Assembly: GCA_035221665.1 (NCBI GenBank)
Contig: CM069133.1
Location: 144,770,001-144,834,000 of the forward strand
Length of the DNA: 64,000 nt
Reading direction: 5' to 3'
DNA from: Okamejei kenojei
Lineage: Eukaryota
Part shown: piece after piece, positions 1 through 64,000 of the stretch
Position numbering within the stretch: position 1 is the stretch's first letter
Layout: the number at the start of each line of letters is the position of its first letter
Translations under genes and position numbers: made by a program
The notes under the pieces: generated by a model
The model's input: only the letters and a program-made list of their open reading frames with translations
What the model was told of the DNA's origin: nothing
Databases searched by the model: none

Positions 1-539
1 AATAAATTCACCTGTTTCTGTCTTCAAGGGACGTACATTTGTCTTAACTAAATCTTTCTTCCTCTTCACATACCTAAAGAAGCTTTCACTATCCTCCTTT
101 ATATTATTGGCTAGCTTACCTTCGTACCTCATCTTTTCCCCGTATTGCCTCTTTAGTTACCTTCTGTTGTTCTTTAAATGTTTCCCAATCCTCTGGCTTC
201 CCGTTCATCTTTGCTATGTATACGTCTTCTCTTTTAGTTTTATATATACTGTCCTTGGCTTCCCTTGTCAGCCACGGTCGCCTCTTACTCCCCTTAGAAT
301 CTTTCTTCCTCTTTGGAATGAAACGATCCTGCATCTTCTGGATTATTCCCAGAAATTCCTGCCATTGTTGTTCCACCATCAACCCTGCTAGGTTTCCTTA
401 CCAGTTAATTTTGGCCAGCTCCTCCCTCATGCCTCCATAGTCCCCTTTTTTCAACTGCAATACTGACACTTCTGATTTTACCTTCTCCTTCCTTAAAACC
501 TATCATATTATGGTCACTACCTCATAATGGTTCCTGTAC
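1..539 (-). mobile_element. CR1 LINE ORF2, inverted 5' segment (end of APE domain to linker)
   Basis: Minus strand encodes ..GSDHNMIGF..QQWQEFLGII..RPWLT..KEDSESFFRYVK..ETGEFI, typical of the CR1 ORF2 region before the RT. Confidence 0.85.
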
Positions 540-544
540 ATAAT

Positions 545-2276
545 GGTTCTGTCTTCACTAAGGAAGACATAAATAATTTGCCGGAAATAGCAGGGGATCA
601 CGGGTCAAATGAGATGGAGGAAATGAGTGAAATCCAGGTTAGCCGGAAAGTGGTGTTGGGTAAATTGAATGGATTAAAGGCCGATAAATCCCCAGGGCCA
701 GATAGGCTGCATCCCAGGGTACTTAAGGAAGTAGCCCCAGAAATAGCAGATGCCTTAGTGATAATTTTTCAAAACTCTTTAGATTCTGGAGTAGTTCCTG
801 AGGATTGGAGGGTAGCTAATGTAACCCCACTTTTTAAAAAGGGAGGGAGAGAGAAAACGGGGAATTACAGACCAGTTAGTCTAACATCGGTAGTGGGGAA
901 ACTGCTAGAGTCAATTATTAAAGATGGGATAGCAGCGCATTTGGAATGTGGTGAAATCATTGGACAAAGTCAGCATGGATTTACGAAGGGCAAATTATGT
1001 CTGACGCATCTTATTGAATTTTTTGAGGATGTAACTAGTAGAGTGGATAAGGGAGAAGCAGTGGATGTGTTGAATCTGGACTTTCAGAAGGCTTTCGACA
1101 AGGTCCCACACAAGAGATTGGTATACAAACTTAAAGCACACGGTATTGGTGGTTCAGTATTGATGTGGATAGAGAACTGGCTGGCAGACAGGAAGCAAAG
1201 AGTAGGAGTGAACGGGTCCTTTTCAGGATGGCAGACAATGACTAGTGGGGTGCCGCAAGGCTCAGTGCTGGGACCCCAGCTATTTACAATATACATTAAT
1301 GATTTGGACGAGGGAATTAAATGCAACATCTTGAAGTTTGCGGATGACACGAAGCTGGGGGGCAGTGTTAGCTGTGAGGAGGATGCTAGGAGGCTGCAGG
1401 ATGACTTGGATAGACTGGGTGAGTGGGCAAATGCATGGCAGATGCAGTATAATGTGGATAAATGTGAGGTTATCCACTTTGGTGGCAAAAACAGGAAGGT
1501 AGACTATTATTTGAATGGTGACCGATTAGGAAAAGGGGAGATGCAGCGAGACCTGGGTTGTTATGGTACACCAGTCATTGAAAGTAGGCATGCAGGTGCA
1601 GCAGGCTGTGAAGAAAGCGAATGGTATGTTGGCATTCAGTGCAAAAGGATTTGAGTACAAGAGCAGGGAGGTTCTACTGCAGTTGTACAGGGTCTTGGTG
1701 AGGCCACACCTGGAGTATTGCGTACAGCTTTGGTCTCCTAATCTGAGGAAAGACATTCTTGCCATAGAGGAAGTACAGAGAAGGTTCACCAGACTGATTC
1801 CTGGGATGGCACGACTTCCATATGAAGAAAGACTGGATTAGACTTGGCTTGTACTCGCTGGAATTTAGAAGATTGAGGGGTGATCTCATAGAGACTTACA
1901 AAATTCTTAAGGGGTTGGACAGGCTAGATGCAGGAAGATTGTTCCCGATGTTGGGGAAGTCCAGGACAAGGGGTCACAGTTTAAGGATAAGGGGGAAGTC
2001 TTTTAGGACCGAGATGAGAAAATCATTTTTCACACAGAGAGTGGTGAATCTGTGGAATTCTCTGCCACAGAAGGTAGTTGAGGCCAGTTTGTTGGCCATA
2101 TTTAAGAAGGAGTTGGATGTGGCCTTTGTGACTGAAGGGATCAGGGGGTATGGAGAGAAGGCAGGTACAGGATACTGAGTTGGATGATCAGCCATGATCA
2201 TATTGAATGGCGGTGCAGGCTCGAAGGGCCGAATGGCCTGCTCCTGCACCTAATTTCTATGTTTCTATGTTTCTAT
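545..2276 (+). mobile_element. CR1 LINE, RT domain to 3' end, frameshifted
   Basis: Motifs KSPGPD, NYRPVSLTS, DFQKAFD, GVPQGSVLGP, KFADD; frameshifts near 1560 and 1840; (TTCTATGT)n tail at ~2255-2276. Confidence 0.97.
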
Positions 2277-3120
2277 AAATGTTCCTTTATTCAATCCAAT
2301 GCTTTGTTACTAATAGATTCTAGCATTTCCCTACTACTGCTTTCAAGCTAAAGAGTCTGTGTTCCCTGCTTTTTCTATCCTTCCTTTCCCTACTTGTTAT
2401 CTCCACTTTTCTTAAATAGTCGGGTTGCAATCCGTGCACACAATTCCAGAATCTGTGCTGCTGCCTGTCTTGGCCAGGACTCTCTTGTAAAAGAGATGTT
2501 TAATCTCAATGAGACTTCTCCTGGTAAAATAAAGGTTAAATGAATAATTAAAAATGAAACAAAAGCAAACTGCGGGAGAAACTCAGTGGGCCAAGCAGCA
2601 CTGAGAAGGCAAATAGATACTCTGTGAAGGGAAAGGTTTTGGAGCCACATCCTTCATCTGGATTGAAAGGGAAGAGGGGGAGCAGAGGGACCTAGGAGTG
2701 CAGGTACATAGTTCCTTGGAAGTGGTGTCACAGGGAGATAGCAGGTCAACAGATGACAGGTGTCACAGGTCACATTGGCCTTCATCGGTATTGAGTATAG
2801 AGGCTGGAGTGGAGCGTGAATGCCAATATGACACAGATACAGGTAGCCCACATTGGCATTTATGAATTTCAGAGATAAATGGAGAAGATGTAATTTACTG
2901 TTAACTTGGGTCATCCTGAAGTACTTACTACCACATCCAGACATGAAATTGTTCATCATCTCTAAGTCTAAATCATGAAACTCCTTCCCCAGCAGCTCTG
3001 TGGCTGCAGCTTTCAACAGAAGCAATGCAGCTGTTCAAAAAGGCAATTCGCCACCACACTCTCGCACAATTAGTGATGGGCAAGAATGCTGACCTTGCCG
3101 GCAAAACCTAGATTTCCAAA

Positions 3121-4964
3121 GTGCAAATACACCCAATACAGCAAAGACACGGGTGATGAGGATCCACTCCAAAACCAGCAACCCTCTCCTTATGCTCAGC
3201 GCTGCGCTAGAGGAGGGAGAAACATTCACATACCTAGGCAGTGTTGTGGACATCACCAGAGGGGCAGAGGCAGACATAAAAAGTAAAATCAATAAGGCTG
3301 GGGTGGTGTTTAACATGCTCAGGAAGATCTGGAGCTCAAAACACATCTAAAAACACAAAGCTATCTTCCATCCGGCACTCAAATACACCTGGACCATTTC
3401 CGACATTTCCCTACCATTTCTTGACCTCACTATCTCCATCGCAGGTGACAGACTACTGACTGACATCTACTATTAACCCACTGACTCCCATGGCTATCTG
3501 GACTACACTTCCTCCCACCCTGCTTCCTGTAAGGACTCCATCCCCTACTCCCAATTCCTCCGTCTACGCCGCATCTGCTCCCAGGATGAGGTGTTCCACA
3601 CCAGGGCATCGGAGATGTCCTCATTCTTCAGGGAACAGGGGTTCCTCTCTTTGACTATAGATGAGGCTCTCACCAGGGTCTCTTCTATACCCTGTGACTC
3701 TACTCTCACTCCCCGTCCCCCCACTCATAACAAGGGCAGAGTTCCCCAAGTCCTCACCTTCCACCCTAACAGGCGTCATGTACAACAAATAATCCTCCTT
3801 CATTTTCGCCACCTCCAACGTGATCCCACCACTTGTCACATCTTCCCATCTCCTCCACTGTCTGCTTTCTACAGAGACCACTCCCTCGATAACTCCCTGG
3901 TCAATTCGTCCCTTCTCACCCGAACCAGCCCCTCTCCGGCACTTTTCCTTGCAACTGCAAGAAATGCTACACTTGTCGCTTTACCTCCCCCCTTGACTCC
4001 ATTCAAGGACCTAAGCAGTCTTTCCAGGTGAGGCAGAGGGTCACCTGCACCTCCTCCAACCTCATCTATTGCATCCGCTGCTCTAGGTGTCAGCTGCTCT
4101 ATATCGGTGAGACCAAGCGTAGGCTTGGTGATCGTTTCACCCAACACCTCCGCTCGGTTCGCAATAACCAACCTGATCTCCCGGTGGCCCAGCACTTCAA
4201 CTCCCCCTCCCATTCCGAATCCGACCTTTCTGTCCTGGGCCTCCTCCATGGCCAGAGTGAGGACCACCGTAAATTGGAGGAGCAGCACCTCATATTTCGC
4301 TTGGGCAGTTTACACCCCAGCGGTATGAATAGAGAGTTCTCCAATTTCAGGTAGTCCTTACTTTCTCCTTCCCTTCTTAGCTCTCCCTCAGCCCACTGGC
4401 TCCACCTCTTCCTTTCTTCTTCCTGCCTCCCCCTCGCAGCAGTCTGAGGAAGGGTTTCGGCCCGAAACGTTGCCTATTTCCTTCGCTCCATAGATGCTGC
4501 CTCACTCGCTGAGTTACTCCAGCACTTTTGTCTCCCTTCAATCAACACCAAATATGCATCTTTAACTCAAATGTGAAACAGGTGACGCTTTCTGGATCAG
4601 AGACACTGAATACAACAAAACACACTACAAACAGGCTGCAAACATTCATTAACACCTGCCTTAGGAGAATACGTAACATCTAGTGGTGAGACAAAGTAAG
4701 CAATGTGGACCTGTGGAAAAGAACAAGCCAGGAGCCCATTGACTTACAATTTCAAAGGAGAAAATGGAGTTGGATTCGACCCATCCTCAGGAAACCTGCC
4801 ACAAACGTCACCCAGCAAGCTCTAAAAAGGAACCCCCAAGGAACAGCTGGAGAAGAGGTGTCCAGACAGAAATGTCCGAGAGTGGGATCAACCGGGGGAG
4901 ATCTCGAAAGAGCTGCCGACAACCGAGTGAGGTGGAGGACATTTGTCAAGAAGTAGAAGGAGAC
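3121..4964 (+). mobile_element. RTE-clade LINE 3' fragment, split by a Penelope insertion
   Basis: FTYLGSVV..DIKSKINKA..LRKIWSS (3150-3350) resumes as NTK..FNSNVK..LQTFINTCLRRI..VSNVDLWKRT..RRKWSWI (4540-4960). Flanked by a 34-bp direct repeat. Confidence 0.85.
3361..4538 (+). mobile_element. Penelope-like element (Neptune type), 5'-truncated
   Basis: RT C-terminus (PFLDL, SIPYSQFLRLRRICS) and GIY-YIG endonuclease NLIYCIRCSRCQLLYIGET; hammerhead-like motif at ~4444-4471. Confidence 0.93.
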
Positions 4965-5569
4965 TGCTGACCTTGCCAGCAAAACCTAGATTTCCAAAAT
5001 GAATTGAAAAACTGTTGGGTTAGTTTTGTTCCTTTCTTTTACGCCTGTTTGACCTCATCATATTACGCACCGTTCCACTCAAGTTTGCAATCAATACCCA
5101 GCTTCCTGGCTTTGCCGCTGAATGTGCGGTTGTTAAAAAGTACGCAGCAAAGCGAGGAGTGATGCTGCACTTCCTTCACTATCGGGCAAGGGAGCCCAAA
5201 GGCTGCCTCACACAAGTGCCTCTGAAATCTCTGGGGTACAACAAATTGGAGCACAATTACAGTGTTCTACACATTAAGCGGAAAATCCTATGATTGATTG
5301 CCACCTAATTCCAGTTTCTCTAGGTTTATAAAAGACAAACCTTTAATGGACTGATTCTCTGTTTAAATCCTAAACTACAAATCAATTGCATTATGAGCTT
5401 CTGAGAATAAAATATGCATGTAAACAATTTAGATTCACCTGTTTGCTAAACTTTGAGTAAAAAAAAACCCAAATTGCTGGATGAACTCAGCAGGCCAGGC
5501 AACAAAGTACAGAGGCCCCATTTCAGGTTTCATTTTATTAAATCTTCATTGCCTGAAACATCAGCCTAA

Positions 5570-6137
5570 AGCCCCTGTCCCACTTTCACGACCTAATTGG
5601 CGACCTCTGCCGAGTTTGCCCTTGACTCATTCTCGCAGCATGGTCACCACGAGGTTGTAGGAGGTCTTCGTAACTCTTCCTCGTGCTCGTGAGTGGTCTC
5701 CGCATACTCGTGGCCTCAAGTAGGTCGCGGCGTTTTTTCCAGCCTGACAAACAATGTCCACGAGTTTAAAAAAAAGGTCGGCATGGAAAAAACTGATGCA
5801 TTTTACTCGTAGGTAGGTCATAGGTAGGTCATAGTAGGTCGTGATGGCAGTCGTGGGTAGTCGTGGATAGTCGCCGGTAGTCGCAGGTCTGTAACTGGCC
5901 AGAGGGTAAAAATGCAAACCTGACATCATTTTATCATGTGATCATTTTCCACTCGTAGCTAGTCGTAGTTGGTCTTAGGTGCGGAAGACTGAGGTCGAGG
6001 GGGGTTGTAGGAGGTCGTAGACTTAGGTCGCAGGAGGTCTTTTACCCCGGCGAGTCAACATGACCTTGACATTTTTTTCCAACTTGTCTAGGGTCCTCTA
6101 AACCCGTGGATTAGGTCGTCCAAGTGGGACAGCCCCT
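5570..6137. mobile_element. Harbinger-type MITE
   Basis: TAA|AGCCCCTGTCCCACTT ... AAGTGGGACAGCCCCT|TAA; internal GTAGGTC/GTCGTAG micro-repeats. Confidence 0.8.
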
Positions 6138-6400
6138 TAACTTTGTTCAGATCATGTGCTATCTTCATCTTTTAATTTGAAGCTTGCAACGTTTAAAGTT
6201 TATCTTTTAATCTCGAATGTTAAAAATTAACATTAGAATGTTAGATTTATTTCTGAGGTGCAAACAAATTGAACTTAATTACAACTGGAATATTGCTAGG
6301 AGGGTTTACTGGTGATGGAGTTTCTCCACTGTTCCAGTGTAAGTAAATTAAGTAAGAACAGATATTAGGTATTGGATAAACTTGGTGTTCAAGACATTAA

Positions 6401-6807
6401 AGGGCCTGTCCCAGCAGCATGCAACTCCATGCGATGAGCGCGACCTAACGTGGTCGCTTGAGCCGTCCGGCATCGCGGGGCCGGTCCCACCTCGATCGCC
6501 GGAGCCGTGCGGAATTGTGCGGAGTTCGTCCCGACATCGCGCGGGGCTCCGAAAAACTGACCATGTTCAAAAATTCCGCGCGGCAGCGGCTTGTCGGCTC
6601 GACACATTACACACCGCCTCGATGTCGTGCCTCCGTGACCCTCTCTGTGTGTCCCTCTCTGTCCTGGCGAACTTACCTTTAAGACTTCGCTCCAAGTTCA
6701 CCTCACTTTGCGCCGCATTGCGCCACTCAACCGAACCTCCGCGCGGCCCCCGCTGCCGGTTTGGTCGCGCTCACCGCATGGAGTCGGATGCTGGTGGGAC
6801 AGGCCCT
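6401..6807. mobile_element. Harbinger-type MITE
   Basis: Imperfect ~45-bp TIRs AGGGCCTGTCCCAGCAGCAT... / ...ATGCTGGTGGGACAGGCCCT; flanks TAA/TTA. Confidence 0.8.
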
Positions 6808-7254
6808 TTACACATCAACAACCATATGCTTTGAAATGTTTATTGTACAAGGACCATGGGCGGCAGAAATGGCCATTATCTGTGCTCAGGTACAACCTGA
6901 ATACCCACGATTTTATGTAAAAAGTGTTTTTATTTCATTCTCGAAAGCAACACCTTTACAAAGATAAGCACACTGCATGTTTTTTTGCTGGGAAGATGCT
7001 CTGAATATATTTGTAATGGTATAAACATGATTGGAAAGGGTACATCCTCAACCATTTTGCTCTGGCAGTGTTAATGACAGAGACTATTATGTTCTTCAAC
7101 AGAAAATACATTGAAGCTAAACGCTAGAATACTTTTCAAAATGTTTCTCTGTAATCATTTGATCCAACAATAGATTGTGATACAAAAAATGTAATCTTAA
7201 AATATCATGTCATAGAAAATAACTATCCAGTGAAAGCATAACAATCTTGCTCAC

Positions 7255-7412
7255 CACTCCTCCAAAGTATTTCCCCACGTTGAAGTCATTGAGACTATGA
7301 AGTTCCAAGTAGGCAGCTCCAATTTCTTTTGACAGTTCTAATCCTTCATAGAATGGCACGCAGCTCCCTTTATCTGACGTGCACAATGGGCACGAACAAG
7401 GTGGACTCTCTT
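7255..7412 (-). CDS. RHOBTB3: RHOBTB3 coding exon 4 (158 nt)
   Basis: Acceptor ttctcaacag and donor GTG|gtgagc; phase matches exon 3. Encodes EESPPCSCPLCTSDKGSCVPFYEGLELSKEIGAAYLELHSLNDFNVGKYFGGV (recalled human EELPCTCPLCTSDRGSC...YLELHSLDDFYIGKYFGGV). Not in the ORF track. The next exon was not found in 1-7254. Confidence 0.96.
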
Positions 7413-7567
7413 CTGTTGAGAATTTTGAAATTTCATGAATATCATGTAAAAATATTCCTCTTTAATATATCTCACAAATAAACAAAATAAGGACAGGCTG
7501 ATTAGCTTTTCTTTAATTTAGATTTTGAAAGTCATTGCAACCTTTATTATCATATCATATATCATAT

Positions 7568-8861
7568 CTATATACTTTTAAAACTGTGTGTGTGTGTGTG
7601 GGTGTGTATGTGTCATTTTGCCTGTGACATGTATCTTCTCGAAAACCTGATGCCGAAACGGGGACATTTTTACATATTTCAGTAGAATATTTCCAGGTGA
7701 TTTTAGAAATCCACTCCTCTGTACATTTGGTACATTATTTTCCTGACTTTTTAATTAAAATTGTTGACCAATCTGACCTTTCATTAAAATCTGACCGCTG
7801 CCCAGCTGCTGACGTTACAATAACAGTGACATTTTTACATCTTCTGGTAGAATTTTTCCTTATGATTTCAAAAATCCAATCCTCTATAAATTTGGTCAAT
7901 TATTTCCCGAGATATTTACTAACATTTATAACCAAACTGACATTTTAAAATAATATTAAGGATTAAGGTTGCCCAGCTGCTGACCATACAATGCCTTTCC
8001 TCGTGCCCCCCCCCCCCCCCACCGCTCTGGATTAATGCAGCTGCTGTCATTGCACATGCACAGTTTTCCACGAGGTACATTAGCCCACCCCGCCCCCCCG
8101 CTCTTGAAAAGGCACAGAAACATCGAGAGAGTTCTGCAGCAAAGATCCTACAGCTCTGCTCTGCTATAGGATCTTTGTTCTGCAGATCGTGATTTCAGAG
8201 GCAAAGATCCTAGAGCAAGCTCCGCTTTAGGATCTTTGGTCAGAGGCACCCACATGCTGAATACGTTTACTCGCTGTGAAGCCCCGCCCCTCCCATCCCC
8301 CGCCCGCCTGCCCGCTCACTCAGCTGCCGGTTTCCAGAGAGTCAAACCGGTGCTGTCTCTCTCCGCTGTTCGCAGCCCACTCACTCGCCCCCCCCCCCCC
8401 CCCCCCTCACCTCCTCCCCTCTCCGCTCTACCTGACCTCCTCTCCGATGGGCGGAAGCTTTTGGCAGTCCTCAGCAAAGAGCCCTTAGCTCGCTATGGGA
8501 TCTTTGGTCCTCGGATCGCTCTGGGCTCGCTCGGGCCCCTGCGACCTGCCACCACGCCCCACACCTCTCTCTCTCTCTCCCTCTCTCTTCCCCCTCCCTC
8601 CCTCGCATCTCCCCCTCCTCTCTCTCTCTCTCCTTCTCCCCCTCCCTCTCCCTCCCTTCTCCCCCTCCTCCCCCCCCACCCTCTCTCTCCCCCTCCCTCC
8701 TCTCGACCCCTCCCCCCCCTCTCGCTCCCCCCCTCCCTCTCTCTCTCTCCCCCCACTCCTCCCTCGCTCTCTCCTCCCTCCCTCTCCCCCACACCCCTGC
8801 CCTCCCCTAACCACAGCCGCTCGTTGGAGGAACAGACCCAACAGGTCTGCACTTGGTCTAG
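7568..8861 (+). mobile_element. Non-autonomous Helitron
   Basis: Starts TCTATATACT after an (ATATC)n run; ends with hairpin CAGACC-CAACA-GGTCTG then TTGGTCTAG|T. Internal duplications and a CT-rich tract. Confidence 0.75.
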
Positions 8862-10508
8862 TACTTATTAAAACTCTGGATGTCTGGCTGTTTGTGCCTC
8901 TTGCTTTTCAAACTTGAACTTTTTCTGTGATTCACATCTCCTCGAAAACCCGACGCCGGAATGGTGACATTTGATTCATCATTCCCCGATTTTTTTAACT
9001 AAAATTGTTCACCAATCTCACATTTTTTTCAAATCCAACTGCTGAAGGCAGCTGATGATATCACATTGCCTTTGCTCGTGACCCAACTGGCTCATGGCTC
9101 ATTGGCTCAGCCCCCCCCCACCCCCCCCCCCCCCAATTCCCCGCTCTGGATTAAAGCAGCTGACAAGTTATATTAACCCCCCCCCCCCCCCCGACTCAGT
9201 CATTTTGTCCCGCACCCCCCCTCCGACTCACTGTGCTGTTGACTAGCACTCACCCAGCCATCCACAGCGCAGTGCCCCCCCCCGCCCACAGACCAACCGC
9301 TAAAAACGAAGTACGCTCCCGCTTCGGCTCGGGTTCTAGAACATTGCGACGGCGGACGTTATCGCCGTGCGGGCAGGGGGCGGCGATGGGAAGGTGGCCC
9401 TGGCGGCCATCACTCCCTCTGGGAGAGGCCGTCTATGGGCACCTCCATTGATCGCAGGGACATGGGGAATCGTGATGCCTTTTTTTCGCTGGTGATCCCG
9501 ATCCCGTTCTACGGACTAGGGTTGGGCCTGCCTCTACCCCCTCCCCCCTCTACCCCCCAGGGGCAGAGAAAAGGAGAGAGGGGAGGGGAGAGGGGGGGGG
9601 GGGGGGGGGTGGGGGATGGTGGGAGTGGGATGGAGAGGGTGGGGTGGAGTGGGGAATGAAAGGGAGGAGAGGGCACTTCCTCTCTGCCCCCCCCTCTTAA
9701 ACCCCTCCCTCTCTGACCTCACCCCTTCCTCTCTACCCCCATTCCTCTCTGTAACCTTCCTCTCTCTGCCTCTCCCTCCATCTCTGCCCCCTCCCTCTCT
9801 GCCCCCCTCCCCTCAATTCCCCCCTCCTCTCTCTCCCCCCCTTCCCCCCTCTCTCCCACCACCCTCTCCCCCTCTGCCCTCTCTCCACCTCACCCCCACT
9901 CCCCTCCACATTCCACCTCCATCCCCCTTTCCTCCCCCCTCTCCCCCTACTCTCCCCCAGCCCCCCCCTCCCCCTCCTTCCTCCCCACCCGTCCCCCCCT
10001 CTGCCCTGCTCCCACCCCTCTCCCCCCCTCCTCTCTCTCCCCTTCCCCTCTCTCCCCCCTCCCCCCTCTGCCCCACCTCCACCCCTCTCCCCTCTGCCCC
10101 TGCCTCCACCTCTCCCCCCTCCTCTCTCTCCCCTTCCCCCTCCCTCCCCTCCCCCCTCCCGCCCCCCTCCCCCCCTCCCCCCGCCTCCACCCCTCCCCCC
10201 CCCTCCTCTCTCTCCCTCTTCCCCTCTCTCCCCCTCCCTCTCTCTCTCCCCCCTATGCCCCACCTCCACCCCTCTCCCCCTCCCTCTGTCTCCCCCTTTC
10301 CCCTCCCATCCCCTCCCCATCCTGCCCCCACCCCTCTCCCCCCTCCTCCCCCCTTCCCCCTCCCCTCCCCCCCTCCCGCCTCCACCCCTCCCCCTCCTCT
10401 CTCTCCCCCCCTCCACCCCTCTGCCCTGCCCCCCACTCCTCTCCCCCCTCCCTCTCTCTCCCCCCTCCCCCGCCCCTCCCCCCCACCCCTTTCGTTGGGC
10501 CATGGGAA
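8862..10508 (+). mobile_element. Second related Helitron-like copy directly abutting the first; 3' end incomplete
   Basis: 5' region resembles that of 7568 (TACTT..AAAACT; TCTC.TCGAAAACC.GA.GCCG.AA.GG.GACATTT). About 800 bp of C/T low-complexity sequence; ends CGTTGGG without a CTAG terminus. Confidence 0.6.
9700..10490. repeat. Polypyrimidine (C/T) low-complexity tract
   Basis: Almost purely C/T on the + strand; source of the Pro-rich and Gly-rich spurious ORFs. Confidence 0.95.
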
Positions 10509-11023
10509 CAAGGTTCTGCTATATACTTTGTGTTTACTCGTTCTGACTTTAAATACCTCCATTAGATCCCTTTACTAACTTGCTCTATTCCAAGGATAAA
10601 TACTCCAATCCCTTCATTCTATCCATATAATTAAAGTACGGACCTTATCCCTGGAATTTGTATTCAATTTATGATCCAGTGATAGCTATGCAGTGAGGTA
10701 ATGCCAAATTCAATCAAGTAAGTTTAGCTTAATCTTATTTGGACTATTGAATCAGTTTATATCTGACAGTCTAATCTTGCTGTTAGTGTACTTTGTACTG
10801 ACACAATGCCAATACTTTTGACTGCTGAAAGAACACAGTGAGGCACAGTATTTTAAAATTATTTACTTTTTCTTTGGGATCTGGGCATCACTGCTAAGCG
10901 ATGGTGAGCTGCTGCCTTAAACTGCTGCAGTCCTCCTAGTGAAAGTAGACTGAAGGTTCTCCTGGGCAGGGTGTTCCATGGATTTATTGTCCTTCTTGGT
11001 ACGGTCTACAAAAATCCAGCCTA

Positions 11024-11339
11024 CAAAAACCTCCGGGAACCGCACGGAAACCTTGGGTGGGGCGCAAAGTCTCCAGAGGTTTCCGTTCAGGTTTCCTAAG
11101 TGGGACAGGGGGGAAACCTCTGGAGACTTTGCGCCCCACCCAAAGGTTTCCGTGCGGTTCCCGGAGGTTTCTGTCCTCAGGCAACCACCTTCAACTAGCA
11201 TCGCAGCCGGCTTCGACTAACAAAATTACCGATTTTTAAAACGGAAACCACTTTCGACCATTAGGGAGACTGACAAAAACCTCCGGGGCGCAAAGTCTCC
11301 AGAGGTTTCCGTTCAGGTTTCCCAAGTGGGACAGGGGCA
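11024..11339. mobile_element. Rearranged Harbinger-type MITE (duplicated right end)
   Basis: AAGTGGGACAGGGG terminus occurs twice (~11111 and 11339|TTA); internal inverted repeat. Confidence 0.7.
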
Positions 11340-12129
11340 TTAGCCTCCTGATTGCCACACCAACCTGCCTCGGTTGATCAATAGGTGCTCCTCCAACTGC
11401 TGGAAGAAGCCTTTAAAGTATAATGGGCACTAAATCTACTCTGGAGGGTGGAAGGAATACTTCAATACCCATAGCAACGAGTAGCTCGGCAGCAGCGCCA
11501 CCGACTGAACGTGCCCTATCCCGAAGGATGCAGTTAATGGAGAGGGTTTGCAGCAGGTAATGGATGTACCTAACACAGGGGATAAACTCCTGACCTTATT
11601 CTCAACTAACATAAATACCTGTGATAGGTGGATCAGTCCAAGCTAGGCTTGTAACCTGACGGCACTGAGCACCATTAGCAATAGCAGGAATGTCCATCAT
11701 CATCATCATGTGGCATTTTGTGGCCGGCACATCCCTCACAATACTTTTACTTTCACGGCTGGGGGGCCTAGTCTAATGCAGAGTACTGAAAACCATTCTG
11801 GGAGCAGCATCAGGCATGTCCAAAAGTGAGATGGCGACCTGGCATTATAAGACTAGATGAATACTGAGCAGCCAAAACAACATGAAATAAACAGGGAAGT
11901 GATTCCACAATCAACAGGCCAGATCAATGGCCTGCAATCCCTTTAAATCTACCCGTTAATGATGGTGCACAATTAAAGAGGCACGATTAGGTAACATCTC
12001 ATTTGATTAGGTACAAGTGAGATATTACACGGGAAGGGGGAAAAGCGCAGTACATGCGCCAGCCCTTCAAATGTGTGTCCACTCTGATGGACTAACGCAG
12101 GCTGTGATGCGCAGATTTGGTCAAAGATG

Positions 12130-12500
12130 AATAAATTTATGTAAGTATGATACAGCACCTGAACCGTGAGCTTGTGCATCTCATATTTTGCTTGGGCAGC
12201 GTACACTCCAGCGGTTTGAATATTGACTTCTCTAACCTCAAGTAACCCTTGCTTTCTCTAATTAGATTCTAGCTTTGTATCATTCATTGTCACCTTCTCT
12301 GAGCTAACAGTGACCTATTCTACATCTTCCTTGATCTCCATCCATTTTGATGTTTTGTTTTCACATCTTACCCTTCCTTATCTGTGCCACCCTCTCCCCG
12401 ACACTGATTGAAGAAGAGTCTCAAACTGAAACATCACCCATGCCTTCTGTCCAGTGATGCTGCCTGTCCCGCTGGTTTACTCCAGCATTTTGTGTCTATC
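12130..12500 (+). mobile_element. Degraded Penelope 3' fragment
   Basis: CATCTCATATTTTGCTTGGGCAGC..., decayed hammerhead motif and GATGCTGCCTG..CCAGCATTTTGTG tail. Confidence 0.75.
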
Positions 12501-12956
12501 TTTAAGACTTGATTTGTTTTCTTTCCCTTGCAATTTTCTAAACCAACAATTTCCTCTTAATGACTACGTATGTCCCTGAAAATCTTTCAATTTACTTTAA
12601 CAATCCTTTATATTTTAAAGTCATTTGGTAATGTTATTTCATTTCAATTGTATCTATTTATCTTCTTTTTCCTTTGACATGACATCACCATGGGACTGGT
12701 GAGATGAGATACCATATAATTTTAATGGAATATGAACATTGGTGTTCGCTTTAATTCAAATAAATGCCTAGAGCCTTTGGCTGTAATGATAACTGAAACT
12801 GTCATGAGATAATTTCTCCTCAGGGTTCCCATTGATATTTTGCCTCTCCCCAAGGGACAGATACTTTAGTTTGGGAACTAATGTTCTTGATTCATCTCTT
12901 GTTATTTTGCTTGTCATAATCCTCCTTTTTCCTTGCACACACACTCCTTTTATTAG

Positions 12957-13535
12957 GTGAGACCAAGCGGAGGCTTGGCGATCACTTCGCCGAACACCTC
13001 CGCTCGGTCCGCAATAACCAACCCGACCTCCCGGTGGCTCAGCACTTCAACTCCCCCTCCCATTCCACATCCGACCTCTCGGTCCTGGGCCTCCTCCACG
13101 GCCAGAGTGAGCAACACCGCAAGCTGGAGGAACAGCACCTCATATTCCGCTTGGGGAGTCTGCATCCTTTGGGCTTGAACATTGAATTTTCTCAATTCTG
13201 TTAACCCTTGCTGTCTCCTCCCCTTCCCACCTCTCCCTCAGCCCTCGGGCCCTGGCATTCCCTCTATCTCTATCTCCCCCATCCCCCACCCCAGTCGCAC
13301 CAGCTTCTCATTTTCACACCACAAACAGCTTACAATGGCTTGTTCCCTTTATCATCGATACTTTTTTGCATATCTTTCATTCATTATTCCTTATCTCTCC
13401 ACATCACCGTCTATATCTCTCGTTTCCCTGATCCCTGACCAGTCTGAAGAAGGGTCTCGACCCGAAACGTCGCCTATCTCCTTCGCTCCTTAGATGCTGC
13501 TGCACCCGCTGAGCTTCTCCAGCTTTTTGTGTACC
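12957..13535 (+). mobile_element. Penelope 3' fragment with 15-bp TSD
   Basis: GIY-YIG C-terminal half; TSD CACTCCTTTTATTAG at 12942-12956 and 13536-13550. Confidence 0.92.
13441..13474 (+). ncRNA. Minimal type I hammerhead ribozyme motif of a Penelope pLTR
   Basis: CUGAAGA-A-GGGUC-UC-GACCC-GAAAC-GUC with palindromic ACGU stem III, as known for PLE minimal hammerheads; stem I is very short. Confidence 0.7.
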
Positions 13536-14347
13536 CACTCCTTTTATTAGTTAATCTGCCTTTTGCTCCAGCATAAAGCTTCTCTTTTATTGCTTCCTCC
13601 CCCTTTGGCATTTCTATACTGAAAGCCTTTTCATTTCCAGGTGTTTTCAATTGTTGAATAGATAAACAGATAGGAAATATTGAGAGGGATATGGGCCAAA
13701 TATGGGCAATTGGGATGAGCGCAGAATGCCAACTTAGTTGGTATGGACAAGGGGAGCTGAAGGGCCTGTTTCTATGACTGATGAATAGCCATCAACCTGA
13801 AACATCAACTATGTTTTTCTCTCTTCACAGATGACTAAACAAGTTGTATGCTGGTTACATTCTCTACATCCTTTGAACGTGACAAAGCAGAGATTTTGGC
13901 AAATGATTAGGATGTGGAAAGAGCAGACACAAGGAACTGTAGATGCTGATTTACAAAAGACACAAAGTGCTGGAGGAAATCTCATGGATAGATCATATTT
14001 TGGGTCGTTATTCTTCTTCAGATTCAATGTTATTTCTCACTCAGAGCAAAGGTATCACTGGTACTAAAAGTGAAGGAGCAGGAAATATTAAGAAGATTTA
14101 CAATTACAGGTTTAATGCTAAATAAATCAGAAAAGGCTAGACTGTTGACAATGTGAAAATGGAATTACACGTGAATTGGGGAATATTTTTCTCCCAAGAG
14201 CCAGGTAGAAGTAAATTGGATTAGAAAAATAAGTAAATGTGACTAACACAAGGAAGTAGTTAAAGATGGCATCAACTCAAATTGAAACTATGGGAGTAGA
14301 GAAGCCCTCACCCTCTCCCCTCCTGGCCAGAGGAAGGATTGGATCAT

Positions 14348-14804
14348 GATTCCTGGGATGGCACGACTTTCATATGAAGAAGACTGGATAGACTCGGCTT
14401 GTACTCGCTAGATTTTAGAAGATTGAGGGGGGATCTTATAGAAACGTACAAAATTCTTAAGGGGTTGGACAGGCTAGATGCAGGAAGATAGTTCCCGATG
14501 TTGGGGAAGTCCAGGACAAGGGGTCACAGTTTAAGGATAAGGGGGAAGTCTTTTAGGACCGAGATGAGAAAATCGTTTTTCACACAGAGAGTGGTGAATC
14601 TGTGGAATTCTCTGCCACAGAAGGTAGTTGAGGCCAGTTCATTGGCTGTCTTTAAGAGGGAGTTAGATGTGGCCCTTGTGGCTAAAGGGATCAGGGGGTA
14701 TGGATAGAAGGCAGGTACAGGATACTGAGTTGGATGATCAGCCATGATCATATTGAATGGCGGTGCAGGCTCGAAAGGCCAAATGGCCTGCTCCTGTTTC
14801 TATG
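14348..14804 (+). mobile_element. CR1 3' fragment
   Basis: Near-identical to 1795-2250. Confidence 0.93.
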
Positions 14805-15943
14805 TCGGTCCTCACCTTACACCCCACCAGCTTCTGCAGATAATGGATCATCCTTTACAATTCCTGCCACCTACAATGAGATTCCACCTCAGACATATAT
14901 TCCCTCTCCCTTTTCTTCACGGCATTTCTTATTCACTAATGCCTCTGCTTCAGGTGACACCTTCCCATTCATCCATAGGTGTTCAATATTATTTTACTTA
15001 CACTGGATAAAAATGCAGTTGAGGCAGCAGCTACTATTCAGTCTGAGAGGGCAACCCAGAGCTTCCAGTTGCCTGGCACATTCATTCTCCATACCACTCT
15101 CCTCTACACTATTCAAGAGAAGCCCAATGGAAGCTGGATACCATGATTATGGAATTATAGTATCCAGATTTGGATTGCTAATTTTAGTTTTAAAATCAGT
15201 TATTGGACAAATTAAAATTGGACGCCTTTCCAATAGTCATCAGAATGGAAAGAGTTAAAGGTTATTAATATAAAACTCACAGAAAGAGTACATCTTTACA
15301 GAAGGTGCAAGAAAACTGTTGCGTGTTTATTATGAATATGTTGGGCTGGGGAAACATGCAACACAATTTAAAAAAACAAATCTTCTATTCTGAGAGATCT
15401 ATTTGCAAAAAAATATGCAGTTCTGGCTGCATATTGTAAGAAAACAGGTTTTTTTTAAAAACTTTCCCATGGGAAAGTTACGCTCGACTAAGAATAAAGA
15501 GCACACTACATTTACATTCCTGTCACCAGTTTCTGCAGACAAGAGGTTTTTGTTTGAACGAGCAGTTGAACAGCTCACAAATGTTATATTTTTCAAGACT
15601 ACTTTAGTAATTTTGAAATAGATATGCAATAGAGAGTTGAGTGTGTTAAAATCATGCATTGGCCTAAAAACGATTTCCCACACAGAGAAATATTTTAGTT
15701 ACAATTTAGGACAATGAGGTAAGCCTGACATTGTAAAGCAAAATCAATTTCTTACTGATCATCCAACACTGCTTGTCATCTTGGTTGGCTTTGGGATGTT
15801 AAAAGGCAAAAGGCATATATTATCTCAATAAGAGCAATAATGCTGGCATTATTACTGATTATCTGAATACAAATCTGTATTCTCGTTGACCATACAAGCA
15901 TGGCATCCCAACTGATTCAATGTAACAGAAATGGGGAACTGAC

Positions 15944-17460
15944 CCTTCCTCGGACAATGTGGCCACTGACCGTTTATGAAGCTCCAATAACAACTGTGGA
16001 GAAGATGGAGCGAACCATAACTTCATACGCGAAGAAATGGCTCGGTGTCCCACGATGTCTAACTAACATCGGCCTCTATGGCAAAGGGGTCCTGGAACTA
16101 CCTCTCACTAGTCTAACAGAGGAATACAAGTGTTCCAAAGTAAGACTCCAGATGACACTGAGGGACTCTAGAGACAAGACCATCAGTGCTGTTGCGCCGC
16201 CCCTAGTAACGGGCCGGAAGTGGACACCATCTGATGCAGTACAACAAGCTTCATCAGCCCTGAGGCACAAAGACGTCGTGGGGCAAGTGCAGCAGGGAAG
16301 AGGAGGCTTTGGCCTTACGACAAGTAAACCAACTTGGCGAAAGGCCACAACATCAGAGCGGAGGACATTGGTGGTTGAGGAGGTGCGGCGACAGGAGGAG
16401 GCCGCAAGAAGTGCAAAGGCGGTCTCGCTTGCCAAACAGGGGCAATGGATGCAGTGGGAAGGTGTGGAGCGGAGGAAGATCAGCTGGAAAGAACTATGGG
16501 AAATGGAATCAAGCAAGATCAGCTTCATCATCAGAGCGACATACGACGTCCTTCCATCACCAAAGAACCTCAATCAGTGGTACGGCGAGGATCCAATCTG
16601 TGCCCTCTGCCCAACTCCAGCGACCCTCAAACACATCATGGTACGCTGCAAGACCAGCCTCACGCAAAGGAGATACACGTGGAGGCATAATCAGGTATTA
16701 AAAAGCCTGGCAACAGCCCTTGAGAACAGGCTGTGTGCGACCAACTCCTTGCCTCCGAGAGCAAGCAACCCCTCCCACTTAAGGGCGACAACCTTTGTCC
16801 GAGAAGGACAGAAAACACCGAAACATCCTTCCACTAGATCAGAAGAAGGAAACCTATGCAGGGCCCGTGACTGGAGGATGCTGGCGGACATCGGCCGACA
16901 ACTAATCTTTCCACCTGAAATTGCTTCAACCAACCTCAGGCCAGATTTGGTGTTCTGGTCCCTTTCACAGAAGACTGCTTACATCATAGAGCTCACAGTT
17001 CCATGGGAGAACTCTGTTGTGGAGGCCTATGAGCGTAAGAAGCTGCGCTACACAGAGCTTGCAGCAGAGGCAACGCAGTGTGGCTGGAACATCAACGTTT
17101 ATCCAGTTGAAGTGGGATGCAGAGGATTTGTTGCGTCATCTACCATCAGACTGCTGAAGGAGCTTGGAATCCACGGTCAGGCTCTGCAGAAGACCATAAG
17201 ATCACTCTCAGACGCGGCTGAAAGAAGCAGCTGTTGGATTTGACTTAGCGGAAAGACCCATGCTGGGCCCCAAATACATCATGGTGAATCTTTGAGGCAG
17301 TTTGACACGGGACACACGCTGAGGGCTGATCATCCTGCAGCGGGCCGCCCTTGTGGAGGGTGTATAGTGATAAAAGGCCGAAACACCCAGTGATGCAAGG
17401 GTACACTACTGATGATGTGTCCTGTGCCCAGCTGTCCTGAAGGTTACCCAGGCCAAGATA
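15944..17460 (+). mobile_element. 5'-truncated RLE-type non-LTR retrotransposon, HERO-like
   Basis: ORF with a CCHC knuckle (CALC..LKHIMVRC), RHNQVL, and RPDL..IIELTVPWE..KKLRY (PD-(D/E)xK restriction-like endonuclease). The stop at 17241-17243 looks like TGG>TGA in WIWL; structured 3' UTR follows. Confidence 0.9.
17343..17415 (+). ncRNA. Candidate permuted hammerhead ribozyme in the RLE element 3' UTR
   Basis: Core CUGAUGA 17409-15, GAAA 17380-83, cleavage triplet GUA 17362-64; stems I, II and III all pair perfectly (see findings). Confidence 0.65.
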
Positions 17461-18059
17461 TACGTATACGTACCCCCCCCCCCCCTGATGTTGAGCGTCG
17501 ACCACTCTCAGCAATCAATGAATGTCGTGAAATGCTCCCCACCTACTGGCACAAGGGACTTCTTAACATCTAGTCCTGTGTATTTGATTCTTTTTGTTTG
17601 ACATGCTATGGTGGCGGGGAAGATCCAGAAATATGTATTGTCTACAAACGTCACATTGATGATACAATATTTACTTGCAATGTGTAGAAGAGGGACACTG
17701 GAAAAGCACGTTTCTACCAAACACGTCGTTGGGCAAACAATATTGTCTCCTGGCCATATATTTCTCAGCACAACCACCAAGTTCTGGCTGTATAGCTGTG
17801 ACTTAGAAGGAAAAACAAGAAAATAGGAATCAACATTTTGACATGGTGGACCGAAGGGCCTGATTCTGTGCTGTACGGTTTAAAAACTGGACCAGGCAAT
17901 TTCTAGCAGAAATGTCATTTATGGTTCAACCCTTGTTGCCCTTCAAGAAGTGATTGTTGGCTTTCTTTGACAAGTACTTTATTCCACTTGGTGAAGGTAT
18001 TTCTACAATGCTGATAGGTATACATTGTTAGCACTAGCCTGGAGGGTTTCCAAGTTCAC

Positions 18060-18390
18060 AAGTTATAGGAGTAGAATTAGGTCATTCGGCCCATCGAGCC
18101 GAGTCTGCCATTCAATTATGGCTGATTTCTGCCTCCTAATCCCATTTTCCTGCCTTCTCCCCATAACCCTTGACACACATGTTCTAATCAAGAGTTTGCC
18201 TATTTCTGCCTTAAAAATATCCTCTGACATCGCCTGCACAGCCCTCTGTGACAATGAGTTATATAGATTAACTACCCTCTAACTAAATAAGTTCCTCGTC
18301 ACCTTCTTTCTAAAAGAGCCCCCTTTAATTCTGAGGCTATGACCTCTGTTCCTAGACTCTCACACCAGTGGAAGCATCCTTTCCATATCT
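18060..18390 (-). mobile_element. CR1 3' fragment (older subfamily)
   Basis: Reverse complement of a CR1 3' end (GCCATTCAAT.ATGGCTGAT..CCTGCCTTCTCCCCATA). Confidence 0.85.
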
Positions 18391-18876
18391 AACCAGGTTA
18401 CGATCTGAAGCATCACTTATCCATGTTCTCCAACGATGTTGCCTGACCTGCACTTTGTGTCTTTTGAAAAAAACCCCATCATCTGCAGTTCCTTGTTTCT
18501 ACATTAGTAGTATTGTAACCCAGTGATAATGAAAGAAATGTAATATACCAAATCAGGCTGGTATGTGACATGAAAGGTGAATAAACAATGACGGTGATCT
18601 CATGCATCTACCACCCATTCCCTTCCAGGTAGTCAGGTTACGGGTTTGAGAGGTGATGCTATAAGAATCCAAGCAACTCCATGCAGTATGTCAGTGCTGG
18701 GTGGGGACAGTGAATTCAACACATGAAATGCAGGCCAAATCTGTCAGCATTGGCTTAACGGCTTAAACAGGAAGATCTTTAAAGGCCTTAAAGTGCATCA
18801 TCCCAAATGTTGTAATTCTGCAAATTGTACCATATCATCTTTCCTTAGCAATGTTCTGCACTTGCTAGTTGTGGGT

Positions 18877-19680
18877 GTGGCGGGGGCTAACGGCAGCGGC
18901 TCGACTACAGTCGTCTGTTTATTTTTATTTTTGTCTTGTTAAATGTATGTCTTGAGCCTAGTTGTTATTCTTTTTTTAGCTGTGTATATGTGGGGGATAG
19001 AGGGGGGGCTGTGGGGAAACCGTTAGTCTCTTCCCTGTACGGGCCCCAACTTTTTCCCTGTCGGGTCTCCAGTGTCATTGGGCCTAACAGTGTGCAGCCG
19101 GCGGCGGCTTCCGGCCGGGACCAGCCTCCCGACTCTGGTCGCGGAGCCTGCGGACCTGACATTGCGGAGCTGGCCGTCTTCGGAGCGGGGAGAGCTGTGG
19201 TGGCGCTCGGCTGCGACCCGACTTTGGAGCTTCGGAGGCTCCGGCTGCAGGCCCGGTGGACAGGAACATCGGGTGCTCCAGGTCCCTGGTGGGAGACGGC
19301 TTTTCGGAGCTCCCGTAACGGCAACTTCTCCCGCTGGAATCACGGGATTTAAAGGACACGGAGCGTGGCCTAACATCGCCTGGCGCCTAACACGGGACTT
19401 ACCATCGTCCGCCGGGGGCTCTAACATCAGAGCCCCAGTTCGCCTAGGCGCTGCAGTTGGACTGCTGGACCGCGGGTGAAGAACAAAGGGAAGAGATAAG
19501 ACTTTGCCTTCCATCACAGTGAGGAGGTGTTGGAGACTCACTGTGATGGATGTTTATGTAAACTATGTTAAGTGTGGGTCTTAGGTTTTTTGTAATGTTA
19601 AAAAACTGTAGAAAATGCAATTTTGTTCAAACCAAGTTGTTTGAATGACAATAAAAGGCATTCTATTCTATTCTATTCTA
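18877..19680 (+). mobile_element. GC-rich non-autonomous retroposon (SINE-like) with (ATTCT)n tail
   Basis: CpG-rich non-coding body, 14-bp hairpin 19510-19550, TGAATGACAATAAA followed by (ATTCT)n. The 3' domain is shared with 54345-55070. Confidence 0.7.
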
Positions 19681-20413
19681 CTTAAGCTAGATGAAAGATT
19701 AAAGTTCCGTCCTGCTTTATGTGTTTGTGTGGAAGAAAAGTCTTACATGTTAGTCTGCTGATTCAAAGCAAAACAAGTGTACAGGTTAATTAGCTTTATT
19801 ATTCTCATAAACCACTAAAGATAAAATGATAAAATTAGAAAGACAAACAGATAAAAACGGGTGATTGAGAAGATAAAGACTTTCCTTTATGATGTTTGGC
19901 TCGTACATGACGAACAATTCCTGGATTTTTGCTCCCTAGGTTCTGCAGCCTTCCACAATTAGAGCAGGATAGAGCAGGTGGGGGGGGGGGAGTGTAAGCT
20001 AATGTGTTTATGAAAGTTTTTGGTGTTCTCATGATGCATGACTTTGAGCTTCTCCACACATCCCCAATGCTCCTTCCCCACTCTGGGAGGTTATTTCGTC
20101 TTCAGATTGTATGTTTAAAGAAAACTGCTTCCCACGTACATGGCAGCATTCTTATAATGAATTCTTCATATTGTCAGTTTTTTAATCTGCTGCATTGATG
20201 CATTTTCTTCTGCGAGAATGTACTAAGGAGTGATCTAGGCTTACCAAATCCTACATGCTGTATAATGCATTTGATGTGGAAATTACAAAACTTATTGAAA
20301 CTATAGTTTTACCTCAAAAAAAGGAAAACTGGGTGATCTCACAATTATAGAATGTATTTCACATCTTCCTCACCTTTCAAACATTTCACAACAAATTATG
20401 TGAAAATTAGTGG

Positions 20414-21022
20414 TAGACAGAAAAGCTGGAGAAACTCAGCGGGTGAGGCAGCATCTATGGAGCGAAGGAATAGGCGACGTTTCGCGTCGAGACCCTTCTT
20501 CAGACTGATATCGGGCGGGAAGAAGAAAGGAAGAGGCGGAGACGGTGGGCTGTGGGAGAGCTGGGAAGGGGAGGGGAAGGAGGGAGAAAGCAAGAACAAC
20601 CTGAAATTGGAGAAGCCAATGTTCATACCGCTGGGGTGTAAACTGCCCAAGCCAAATATGAGGTGCTGCTCCTCCAATTTACGGTGGGACTCACTCTGAC
20701 CATGGAGGAGGCCCAGGACAGAAAGGTCGGATACGGAATGGGAGGGGGAGTGCTGTGCCACCGGGAGATCAGGTTGGTTAATGCGATCTGAGCGGAGGAG
20801 TTGGGCGAAGCAATCGGCAAGCCTACGCTTGGTCTCACCGATGTAGAGCAGCTGACACCTGGAAAAGCGGATGCAGTATATGAGGTTGGAGGAGGTGCAG
20901 GTGAACCTCTGCCTCACCTGGAAAGACTGCTTGGGCCCTTGGATGGAATCGAGAGGCGAGGTAAAGCGACAAGTGTCGCATTTCCTGCGGTTGCAAGGGA
21001 AAGTACCGGGGGGAGGGGGTGG
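20414..21022 (-). mobile_element. Penelope 3' fragment
   Basis: PGTFPCNRRKC..NLIYCIRFSRCQLLYIGET; hammerhead motif at ~20476-20508. Confidence 0.92.
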
Positions 21023-22478
21023 GAAGCGACTATTGGTCACTATTTTGCCATGTGCTAAATAAACAAATTAAACCAATGACAATAATTCAATTGTATTTCT
21101 GCTGAATCAAACACATTCACGTTAGACAAGCACACTAATCAACAAACAGAGTCAGCATATATAGTTTGAGGAACGTTTTCAATATTTATCCAAATTGGTG
21201 TAACCATAGTAGTATGTTTGTGCACCCATGTTTGTGATATTTATGAGAGATTTGAACCATTTATATATTTGAAGCATATTAAAAAATCTGGACATCTCCC
21301 AGTAACCAAGGGAAGCAAATGAGGAATTTGAGTCTCTGGGAACAGTCATTTCAATGGCGCCATGAATGGACAAACTGGAGATGAGCACTAATGGAATGGA
21401 AGGTAGGGGTTATGGAAATGGGTAGCATGACCTCTGAGGCACCGGAAGGTAAAATCATTAAAATGAGGTAAGTGCACGTTGTGGTGGAGATGGGGAACAC
21501 ACACATTATTCCAGGTGCATCTCAGATGCCTCTTGCGAGGCTTTGTGGAAATAGATGGAGAAAAGTGGGAGTCAAAAGCCATTGCCATTTCACTGAACTC
21601 CCAAAGGTCTTACTTACTTCACCAGTTTTATTGCAGAATATAACATAATGGAAGTGTGTCAAATTTTGACATTGGTACAGAACAATAACAATTCTGGCAT
21701 CATTTTCAAATATTTGCACCACTTATGTGCTCAAACTATACGTTAAAAATGGAGCTATGGCACCATATGCCTTCACTACACATGTTTTGCCATTTGTAGC
21801 AACTTCACATCAATTGGATAGTTTTCCACATTTTTTACATTAAATTTCTTTAATACACAATAATAAGAATGATGATTAAATAGATCCATGACAACAAATC
21901 AACTTCAGTAAATAATTAAGTGAAAACAGTCTTACCAAGATGGTAGTTGGCCAATTTTCTTCATTAAAAATAAATCAAATACTCGTTAGGGATTTTCAAA
22001 ACAAAAAGTTGACATCCAAAGTTTTCTCAAGACCTTGAGAATCCCTGGACGTTTTGTAAGTATACCAGGAACAAGAGGCTAGTTAGGGTATGAAATGAAT
22101 AAACAATTTGAGGAACCTGGCGAAATGAGCAATGTCGTAATTGAATATTTCTTATCTGTATTCACCATGGAGAAAGATATGACTAATGTGTTCAGTCAGG
22201 AGTGCGTGGATATTCGGAACAGGTCAATATTAGGTCAGCATTTAAAAGATGTTTGGGCAGGTACATGGATAGGAAAGGTTTAGAATGATTTGGGCCAAAT
22301 ACAGGCAAATGGGACTAGCTTAGATGGGGGATTCTGGTCAACATGGATAAATTCGGCTGAAGGGCCTATTTCCATGCTGTATGACTCTATAAGAAGGAAG
22401 TGTTCGATGTCATGAAATGAACAATGGTTGATAAATCTTCAAGACCAGATGAGATCTATCCCATTTTGCTATGGCTTA

Positions 22479-22801
22479 AAGCCCTGTCCCACGGTACGAG
22501 TTCATTCCAAAAGCTCTCCCGATTTAAAAAAAAAAATAAAATTTATGGTAAGCACGGAGAATGAACGTAACGGGTACGCCGGAGCTCGGGGACGTCTCTT
22601 AACGCTAACGGCAAGTACTCGGGAAGACTCGCTAACGGGCAGGTAAGCACGGGAAGACTCGTGAAGATTTTTCAACATGATGAAAAATGTCCACGAGAGC
22701 CCCGACTACTTACGAGTGGCCATTACCATAAATCTCCGAGTTCGAATCAGGGCAAACTCGGGAGAGCTCTTGGAATGAACTCATACCGTGGGACAGGGCT
22801 T
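22479..22801. mobile_element. Harbinger-type MITE
   Basis: TTA|AAGCCCTGTCCCACGGTACGAGTTCATTCCAA ... TTGGAATGAACTCATACCGTGGGACAGGGCTT|TTA. Confidence 0.85.
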
Positions 22802-23302
22802 TTAGGGTTTTTTGCATTTTCATTTTTGACAGGCGAGTTGCCAGATACTGGAATATAGCTAATATTCTTCAATATTTAAAAAAGGGTAGCAGGGATAAGC
22901 CAGGTAACTAGCCAATAAGTGAATTCAGTGCACCGTGAACAATTGATTTTAAATTACAGCAGAACCAAAAAGTGGCTTTGATTTACAAGTGTGGAAAAAG
23001 AGTAATGGATTTGAAAAAGGCCATGTCATCATTTTAATCTGGATATTTCAAACTAGTATGAAAAGTGCATTTATACTTCACAAAATCCATGATTACATTT
23101 TCTAATACACTCCTAGTCCACTTTTCAAAGACTAAACCTGAATTATAATGACAGTCACTATGTGCCAAGATGCTGAAGTATTGGGAACAGTTCTTTTTCA
23201 CAATGCTAAAATCGACTGAACTACTCCTGACAGAAGGTTTAAAAGAAGGGCCTTCTGAACATGCAGATATTGTAATTTTTGACATACACCCATTTGTTTT
23301 TA

Positions 23303-25170
23303 CATAGAAACATAGAAAATAGGTGCAGGAGGAGGCCATTCGGCCCTTCTAGCCAGCACCGCCATTGTGATCATGGCTGATCTTCCCCTATCAATAACCC
23401 GTGCCTGCCTTCTCCCCATATCCCTTGACTCCACTAGCCCCTAGAGCTCTATCCAACCCTCTCTTAAATCCATCCAGTGATTTGGCCTCCACTGCCCTCT
23501 GTGGCAGGGATTTCCATAAATTCACAACTCTCTGGGTGAAAACGTTTTTTCTCGCCTCAGTCTTAAATCACCTCCCCTTTATTCTAAGACTGTGGCCCCT
23601 GGTTCTGGACTCGCCCAACATTGGGAACATTTTTCCTGCATCTAGCTTGTCCAGTCATTTTATAATTTGATATGTTTCTATAAGATCCCCCCTCATCCTT
23701 CTAAACTCCAGTGAATACAAGCCTAGTCTTTTCAATCTTTCCTCATATGACAGTCCCGCCATCCCAGGGATCAATTTCGTGAACCTACGCTGCACTGCCT
23801 CAATCACAAGGATGTCCTTCCTCAAATTAGGAGACCAAAACTGTACACAATACTCCAGATGTGGTCTCACCAGAGCCCTATACAACTGCAGAAGAACCTC
23901 TTTACTCCTGTACTGAAATCCTCTTGTTATGAAGGCCAACATTCCATTAGCTTTCTTCACTGCCTGCTGAACCTGCATGCCAACTTTCAGTGACCGGTGT
24001 ACAAGGACGCCCAGGTCTCGCTGCACCTCCCCCTTACCTAACCTTACCCCATTGAGATAATAATCTGCCCCCTTGTTTTTGCCGCCAAAGTGGATAACCT
24101 CACATTTATCTATATTATACTGCATCTGCCACACATCTGTCCACTCACTCAACCTGTCCAGGTCACCCAGCAACCTGCTAACATCCTCTTCACAGTTCAT
24201 ACTGCCACCCAGCTTTTGTATCATCCGCAAACTTGCTAGTGTTGCTCCTAATTCCCTCTTTCAAATCATTAATAATATATGGTAAACAATTGCGGCCCCA
24301 ACACCGAGCCTTGCGGCACTCCACTCGCCACTGCCTGCCATTCTGAAAAGGACCCGTTCACTGCTACTCTTTGCTTCTGGTCTGCCAACACAATTTTATC
24401 CATGTCAACACCCTATCCCCGATACCATGTGCTCTAATTTTAGTCACCAGTCTTCCCGTGAGGGACTTATCAAAGGCTTTCTTAAAGTGTAGATACACTA
24501 CATCCACTGGCACCCCTTCATCCATTTTACTTGTCACATCCTCAAAAATTCCAGAAGATTAGTCAAGCATGATTTCCCTTTCCATAAATCTCCATGTTGA
24601 CTTGGACTAATCCTTTTACTGCTATCCAAATGCCCCATTAATACTTCTTTAATAATTGACTCCTGCATCTTTCCCACCACCGAAGTCAGGCTAACTGGTC
24701 TGTAGTTCCCTGTTTTCTCTCTCGCTCCTTTCTTGAAAAGTGGGATATCATTAGCTATCCTCCAATCCACAGGACCTGATCCTGAATCTATTGAACATTG
24801 GAAAATGATCACCAATGCGTCCACAATTTCTAGAGCCACCTCCCTGAGGACCCTGGGATGCAGACCATCAGGCCCAGGGGATTTATCATCCTTCAGTCCC
24901 ATTAGCCTACCCAATACTATTTCTCGCCTAATGAACATTTCTTTCAGTTCCTCTACCCCCTTAGACCCTCTGTCCTCTATTACATCTGGGAGATTGTTTG
25001 TGTCCTCCTTCGTGAAGCAGATCCGAAGTACCTATTCAACTCTTCTGCCATTTCCTTGTTGCCCATAATAATTTCACCCGTGTCTGCCTTCAAGGGACCC
25101 ACATTTGACTTTGCTACTTTTTTTCCCTTAATATATCTAAAGAAGCTTTTACTGTCGTTCTTTACATTCC
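23303..25170 (-). mobile_element. CR1 LINE, RT region to 3' end, frameshifted
   Basis: KSPGPDGLHPRVL, NYRPVSLTS, RPHLEYC; ACATAGAA tail at 23303. Confidence 0.96.
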
Positions 25171-27210
25171 TGGTTTTTGTATTCTGATCTACAGGATGCA
25201 TGAAACCAACATGTTTGCATATATTGAAACTGCTCAATCATATGAACATGCACATCATAACAATTTTTACTTCAAAGATAGTGTTTTGTTTTACTTTTTC
25301 AAAGAGCAAGAACAGATTTTTTAAAGTTGCTTAATTTGCCATCTCAAAAGCAGTCATCACCACTCAGGTCTGTCAACATCATACAGCCAACAGTCGGCAT
25401 CAAAACAGTAAGCTGAGCAGAGAACAATACCATTCAGCCAATGATACCAGTGGATTCATGGTTTATCTATTAGGTGCTATTGTCTTTATTCCCTCTTTTA
25501 ATTAATTTATTTTCAAATATTTACCCACTCGATAGACTCAGCTCCCACCATTGCTTCCGGTCCTCCAGTTATTGATTTACCAACTTGTTGATAAGTTTTT
25601 TTCTGGAGGTTATCAAAACTCTTCATACCTTTGTTGGCTTCAATGTAATAAAAATGTACTAATATTTTCTCAGAATCAAGACACATCATTGTCACCCTTT
25701 AAGTATATTTTTCCATAGTTGCCTCATATACGTCTGAAATTACAGGATTCCAAATCTTTAAGGTGCAAAAATTATTTACACGTGCGTTTGGAATCAAGAG
25801 ATGAATGAAAACAAATGAAATATGTGGCAGGATACTGCAATTATGTCATTTATACTGATATATGTAACTCTTCCCGCTCAGTCTGCACAGTATATATCGA
25901 AGCTCTAAAGGGAGTAAATACCAAGTGAGGAATATTAGAGATGAGAAAAATAAAGGACCAACATTTTGCCATTAAGTTTCAAGGAGGCTTAGTACAAACA
26001 TGAAGTCGGTGAAAGGTTAATAAGGATGATAGCTGAGAGCTCAAGGTACTTCATACCACGTGACTCAAACGATGATTATAAACTTCTTTTTAAGGAAGTA
26101 TACTGCGTGACATATACAGCATTCAGTCCTGCAAAATAGGATAACGCAGAATATTGGTTTATGAATATTCACAGCTGTTAGGGTCACTATCTTCTGTTTT
26201 CACACTAGAAATCTTTTTTCATTGTTTTTAAGATAGGCCATCTTCTCTGATTACTTTATTTATTTATTTTTAAATACTGGTATTAATAGACCTATTATTC
26301 TCATGTTTTTATAATTAAAGTATCCAAGAGATCCATATGCTCTTAAACGCGAAAAGATAGAAATTGCTATTGTCAAATTTCATAATTAAAAATTGTAATT
26401 CTTTATTTGTTCTATGTAGACACCAAACGAGTGTACAATGCAGACGATACTGCATTGCACATGTCACATGAACAACAAAGGAGGACTTTTTGACATATTT
26501 AAAGTGGAACTAGTAAACTAATACTTTAACAACACAGTGCCTAGATTCCACTGCTAAGACCATTAGTAAGGATTCAGATGTAGATTTTCAGGAACAATAT
26601 GCACTTATTTGGGAAGAAATGAAATTATGTTTACTCTTATCAATGCAATTAGGTTTTGAGACTTCAGTGGATGTGAATTCAAACATTGAATTCTCTAAAC
26701 TGCTGTGAGATTCCTAAATGTGATTCTGTCACCCTGATTCAATCCAGGAAAGTCCACCAGTGGAATTTCTCAGTACGTACGCTGTGGAATTGGAGCATGA
26801 ACCAGTGCCAAGTATTTTCATTGCACTTGGCTTTGCCATCAGCCCATGACTCTCTCGGTCTTTTCAAGTGAATAAATAACCCTGAGCAAAGCTTTTGCAT
26901 GATTCTATAACTTGCCAATTAGGTCCAGCAATCTTACATCTTGCACATTCTCCCTTATTCATGGCAGGTAAGTGTGGGATGAGTGCTTATCACTGCAGAG
27001 ACTGCAGTCATTAACTCCAGCAAAATCAATACCAATGATGAATACGGGTACGTGGCTTTATAATAATTTACGCAATTAATTTACAGAAATGTAAGATATT
27101 TAAACTTTTTACAATGTCCATTCTTAAGACATTTTCATTTTTTTTTACTTAAAAAAAGATATTTAAATGTTTCTGAGGTATTCTGAAAGCAGAATCTCAG
27201 GATATTCCCA

Positions 27211-27542
27211 ATGTTCCCAATGTCGGGCGAGTCCAGAACCAGGGGCCACAGTCTTAGAATAAAGGGGAGGTCATTTAAGACTGAGGTGAGAAAAAGCTTT
27301 TTTACCCAGAGAGTTGTGAATTTATGGAATTCCCTGCCACAGAGGGCAGTGGAGGCCAAGTCACTGGATGGATTTAAGAGAGCGTTGGATAGAGCTCTAG
27401 GGCCTAGTGGAGTCAAGGGATATGGGGAGAAGGCAGGCACGGGTTATTGACAGCGGACGATCAGCCATGATCACAATGAATGGTGCTGCTGGCTCGAAGG
27501 GCCGAATGGCCTCCTCCTGCACCTATTTTCTATGTTTCTATG
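27211..27542 (+). mobile_element. CR1 3' fragment
   Basis: SRTRGHSLRI..FFTQRVVNLWNSLP followed by a TTCTATG tail. Confidence 0.93.
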
Positions 27543-27556
27543 ATATGCCACCTTGC

Positions 27557-27750
27557 TGGCCCTGTCTCACGGTGGGAGTTGACCCACGAGGTACCCCGAG
27601 TGAAAGACTCGTGGTTGTGTACGAGACTACAAGTTTATGATCAAGTGTTTAACCGAGTTCCCACGGGTATGTCATTCCTGCGACGTTCCAACTTTCTCTC
27701 CCGAGTTACCAAGTTCCTTTCCCGTTACTCTTGTGCCAACCGTGAATGAA
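27557..27750. mobile_element. Left end of a Harbinger-type element (CTGTCTCAC family)
   Basis: TGGCCCTGTCTCAC..GAGTTGACCCACGAG..ACCCCGA..ACTCGTGGT; inverted counterpart at ~30713-30773. Confidence 0.6.
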
Positions 27751-28851
27751 GGTATGTTTTAATAAGCAACAGTGTTAAAGAAGACATCTCCATCCTGCGG
27801 CTTTGAGTTAAAGATAAATTCAGCGCGGCCGCATCTATTGATATGACCTACAAAGGGAAAATGCGTACCGTCCAGTGCCAGAGCAGTTATACTTATGATT
27901 TGTTTGAAACACACATCACATAGTTAGAAGACCAGCGGGCGGAGGTTTGTTATATTTTAATTGAATTTACTGCCAGGTCTACATACTGGGGGAGACGGGA
28001 GATGAAATCTTTGAATGTGGACGGATGTCTCCGCGCCTGCTCGTTCTAAGCGGAATATATTTTTAGTTGCCTTTCAAGCCTGGCTTTGGTTTTATTCCTT
28101 GTTTTTGTTTATTCACACACACTTTTCGTATGTGAGGGTGTGAGAAGTCCATGCCGGGTGCCGGCCGGCCGCAGCCGCTGTTCTTTCACATCAGTTGCAC
28201 ATCAGATTGTTGGGAGACGGAGCTCAGGGTTCGCCTCCTGAGCTGCTTTGGTGCCCATGCGTGAATTTAGGTGGAGGGAGGTTGGGGGGGCGACATTAAT
28301 CTGTCTGGGGTGAAAAGGCTCTTGGGTTGTCCCCATGAGTGGTGTGCGAGGGAGGGTTAATTCTCTCCGATCTCTCTCAAGCCCCAGACAAGAACAAAGG
28401 AAACCTCTCTTGCCACCGCGTACAAGCCCTTTGTATTTAAATTTGCTGCTGATGCGCACACGCACTCTCTCTTCCTCTCTCCCTTTGCTCTCTCTCACTG
28501 CAGCTCAGAGCCCCACCTCGCCATCCAATAGTGGTAACATTCACATCGGGTCCCCTCCATGCCCACACCCCCTCTCTCCAACACCCACCCCCCCCAACCC
28601 CCCAAGACAACAGGCAGTGTGAGAGACAGAGAATTTGTAGGGTGTTGGTTTTGTATAAGGTTTTCTTTTTAAATTATTAGCCAAGGTCGCATTTACTTAT
28701 TTTAAACAAAAGCTTGGAGCGCTTGACAATACTTTTCCTTTCTCTTTGTGCTCGTTTTCAGAAGGGTTCGTTGCCCCCTTTGAACCAAGCCCTGCGAGAT
28801 GGAGGGAGGGGAGGTGTGAGTGAACAAGAGCGCCGAGGAGGAGAGGGAAAT

Positions 28852-28887
<36 letters not shown>

Positions 28888-29236
28888 AGAAATAGGGAAG
28901 AAGTTAGTTGTTCAGATCAGAAGCCTGTAGGCTGGGAGCCATGATGGTGAAGAGCGCACCCAGTTCTTCTGAGGAGTGCATAAGAGACATCAATCGGAAG
29001 CAATGTTCCCTCTAGAACCACAACTGAAACCGTGTTCCACATCACCTCCTCTTGGCCGTCTTGGCCGGACCGCAAGACCCAGGGTTACTGGTCAGCGCTC
29101 TCGCCACAAATTGAATCTCAAGAGGGCAATGCCAATAAAAAGTGCGGCATCTCCTAAAAGATGCCTAAACCTCTCTCTCTCTCCCTCCCCTCTCCCTCTA
29201 GACTGTCTGTGCAGATGGCAGCAAGAAAGGAATAAA

Positions 29237-29970
29237 GTGTAGGAAAGGAACTGCCTGCAGATGCTGGTTTTAAACCGAAGATAGACACAAAAAGCTGGAG
29301 TTAACTCAACTGGACGGGCAGATCTCTGGAGAGAAGGACTGGTGACGTTTCAGGTTGAGACCCTTCTTCGGAGCTGGTTAGGGATAAGTGGAACGAAGAT
29401 ATAAACGGTGATGTCGAAGATACAGAACAATTAATAAAACATACGCAAAATAAGTAACGATGATAAACAGGAATAAAGTCAGGCAGTGCGTCTGGAAGCA
29501 TTAGTTTCACATCTGAAGGGCATCGCCGCAATAACCGAGTGCTGCCTTTGTTTAAAGTAATCGCAGCAAGAGATAAGAACAAAGTGTGCAGATACAAAAC
29601 ACTGGAGTAACTCAGCAGGACAGGCAGCATCTCTGGAGAGGAAGGCATAGGTGACGTTTCCAGGTTGAGACCCTTGTTCAGACCCTCGGTCCTGCTCAGT
29701 TACTCCAGCATTTTTTGGTGTAAACATGCATCTGCATGTTCCTTCCGACACAGTGCACATAGCGCATTGGTTGACCCCTGATCAACGCCCTCTTCTTCAA
29801 TATTCAGTGAAATTTCCAGGGCTGCTGCCTGGCCCTCTGAGTTATTCATTGAAAGTCCAACGAAGACACTAATCGAACACAGAGCGCTGGAGTAACTCCG
29901 GCAGAGTTCTGGGCAGCATCTCTGGAAGAAGGAATAGGTGACTCTTCGGGTCGAGACTTCTTCAGACACT
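29237..29970 (-). mobile_element. Cluster of Penelope pLTR/tail fragments
   Basis: Three reverse-complement hammerhead-tail motifs (GGTGACGTTTC.GG.TGAGACCCTT) at ~29341, 29650 and 29937, plus one forward tail at ~29690. Confidence 0.75.
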
Positions 29971-30479
29971 GTTGGCCATGATCCGACGCGTAACCGGAAC
30001 GTGGCACATCATAGGTAAGGTAGGGAGAAAACTTCAAGTCAAGATTTTTATAACAACTTGGTGTTTACATAGCTTCCTTCCTGTTGTAAACAACAACAAA
30101 ACCGGCCCAGTGGTGCCTCAACTAACCGAAGATTGATATTAGAGCATTACCAAAAAGTTTGGCCTTGAATGTGGGACTACAGAGTCCAAACATTGAAAAG
30201 ACGGCGAGACAAATGCTGGAGCGACTAGCTCAGCGGGCCAGGGCAGCAGCCCTGCAAATATATGGATAATAGGTACAAGTGTAGGAGAGGTGTACTGACT
30301 GTGTGGGCAGGACACTTTGGTAGTGATTGCCCACCAGTCTCAAAAAAGCGCTGTGTCTCCCTGTCCCTGGGATAGCAGGGGGCGATCAAACAGCACAATA
30401 CCCCCCTATTCATCCCGTCACCCAATTCCTTCTCTCCAGAGATGCTGCCTGCGCTGAGTTTAAAGAGTGCCCATGGTAG

Positions 30480-30773
30480 ACTCACAGATCACTACGATAA
30501 ACCACATGCCACTACGTATATTACAACGAGTTTATATGTTCCCATTTTTTACTTGAACAGTAAAATTTGACTTGTGGAAAAAATCAAACATGTTTGAATT
30601 TTCACGAGTTAAACAAGTTTCACGGGTACCTGACGTTAGCGCCACGAGTCCCCGACTAAGTTGCTCGCTTGCGGAGTTCCGAACGTTCCCAATACGTGAA
30701 TTGTACGTGATTACCACGAGTGAAAATCGGGGTCAACTCGTGGGTCAACTCGCTCACGTGTGAGACAGGGGTT
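30480..30773. mobile_element. Right end of a Harbinger-type element (CTGTCTCAC family)
   Basis: ACCACGAGT..TCGGGGTCAACTCGTGGGTCAACTC..GTGAGACAGGGGTT; internal CACGAGT repeats. Confidence 0.65.
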
Positions 30774-31957
30774 TGAGTCTAAGGTATTGCAAATTGTTGT
30801 ACTGGAGGGCCGGATACAACGGCCCCACAAGCCTTCACGTTGACTGGTTTGGGAGGGTCGTGGAAGGTAAACATGGCAAGGAAAATCCTGCCGGAGCAAC
30901 ATAATCCGGGGATTAAATCAAGCATAATCTGACCTGTTATGTTTGCTATGCTTCTTGGTTAATGACAGTGAAATTAAACCAGCTACAGAGTTAAAACTTA
31001 TCTAACTATTGATTTGTCTTGCTCCAATGATTAAAAACATTGTGGTTGGGATTAATCTTATTTTGGGTGATAGATAATCAATAGTTTATTTTACACCCGC
31101 CCAAATTTGTTCCCGATCCATTGTACACCTTGTTTCAGCTTCACACTACCGTGCCTTAATTATACACTAAATAACACAAACGTTGCTGAAGGTTTCTCAA
31201 CAACAGAGGCTAGGCTGCAGAAAAACAGATGGTGTCTAAATGCTGGAACTGCATAATAATGTTCTAGTTTGCTCTGAATGCTAATTGCAACAACCTTCAC
31301 AGACAGTACAGGTCAATACTAAGCTGAAAAGCACCACAATATTCCTTCATGGTAGTCCTTTAAACTGCAAAGAGAATTTCCCAATACAGAAAGAATACTG
31401 TTAAACTCTGTGCCATCAGTTGCAGCTATTAATCACAACTGAGATTGCAAAGTGACACAGCTAAACGAGCAGTCCTTCAGATTAAATATTAAAGCAAGAT
31501 TTTTCTATTTCATTATGGATGAATTCAGTGTGGATGAAAATATTGCGGGAATTATTTGTGGAGCAAGAAAGCTCATCTAATATCTCCGTTAACATTCCAC
31601 TTTCAAAACCGGTTAGGCCTTTATTTATTTGTTGCAGATGCGATAAAGATGGTGGGGCTGGCAGATGCAGGAAAACAACAGTGTCGGGAAGTGGGCTGAG
31701 GCTCATTTGGCTCCAGTGCCACTTCAAGTGGCCGAGCGCGTGGATGGGAAGCAGCCTGCATCGCCTGGCCAGGCTGACCCTGCGCACAGTGCTGCCACCT
31801 GGACAAAGAGCCTTATGACCAAGTTAATATTCAACATTTCAACAACTTTGGACTTGAATCGTACAAATGGCACCAGAAACGTGGCAACTCTTGTGTAATG
31901 TTTCAGTGCAATCTACTATTCATGCACTCTTGTATATAATAATGCAATTTACAGGAC

Positions 31958-32093
31958 AATAGACAATAGGTGCAGGAGTAGGCCATTCGGCCCTTCGAGC
32001 CAGCACCGCCATCCAATGTGATCATGGCTGATCGTCCCCAATTAGTATCCCGTTCCTGCCTTCGCCCCATATCCCCGGAATCCGCTATCTTTA
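31958..32093 (-). mobile_element. CR1 3' end
   Basis: CAATAGACAATAGGTGCAGGAGTAGGCCATTCGGCCCTTCGAG. Confidence 0.88.
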
Positions 32094-32790
32094 AGGAGAC
32101 AAATGTTTCTCCAAAAGCTAGTAAATTAGTCATGCTCGTGCCCATGCACCCTACACACTTCTGAATCCCTCCCACTGTTTATTCACAGTAACAAGGGTCA
32201 TTGCCTACTTACTCATGATGGCAATTTCCTACCATATCCCTTCAAAATCAGCCTAGTTTTATGACTCACTCTTCCTTTTCAAAATTAAAATCAAAATTCA
32301 ATAGTGTCATATCCACTGTAATCTGGGTGTACCTTTACTGTTGAATTACTGACTAATTCAGGTTCATTGCTCAACATTACGTCTAACGTGGCCGTTTACG
32401 ATAAGGTTGCTACCTACTCCCAGCATACATACATGCACACATCATTCTTTCCAACAGGAATCAGTGGACAATAAACAGCAAATATGCGCTTATATGATTT
32501 CCCCGTCAGCCAACTCATTACATCCGACATTAAACTGGAAATGATTTTGGTCCGTTTGTAAATTGTTTGCTTTGCGAATTATCAATGGAATTGAATTGTT
32601 TCATTTGAGCATTTCAAACAATGAGAAAGTAGATTGGTGCAGCAGAAAAATCAGTTGCTTTCTTCCATTTTTGTTTAATGAATGAATCATCAAATTGACA
32701 GAATGACTGTTATCTCAATTACACTAACACTGCCATATGCTGTTTTCCTACTGGGTATTTGAAAGAAATGGGCATGACTTTTTTACTCAC

Positions 32791-32983
32791 CATTTTGTCT
32801 TGTACCAATAGCAGCAATTATCACTGGGACTGTCCACTGGTTCAGTATCCTCTTAATCATCGGCACGTAGTTATCTTTCACTTCTTGAAATGTGGTTTTG
32901 TCATTGACGGAATATTTGAGAACAATGATGTCTGCCAGCCCAACTATATTCCGAGACCTATACCAGTCATTGTCGAATAATTC
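32791..32983 (-). CDS. RHOBTB3: RHOBTB3 coding exon 3 (193 nt)
   Basis: Acceptor ttttttttgtcag and donor G|gtgagt. Encodes ELFDNDWYRSRNIVGLADIIVLKYSVNDKTTFQEVKDNYVPMIKRILNQWTVPVIIAAIGTRQN, close to recalled RHOBTB3 DIFDSDWYTSRNLIGGADIIVIKYNVNDK...VPVIIAAVGTRQN. Confidence 0.96.
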
Positions 32984-34347
32984 CTGACAAAAAAAAATGG
33001 TACGAATTGTCATTGACACTGGGAAACCAAAATGCAACTGAGTAGTCAGAATCTTCCCATGCATTGTTTAAACCCAAATCCATGTTTCATTCTTTATGAC
33101 TGCCTGCCAGCGCCACTAACATAAGGAAGTAGTTCATGAAAAAAAGGATTCTTAATCGTCTGAACATGCTACTGTCAGGATCCAGAGTGTGCCTCTGCAG
33201 TGGTCAACATCCTCCTCTCTAAAACCTGCTCGTAAATTAACAGGCAAATTAACCCAACGGACATAGAAATATCACTGAAGGAACGTATTCCCAATACACC
33301 AATAGCTGTCTCTTATTACAACGCTTTTGCAGGGATTACCTGATTATATTATTCTCATATACATGTGCATTGTAAATATGGATTATCATTTTAATTCCTT
33401 AATACTATAGAAGGTATAATGATTACATTTGATAAAAGTTATGACGTTTGAGTAAACTGTCTCTAATATTGGGGAGTGATCTAAAGTTAAGAGGATGATG
33501 ATCAAGTCAAGGCTTCAGGGTTGAGATCAGTGAGTGGGTTTGAGAAGGTTGGGAGTGGGGCGGGGTGGGGTGGGGCGGTGGGGAGGGGAGTGGGGGGGTT
33601 GTGGGGTGAGGTGTTGGTAACCCAAAAATAAAAATGTGTCTCCTCTTACCAAGGTTGTCCTGGGGATTGCCTATAAATATTCTAAATCCGCTTCCAGTCT
33701 CCCAAAAGGAGTATTACAAGAGTGAATGACAAACACCATTTAAAGGTATATTAAGGGGAAAAGGGAAGGAATAAGCCCCCCAGATACTAAAGTGCTCATG
33801 TATGTGCCACGGGCAAGATCTTCAATGAATATTTCTCCTGTTTTTACAGCAGAGAACAAGATTAAAATAAGGGAACGGGAAAGTTAATGGAGATGTCTTT
33901 GAGGACAGTCTGTAATACAGTTGTGGAGGTGTTGGGCATCCTAAGACATAGGAACATGATATATCTACCATCTAATTAGTTATATCCAAGGACATTATGG
34001 GAAGCTAGAGAAGAAATTACAGAAGTCCTGGCTGAGATATATCATTAATTATTAGACACAGGTGAGGTGGTCGAAGAGGGATGATTAGGGATAGTCAGCA
34101 TGGATTTGTGCATGGCAGTCGTGTCTCACAAATTTGATTGAGTTTTTGAAGAAGTAACTAAGAAGGTGGATGAGGGCAGAGCAGTACAAGGCCCTTGATA
34201 AGGTTCCAAATGGTAGGCTGCATTGGAGGGTTAGATCAAATGGCATCCAGGAAGAGCTATCTCACTGGATGCAGAATTGGTTTCATGGTGAGAAGCAGAG
34301 GGTGGTAATGGAAGGTTATTCTTTCAACTGGAAGCCTGGAACTAGTG

Positions 34348-34445
34348 TTAAAGAAGGAGAAGAAGGGTCTCGACCCGAAACGTCGCCTGTCTCCTTCGCT
34401 CCTTAGATGCTGCTGCACCCGCTGAGTTTCTCCAGCCTTTTGTGT
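34348..34445 (+). mobile_element. 98-bp Penelope tail insertion with 15-bp TSD
   Basis: TSD AGCCTGGAACTAGTG at 34333-34347 and 34446-34460; the insert is a hammerhead remnant plus tail. Confidence 0.9.
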
Positions 34446-35097
34446 AGCCTGGAACTAGTGATGTGCCTCAGGGATCCATGTTGGACCCATTGTTAATGGT
34501 CATGAATGGCTAAGTGGGCCAAGGAATGGAAAATGGAGTTTGATTCAGATAAGTGTAAACAGTTGCATTTTGGGAACTCAAACCAGCGCAGGACCTTGAT
34601 TGTGAATGGTAGGGTCTGGGGGAGCATTGTAGAACAGAGGGATCTGGAAAGACAAGTACATAGTCCCTGAAAGTGACATTGAAGAGAGATAGGTTGATGA
34701 AGAAAGCTCCTGTCATGTTAGCCTTTATTGAGTATAGCCATTGGCACATGATGTTACACTTGAACAAGGTGCTGGTGAGGCCACAGATGGATTGTCTTTG
34801 GTTTTGCTCTCTCGGCAATAACAACCCTGCCATTAAGCTGGAAAGAGCGCAAAGAAGATTTACAAGAATGTTGCCAGAATTCAAGAGCCTATGCCATCGG
34901 GAGGTTGGCCAGGCTAGGACTTTATTCCTTGGAATGCAGAAGGCGGAGGGGTAATGTTATTGAAGTGTACAAAATAATGAGGGTAGTAGATAGGGTGAAT
35001 GCACAGTCTTATTCCCATGGTAGGGAATTAAGAACTAATGGGCATAGGTTTAAGATGAGAGGGGAAAGATTTAATAGGAGTTAATTGGAAACTTATT

Positions 35098-35990
35098 CTC
35101 AATTCAATCAGTTCAATTCACTTTAATGTGTGCATTGCACAGATACATGTATGTTACAACGAAATGCAGTTTAGCGTCAGTTCGTAGTAATAGCAATATA
35201 TAAATAGATACAGAATGCAGACAATGTGGACTGAGAGACTGGAGAAATCTATCGGCGGGAATCCGAGTTCAGCAGTGTGATGGTGTTTGTTTATAGAAGC
35301 TGTTCAATCATCCTGCTGGAGCGGACCTGAGGCTCCTGTACCGCCTCCCCCGAATGGTAGGAAGGCAAACAGTCCATGTTAGGGTGGAGGGGTCATTGGA
35401 TGATCTTCCCAGCCCGTCCTCAGACATCCAGTTTTTCCGTGAGGGCATCCAAAGCAGGGAGCGGGGCACCGATGATGTACTGGGCGGTTTTTTCACCACC
35501 CCGTTTAGTGCGCTTCCTGTCTGCTAAACGGTCCCAACTGCTGAAACCATACCATAAAGCAGGTGGTCAGGATGCTTTCGATGGTACACGCGGTAAAGTG
35601 TGTCAGGATCAGGGGTGTACAGGTGGGCTTTTTTGAGCCTCCTCAGGAAGTAAAGAGGCGGCTGCAGCGCCTTTTTGATCACTTGGAGGTGTTGAGGGAC
35701 CAGGACAGATTCCTCTGAAGAATGTGTATCCCCGAGGAATTTTGTAGTTGGAGACCCGCTCCACCTCATCCCCGTTTATATGGATGGGGTTGCTGCCCCC
35801 TCTGTTCCTTTCTTAAGTCGACAATGATCTCCTTCGTCTCTGGGAGTTGAGGACGAGGTCATAGTTGCACACCAGTTGTCAGGTTTGGACCTCCCTCCCT
35901 GTAGGCTGACTACGTCGTTGTCACTGACATCCCCACCACCGTGGTGTCGTTGGCAAATATTATGATGGCGTTGGAGCCATGCTTAGGGAC
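35098..35990 (-). mobile_element. Rex1/Babar-like LINE 3' fragment
   Basis: KFLG..KKA..LYFLRRLKK and LP..GRRYRSL motifs; (TGAAT)-like tail at ~35100. Confidence 0.8.
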
Positions 35991-36839
35991 GCTCCTTCCC
36001 AGCCACTCACAGAGTGGTTGGGAAGGAGCTGCTAGAGAAAGTAGCTGAAGCAGGTACAATAACAACTTTTAAAAGACAGATACGTGGGTAGGAAAGGTTA
36101 AAGGGGATATAGGCCAAATGCAGACAAAGGGAATTAGATTAGAAGGGGCATCTTGGGAAGCACGGATGAAATGGGCTGAAGGGCCTGTTTCCTTGCTGTA
36201 TGTCTCTGTGATCAGATTCAAAATCATGTCAGACATGCAAAGTGCACACACATTAGGGAATAGGACAAAATAACAGGATCTTTCATTTTCACCTTTCTCT
36301 CTGTTGCGTCCATTTTCAGCAATGCACTCTCAATCTAAGTATTTTCATCAATATTTCAATGGGAAAAGAATGGAAATGATATAACTGGGAAAGAAAGGAA
36401 CATGTGGAAGTATTGATTCTGAATCTAGGTACAAAAAAGGAGAGCGAATGTTTGACAATTAGCTGAATGTTTGTTGCATTAATTCTCTGTTGTATACTTC
36501 TAAATTATTGTCATTGGTTCAATCTGTCAGAGAGTAAGAATGGCATAAGAAACGTGGCAGCAGATCTTGGTAAGAAACAGTGTTTGCACATATTGATATA
36601 ATAGCATATTCTAATCTCAATCCTCTGAGAGAAAATGGACAATAAGCAGAATATGTACAAATCCTTCCCTAATTCTCAGCAGGCAGAGATGAAGATGTTC
36701 TGAAAGATAATGATATAACAGAGACCTTGAATGTGACATTTGTTGTAAATCTCAGCTTAATTACAAATGGTCCAAAACCCAATCCATGAAAGCTACAATA
36801 AGGAGTTTCAAAACTCGTATGGACCTTAAGGTAAATTTA

Positions 36840-37156
36840 TAGTTTAGTTTATAGATACAGTGTGGAAACAGACCCTTCGGCCCACCGTGTCTACGCCGAC
36901 CCACGGTCACCCGCTCACTAGTTCTATCCGATACACTAGGGACATTTGCAGAAGCCAATTAATTTACAAACCTGCACGTCTTGAAATGTGGGGGGAAACC
37001 AGAGCACCCAGAGAGAGCCCACACGGTCAAGGTGAGAACGTATAAACTCTAAACAGGCAGCACCTGTAGTCACGATCGAACAATAAACATTCAGGATTGA
37101 GTCAGGTCTCTGGTGCTGGAAGGCAACAACTCCACCTCTGTGCCACAGTGCCGCCC
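36840..37156 (-). mobile_element. tRNA-derived V-SINE (shark HE1-like) with CR1-derived tail
   Basis: Minus strand: GGGCGGCACTGTGGCACAGAGG head (A-box-like), V-domain GTTTATACGTTCTC..GGGTGCTCTGGTTTCC, and tail GGGCCGAAGGGTCTGTTTCC..(TAAAC)n. Confidence 0.85.
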
Positions 37157-38329
37157 TAAGTCATTACCTTCCCTCCTCTAAAATGGGCTTCTTCATGTTT
37201 CATGTCAAAGCTTTTTAAGAAGGTCAAGGCAAACAGTAAATTACATGACTGGAATTGGCCAACTCACGCCTTGTCTAAAACACTGAGGATAAGATTACCA
37301 AACGTGCACACAAATTCATTAAAACACAAAAGACAGTTAAAAGGAATTGTAGCACGTACATTTTACTGACCCTACAAGACATGCCTTTTTGAAATATTTG
37401 TTTACCTATTGTAGAAAAAAATAATTCCATTCTCATGAATGTCTGTGCTATGGAAGACAGAACGCCTGCATTGTCATTGTGTAAAATATCTGAACTACCA
37501 AAAGGTATTTGGCTAATTTTAAACAAAATAATTCTGTACTTTCTCTTCTAACCTATAAATATTCAACTGAATGCAATAGCCTTTTTATTGCCTGACATCA
37601 AAAGTCAATTATGCCTGTACTACTGAAACATCAGAATTATTCCTCATTCCAAGGGACTGACGTACAACGTGAATTTTTTATATAGTGGTGTACCAGCTGA
37701 ATCAAGGCATCTTGGTCTCAATGGAACAATGAATATCATGATGCATTTTTCAAGATCGTTATTGATGAGAATTCATGCAAAATTAACAATGCATGTCATG
37801 TTCAGTGTTGGCTGAACAAGAGATGACTCAGCTATCTGTGGGCCCAGAGTAAAAAAAAATTAAATGGTTTCAGCACGTACTTTTCTGGCTTAACAATAGC
37901 AAAATTTCTTCTGTTGCTTCTTTCATATAAAAAAATTCTAACAAGGCAACATGCACTTTCTTACCTTATAACGTTTCAAAATCAATAGTTAACAAAATCA
38001 TTTTCAAGGCGCCTATTAAATAGATTGCACAATGATGGATGGCCTCACTGGCCAGATTTCAAGCTATAACCTCATGCTTACGGCTGCTCTCAAAATTGCT
38101 TCCCACGCGTCCAAAACTGCAAGTATAAGTGTAATCATTGGGATTATGCCCAAAATACCTGACATTTGAGAAAAATAGAATTTGAAAAGTCAATAGGGTA
38201 TTGTTTCATGAAGAATACCCCTCAGGAACACTTGTGAAAGTGCAATGAAATTCTTCATAGGGGTTAATAATTTTTGAAAGAATTACTTGAAGTTCAGTTT
38301 TGTGGTCTGGAAGGGGGGAGTTATTTAAT

Positions 38330-38515
38330 TGAAACATAGGAAAATATGGTGCAGGGGGTTTGTAGGCCATTCGGCCCTTCGAGCTGCACGCCATCTCCAA
38401 TATGATCATGGAGTTGATCATCCAACTCAGTAAGTCCTAAGAACCTGCCTTCTCTCCAAAAAGTACCCCTGATCCCTTTAGCAACAAGGGCCACATCTAA
38501 CTCCCTCTTAAATAT
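38330..38515 (-). mobile_element. CR1 3' end
   Basis: IFKRELDVALVAKGIRG plus tail. Confidence 0.85.
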
Positions 38516-38634
38516 AGTTTTACTAAACATTAGTTTAGTAAAACAATATATGTTTCATTGGGGTGCTGACTTTCTCAAAAGCTTTTGTAACAGAAAGTCA
38601 TGGAAGCTTGACCCATTTGTTTGTGTTTGGCCTC

Positions 38635-40148
38635 TCTATATTACTAAAAGTTTGATCTTGACCACTTCCTGTTGTTCTGTATATAGATTTCAGAAAAAAC
38701 GCTGCCACTTATAGCTGTGATTTTTGGCCATCTTACGCAGAGTCCCCCTCTGCCGTGCAGGACAAGAGGATTTTTCCCATAGATGAAAAATAAAAGAGTT
38801 ATTAGTGTTTAAAAAATGTTGAGATTCTCTCTGCTGAAGGCTACGCCCCTCCTTGAGGGACTATAAAACCCAGAAGTGTTGAGTGCCTCAGTCAGTCTCT
38901 GCAAGATGGGGGGGGGGGGGGGGGGGGAGGAGAGAGGGTCACGTCTCTCAGTCTGAGCTGTGAATAACACTGAACACATGTCTACTAAACTGTGAGTGTG
39001 GTTTTACTGACCTGGAGTGCCCTTAATGTGGTGTGAAAATGAAAATGTGGTTGGTTTGAAAAAGCACAGCAAATGGTTGATGGTGGTTGGTTTGAAATGG
39101 CAAATGATTAAAAGTCTAAACTTGACAACTTCCCGTTTGCACTGTATATTGATTTTAGATAAAACGCTATCACTTACGGCTGTGATTTTTGGCCATCTTA
39201 CTCAGTCTCCGCTCATCGGGTGCAGAGGATTCTTCCCATCAATGAAAAACAAAAGTGTTATTAGTGTTTAAAAAATGTTGAGAATCTCTCTCCTGTCAAT
39301 CATGTTATGAAGGCCACACCCCTTCCGGTGGGAGGGGGAGGGATTATAAAACCCAGAAGTGCGAGTATGGCTCAGTCTCTGCAAGATGGGGGAGGGAGAG
39401 GTCACGACTCTGTCTGAGCTGTGAATCAACTGAACACACTGAATGTCTACTGAATTATGAGTGTGGTGTTTTGTGGTGTTTTGTGTGATTTTATGGTGGT
39501 TTTGCCCTGCTTGAAATGGTATGAAACTGCATTTGAATGTGGTGTCGTTGCACCCTGCATGAAATGGTATGAAGCTGCATTTGAAATTGGTGGCCTTGCA
39601 CCCTGCTTGAAGTGGCATGAAACTGCACTTGAATTTGGTGGTCCTGCACCCTGCTTGAAGTGGCATGAAACTGCACTTGAGTTTGGTGGCCTTGCACCCT
39701 GCTTGAAGAGGTACGAAACTGCACTTGAATTTGGTAGCCTTACACCCTACTTGAAGTGGTAAGAAACTGCACTTGAATTTGGTGGCCTTTACCCTGCTTG
39801 AAATGGTAGGAAACTGCATTTGAATTTGGTGGCCTTGCACCTTGCTTGAAATGGAATTTCAAGGAATAGCCGTGTCAACTGCCAGCCCGCCAGCCGTGAG
39901 TGGGCTGCCAGCACATCAGGCTTGAGTGACTGAGCTGCCACCCCAAGAATCTATTTGGCCCACAAGGTGCATACTAGCCCTCTGGAAACCAGTCCCTTCA
40001 GCCCACAACACCCATACTAGCACTCCAGAAGCCCCCCCCCCCCCCCCAACTCGCCACCGATATTGGAATTGGTGAAGAGGTAGAATATTGCGTTTGGGAC
40101 CAGCCCTCCCGTGTGAACATGGGATCCAACGGGTCTAACTTAGTCTAG
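38635..40148 (+). mobile_element. Non-autonomous Helitron
   Basis: 5' TCTATATTACTAAAAG; 3' hairpin GGATCC-AAC-GGGTCT then TTAGTCTAG|T. Internal ~310-bp duplication (~38690-39000 vs ~39165-39460) and a 48-bp tandem array. Confidence 0.8.
39503..39856. repeat. 48-bp minisatellite, ~7 copies
   Basis: Unit GCACCCTGCTTGAAGTGGCATGAAACTGCACTTGAATTTGGTGGCCTT. Confidence 0.95.
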
Positions 40149-40749
40149 TATCCTAAATCTTTCCCATCCGTGTACCTGTCCAAATGACTTTTAAATGTAG
40201 CCATTGAACCTGCCTCACGGTAAAGTGTATTTTAAAGAAAATCAATTCTCTTTTCAATTACTTGCATTTCAGTTGTCTGATCAATTTTCAGATTACAGCT
40301 TTAGTAGGATCCATGCATCTGACCACCCTTTGACACATCATGGAATCGATCAGTCATAGACACGGCACAGCAACATGACTGAGTCGCTGCCGAGCATCAC
40401 TTCAATTTCTTCCGTTAATTTCCTTCTGATCATTTAACAACAATTTGCTGTTCTCCTCTTCGTTGAGGAATCCAAACACAGATTGTGAGATTACTTTGTT
40501 CAGTCTGCAGGAGTGACTCTGAGCTTCCAGTTGCCTGCCTCTTTAATTCTCCATCGCACTCCCACTTTGGCCTGTGGTTTCCTGTACTGTTACAATGTGG
40601 CACACGGCAAGCTTGAGGAACAGCACATCACAGCCTTGTACACAAGTGTAAAAGCCACAGGGTTGTTAGAGAGGGTAACTTTAACTTACCCAATAATGAC
40701 TGGACTTCCTTTATACAAGCGGCTTAGATAGGCAGAATTTGTCACTGTG

Positions 40750-41930
40750 AAACTTCTACCCTGTTTGATTTCTCAAAATGCAACACCTCACCCATATCTG
40801 CAGTAAACTCCATTAACTATCCCTCAACCCACTTTCCCAATAGCTCAATTTCCTGCAGTAATATTTGATAAACATCTTCACTATCTACAATACCACCCAC
40901 ATTAGTGTAATCTGCAAACTTACTAATCATGCCTTCTACATTCTCATCCAAATTGTTGATATAAACCAAAAAAGGCAATGGGCCCAGCACTGATCCCAGA
41001 GGCACACCACTAGTCATAAGCCTCCTGGGTCCCATTCAGTCTAACCTTTCAAAGCAGCCTACCATATGGAACCTTGACAAATGCCATGCTCGTCCATAAA
41101 GGCATTGTCTACAGCTTTGCCCTTAGACTGCTTAGATTGAAGTTCATCTACCATTTCTCTGCCTATTTCTGTCGCTGATTTATATCCCGATGTATACTTT
41201 GATAGGCTTCCTTCCAGTCTGTGACCCACAGCAATCTTGGTGAAGTCTCCACACTTACTAACTAACCCTACATTTACATAGACATAGAAAATAGGTGCAG
41301 GAGGAGGCCATTCGGCCCTTCGAGCCAGCACTGCCATTCATTGTGATCATGGCTGATCGTCTGCTATCAATAACCCGTGCCTGCCTTCTCCCCATATCCC
41401 TTGACTCCACTAGCCCCTAGAGCTCTATCCAACTCTCTCTTAAATCCATCCAGTGATTTGGCCTCCACTGCCCTCTGTGGCAGGGAGGCCACATCCCCTT
41501 CACATCTTCCCATCTTTAATATGCCACATTGTAACACACAGGCCAACAGGTCAAAGTGGGAGTGCGATGGAGAATTAAAGTGCAGCATAGGTCCTAGCAC
41601 AGATCCTTGCATAACTCCATTGGTCACAGATCTCAAGCCTCAATATTATCCTTCCACCACAATACTCTGCCTTCTATCAGTAAGCGAGTTCTGAATCCAT
41701 ACAACCAAGTGCATCTTAATGAATATTCTGGATCAGCCTCCCATGATGGACTTTATCAGATGCCATACTAAAATCCATGTAGACAACAACCACCACCCTA
41801 CTCTTATCGATCTTCTTCATATCTTCCCAAAAAACTTGATCAACTTAGTAAGACATGACAAAACCCATACTGACTGTCCCTAATTAACTTATTCTATTCT
41901 AAGTGGAAGCAAATCCTATCCTGGCGAATC
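40750..41930 (-). mobile_element. Nested CR1 fragments (old RT pieces plus a young 3' end at 41276-41487)
   Basis: SGVPLGSVLGP..KFADYT and GVMQGSVLGP motifs; young ACATAGAA tail. Confidence 0.8.
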
Positions 41931-42709
41931 CTCTCGAACCTCTGGAAGGTTCTATCAAAAACTAATATATTTTATTTTTATTACTTCATGGTATCAAGAT
42001 TTAAAACACCAGGCAGAATGTAGTCTATTCAATTAAATGTTCCCTATTTTAGATTATCATTCATAGGTGTAAAGCTTGAATTAGGATTTCTACTGCTTGT
42101 GGACATACATCGTAAGGTTGTAATTTTCCATTGCTTTGTGGAATAACTGTTAGTGCAGTTAAAGCACTATATTTAAGTACGGCTGGCATCTCCAATATCA
42201 ATGGGATCAGTTTGTGTTTATATGTAAATGTTATGTTCTCCTATTTGATGACATGCAATTAAATAATGGAAAATACTGTTGATGCAAGATAAAAGCTAGG
42301 TGAATGGAAATTAGGTTGAAATGACGTAACAATACATCAATATAATCATCATTAGAGCACTGGGGAAAAAAGTGAATGTAAAAACCATTGAACAGGAGAT
42401 GTTTATTCCTTCAAAGCTGCCTTCTTGACTCGTGATTACTCTCCCATTAACACTGACTACTAATGAAATCACGGCAAAGAAGTTTGTCAATAATATTCCA
42501 TTCTTGCAAAACTAAGTTCTTCGGAGATGACTGACCATCAGGCCTGGACTGCGCTCCACATTATGCTATTAGTAAGTTGGTGACTCCCAATGAAATCCAA
42601 CATACAAAGGGTTCCAATGAGAAGAAACTTTCACCATCTCTTGCGTCACTTGAGGGGGTCACTTGAGATGGGCTATAAATGAGCTTTACCAATGCAACTC
42701 GTATCTAGA

Positions 42710-42915
42710 GAACACTCTCTGCACGGACTTCCAGTCGGAGGCTTTACAGTCCCCAAACCAGACAGCGATGCAGCTGGTCGAAATACTCTCTATGGTGCCC
42801 CTGTAGAAAGTGGTGAGGACGGGATGGGGGGGGTGAGCTCTTCTCATCCGGCGCAGAAAGTGCAACCACTGCTGTGCTCTTAACTGTTGATGTGATGTTA
42901 TTTGACCATGTTATT
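42710..42915 (-). mobile_element. Rex/Babar-like fragment
   Basis: ITWSNNITS..FYRGTIESI..CIAVWFG-type sequence. Confidence 0.65.
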
Positions 42916-43221
42916 CTGTGTATACTGTGTATACACAGAATGGTCCGAGAAGCCAAACATGAGTTTTGAGAACAGTTTGGATACAATTAAAGACCCTATA
43001 GATAATCCTTTATTATTAACCTTATGGATGAGGAGATCACAATTTTGCAGTTTAATGCACTTCAAGATGCATTCAACATTTCCAAATACATTTAATGTTG
43101 TGCCTTCTAAGCAACTATATTGAAACATGGGGATTCCATAACTTTTTTTTGATGGTATAAGTAATTATCAGGCAACTGAACCCAACAAGAGTGCGGTCCT
43201 GATCTACCATCTACCTCATAA

Positions 43222-43900
43222 AGTCATAGAGTGATACAGCATGGAAACAGTTCCTTCGGTCCAACTTGCCCACACCGGCCAACATGTCCCAGCTACACTA
43301 GTCCCACCTGCCTGCGTTTGGCCCATATCCCTCAAAACCTGTCCCATCCATGTACCTGTCTAACTGTTTGTTAAACGTTGGGATAGTCCCTGTCTCAACT
43401 ACCTCTGTTGCCAACGTGTTCCCTACACCTACCACCTTTTGTGTGAAAAAGTCACCCCTCAGAATCTTTTCCTCTTCACCTTAAACCTATATCCTCTGGT
43501 CCTCGATGAATCCATTCTGGGCAAGAGAACCTGCGCATCTCTCTGATTTATTCCTCTCATTCTTTTGACGTGGCAACATCCTCATCAATCTGCCCTGTAT
43601 ACCTCTGCAGCTAGACAACATCTTTCCTATAACACGGTGCCCAGAACTGACCACAACACTCTAATGACCGCCCTACCTACTTGCACCTCCACCTTCAGGG
43701 AACCATGCACCTCCACTCCTAGATCCCTCTGCTCTATAACATTCCCCAGAGCCCTACCATTCACTGTGTAGGTCCTGCCCATGTTAGACTTCACAAAATA
43801 ACCTCACATTTCTCTGTATTAAATTCCACCAACCACTCCTCAGCCCACCTGGCCAATCGATCAAGATCCTGCTGCAAATTTCCACAACCATCTTCACTTC
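43222..43900 (-). mobile_element. CR1 3' fragment
   Basis: CATAGAGTGATACAGCATGGAAACAG tail and CR1 C-terminal sequence. Confidence 0.85.
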
Positions 43901-44944
43901 CCGATTAAAGTTCATCGGACTATCTTTAAATCAGACTTTACTGGACTTTATCCTGCACTAAACATTATTCCATTTATGCTGTATCTGTGCACAGCTTGAT
44001 TGCAATATTGTGCAGTCTTTTCACTACCTGGATAACACGCAAAAAAAAGCTTGTCACAGTACCATGTGACAATAATAAACTAAACTAATTAATGGTTTTG
44101 AAACTTTGAGTTGATATTAAAATGAAAATTTATCATAACAAATATTTGTTAACCCTGCAATTGAGAAACTAAAGTCATTGGTAGTGTTTATTTGAAGTAT
44201 AAATTGACATATGATGACAAAAGTCACAATCCATCTGACACAATAGAAGGGTGATACCACCAGGTGAATTTTCAAAATGGTGTCCCATTTGATATTTTAG
44301 TACACACATTTTGTCCAGATATCTTCTTTAGCTCTCGGTTACCTCTTTAAAAATATTGCATTTATTAGTTGCTTCTGCAAAGATAAAGCTTTTCTCATGT
44401 AATTCCTAAGTGCTTTACTCAGCCGTTGCCAAGGACGATCCTGTGATCAAAATTTTGCCCTGCTCATCATCCTGAGTGCATTGCTACTAGAGCTGATAGG
44501 AACCTACGTGCCAGCTGCCAAGCCTTAGCAGTGTATCATAAAAATAATATTCCATTCACATGTTGCCTTTAACATCTATACACTTCCCTTTTGGAAGAAA
44601 GAATGAAAGAAAGAAGTCGCCACTCTTAGCTATGTTAATTGAATAACACATTTGCGTAATTACTGTCACAATCCTAATGTTTGTTACATTAAATTAGCAC
44701 TTCATTAACACAAGCTAATAATAGGTGCCTGAGTAATTCCCAAATAGTACACTACATTCTGACTGATTTACTTCCAAACACTCACTACCCACGAAAAGTG
44801 ACCTGGATATTAAGTAGCAGTGTCTGTACTATAGTTACTAAAATATGGAATGTACAATTTATTCCCGTGAACATTCAAAATATAATCAGAATATAGATAA
44901 GAGACAACTGTTGTTTCTCATTGCCTTTAATAGATTGACAACTA

Positions 44945-45500
44945 AGATCATAAATTTATCAGTTCTAGGAGTAGAATAAGGCCATTTGGTCCATTAAGTC
45001 TACTCCGCCATTCAATCATGGCTGTTCTATCATTCCTTCTCAACCCCATTCTCCTGCCTTCTCCCCATAACCCCTGACACCCGTACTAATCAAGAATCTG
45101 TCTATCTCAGCCTTCAAAATGTCCATTGACTTGGCCTCCACAGCCGTCTGTTGCAATGCATTCTACAGATTCACCACCCTCTTACTAAAGAAATTCCATC
45201 TAATCTCCTTTCTAAAGGTACGTCCTTTTATTCTGAGGCTATGCCCTCTGGTCCCGACTCTCCCACTTGTGGAAACATCCTCTCCACATTCACTCTATAC
45301 AGGTTTTTCACTATTCAGTAAGTTTCAATGAGGTCCCCCCCTCAGCCTTCTAAACTCCAGTGAGTACAGGCCCAATGCCTTTGAATGTTCATGATATCCT
45401 ATCCCAATTATTCCTGGGCTTATTCTAGTAAACCTCTTCTGGACCCTCTCCAATGCCAGCACATCCTTCCTCAGATATAGGGTCCCAAACTGCTCACAAT
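44945..45500 (-). mobile_element. CR1 3' fragment
   Basis: Same subfamily as 18060-18390. Confidence 0.85.
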
Positions 45501-45619
45501 ATTTTTATTTTTATGAATTTTATATACATCTTGGATGATAATTTCAAAATATTTTAATTGCATTTCAATTTTGGGAAGCTAATATTTTGCTCCATTAACA
45601 AAAGTGTTCAGCAGTAAGT

Positions 45620-46794
45620 GTTCCCCACTCTCCCCCCATCTCCCACCTTCTCCCTCCCCTCTCCATCCCATCTCCCCCTCCCTTCACCCCCCCCCCATCT
45701 CTTTCTCTGCCGCACTCTCTCTGCTCCTCGAGATAGGGTGGGGAGGGGGTAAAATGAGCCAATGAATAATGTTAATGTAATATCAAGGGGGGGTGGTTGG
45801 TGTGTGTGTGTGTGTGTATATGGGGAGGGGATGCTTAGTGTGTGTGTGTGTGTGTAATGTGTGGGGGGGGGGGTTATTGTGTGTGGGGGGGAGTGGTTAG
45901 TGTGTTTGGGGGGTTAGTGTGTGTGTGAGTGTGGGGGGGGGGGGTTAGTGTGTGTGGGGGGGAGTGGTTAGTGTGTGTGGGGGGTTAGTGTGTGTTGTGT
46001 GTGGGGGGGGGGGGGGGGCGGGGTGGTTTTGTGTGTGTGTGTGTGGGGGGGTGGTTAGTGTGTGTGTTTTGTGGGGGAGTGGTTAGTGTGTGTGTGTGTG
46101 TGTGTGGGGGGAGGGGGGTGGTTAGTGTGTGTGTGTGGGGGGGTTAGTGTGTGTGTGTGTGGGGGTGGTTAGTGTGTGTGTTGTGTGTGGGGGGGTGGTT
46201 AATGTGTGTGTGTGTGGGGGGTGGTTAGTGTGTGTGTGTGTGGGAGGGGTGGTTTAGTGGTGTGTGTGGGGGGGGGGACGGTTAGTGTGTGTGTGGGGAG
46301 GGGGGTAGGTTATGTGTGTGTGTGGGGAGGGGGGTGGTTAGTGTGTGTGTGGAGACGGGGGTGGTTAGTGGTGTGTGGGGAGGGGGTGGTTAGTGTGTGT
46401 GTGTGGGGGGGTGTGGTTAGTGTGTGTGTGGGAGGGGGAGTGGTTAATGTGTGTGTGTGGGGGGGGGTGGTTAGTGTGTGTGTGCGGAGGGGGGTGGTTA
46501 ATGTGTGTGTGTGTGTGTGGGGGGGGTGGTTAGTGTGTGTGTGGGAGGGGGGTGGTAATGTGTGCGTGGGAGGGAACAATATATATATAGGTGGTTAGTG
46601 TGTGGCTGTGGGGAGGGCGTGGTTAATGTGTGTGTGGGGGGTGTGTTAGTGTGTGTGTGTGGGGAGGGGTGGTTAATGTGTGTGTGTGTGGGGGGGGTTA
46701 GTGTGTGTGTGGGGGTGGTGTTACGCCGCAGGCCCCCTCCCCCCCGCAAACCCACGTTGAGGGGACAGGACCCAACGGGTCCCCCTTGGTCTAG
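45620..46794 (+). mobile_element. Helitron 3' portion containing a (G)nTGGTTAG(TG)n composite minisatellite
   Basis: 3' hairpin GGACCC-AAC-GGGTCC then TTGGTCTAG|T; 5' TC end not seen. Confidence 0.7.
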
Positions 46795-47198
46795 TATTAT
46801 TCTAAAAATATGTATAGGACCTACATATTATTATAGCAATCGCTGTTTTCCACGATTGTTCACTGGAAGTATAGGATCAGAAGCATACCTGTGCTACTTA
46901 TTTTAAAGGGAATTTTGTTCACCCAGGCTTGATCCTTTAATGTATCTCCTGAAGGCAACCAATGACTAATGGTTACAGAAAGTTTCTAAAGAATTGTGGC
47001 TTGTTAAAAATGCTGGCTTTTTAAATCGTGAGGGAAAACAAGGAAGGAAAACAGCTGCTTTTCTTTCTACCGAAAGAGGCAAATAAGGGACCAGGCGTTT
47101 AGTTTGAGATGAGGAGAAAAACGTTCATACAAAAAGTATGGAATGTTTGGAATGTTCTACCTGAGAAGGTTGTGGAAGCTCAATGACAGAGTATATTG

Positions 47199-47722
47199 AA
47201 ACATAGAAACATAGAAACATAGAAACATAGAAATTAGGTGGAGTAGGCCATTCAGCCCTTCGAGCCTGCACCGCCATTCAAAATGATCATGGCTGATCAT
47301 CCAACTCAGTATCCCGTACCTGCCTTCTCTCCATACCCTCTGATCCCCTTAGCCACAAGGGCCACATCCAACTCACTCTTAAATATAGCCAATGAACTGG
47401 CCTCAACTACCCTCTGTGGCAGAGAGTTCCAGAGACTCACCACTCTCTGTGTGAAGAAAGTCTTTCACATCTCGGTCTTAAAGGATTTCCCCCTTATCCT
47501 TAAGCTGTGACCCTTGTCCTGGACTTCCCCAACATCGGGAACAATCTTCCTGCATCTAGCCTGTCCAACCCCTTAAGAATTTTGTAAGTTTCTATAAGAT
47601 CCCCTCTTAATCTCCTAAATTCCAGAGAGTATAAACCGAGTCTATCCAGTCTTTCTTCATAAGACAGTCCTGACATCCCAGGAATCAGTCTGGTGAACCT
47701 TCTCTGCACTCCCTCTATGGCA
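47199..47722 (-). mobile_element. Young CR1 3' fragment
   Basis: (ACATAGAA)4 tail; [20 protein letters not shown]. Confidence 0.94.
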
Positions 47723-47889
47723 AAGTACAGACATTTATGTTATCATTCTTTTTTTGAATTAGGGGACAATTAATATGGGGTGACTGCATCATTGTGGTGC
47801 TGAGATAAAAGATCAGCCTGATCTGATTGAATGGATGAAATGAACCAACTCCAGTTGACACTCGTGACGTCTTGACCGTGTGGGGAACA

Positions 47890-48085
47890 CAGTGGTGGAG
47901 TGAGGATCGATTTTAACATTTAAAAGTAAAGTGGATAGGTATATGGACGTGAAGGGAATGGAGGGGTATGGTCTGAGTGCAGGTAGATGGGACTAGGGGA
48001 AAACAAATGGTCGGCACGGACTGGAAGGGCCGAGAGGGCCTGTTTCCGTGCTGTAATTGTTATATGGTTATATGGTTATATGGTT
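47890..48085 (+). mobile_element. CR1 3' end with (TTATATGG)n tail
   Basis: GGGCC.GAGAGGGCCTGTTTCCGTGCTGTAATTG followed by TTATATGG repeats; same family as 50530-50807. Confidence 0.8.
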
Positions 48086-48426
48086 AACACAAGACTTATC
48101 TGTGGGCGAGAGGCACCAGTGGATTGCTATGTAGCAAACCGTCAAATTATGTAAAATAAATGTTTCATAAATAAGAGAGCTGGAGATTATCTTGTGTTCC
48201 TCACATCTAACATGCCTCCATAAACATAGCTTTGTGAATTTGCAAACTTTTAAAACTATTCGCCCTCAGGTAAACCAGTGGTCAATTGGACATCCTACAG
48301 CAGATTGGGGAGAGTATTGGTTTTAAGCGGTTGGGTGGGATGCGAGAGGGGGTGTCTTGTGGACGAGTGCTCCGTTTGTTCAGTTGCCCCTAAGCGAGTC
48401 CCATGCGGTACTCGGTGCTCCCTTAC

Positions 48427-48652
48427 CCAACTCGGACAGTCGTGAATTAGCACCCGGACTCTGCCGAAGACATACGCCTGGTACTCGACGAAGGCAGGGA
48501 ACGCGGTGTGGGCGGCAAAGCCCAGCAGCCGCCTCTCTTCAACGTGCCGGGTGATAGCGTGTCTGCCGAAGTAGCTGGTGAGCAGGTCGGGCTGCTGCAA
48601 GCTGTCCTCCAAGCCCCCTTTCTCGTTGCCCAGCGCCACGATGCGAACCGAC
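48427..48652 (-). CDS. RHOBTB3: RHOBTB3 coding exon 2 (226 nt)
   Basis: Acceptor ctcttcctccttcag and donor TGG|gtaagg. Encodes SVRIVALGNEKGG...FVEYQAYVFGRVRVLIHDCPSW, matching the recalled mammalian RHOBTB3 N-terminus (SIHIVALGNE...FTEYQASAFGNVKLVVHDCPVW). Confidence 0.95.
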
Positions 48653-48808
48653 CTGAAGGAGGAAGAGGGTTTTTACACAGAGACGGAGCAACGCCGGCGC
48701 ACACTACACTACACTGCGCTGCGGGCAGCGGGCGGGCTGGCGCTTTGTGCCTAGTCCTTGCCAAATACACATCGACACCGACCATCGCCAAACCAACCTG
48801 CGACTTAC

Positions 48809-48816
48809 GTGGTCAT
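48809..48816 (-). CDS. RHOBTB3: RHOBTB3 first coding exon (coding part ATG ACC AC)
   Basis: Minus strand reads gccggcaccacaATGACCAC|gtaagt: A at -3, in-frame TGA-TAA upstream, and a perfect donor. The phase-2 end joins the G that starts the next exon, giving MTTSVRIVALGNE. Confidence 0.75.
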
Positions 48817-48949
48817 TGTGGTGCCGGCAGCTTATCAACAGCGGGGAGCCACAGGGGCGATGCATTCATAGTTTTGCCCGCGATCCGAATGACAAAGAAA
48901 CTAGAGGTGAGCGAGTCCCCAGCAGCAGTCGGGGGGTTGGGGGTTGCGG

Positions 48950-49077
48950 NNNNNNNNNNNNNNNNNNNNNNNNNNNNNNNNNNNNNNNNNNNNNNNNNNN
49001 NNNNNNNNNNNNNNNNNNNNNNNNNNNNNNNNNNNNNNNNNNNNNNNNNNNNNNNNNNNNNNNNNNNNNNNNNNNNN
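48950..49077. other. Assembly gap (128 N)
   Basis: Run of N bases. Confidence 1.
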
Positions 49078-50026
49078 CTCCGTCTGCAGGCGTGTTGCCG
49101 CCAGACCGGCCTCCGGGCAGCGGGCAGCGATTCTGGTGGGAAATGTCCCCCACACCCAGCTCCAGGCTCCCGGCTCCCGGGCTCCCGGGCTCAGTGAGGC
49201 TCACCGGGCAGACGCATTGGATTGGGAATCCTTTCCCGGGGCCAGGGTCCGGTCCGAGCGGCCGCACGTCCAGCAGGAAGCAGCGAATGAAGACACGTTC
49301 AAATTCGGCGTCGGATTGGGAAAAAAAAAACAAAAAAAAACAAAAAGAGAGGGGGAAAAACAAAGCGGTACTCGTCAATTACGTAAATGACTCGAGAGGG
49401 AGATTTAATCAGCAATCCGCCCGTTGGTAAAGGATGAAATAAAAGATTGAGGACTGTGGCAGCGAGCTGGGATCAATAGGCTCTGTGTGTGTGTGTCCTC
49501 GTCCTCCAGCCCCAGCGCGTTGGCGCCCACAGCTGCGGCTGCCACTTGACACCATTGTTTGCATCGGGTGACCTGAGCGAACAGCGCAGGCGACAGCCAC
49601 CATCAGCACTTTTAACGGAGCGCATCGTTTCCCCAAACTTCCCCCCTCCCCTCCACCAAATGTCTCCATTTCTACCCTCCTACTGCAAGGTCGGAAAGAA
49701 CGTTACCTGCTGAGTCTACGGCCAGGGGTCGCAGCCTCGGAATACAAGGACTACCTTCAGAATGGAGTTGAGGAGTGTGGGGAATCTGTGGAAGGCATTG
49801 CCACAGATGTCTGACACAGCAGAGAGTGATAGATTCTCGGTTAGTAAGGGTGTGCAGGTTACCGGGAGCAGCGAGGAGAATAGGGTTGAGAGCCATGTTG
49901 AATGACTGGATGGGCTCGACGGCCGAATTCAGCTCCTTGTGGTATGTGTGGAACTAGCCAAGGTGGGCCAATCATCCGTAAACATAAGGAATTTCAGATG
50001 CTGGTTTACAAAAATGGTGAATATAG

Positions 50027-50807
50027 TAGAATGTTACCTGGGTTTCAGCACCTTAGTTACAAAGAAAGGTTGAACAAGATGGGTCTTTATTCTTTGGAGA
50101 GCAGAAGGTTAAGGGGGGACTTCATAGAAACATAGAAAATAGGTGCAGGAGTAGGCCATTCGGCCCTTCGAGCCTGCACCGCCATTCAATATGATCATGG
50201 CTGATCATCCAACTCAGTATCCTGTACCTGCCTTCTCTCCATACCCCCTGATCCCTTTAGCCACAAGGGCCACATCTAACTCCCTCTTAAAGATAGCCAA
50301 TGAACTGGCCTCAACTACCTTCTGTGGCAGAGAATTCCACAGATTCACCACTCTCCGTGTGAAACATGTTTTTCTCATCTCGGTCCTAAAAATTTCCCCC
50401 TTATCCTTAAACTGTGACCCCTTGTCCTGGACTCCCCCCAACATCGGGAACAATCTTCCTGCATCTAGCCTGTCCAAAGTTTCTATAAGATCCCCCCTCA
50501 ATCTTCTAAATTCTAGCGAGTCCAGCGAGATAGAGGTCTTTAAAATGATGAGAGGGATAGACAGAGTTGATGTGGATAAGCTTTTTCCATTGAGAGTAGG
50601 GAAGATTCAAACTTCCAGTGGAAGTGGTGGAGGCAGATTCGATTTTATCATTCAAAAATAAATTGGATAGGTATATGGACGGGAAAGGAATGGAGGGGTA
50701 TGGTCTGCGTGCAGGTAGATGGGACTAGGTGAGAGTAAGTGTTCGGCACGGACTAGAAGGGCCGAGAGGCCTGTTTCTGTGCTGTAATTGTTATATGGTT
50801 ATATGGT
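50027..50807 (+). mobile_element. CR1 3' fragment with an antisense CR1 (50124-50520) inserted
   Basis: RMLPGFQHLSYKERL..RGD|..IEVFKMMRG split by a minus-strand young CR1 3' end. Confidence 0.88.
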
Positions 50808-51659
50808 CCTGCCCAAACACGTTCCCTATCCCGCTGAGTTACTCAAGCACTTTGTATCTTTTTGCGCCAAAAATCCCATTGTTGTGACAAGTTCCCAGAC
50901 ATCCTACAAACTTGGTAATGGCCGACTATAATATTCCTCACCCTTCCAGTGAAGGAACGGTGGATAATGACACTATGACCACACTATGACCACACTGCCC
51001 ATGTTTACCATGTTATCTAAACTTCAGTATATTTACAGCATTATTTAAATACTCAAAGTCCCTGAACAAAGAAAAAAGCAGCAGAGAAGTTAGCATTAGC
51101 TTGTGACAGTGTGGCAAAAAAGAGCATTGAGAATACTGAAATTATTGACCATCAAAGGAAAATAGCTGGTCATACCTCACACAAATGAAAAGGGTGTGGT
51201 TATTGGAGTTCACTTTTCACAGCCCAGTACATCACTGATCTAGTATCATCCTCAAGGTAATGTCCTCGACTGAATCACTTTATTGCTGATTTTACAATGT
51301 CCTTCCATTATAAAATCCAAGGTGAATTTGCAGCTCCTAATAAAGTTGTCTGGGTGTGGCCATTCAGGTCAGGACTGTGAGACAAGAAGCGGGCGCAATT
51401 CTTGCTTGAAAGTCCTGGGCAATGGTAATCTCCAATGGGAACGTGTCGATCCACTAACTTTACTGTCAAGGAAACCACAACCATCAAACGTCCTGGAGCC
51501 AACGTTGACCAGAAACTTAACTTCCAGGCAATCATTGAAGTCATTCCCTCCCCCTCCCCAACTCTTTATCATCACTACACGGTAAAGGTCAGAAGCATGG
51601 TGGAATATTCTTGCTTGCCTTTGATAAGTTCAACTCCTACAACGTTCAAGAAATGTCAC

Positions 51660-52880
51660 ATCATGTTATACAGCACGGAAACAGGCCTTTCCGCCCAACT
51701 TGCCCATGCCAACCCAGTTTCCCATCTACACTTGTCTCACCTGCCTGTCTTTGCCCATATCCCTCTAAACCTTTCCTATCCATGGACTTGTCCAAAACAC
51801 TTTTTAATGTTGTTGTAGTACCTGGTTCAAACTACCTCCTCCGGCAGCTCATTCCATAAACCCACCACCCTCTATGAAAACATTGCTCCTCAGGTTCCTT
51901 TAAAATGTTTGCCCTCTCACCTTAAACCTATGTCCTCTGGTTCTCGATTCCCCTATTTTCGATAAAATACTCTGTGCATTCACCCTATCTATTCCTCTCT
52001 TCGTCATTTACACCTCCATAAGATCACCCCTCATCCTCCTGTGCCTCAAGGAATAAAGTCCTAATCGGCCCAGCCTCTCCCAATTGCTTAGGCTCTCAAG
52101 TCCTGGTAACATAATTGTAAATAGTTTCTGTACTCTTTTCAGCTTCCGACATCCTTGGGTGATCGGGTGACCAGAACTGAACGCAATAATCAAAATGTGG
52201 CCTCACCACGTTCTCGACCACTCTATCCATCTGAGGATTATTTGTTCACTTTACTATGCATCAATTTCTCTAACATTTCCTCTTTCCTGTTAAAGAGATG
52301 CTCCATATTATCGTGATACATGTTCCAATATCCCCTATCTCTGTATCCTTCTCAGTTTATTATTGACATAAAGTGTTCATTCAGGACATTACTCACATTC
52401 TGTGGCTCCACACAAACACTTCCCTTTCGGTCCTAAAAGAGGCCAACTTTTCCCCTATTTAATGCTAATAAAAGATTTTAAAATTCCCTTTAAATCTTTG
52501 GCCAGGAAAATTTAATGTGCCTTTTTATACTCCTAACTTTTTTCTTAACATCTCTTCTACATCTTTTATAAACCACATAGGGCTCACTTGATAACAATTT
52601 CCTAATCCTGACATACACTTCATTTATCCTGATCAAACTCTCAATTTCTTTGGTTAACCAAGGATCCCTAATCTTACCATATTTGCTTCTAACTCTTACA
52701 GGGACATGCTGGCTCAGAACCTTATCTCTCTTTTAAATAGCTTCCACTATCATATTTTGTTGTTCCCAATCTAGCTCTTACTTTTGCCAGGTACTGTTTC
52801 ATACTCTTGCAGTCAGCCCTCCCCAAATTTAAGGTACTAACTTTAGGTAAAACCTTATCCTTTCCCATGACTGCTTTAAA
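51660..52880 (-). mobile_element. Older CR1 fragments
   Basis: LGRLGLYSLR.RRMRGDL and linker-region remnants. Confidence 0.75.
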
Positions 52881-53597
52881 GCTTTTATTGAAAATAAGAA
52901 ATGCAAAATAATTTTGTATTTTTGGAAGCAATTCAGAAGACTAACATATTATTGTCCTCTTTAAAACTGTGTTTGCTATGTTTGTAAAAGAAAGAAGTGA
53001 AAAAATACGCACAATTCCATACATTCCATTACTTGGCCTGTCATTTTGAGTGCAACAGGTTAAGAAGGGCGAGCACTGGTTGCATGATGTCATCACTCGT
53101 CAGAAATGTCTAATTCCACATTGAGAATTGATGTCCCAATTTACCGCCGCTTGGAACTCCTCTCTGGACTGGAAAGGGCACACAACATCGGTCATTGTAT
53201 TAGCACTATCTTAAGTCAAGATGATGCATGTTACGCTAATATAGTAAAAACAAATACTTAGGTGCAATTCAGTTGACATAATTCGATTTTGTTTCAGTCT
53301 GGATCACATGTGACAACAGTATCTCATTTCATCTATTGCAGCTCTGTACCATTTCTCACAATTATTCCCCCCAACAAATAAAAGTACATACATTAAATCA
53401 GAATGGCTAGAATACTTCAAGAATATGTTATATTTTCAAGTTTAAATTCTATGACTTTGCTTAAACTTCATGATTACTGCCTTGAAAACATGATCATTCT
53501 TGATTAACATCGAAAATATATATATTTCTTGGACTCTTGATTTTTTTAAGTTTTGCTACTATGACAAGAAAGAAAAAGCCACTGCTTAATCTCTTAC

Positions 53598-53972
53598 ATT
53601 ATTAAGATTGTTAAGGGTTTGGACACGCTAGAGGCAGGAAACATGCTCCCGGTGTTGGGGGAGTCCAGAATCAGGAGCCACAGTTTAAGAATAAGGAGTA
53701 AGCCATTTAGAACGGAGACGAGGAAACACTTTTTCTCACAGAGAGTGGTGATTCTGTGGAATTCTCTACCTCAGAGGACAGTGGAGGAAGGTTCTCTGGA
53801 TGCTTTCAAGAGAGAGCTAGATAGGGCTCTTAAAAATAATGGAGTCGGGGGATATGGGGAGAAGGCAGGAACGGGGTACTGACTGGGGATGATCAGCCAT
53901 GATCACATTGAATGGCGGTGCTGGCTCGAAAGGCCGAATGGCCTACTCCTGCACCTATTGTCTATTGTCTAT
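53598..53972 (+). mobile_element. CR1 3' fragment with (TATTGTC)n tail
   Basis: FFSQRVVILWNSLP..GYGEKAGTGY. Confidence 0.92.
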
Positions 53973-54344
53973 TATTAAAAAAATGGCTCAGATGTGGGTG
54001 GAGCCCTGTGCTTCTATATTAGCTAGGTTCATAACAAATTCACATGCAGATGCAGGTCACAACACAACTGATTTCTCACTAGTTTCTTTTCACTACAGCT
54101 ACTGACTGGATCAGTGGTATTGCTGAATTTGGTCTTATGTTGGCTTTCAACGAGAAGTTTCCTCAAAGCATTACAAATCTCCCTCCATGCATTCAAGAAT
54201 TGTAATATTAATGCAGCATGTCTATACATGTACTTCATGCATTGTATGCCAATGATTCATTTGTACAATGTTAATATTCTACCATGAAAAGTCAAATGTA
54301 CAAACACTTGGAGTAGAACAATGACATTTAAAATATATTCAGTT

Positions 54345-54977
54345 TGAATTGAATTGGATTTATTTATTTGTCATTCAGACCTTTCGGTCTGAACGAAATT
54401 TCGTTCCCCTGCAGTCATACATATAATAAAAAAATGACAGAAACACACAATAAACACATATTTATCATCCACCACAGTGAGTTCACCAAACACCTCCTCA
54501 CTGTGATGGAAGGCAAAGTCTTAAAGTCTCTGTCTCTTCCCTCTTTGTTCTCCCTCTGCGCCGAGGCGATCCAGGCTTCAGATGTTGTGACCCCACCGGG
54601 TGATGGAGGTAAGTAAGTCAGTCCCGCGGTTCAACCGAGCTCCGCGAACGGCCCGGGGTGGTCGAAGCTGCCGCCCTCCAGACCAGCGGACGAAGCTGTT
54701 GTTGCGGGAGCTCGGAAAAACAGGTCACCAACCTGTGACCTGCGAGCTCCCGACGATGTCGTCTATTGGGCCCGCGGCCGAGGTTACGGTCGGGTCACCT
54801 GCTGCCGCTGCTGCTGCCACCGCTCCGGGCCGAGTCGGGTCGCTGCCGCTGGAACAGCTCTGGGGCCGAGTCGGGTCGCCGCTGCCTCTAGAACAGCCCT
54901 GAGGCCGCCAGCTCCTCCATTAGGCCTCGGCGCAGACGGAGACGAAGACGGGGAATATGACAAAAAAAGTCGCACCG

Positions 54978-55016
<39 letters not shown>

Positions 55017-55070
55017 AAGGAACAGACCAAAGACATATTTCTCCCCCCACCCACATACACACAGTTTCTC
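54345..55070 (-). mobile_element. GC-rich non-autonomous retroposon related to 18877-19680
   Basis: Shared GACTTTGCCTTCCATCACAGTGAGGAGGTG..CTCACTGTG.TGGATG hairpin domain and TGAATGACAA.TAAA 3' end with (AATTC)n. Confidence 0.7.
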
Positions 55071-55228
55071 TAGTGCTACATTTTAAGGTAAAAGGACACA
55101 TTATTCTATCAAATTATATTCCTAATTCATTTCCCACTGAATCTTCTAAACAGTTTTGAATCAAAGGAAGATGATATTTGTTGGATTCATTTTATTTTTT
55201 CTGTAATTTGTTTTCTCCTTTGTTCCGG

Positions 55229-56035
55229 TTGTGAGGTTATCCACTTTAGCGGCAAAAACAAAGGGGCAGATTATTATCTCAATGGGGTTAGGTTAGGTAA
55301 GGGGGCGGTACAGCGAGACCTGGGTGCCCTTGTACACCGGTCACTGAAAGTTGGCGTGCAGGTACAGCAGGCAGTGAAGAAAGCTAATGGAATGTTGGCC
55401 TTCATAACAAGAGGATTTCAGTATCGAGTAAAGAGGTTCTTCTGCAGTTGTATAGGGCTGTGGTGAGGCCACATCTGGAGTATTGTGTACAGTTTTGGTC
55501 TCCTAATTTGAGGACGGACATCCTTGTGATTGAGGCAGTGCAGCGTAGGTTCACGAGATTGATCCCTGGGATGGCAGGACTGTCATATGAGGAAAGATTG
55601 AAAAGACTAGGCTTGTATTCACTGGAGTTTAGAAGGATGAGGGGGATCTTATAGAAACATATAAAATGATAGAAGGACTGGACAAGCTAGATGCAGGAAA
55701 AATGTTCGCAATGTTGGGCGAGTCCAGAATCAGGGGCCACAGTCTTAGAAAAAAGGTGAGGTCATTTAAGAGTGAAGTGAGAAAAAATGTTTTCACCCAG
55801 AGAATTGTGAATTTATGGAATTTCCTGCCACAGAGGGCAGTGGAGGCCACGTCACTGGATGGATTTAGGAGAGTTAGATAGAGCTCTAGGGGCTAGTGGA
55901 GTCAAGGGACATGGGGAGAAGGCAGGCACGGGTTATTGATAGGGGAAGATCAGCCATGATCACAATGAATGGCGGTGCTGGCTCGAAGGGTCGAATGGCC
56001 CCCTCCTGCACCTATTTTATGTGTTTCTATGTTTC
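55229..56035 (+). mobile_element. CR1 3' fragment
   Basis: CEVIHF..RPHLEYCVQFWSP..TTCTATGT tail. Confidence 0.94.
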
Positions 56036-56277
56036 CTTTTGTTTCCTTACTGCAGACACCATTTCATAGCTAGGGATCAAGAAAGTGACTTTCTCTTTAA
56101 GCCCTGCCATTGATAATTTTGATCTTGTTCTCAAAGATAGAGACCAAATAGTTGTCTCCTCCCCTTCCCAAAGCCAGAGCAGGGGAGGAATAATATGCAG
56201 AAATTTGCCACATGCTAATCTCTAGCATAGCACACTTGAACAGTCATTGGACCATGTTATTCTAACAATTCCTCAAG

Positions 56278-57490
56278 TGGAGTCAAGGGATAGGGGGAGA
56301 AGTCCATTTCCATTTCCGGCACTTCCCTTCCATTCCTTGACCTCGCTATCTCCATCACAGGTGATAGACTCCTGACCGACATCCATTATAAACCCACTGA
56401 CTCCCATGGCTATCTGGACTACTCTTCCTCCCACCTTGCTTCCTGTAAGGACTCCATCCCCTATTCCCAATTCCTCCGTCTACGCCGCATCTGCTCCCAG
56501 GATGAGGTGTTCCACACCAGTGCATCGCAAATGTCCTCATTCTTCAGGGAACGGGGATTCCCCTCCCCCACCACAGATGAGGCTCGCACCAGGGTCTCCT
56601 CCATACCCCGTAACACTGCCCTCTCTCCCCATCCCCCCACACTCAACAAGGGCCGAGTCCCCCTGGTCCTCACCTTCACCCCACCAGCCGGCACATACAA
56701 CACGTAGTCCTCCGCCAGTTTCCCCACCTCCAACGTGACCCCACTACTCGCCACATCTTCCCATCTCCCCCCGTCTGCCTTCCGCAAAGACCGCTCCCTC
56801 CGCAACTCCCTTGTCAATTCTTCCCTTCCCTCCCGCACCACCCCCTCCCCGGGCACTTTCCCTTGCAACCGCAAGAGATGCTACACTTGTCGCTTTACCT
56901 CCCCCCTCGACTCCATTCAAGGACCCAAGCAGTCCTTCCAGGTCCGACAGAGGTTCACCTGCACCTCCTCCAACCTCATCTATTGCATCCACTGCTCCAG
57001 ATGCCAGCTGATCTATATTGGTGAGACCAAGCGGAGGCTTGGCGATCGTTTCGCCAAACACCTCCGCTCGGTCCGCAATAACCAACCCGACCTCCCGGTG
57101 GCTCAGAACTTCAACTCCCCTCCCATTCCGTATCCGACCTCTTTGTCCTGGGCCTCCTCCACGGCCAGATTGAGCAACACCGCAAATTGGAGGAACAGCA
57201 CCTCATATTCCGCTTGGGGAGTCTGCATCCTCTTGGCATGAACATCGAATTCTCTCAATTCTGTTAGCCCTTGCTGTCTCCTCCCCTTCCCACCTCTCCC
57301 TCAGCCCTCGGGCTCCTCCTCATCCTTTTTCCTTTCTTCCCCCTGCCTCCCCCCACCCCCCATCAGTCTGAAGAAGGGTTTCGGCCCGAAACGTTGCCTA
57401 TCTCCTTCGCTCCGTAGATGCTGCTGCACCCGCTGAGTTTCTCCAGCATTTTGTGTACCCTCGATTTTCCAGCATCTGCAGTTCCTTCTT
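56278..57490 (+). mobile_element. Penelope element, 5'-truncated, with 15-bp TSD
   Basis: RT thumb plus GIY-YIG (NLIYCIHCSRCQLIYIGET); hammerhead motif at ~57368-57395; TSD TAACAATTCCTCAAG at 56263-56277 and 57491-57505. Confidence 0.94.
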
Positions 57491-57544
57491 TAACAATTCC
57501 TCAAGAAGATTTATTTCCGATGATATTAGTATTTTGTGATTGAA

Positions 57545-57815
57545 AAGGGTTAAGGTGAGAGAGGAAATAATTAATAGAAACCTGAAGGACAACTTTTTCA
57601 CTCAGTGGGTGGTGGGTCCAGGAAACGAGCTGCTAGAGGGGGTAGTTGAGGCATATGCTATTACAGCATCTAAATGACACATGGATAGGTAGATGGATAG
57701 GAAAGGTTTATAGGAATATGAACCAAATGCAGACAAATGGGACTAGCTTAGATGGACCATCTTGTCATTATGAAAGTTGGACTAAAGAGCCTGTTTCTAT
57801 GCTGTATGACTCTAT
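57545..57815 (+). mobile_element. CR1 3' end (older)
   Basis: AACTTTTTCACTCAG..GCCTGTTTCTATGCTGTATGACTCT. Confidence 0.8.
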
Positions 57816-58478
57816 GTCTCATAGAATGTAACTATTTATTTTCCCACAGGTTCACAGTGACATATTAATACAGTATGGTTGCCCCCACCCTCTTAATCAG
57901 TTGACATGAGGCAATATATTTGGGAGAAGTGTGAAACTCAATGGGCTGGACAAACATATAATGTGTACAGCAGAGATAAAATAATCACAAATCAACAATT
58001 AGAACTACAATAAAATTGGAGTTTGCATGTGTGGCTGTCATTGCAGTTACATGAATCAGGTAGTTATTAACAGAACATGTGAAAAGCTTCAAAGTTTCAT
58101 TGAAATAATCTGGCAGGGAGGGAAGGGGAAGGTTTGATTATTGATGCTGAAAAGTTCCCTATGGAAAGTGGGGATAAACTGTCTGTGAGTTCCAACATTT
58201 GTGAAGACGTACCATGTGAAATACGGCTGGTCTGCAACTGTAGTGCAGTGGCTTAAAAAGGCTCAAAATCACTAAATTTAATCTTAATTGGGTATAATTT
58301 GCTTAGGCAAGATATCTCTTGGTATCTGCTTTTGCTTATGCATGCCCACAAATGCTTAGGTTTTATAAATTTTAAACTGTTGGAAAGTGCAAGCTGATAT
58401 AATTATAGCAAGGAAAACACAGCCATCTGAGACCTGGGCAAATGGCGAAATACCTTTGCATTACATTACTCGTTTAAG

Positions 58479-58653
58479 ATAGACAAAATTGCTGGAGAAA
58501 CTCAGCGGGTGAGGCAGCATCTACGGAGTGAAGGAAATAGGCAATGTTGCGGGTCGAAAAGCTCCTTTGCTCCATAGATGCTGCCTCACCCGCTGAGTTT
58601 CTCCAGAATTTCTGTCTACCTTCAATTTTCCAGCATTTGCAGTTCCTTCTTAA
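58479..58653. mobile_element. Inverted + direct Penelope tail pair with 16-bp TSD
   Basis: TSD ACATTACTC(G/A)TTTAAG at 58463-58478 and 58654-58669; arms ~58481-58537 and ~58563-58619 are reverse complements. Confidence 0.85.
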
Positions 58654-58750
58654 ACATTACTCATTTAAGTATAGGATTGTGACATTAAAAGTGCAATGAC
58701 TTGGAAGATCATTTATATTAAAGTGGGGAAGTTCAATGTAAAATCGGAGA

Positions 58751-58972
58751 TGAATCTGTGGAATTCTCTGCCACAGAAGGTAGTTGAGGCCAGTTCGTTG
58801 GCCATATTTAAGAGGGAGTTGGATGTGGCCCTTGTGGCTGAAGGGATCAGGGGGTATGGAGAGAAGGCAGGTACGGGATACAGTTGGATGATCAGCCATG
58901 ATCATATTGAATGGCGGTGCAGGCTTGAAGGGCCGAATGGCCTACTCCTGCACCTATTTTCTATGTTTCTAT
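58751..58972 (+). mobile_element. CR1 3' end
   Basis: NLWNSLPQKVVEA..TTCTATG tail. Confidence 0.92.
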
Positions 58973-60479
58973 GAATAAAGAAAGTTTTGAATACGGAAAA
59001 TAGAAAAGAATCGTAAAAAGAAAAGTAACAAGAATATTTATTTTACTTAATAATTCCAAGAACAAATAAAACTTGAAAGAATGTAATAATCAATTTGTAG
59101 TACTGGAGAATTTGTAATTCTTTGGTAAAACATGTACCTAGACTAAAACAAACAAGCCAATACTTCTGCAGTGTATTTTGTTCAGATCGACTGAGCAACT
59201 TCCTAGAAGTGGCAACATGTTACTCTTGCATCAGCTGAGCCACTTAGGGATTGTGGCATGATGATTTAAATGAAAGCAACACATTGAAAAGGCATGAAAT
59301 CTGCAGGTGATTAATTATGTGCTTCGACTTTAGAGGTTCCACACATTTACCCTGGCGAAAAATCTTAAAATGCTTGTGCTTACTTAGGCTGTTCCGACTC
59401 CTAGTTCTACCTACTAGCAGATGGTAGAACCATATGCATATGGCCCTGATGCCAAGATCGACACAATGGAAATACAGGCTATGATCCTTTAGAGCAACCA
59501 AGCAGTTTCCTGAACCATCTTTAAGCCAATGCAGGTTTATCCTGCATCCCTTGAGCCATATACAGTTTTGCCTAAACAAATCTTTAGCAATATAAAAACA
59601 CTCCATGAAGAAAAAAAATCATAATAAGCTTCATAATTCAGACAGGAGTGGTTTTAGCTTTAGTTCCCTACTATGGATCCCAATGCACGTGCTCAACAAT
59701 GAGGCAAACAGTTCTTTAATAAGAGAAACGGCCGGACATGGAAGTACTGGGGTGAAATCTAAATATCACAAAATAATTGAAGGCCAGTAATTATTCTGCA
59801 AATGTTTTAAATTATATGGTTCATTGCAAAGATTTGCAACCAAAAGCCTTCATCTTATCCTGCAAAAGTTGATAATTTTCACATCAACTAACAATTGCAT
59901 GACAGTTAACTATAATCTAAATTATTTCAAAATTAGCGTGGGATAAACTTAGCAAGAGAAAATTAGATCTATTTCTAGGAAAGGAAATTCATAACATGCA
60001 AATAGAAATTAGTGCTTAAACTTAAACCTAGACTATATTTTGAAGGACATGGATTAAAAGTTGGAGACTTCAGCTGAACAGGAAAGCTATATTACAAACA
60101 GATGTTGTCAAAGAAAAATAATAACCAAACAACTATTTCCTCCAAGTAAACATTAGCACGGTGCATTGAAGACTGGCTTCCTTATCAGCTGGACCTGGTA
60201 AGAAAACATATTTTCTATGGGTACTTGCCAAAAATCTGAGTACACTAAACCCTTGTTTTAATGGGCCCTTTTATGATGGATTTTGGATATAGCAGTCGGA
60301 CATGGCGACACAACCCCAGGTCCCCTGACGCTTAGAGCCCCGACTTCCGATGCCACTCCCGACTCTCAAGGTACATCAGCGAGCCCTTCTTCACCCACCG
60401 CATGGTCTGGTGACGCAGCTGTTGTTGCAGCTCACATAGTAGCCCCCCGGGGACACACTTTCTTTGGGACGAGCTTGGA

Positions 60480-60810
60480 GCTTTTATTCAGTTAAACGCA
60501 AATACAGAGCCATAACAAAATCAAGTCTGCCAATGGCAGTTTACAAACACCAATCCAACAGTTATCAGATTAAAATGTTGTCAACATTATCTACAATATA
60601 TTGTACACATTCTACACTCGACACCCCCACCCCCCTCCCCGCGGCGACCAGTGTTCACGGAAGACCTCCAGAGTCCCCATGGACACCACGTGCTCCCTCT
60701 CCAGGGACATCGGCCTAGAAGAGGGGTAGGCAGTCGACACGGGCTGATCCCGACTGCCCGCTGCCTGGAACCATGAATGGCCATCTTGGCCAGGCGCCCG
60801 GTCACCATGG
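60480..60810 (-). mobile_element. Tx1-clade LINE ORF2 C-terminus and 3' UTR
   Basis: LAKMAIHGSRQRAV, DCLPLF, SLEREHVVSMGTLEVFREHWSPR, IVDNVDNILI*; AATAAA at ~60483-60488. Confidence 0.7.
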
Positions 60811-62417
60811 GGCTCCCTCCCCTCTCACCAGCTGTTGCTTCTTGCTGTGGGCAGTGGCTTTGTCCACTCCCCATTCTACTGCTGCCGCCACCTCCTCCTT
60901 CTCCCGTTGCGCTGCCCATTCGGCCTCTCCGCACCTTTCTACCCTGGAGTTGCTGACATACTCCACATTGGAAGCGGGAGCAGGTGAGAGGGGAGGAAAC
61001 CCCTTGGTGTCCCAGCACATCCTGTCATTAGTGGTGGCCTGAAGAAAGCGCTGTTGGGCGTGGGCTACAAAGTGAGTCTCAACAACAGCTGGTGAAGAAG
61101 GGCCACTGGTGTGGACCAGCGGCATTGGCACCTAGTTTTAAGATGGAACAGCACAAGGTGCTGGATTAACTCAGCAGACTGAATCAGTCTAAAGAAGAGT
61201 TTCGATGTCACCCATTCATGTTCTCCAGCTATACTGCCTGACCCACTGCGTTACCCCACCACTTTGTGTTCCTATTGTGTATTAACTATCATCTGCAGTT
61301 CTTCATTTCAACTACATACGATGATAATACTTTGCTCGGTTATTGCTGACAATGGGCAATGACGGACACCATTCCACCCATTATGGCCCATTATAGCAAA
61401 GGTTTACTATAGAGGACAGAAATAAGTATATTTTGAAGAGGTGATGGAATTTAATATAAAACGAATCTTAAATGTTGCTGTGGGATAGATAGTTCTTGCA
61501 GTTAACCTCAGTTGAAACACAATAAGGAGCAAAAGTCAAAATGATCTTGATTTCTCACCATTTCCCATTAAATTCAAGCCACTCCTTCAATAATTACCAA
61601 ACCCGAACCTTCTCCAATCTCAGAAAGGTCATAGCATATGATTCCATGACATTTTCACTTTAGGTTCTTTGAATATTATTTCAAATGTAGGATTCAAGTC
61701 TTGTCCAATCTTATGATATGATGTCATTATATTTCGTGCTTGATCTTGTCACCTATGAGTCACGATTTGTCTGGATATTGAAAGCATGTATTATATTACC
61801 CTGCTGTAGGCTTCAATCCTGGGAGCACAGCTGTCCATAATCTACATGAATGACATGGATACATTATACTTGGTCGGCCACCTGAGTTTGCTGGTGAATC
61901 TAAAGTGCATGATTGTGTGTATTGCAACAGGGTTGTGACAGGGATGTGGTGTACAGGCAGGATGGATACGACCTGCACCTGCTCCAGACCCACTGAAGCA
62001 CCAATGGCAGGAGATCAAATATGGGTGAGTAAATCTCCTTCTGACTGCCACATAGCGTCCTCCTCCAGTTGACTCGGTGAACCTGCATGTTGAGCAATAC
62101 TAAAAGTAGCAAAGGTATAGAACAGACTCTGGTTGACAGCTTCAATGTCTTTCACTGGCTGTAGCTTAGTAATACGATCACAGACCAGTCTAGCTGCGTC
62201 CTGAAGGACATAGTTACCGACTGGATTTGTAGCATGTCGTGAGTGAACCAACACAAGAAACAAACCAACTTGACTTTGTCATCACTAATATATATGTGTC
62301 AGATTAATTTGTCCCTGATAGCACAAGTGCTCACTGTGCAGTTCTTATGAAATCAAAGCCATGTCTTCACAGCGAGGACAACGTCCATCATTTTGTGTGG
62401 CACTATGAAGATGCCAA

Positions 62418-62690
62418 GAGGGGGAGTTGAGGCTGGGACTATTCCACCGTTTAAGAAACAGTTAGACAGGTACATGGATAGGACAAGTTTGGAGGGATAT
62501 GGATCAAGCGCAGGCAAGTGGGACCAGTGTAGCTGGAACATGTTGGCGGTGTGGGCGAGTTGGGCGAAGGGCCTGTTGGCGGTGTGGGCGAGTTGGGCGA
62601 AGGGCCTGTTGGCGGTGTGGGCGAGTTGGGCGAAGGGCCTGTTGGCGGTGTGGGCGAGTTGGGCGAAGGGCCTGTTTCCACATTGTATCA
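62418..62690 (+). mobile_element. CR1 3' end with a perfect 33-bp x4 tandem repeat (62541-62672)
   Basis: Unit TGTTGGCGGTGTGGGCGAGTTGGGCGAAGGGCC. Confidence 0.9.
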
Positions 62691-62919
62691 CTTTGTTTCA
62701 TTATAGACTTTGTCTATATCAAAAAAGACCTGAAAGTATCAGATGTAGAAAATGTTACAGAAACAGGCGTCGCAGCTGTAGCACTGACGTCCTGTTGTAC
62801 CTCTAGCCAAGCTGTGCTGGCACAGAAGCAACATTGGCATCTGCACAACAATGTAGTGGCTTGGATGCAATGGTATGCTCTCTGAAGTTAGAGACCAGTG
62901 TGACCCATGCAAGTCACTT

Positions 62920-63960
62920 TCATAAATACCAGGACAAATCCAAACCAGCTAATTACCACCCCAATAGTCTACTCTCAATCTTCAGCAAATTGATGGAAGT
63001 CATTATCAACAGTGTTATAAATAGTACTGTCATCGGTAACCTACTCACTAATGCTCACTTTGGGTTTTGCTAGAACCATTCACCTCATCATAATCTTGGT
63101 CAAAACGTAATCCAATAACTGAATGCCAAAGGTGAGGCGAGAGTGAAAGCCCTTGACATTAAGGAAGCATTTGATTGAATGTGGTATTAAAATGCCATGT
63201 GAAACTGAAATGAATGGGCTTCGATAGATAAATCACTCCCGAGGTTGGAGTCATACATTGAACCAGGGAAGATGGTTATGCTGGTCAGAGATGCTAGTCC
63301 CAGGATGTTATTACACGAGTACTTCAGGACAGTTCGGGTCCCAACCATCTTCAGTTCCCTCATCAATGATCTTCCTTCCATCAGAAGGTCAAAGTGGAGA
63401 CATTTGCAGAAACGCGTGATTTTCACACAGAGAGTGGTGAATCTGTGGAATTCTCTGCCACAGAAGGTAGTTGAGGCCAGTTCATTGGCTATATTTAAGA
63501 GGGAGTTAGATGTGGCCCTTGTGGCTAAAGGGATCAGGGGGTATGGAGAGAAGGCAGGTACAGGATACTGAGTTGAATGATCAGCCATGATCATATTGAA
63601 TGGCGGTGCAGGCTCGAAGGGCCGAATGGCCTACTCCTGCACCTATTTTCTGTTTCTATATTCAATTCCATTCACAAATCCTCAGCTAATGAAGAAGTTC
63701 ACAACTGCCTGCCGCGAGACCTAGTTAACATTCAGGTATGGGGTAGTAAGGGGCAAGTAACCTTCATGCCACAGAAGTGGCAAGCAATAACCATCTCCAA
63801 CAAATGAAAAAGATTACATTCATAGGCATTACCATTGCAAACCCCCCCTCCCCCTCATCAATAGTCCACTAGTCACTGCTGACTAAAACTGTAATAAACA
63901 AACCTCATAAGTACCATTGAATAAGAGCAGGTCAATGGCTGGGTATCCTGAAGTGAATGA
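62920..63960 (+). mobile_element. Old CR1/L2-type RT fragment with a young CR1 3' end (63419-63660) inserted
   Basis: ANYHPNSLLSIFSKLME, ALDIKEAFD, VPTIFSSLINDLPS. Confidence 0.8.
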
Positions 63961-64000
63961 CTGGCTTCAAGTTGACATTTATTGTCACATGCACCAATTG

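What the first reader, a model, noticed from the sequence alone, without database searches (positions are those of the whole stretch)
17283..17448. Non-circularly permuted, pseudoknotted hammerhead ribozyme in the 3' UTR of a HERO-like RLE retrotransposon
Seen in sequence: all hammerhead core nucleotides are present, but in an order that no circular permutation (type I/II/III) gives. Stem III is GGGUGU 17358-63 with ACACCC 17383-88; the cleavage triplet is GUA, predicting a cut after 17364. Stem I is UAGUG 17365-69 with CACUA 17404-08, directly before CUGAUGA 17409-15. Stem II is GGCC 17343-46 with GGCC 17376-79, directly before GAAA 17380-83. An extra helix CCCUUGUG 17348-55 with UGCAAGGG 17394-401 crosses these. 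The missing A9-G10.1 link is bridged by an 11-bp helix (CACGGGACACA 17306-16 / UGUGUCCUGUG 17416-26, extendable to ~17283/17448) and a hairpin at 17317-42 that ends immediately before G10.1. Established: ribozymes of R2/RTE-type elements are mostly 5' HDV-like, and Penelope elements carry ordinary minimal hammerheads. I recall natural non-circular hammerhead permutations being reported, but cannot confirm this family was included. Inference: self-cleavage ~120 nt after the ORF could define or process the RNA 3' end for TPRT, with the downstream piece held on by base pairing.
Basis: partly seen in the sequence, partly recalled or inferred. Interest (0 to 1): 0.88.

Follow-up and report, generated by a model that had tools for sequence, protein, structure and literature searches.

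The report
Rewired hammerhead ribozyme circularizes HERO retrotransposons
A widespread family of animal retrotransposons keeps, just after its gene, a hammerhead-ribozyme core wired in an order that our searches did not find described, and it likely cuts and rejoins the element's RNA into a circle that is likely copied round more than once, which would explain why full-length copies sit head-to-tail.

Summary
In detail: every helix and core base is at the stated coordinates. The motif is in 45 of 46 related elements that retain their 3' UTR (proteins down to 33% identical), with compensatory changes in all helices and a GUH cut site. It belongs to the non-circular S-G-C ring of hammerhead permutations but is opened between A9 and G10.1, where two helices are inserted; Eckert 2023 assumed that link cannot be broken and found no such RNA in a eukaryote. 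Instead 28 of 30 copies with an intact 5' end are preceded head-to-tail by a 3' fragment of the same haplotype, through a precise junction, while deletions, insertions and 5' truncations cluster at the predicted cut; two arrays share a private deletion ending at the cut. Best explanation: cleavage and rejoining give a circular (or clamped, nicked) unit-length RNA that is reverse-transcribed rolling-circle fashion from an internal start. Cleavage and circles are inferred; no RNA data or assay was available.

The parts
15944..17590 (+). 5'-truncated copy (unit positions 2335-4023) of a ~4-kb RLE-type non-LTR retrotransposon, HERO-like
   Evidence: 1465 first-look candidates in the genome
15944..17287 (+). 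C-terminal part of the single ORF (end of RT, CCHC knuckle, PD-(D/E)xK endonuclease); this copy's frame stops early at 17243
17283..17316 (+). Outer helix Pa, 5' strand (core 17306-17316, imperfect extension from 17283)
17317..17342 (+). Hairpin Pb ending directly before G10.1; palindromic apex UGAUCA at 17327-17332
   Evidence: 6-mer palindrome in 19 of 30 aligned homologs
17343..17346 (+). Stem II 5' strand, G10.1 = 17343
   Evidence: 28 of 30 native against 349 of 870 swapped
17347..17355 (+). Stem I-II linking helix, 5' strand
17358..17364 (+). Stem III 5' strand and GUA triplet; predicted cut after 17364
17365..17369 (+). Stem I 5' strand; predicted 5'-OH end after cleavage
17376..17388 (+). 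Block G: stem II 3' strand, GAAA, stem III 3' strand
17394..17402 (+). Stem I-II linking helix, 3' strand
17404..17415 (+). Stem I 3' strand and CUGAUGA core (C3 = 17409, A9 = 17415)
17416..17449 (+). Outer helix Pa, 3' strand (core 17416-17426), starting directly after A9
17473..17485 (+). C tract of variable length among copies
17549..17590 (+). 3'-terminal hairpin (17549-17581) and the element's fixed 3' end at 17590, the inferred start of reverse transcription

Best explanation
The element's 3' UTR holds a conserved hammerhead core in a non-circular order, predicted to cut after 17364, and the cut ends are likely rejoined (or held clamped) to give a unit-length RNA circle that the element's reverse transcriptase likely enters at a fixed internal site and likely copies round more than once. 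Shown: the sequence, the covarying helices, the fixed 3' end 226 nt past the cut, head-to-tail arrays of one haplotype, and lesions clustered at the cut. Inferred steps: (1) a more-than-unit genomic array is transcribed through two ribozymes and cut at both; (2) four helices (Pa, II, linking helix, III; about 30 bp, more with the Pa extension) join the upstream and downstream halves, so a monomer's own two ends can rebuild the ribozyme and be ligated by the reverse reaction or a host ligase, or be crossed by the RT as a nick; the palindromic Pb loop may dock two ribozymes for that strand exchange; (3) the protein binds the terminal hairpin, nicks an unspecific target and primes at 17590 on the circle; (4) synthesis stops at random, giving truncated copies, or passes the start again, giving the arrays that can seed the next round.
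For: Motif in 45 of 46 homologous loci with a retained 3' UTR (28 of the 45 were in the model's training set). Pair count on a sequence-only alignment: 82.5% paired against 57.0 shuffled and at most 44.4 slid, 252 double changes against 91.5. Position 17 is C 24, U 14, A 10, G 2, deleted 2 of 52. 28 of 30 copies with the unit's first 146 nt have an upstream fragment ending at the unit's 3' end, 22 of them reaching 5' of the cut; one more has 8 nt, one none. 205 head-to-tail junctions; 84 of the first 100 listed are exact and none differs by more than 1 nt net (by eye), with runs of 3-4 junctions. Partners differ at 6 of 67 family-polymorphic sites against 41% for unrelated copies. Arrays L216 and L217 share private 27- and 58-nt deletions ending exactly at the cut. 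4 of 11 independent deletions have their 3' boundary at 17364-65 (p 0.001). 5' truncations: 17 in the 15 nt 3' of the cut, 4 in the 15 nt 5' of it (p 0.004). T duplication at U16.1 in 10 of 88 insertion rows against 1 of 35 in the same GTGTAT context of the 3' tail (by eye). Two homolog copies, L115 and L121, also lack the cut site. First flanking base is T, as in the next unit, in 43 of 60 flanks, background 0.32.
Against: No RNA evidence and no assay. 5' truncations are denser still at 17401-17439 (about 58 of the 100 listed rows in 39 nt, by eye), so the fall at the cut could be part of a gradient caused by RNA structure. In L222, L228 and L231 the partners differ at the cut, so not every junction lesion lies in the RNA. 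Insertions also peak 3 nt upstream of the cut (7 at 17361), the assembly has many 1-nt errors, and the control's denominator was not counted. The second flanking base does not match the next unit above chance (14 of 60, p 0.19). Products clamped by about 30 bp must exchange strands to circularize, which is not shown. 25 of the 30 rows of the alignment were picked by a descriptor that asks for pairing; in 20 held-out rows (several near-duplicates of training rows) stem I is complete in 16 and stem II has 4 bp or more in 14.
Confidence: 0.6

Rival explanations
1. The ribozyme in the upstream redundant part makes the 5' end of a read-through transcript, as HDV-like ribozymes do for R2, while the downstream copy is mostly kept uncut (for example by ribosomes unwinding Pa); the template is linear and terminally redundant, and long arrays come from uncut multimeric transcripts.
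For: Excess 5' truncations just 3' of the cut; L232's upstream fragment starts 2 nt after the cut; Pa's 5' strand overlaps the reading frame in 21 of 45 homologs, 3 of them through frameshifts.
Against: 22 of 28 upstream fragments extend 5' of the cut; private deletions ending at the cut are present in both partners of two arrays, which means one rejoined junction was copied twice; without regeneration arrays could only shrink.
Confidence: 0.15
2. The template is a linear RNA from unit position 1 to 4023 and arrays arise by the RT jumping from its 5' end back to its 3' end; the ribozyme only nicks the RNA, which stays clamped, for regulation of stability or translation.
For: Template jumping is reported for R2 proteins (PMC11331408, passage seen); copying the same molecule twice also explains one haplotype per array and shared deletions.
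Against: The 4023/1 junction is precise, whereas lesions gather at the ribozyme cut; jumps are expected to leave untemplated bases or trimmed ends (recalled knowledge). Junctions that lost the anchor words would be missed.
Confidence: 0.15
3. The RNA has the hammerhead fold but does not cleave at a useful rate; it is a protein-binding or packaging structure.
For: The A9-G10.1 link is replaced by a two-helix junction, which no tested hammerhead in the papers read has; no assay here.
Against: All core bases and the G-excluding pattern at position 17 are kept across proteins 33-47% identical; genomic lesions cluster at the predicted scissile bond.
Confidence: 0.06
4. One reading: cleavage creates the RNA 3' end at which TPRT starts.
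For: Position after the ORF.
Against: 0 of 30 copies end at the cut; homolog families also end downstream of the whole ribozyme, after a terminal hairpin.
Confidence: 0.04

Closest known systems
Type-SGC, -CSG and -GCS non-circularly permuted hammerheads (Eckert et al. 2023, PMC10085705; main text read, supplement searched)
   Same: Same ring order S-G-C, short linker from stem I to stem II, a helix joining the other sides of stems I and II, all core bases.
   Different: Here block C is split: CUGAnGA is last, the stem II 5' strand is first, and two helices (Pa, Pb) stand between A9 and G10.1; an SGC-type stem II after CUGAnGA forms in 0 of 30 homologs. The paper assumes no insertion over 1-2 nt there and reports its RNAs from metatranscriptomes, metagenomes and one bacterium.
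Penelope-like element hammerheads and non-LTR retrozymes (PMC4209133, PMC7761336; passages seen)
   Same: Hammerheads in retroelements with head-to-tail more-than-unit copies; a circular RNA template was proposed; palindromic loops for dimer formation; one extra base tolerated between positions 9 and 10.1.
   Different: Those are type I or minimal hammerheads in GIY-YIG elements or non-autonomous repeats; this is an autonomous RLE-type element with a pseudoknotted non-circular form, and its DNA end lies 226 nt from the cut.
HDV-like ribozymes of R2 and other LINEs (PMC7761336 passage; PMC3774820 search listing)
   Same: Self-cleaving RNA in an RLE-type non-LTR retrotransposon.
   Different: Those sit at the 5' end and set the element's 5' boundary; this is another ribozyme class, lies after the ORF, and its cut matches neither end of the inserted DNA.
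HERO clade of RLE non-LTR retrotransposons (PMC4640811, passages seen)
   Same: Single ORF with RT and restriction-like endonuclease, no fixed target.
   Different: No ribozyme, tandem habit or circular intermediate was found described for the clade in the searches run; clade membership untested by phylogeny.

Membership tests
Hammerhead ribozyme | Core bases C3 U4 G5 A6 G8 A9, G12 A13 A14 A15.1, U16.1 | tested here: met
   47-52 of 52 rows at each position (2 of 54 matches dropped: one truncated, one weak)
Hammerhead ribozyme | Stems I, II, III with covariation | tested here: met
   stem II only 59% by columns because 4- and 5-bp forms misalign, 28 of 30 when anchored
Hammerhead ribozyme | NUH cleavage triplet and G10.1-C11.1 | tested here: met
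   position 17 is G in 2 of 50 rows with a letter; 11.1 is C 44, U 4, A 3, G 1
Hammerhead ribozyme | A9 joined to stem II within 0-2 nt | tested here: not met
   offsets 0, 1, 2 give a 3-bp stem II in 0, 4, 1 of 30
Hammerhead ribozyme | Site-specific self-cleavage in vitro | not testable with these tools
   indirect genomic footprints only
Type-SGC permutation | Order S, G, CUGAnGA with a stem I-II linking helix | tested here: met
Type-SGC permutation | Intact block C (stem II 5' strand follows CUGAnGA) | tested here: not met
   so it works like, but is not, type SGC
Type-CSG permutation | CUGAnGA upstream of the cleavage site | tested here: not met
   only the stem II 5' strand is upstream
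HERO clade | Single ORF: N-terminal zinc finger, RT, CCHC, PD-(D/E)xK endonuclease | tested here: met
   motifs read by eye in four homologs; RT Pfam PF00078; the clade's layout is recalled knowledge
HERO clade | No fixed target sequence | tested here: met
   60 different non-tandem 3' flanks
HERO clade | RT phylogeny with Repbase HERO references | not testable with these tools
   no reference sequences available; defining paper not held
Circular-RNA retroelements (PLE/retrozyme model) | More-than-unit head-to-tail copies of one template | tested here: met
   next-unit ORF start follows the motif in 7 of 18 homolog loci with 500 nt or more downstream
Circular-RNA retroelements (PLE/retrozyme model) | Unit-length circular RNA in cells | not testable with these tools
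   no RNA holder listed

The most novel reading that the evidence does not exclude
A whole clade of autonomous R2-type retrotransposons moves through a ribozyme-made RNA circle: a seventh, four-block hammerhead permutation, split between A9 and G10.1, clamps its own products to favour ligation, and the RLE/RT protein performs rolling-circle target-primed reverse transcription from an internal site, so the element needs neither a defined RNA 3' end nor its own 5' end.
Probability: 0.5. Interest if true: 0.93.

Novelty: new variant of a known kind. Interest (0 to 1): 0.86.

Why it matters
It extends hammerhead architecture beyond the six block orders thought possible and places a non-circular permutation in animal genomes, in a selected and copy-rich setting. 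It also gives a direct test of a long-standing proposal, made for Penelope elements and retrozymes, that ribozyme-made RNA circles are the templates of head-to-tail retroelement insertions; here the element is autonomous, young, and leaves scars at the cut. An R2-type protein that starts inside a circular template and a product-clamping hammerhead would both interest RNA-only gene insertion and circular RNA production.

Tried and rejected
Rfam: nothing meaningful. Pfam on the window ORF: no family. One search used a mis-columned structure string and is discarded; one search replaces it. One search (80-nt 3'-end query) found nothing, including the window itself, so it shows nothing. Sequencing runs: no RNA holder listed; four runs laid were contigs, two probably DNA, and give no ends. 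Target-site duplications: none convincing in 12 loci plus the window; the two long shared words lie in repeats. Self-targeting into existing copies as the source of arrays: rejected because partners share haplotype (some genomic copies occur twice in that set). Segmental duplication for L216 and L217: rejected because the upstream copies are 5'-truncated and abut the next unit. Conventional SGC stem II: rejected. Literature searches found no report of this motif; one search was badly aimed. Kapitonov 2009, Eickbush 2015 and Fell 2025 are not held, Kojima and Fujiwara 2004 and Repbase reports were not seen, so a prior mention of tandem HERO copies or of the motif cannot be excluded. Three look-ups in earlier scan findings returned nothing.

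Full report
Observation. All six helices form as duplexes. A relaxed descriptor finds only this site in the window and none in 150 resampled windows. Rfam does not know it. The host element is a 5'-truncated copy, 15944-17590, of a 4-kb family with 1465 first-look candidates in this 2.8-Gb genome; 887 copies match exact anchors around the cut. Homologous proteins carry an N-terminal zinc finger, RT, CCHC knuckle and PD-(D/E)xK endonuclease in one ORF and are named from teleosts, lamprey, amphioxus and a clam. This fits the HERO clade as I recall it and as PMC4640811 describes it (passages), but no phylogenetic test was possible.

Conservation. A profile search of metagenome contigs gave 80 loci. 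A descriptor found the motif in 34 of the 54 loci examined. A covariance model built from 30 sequences found it in 49 of 80 loci, and in 45 of the 46 that reach the ORF's end with 180 nt or more downstream; L088 is the miss. Proteins of 28 motif-bearing loci are 33% identical at minimum, 47% at the median. On the sequence-only alignment 82.5% of cells pair against 57.0% shuffled and at most 44.4% slid; stem I 94%, stem III 92%, linking helix 83-90%, outer helix 81%. Stem II scores 59% by columns because 4- and 5-bp forms misalign; anchored, a G-started stem of 4 bp or more forms in 28 of 30 native sequences and 349 of 870 swapped pairs, and stem I in 26 of 30 against 76 of 870 (that script stopped on an error after these counts). 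Most rows were chosen by a descriptor that asks for pairing; 20 held-out rows give 16 and 14. Core bases are kept in 47-52 of 52 rows and position 17 avoids G.

Architecture. Eckert et al. (PMC10085705; parts 1-6 of 8 read; supplement searched for five terms) define blocks S, G, C, validate types SGC and CSG, assume block C is never interrupted by more than 1-2 nt, and report no such RNA from a eukaryotic genome. Here the order is stem II 5' strand, linking helix, S, G, linking helix, stem I, CUGAnGA. A stem II directly after CUGAnGA forms in 0 of 30 homologs. So this is the same ring as SGC/CSG/GCS, opened inside block C, with helix Pa starting right after A9 and hairpin Pb ending right before G10.1. 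A single extra base at that link is known in Penelope hammerheads (PMC4209133, passages); passages of PMC3088659 on insertions showed no inserted helix there. After a cut at 17364, Pa, stem II, the linking helix and stem III all join the two products (duplex -63.6 kcal/mol). The Pb apex is a 6-nt palindrome in 19 of 30 rows, in three mutually compensating versions, suggesting a kissing contact (inference).

What the copies show. None of 30 copies picked by upstream ORF sequence ends at the cut; 28 end at unit 4019-4023. Of 30 copies picked by the unit's first 146 nt, 28 are preceded by a 3' fragment of the same unit, 33 to over 1500 nt long. There are 205 such junctions; 84 of the first 100 are exact (by eye). 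Partners differ at 6 of 67 polymorphic sites against 41% between unrelated copies. The next unit's ORF start follows the motif in 7 of 18 homolog loci with enough sequence. Lesions gather at the predicted cut instead. All 91 hits of a pattern that detects loss of register in 17350-17393 were fetched and classified by script: after removing 3 rows with duplicate flanks, 5' ends number 4 in 17350-64, 17 in 17365-79 and 12 in 17380-94; 4 of 11 independent deletions end at 17364-65. By eye, about 15 of 60 rows are truncations in 17311-44 and about 58 of 100 listed in 17401-39, so a structural gradient is a rival for the truncation signal. Two head-to-tail arrays carry the same private deletion, ending at the cut, in both partners, while L222, L228 and L231 differ there. 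One-base insertions are enriched at 17361-17365 (23 of the events in 88 rows) compared with the same 6-mer context in the tail, both by eye, in an assembly with many 1-nt errors.

Mechanism. The precise join is where the DNA copies end, and the error-prone join is where the ribozyme should cut. That is what a template continuous across 17590/unit 1 and rejoined or nicked at 17364/17365 predicts: a unit-length circle, entered at an internal site marked by a terminal hairpin that homologs share, and copied for more than one turn. The same route was proposed for Penelope elements and retrozymes (PMC4209133, PMC7761336, passages). Steps shown are genomic; cleavage, ligation, strand exchange and circles are inferred.

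Novelty. Ten literature searches and passages of PMC13580325, PMC7650587 and PMC13725137 showed no report of this motif or of circular intermediates in HERO-type elements; key subscription papers and Repbase were not available. Verdict: a real, selected new variant of the hammerhead, about 0.9 likely to cleave, with a circular-template role at about 0.6; interest 0.86.

Noticed in passing
L220-L224, L234 (own genome): A second family of the element, about 65% identical, has the same motif with compensatory changes in stem I and the linking helix; four of its copies picked have small deletions at or across the cut.
   Followed up: partly
L031:5185-5315; L056, L059, L066, L068, L077 downstream of the motif: The unit begins with a conserved run of short hairpins with GAAAG-like loops separated by UGAC; on a circle it lies just 3' of the RT start and could be a protein-binding, translation or promoter signal.
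   Followed up: partly
window 17549-17590; L059, L061, L066, L068, L099, L123: A small hairpin followed by about 10 nt marks the 3' end in several families, only about 40 nt after CUGAnGA in the distant ones.
   Followed up: partly
homolog loci: The 5' strand of the outer helix overlaps the last codons in 21 of 45 loci, so translation could gate ribozyme folding.
   Followed up: no
L088:1611-2029: The one homolog with a long downstream region and no match to the model; its protein is 38% identical to the query.
   Followed up: no
L099, L114, L121, L115: One subfamily has A or G instead of C at position 11.1, breaking the G10.1 pair; these may be decayed copies or a core variant.
   Followed up: no
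G000:C4:108557336, G000:C11:27246009, L319: Fold-back (inverted) copies of ribozyme sequence at truncation or insertion points near the cut.
   Followed up: no
L222:8982-9091 (-): Weak model match (E 0.047) that looks like a third, more distant version of the motif.
   Followed up: no
window 20396-21067 (-): Open frame with a GIY-YIG-like motif typical of Penelope-like elements (label recalled); a similar fragment lies near 13000-13200.
   Followed up: no
window 9520-10578: Long C/T-rich low-complexity tract giving spurious open frames.
   Followed up: no
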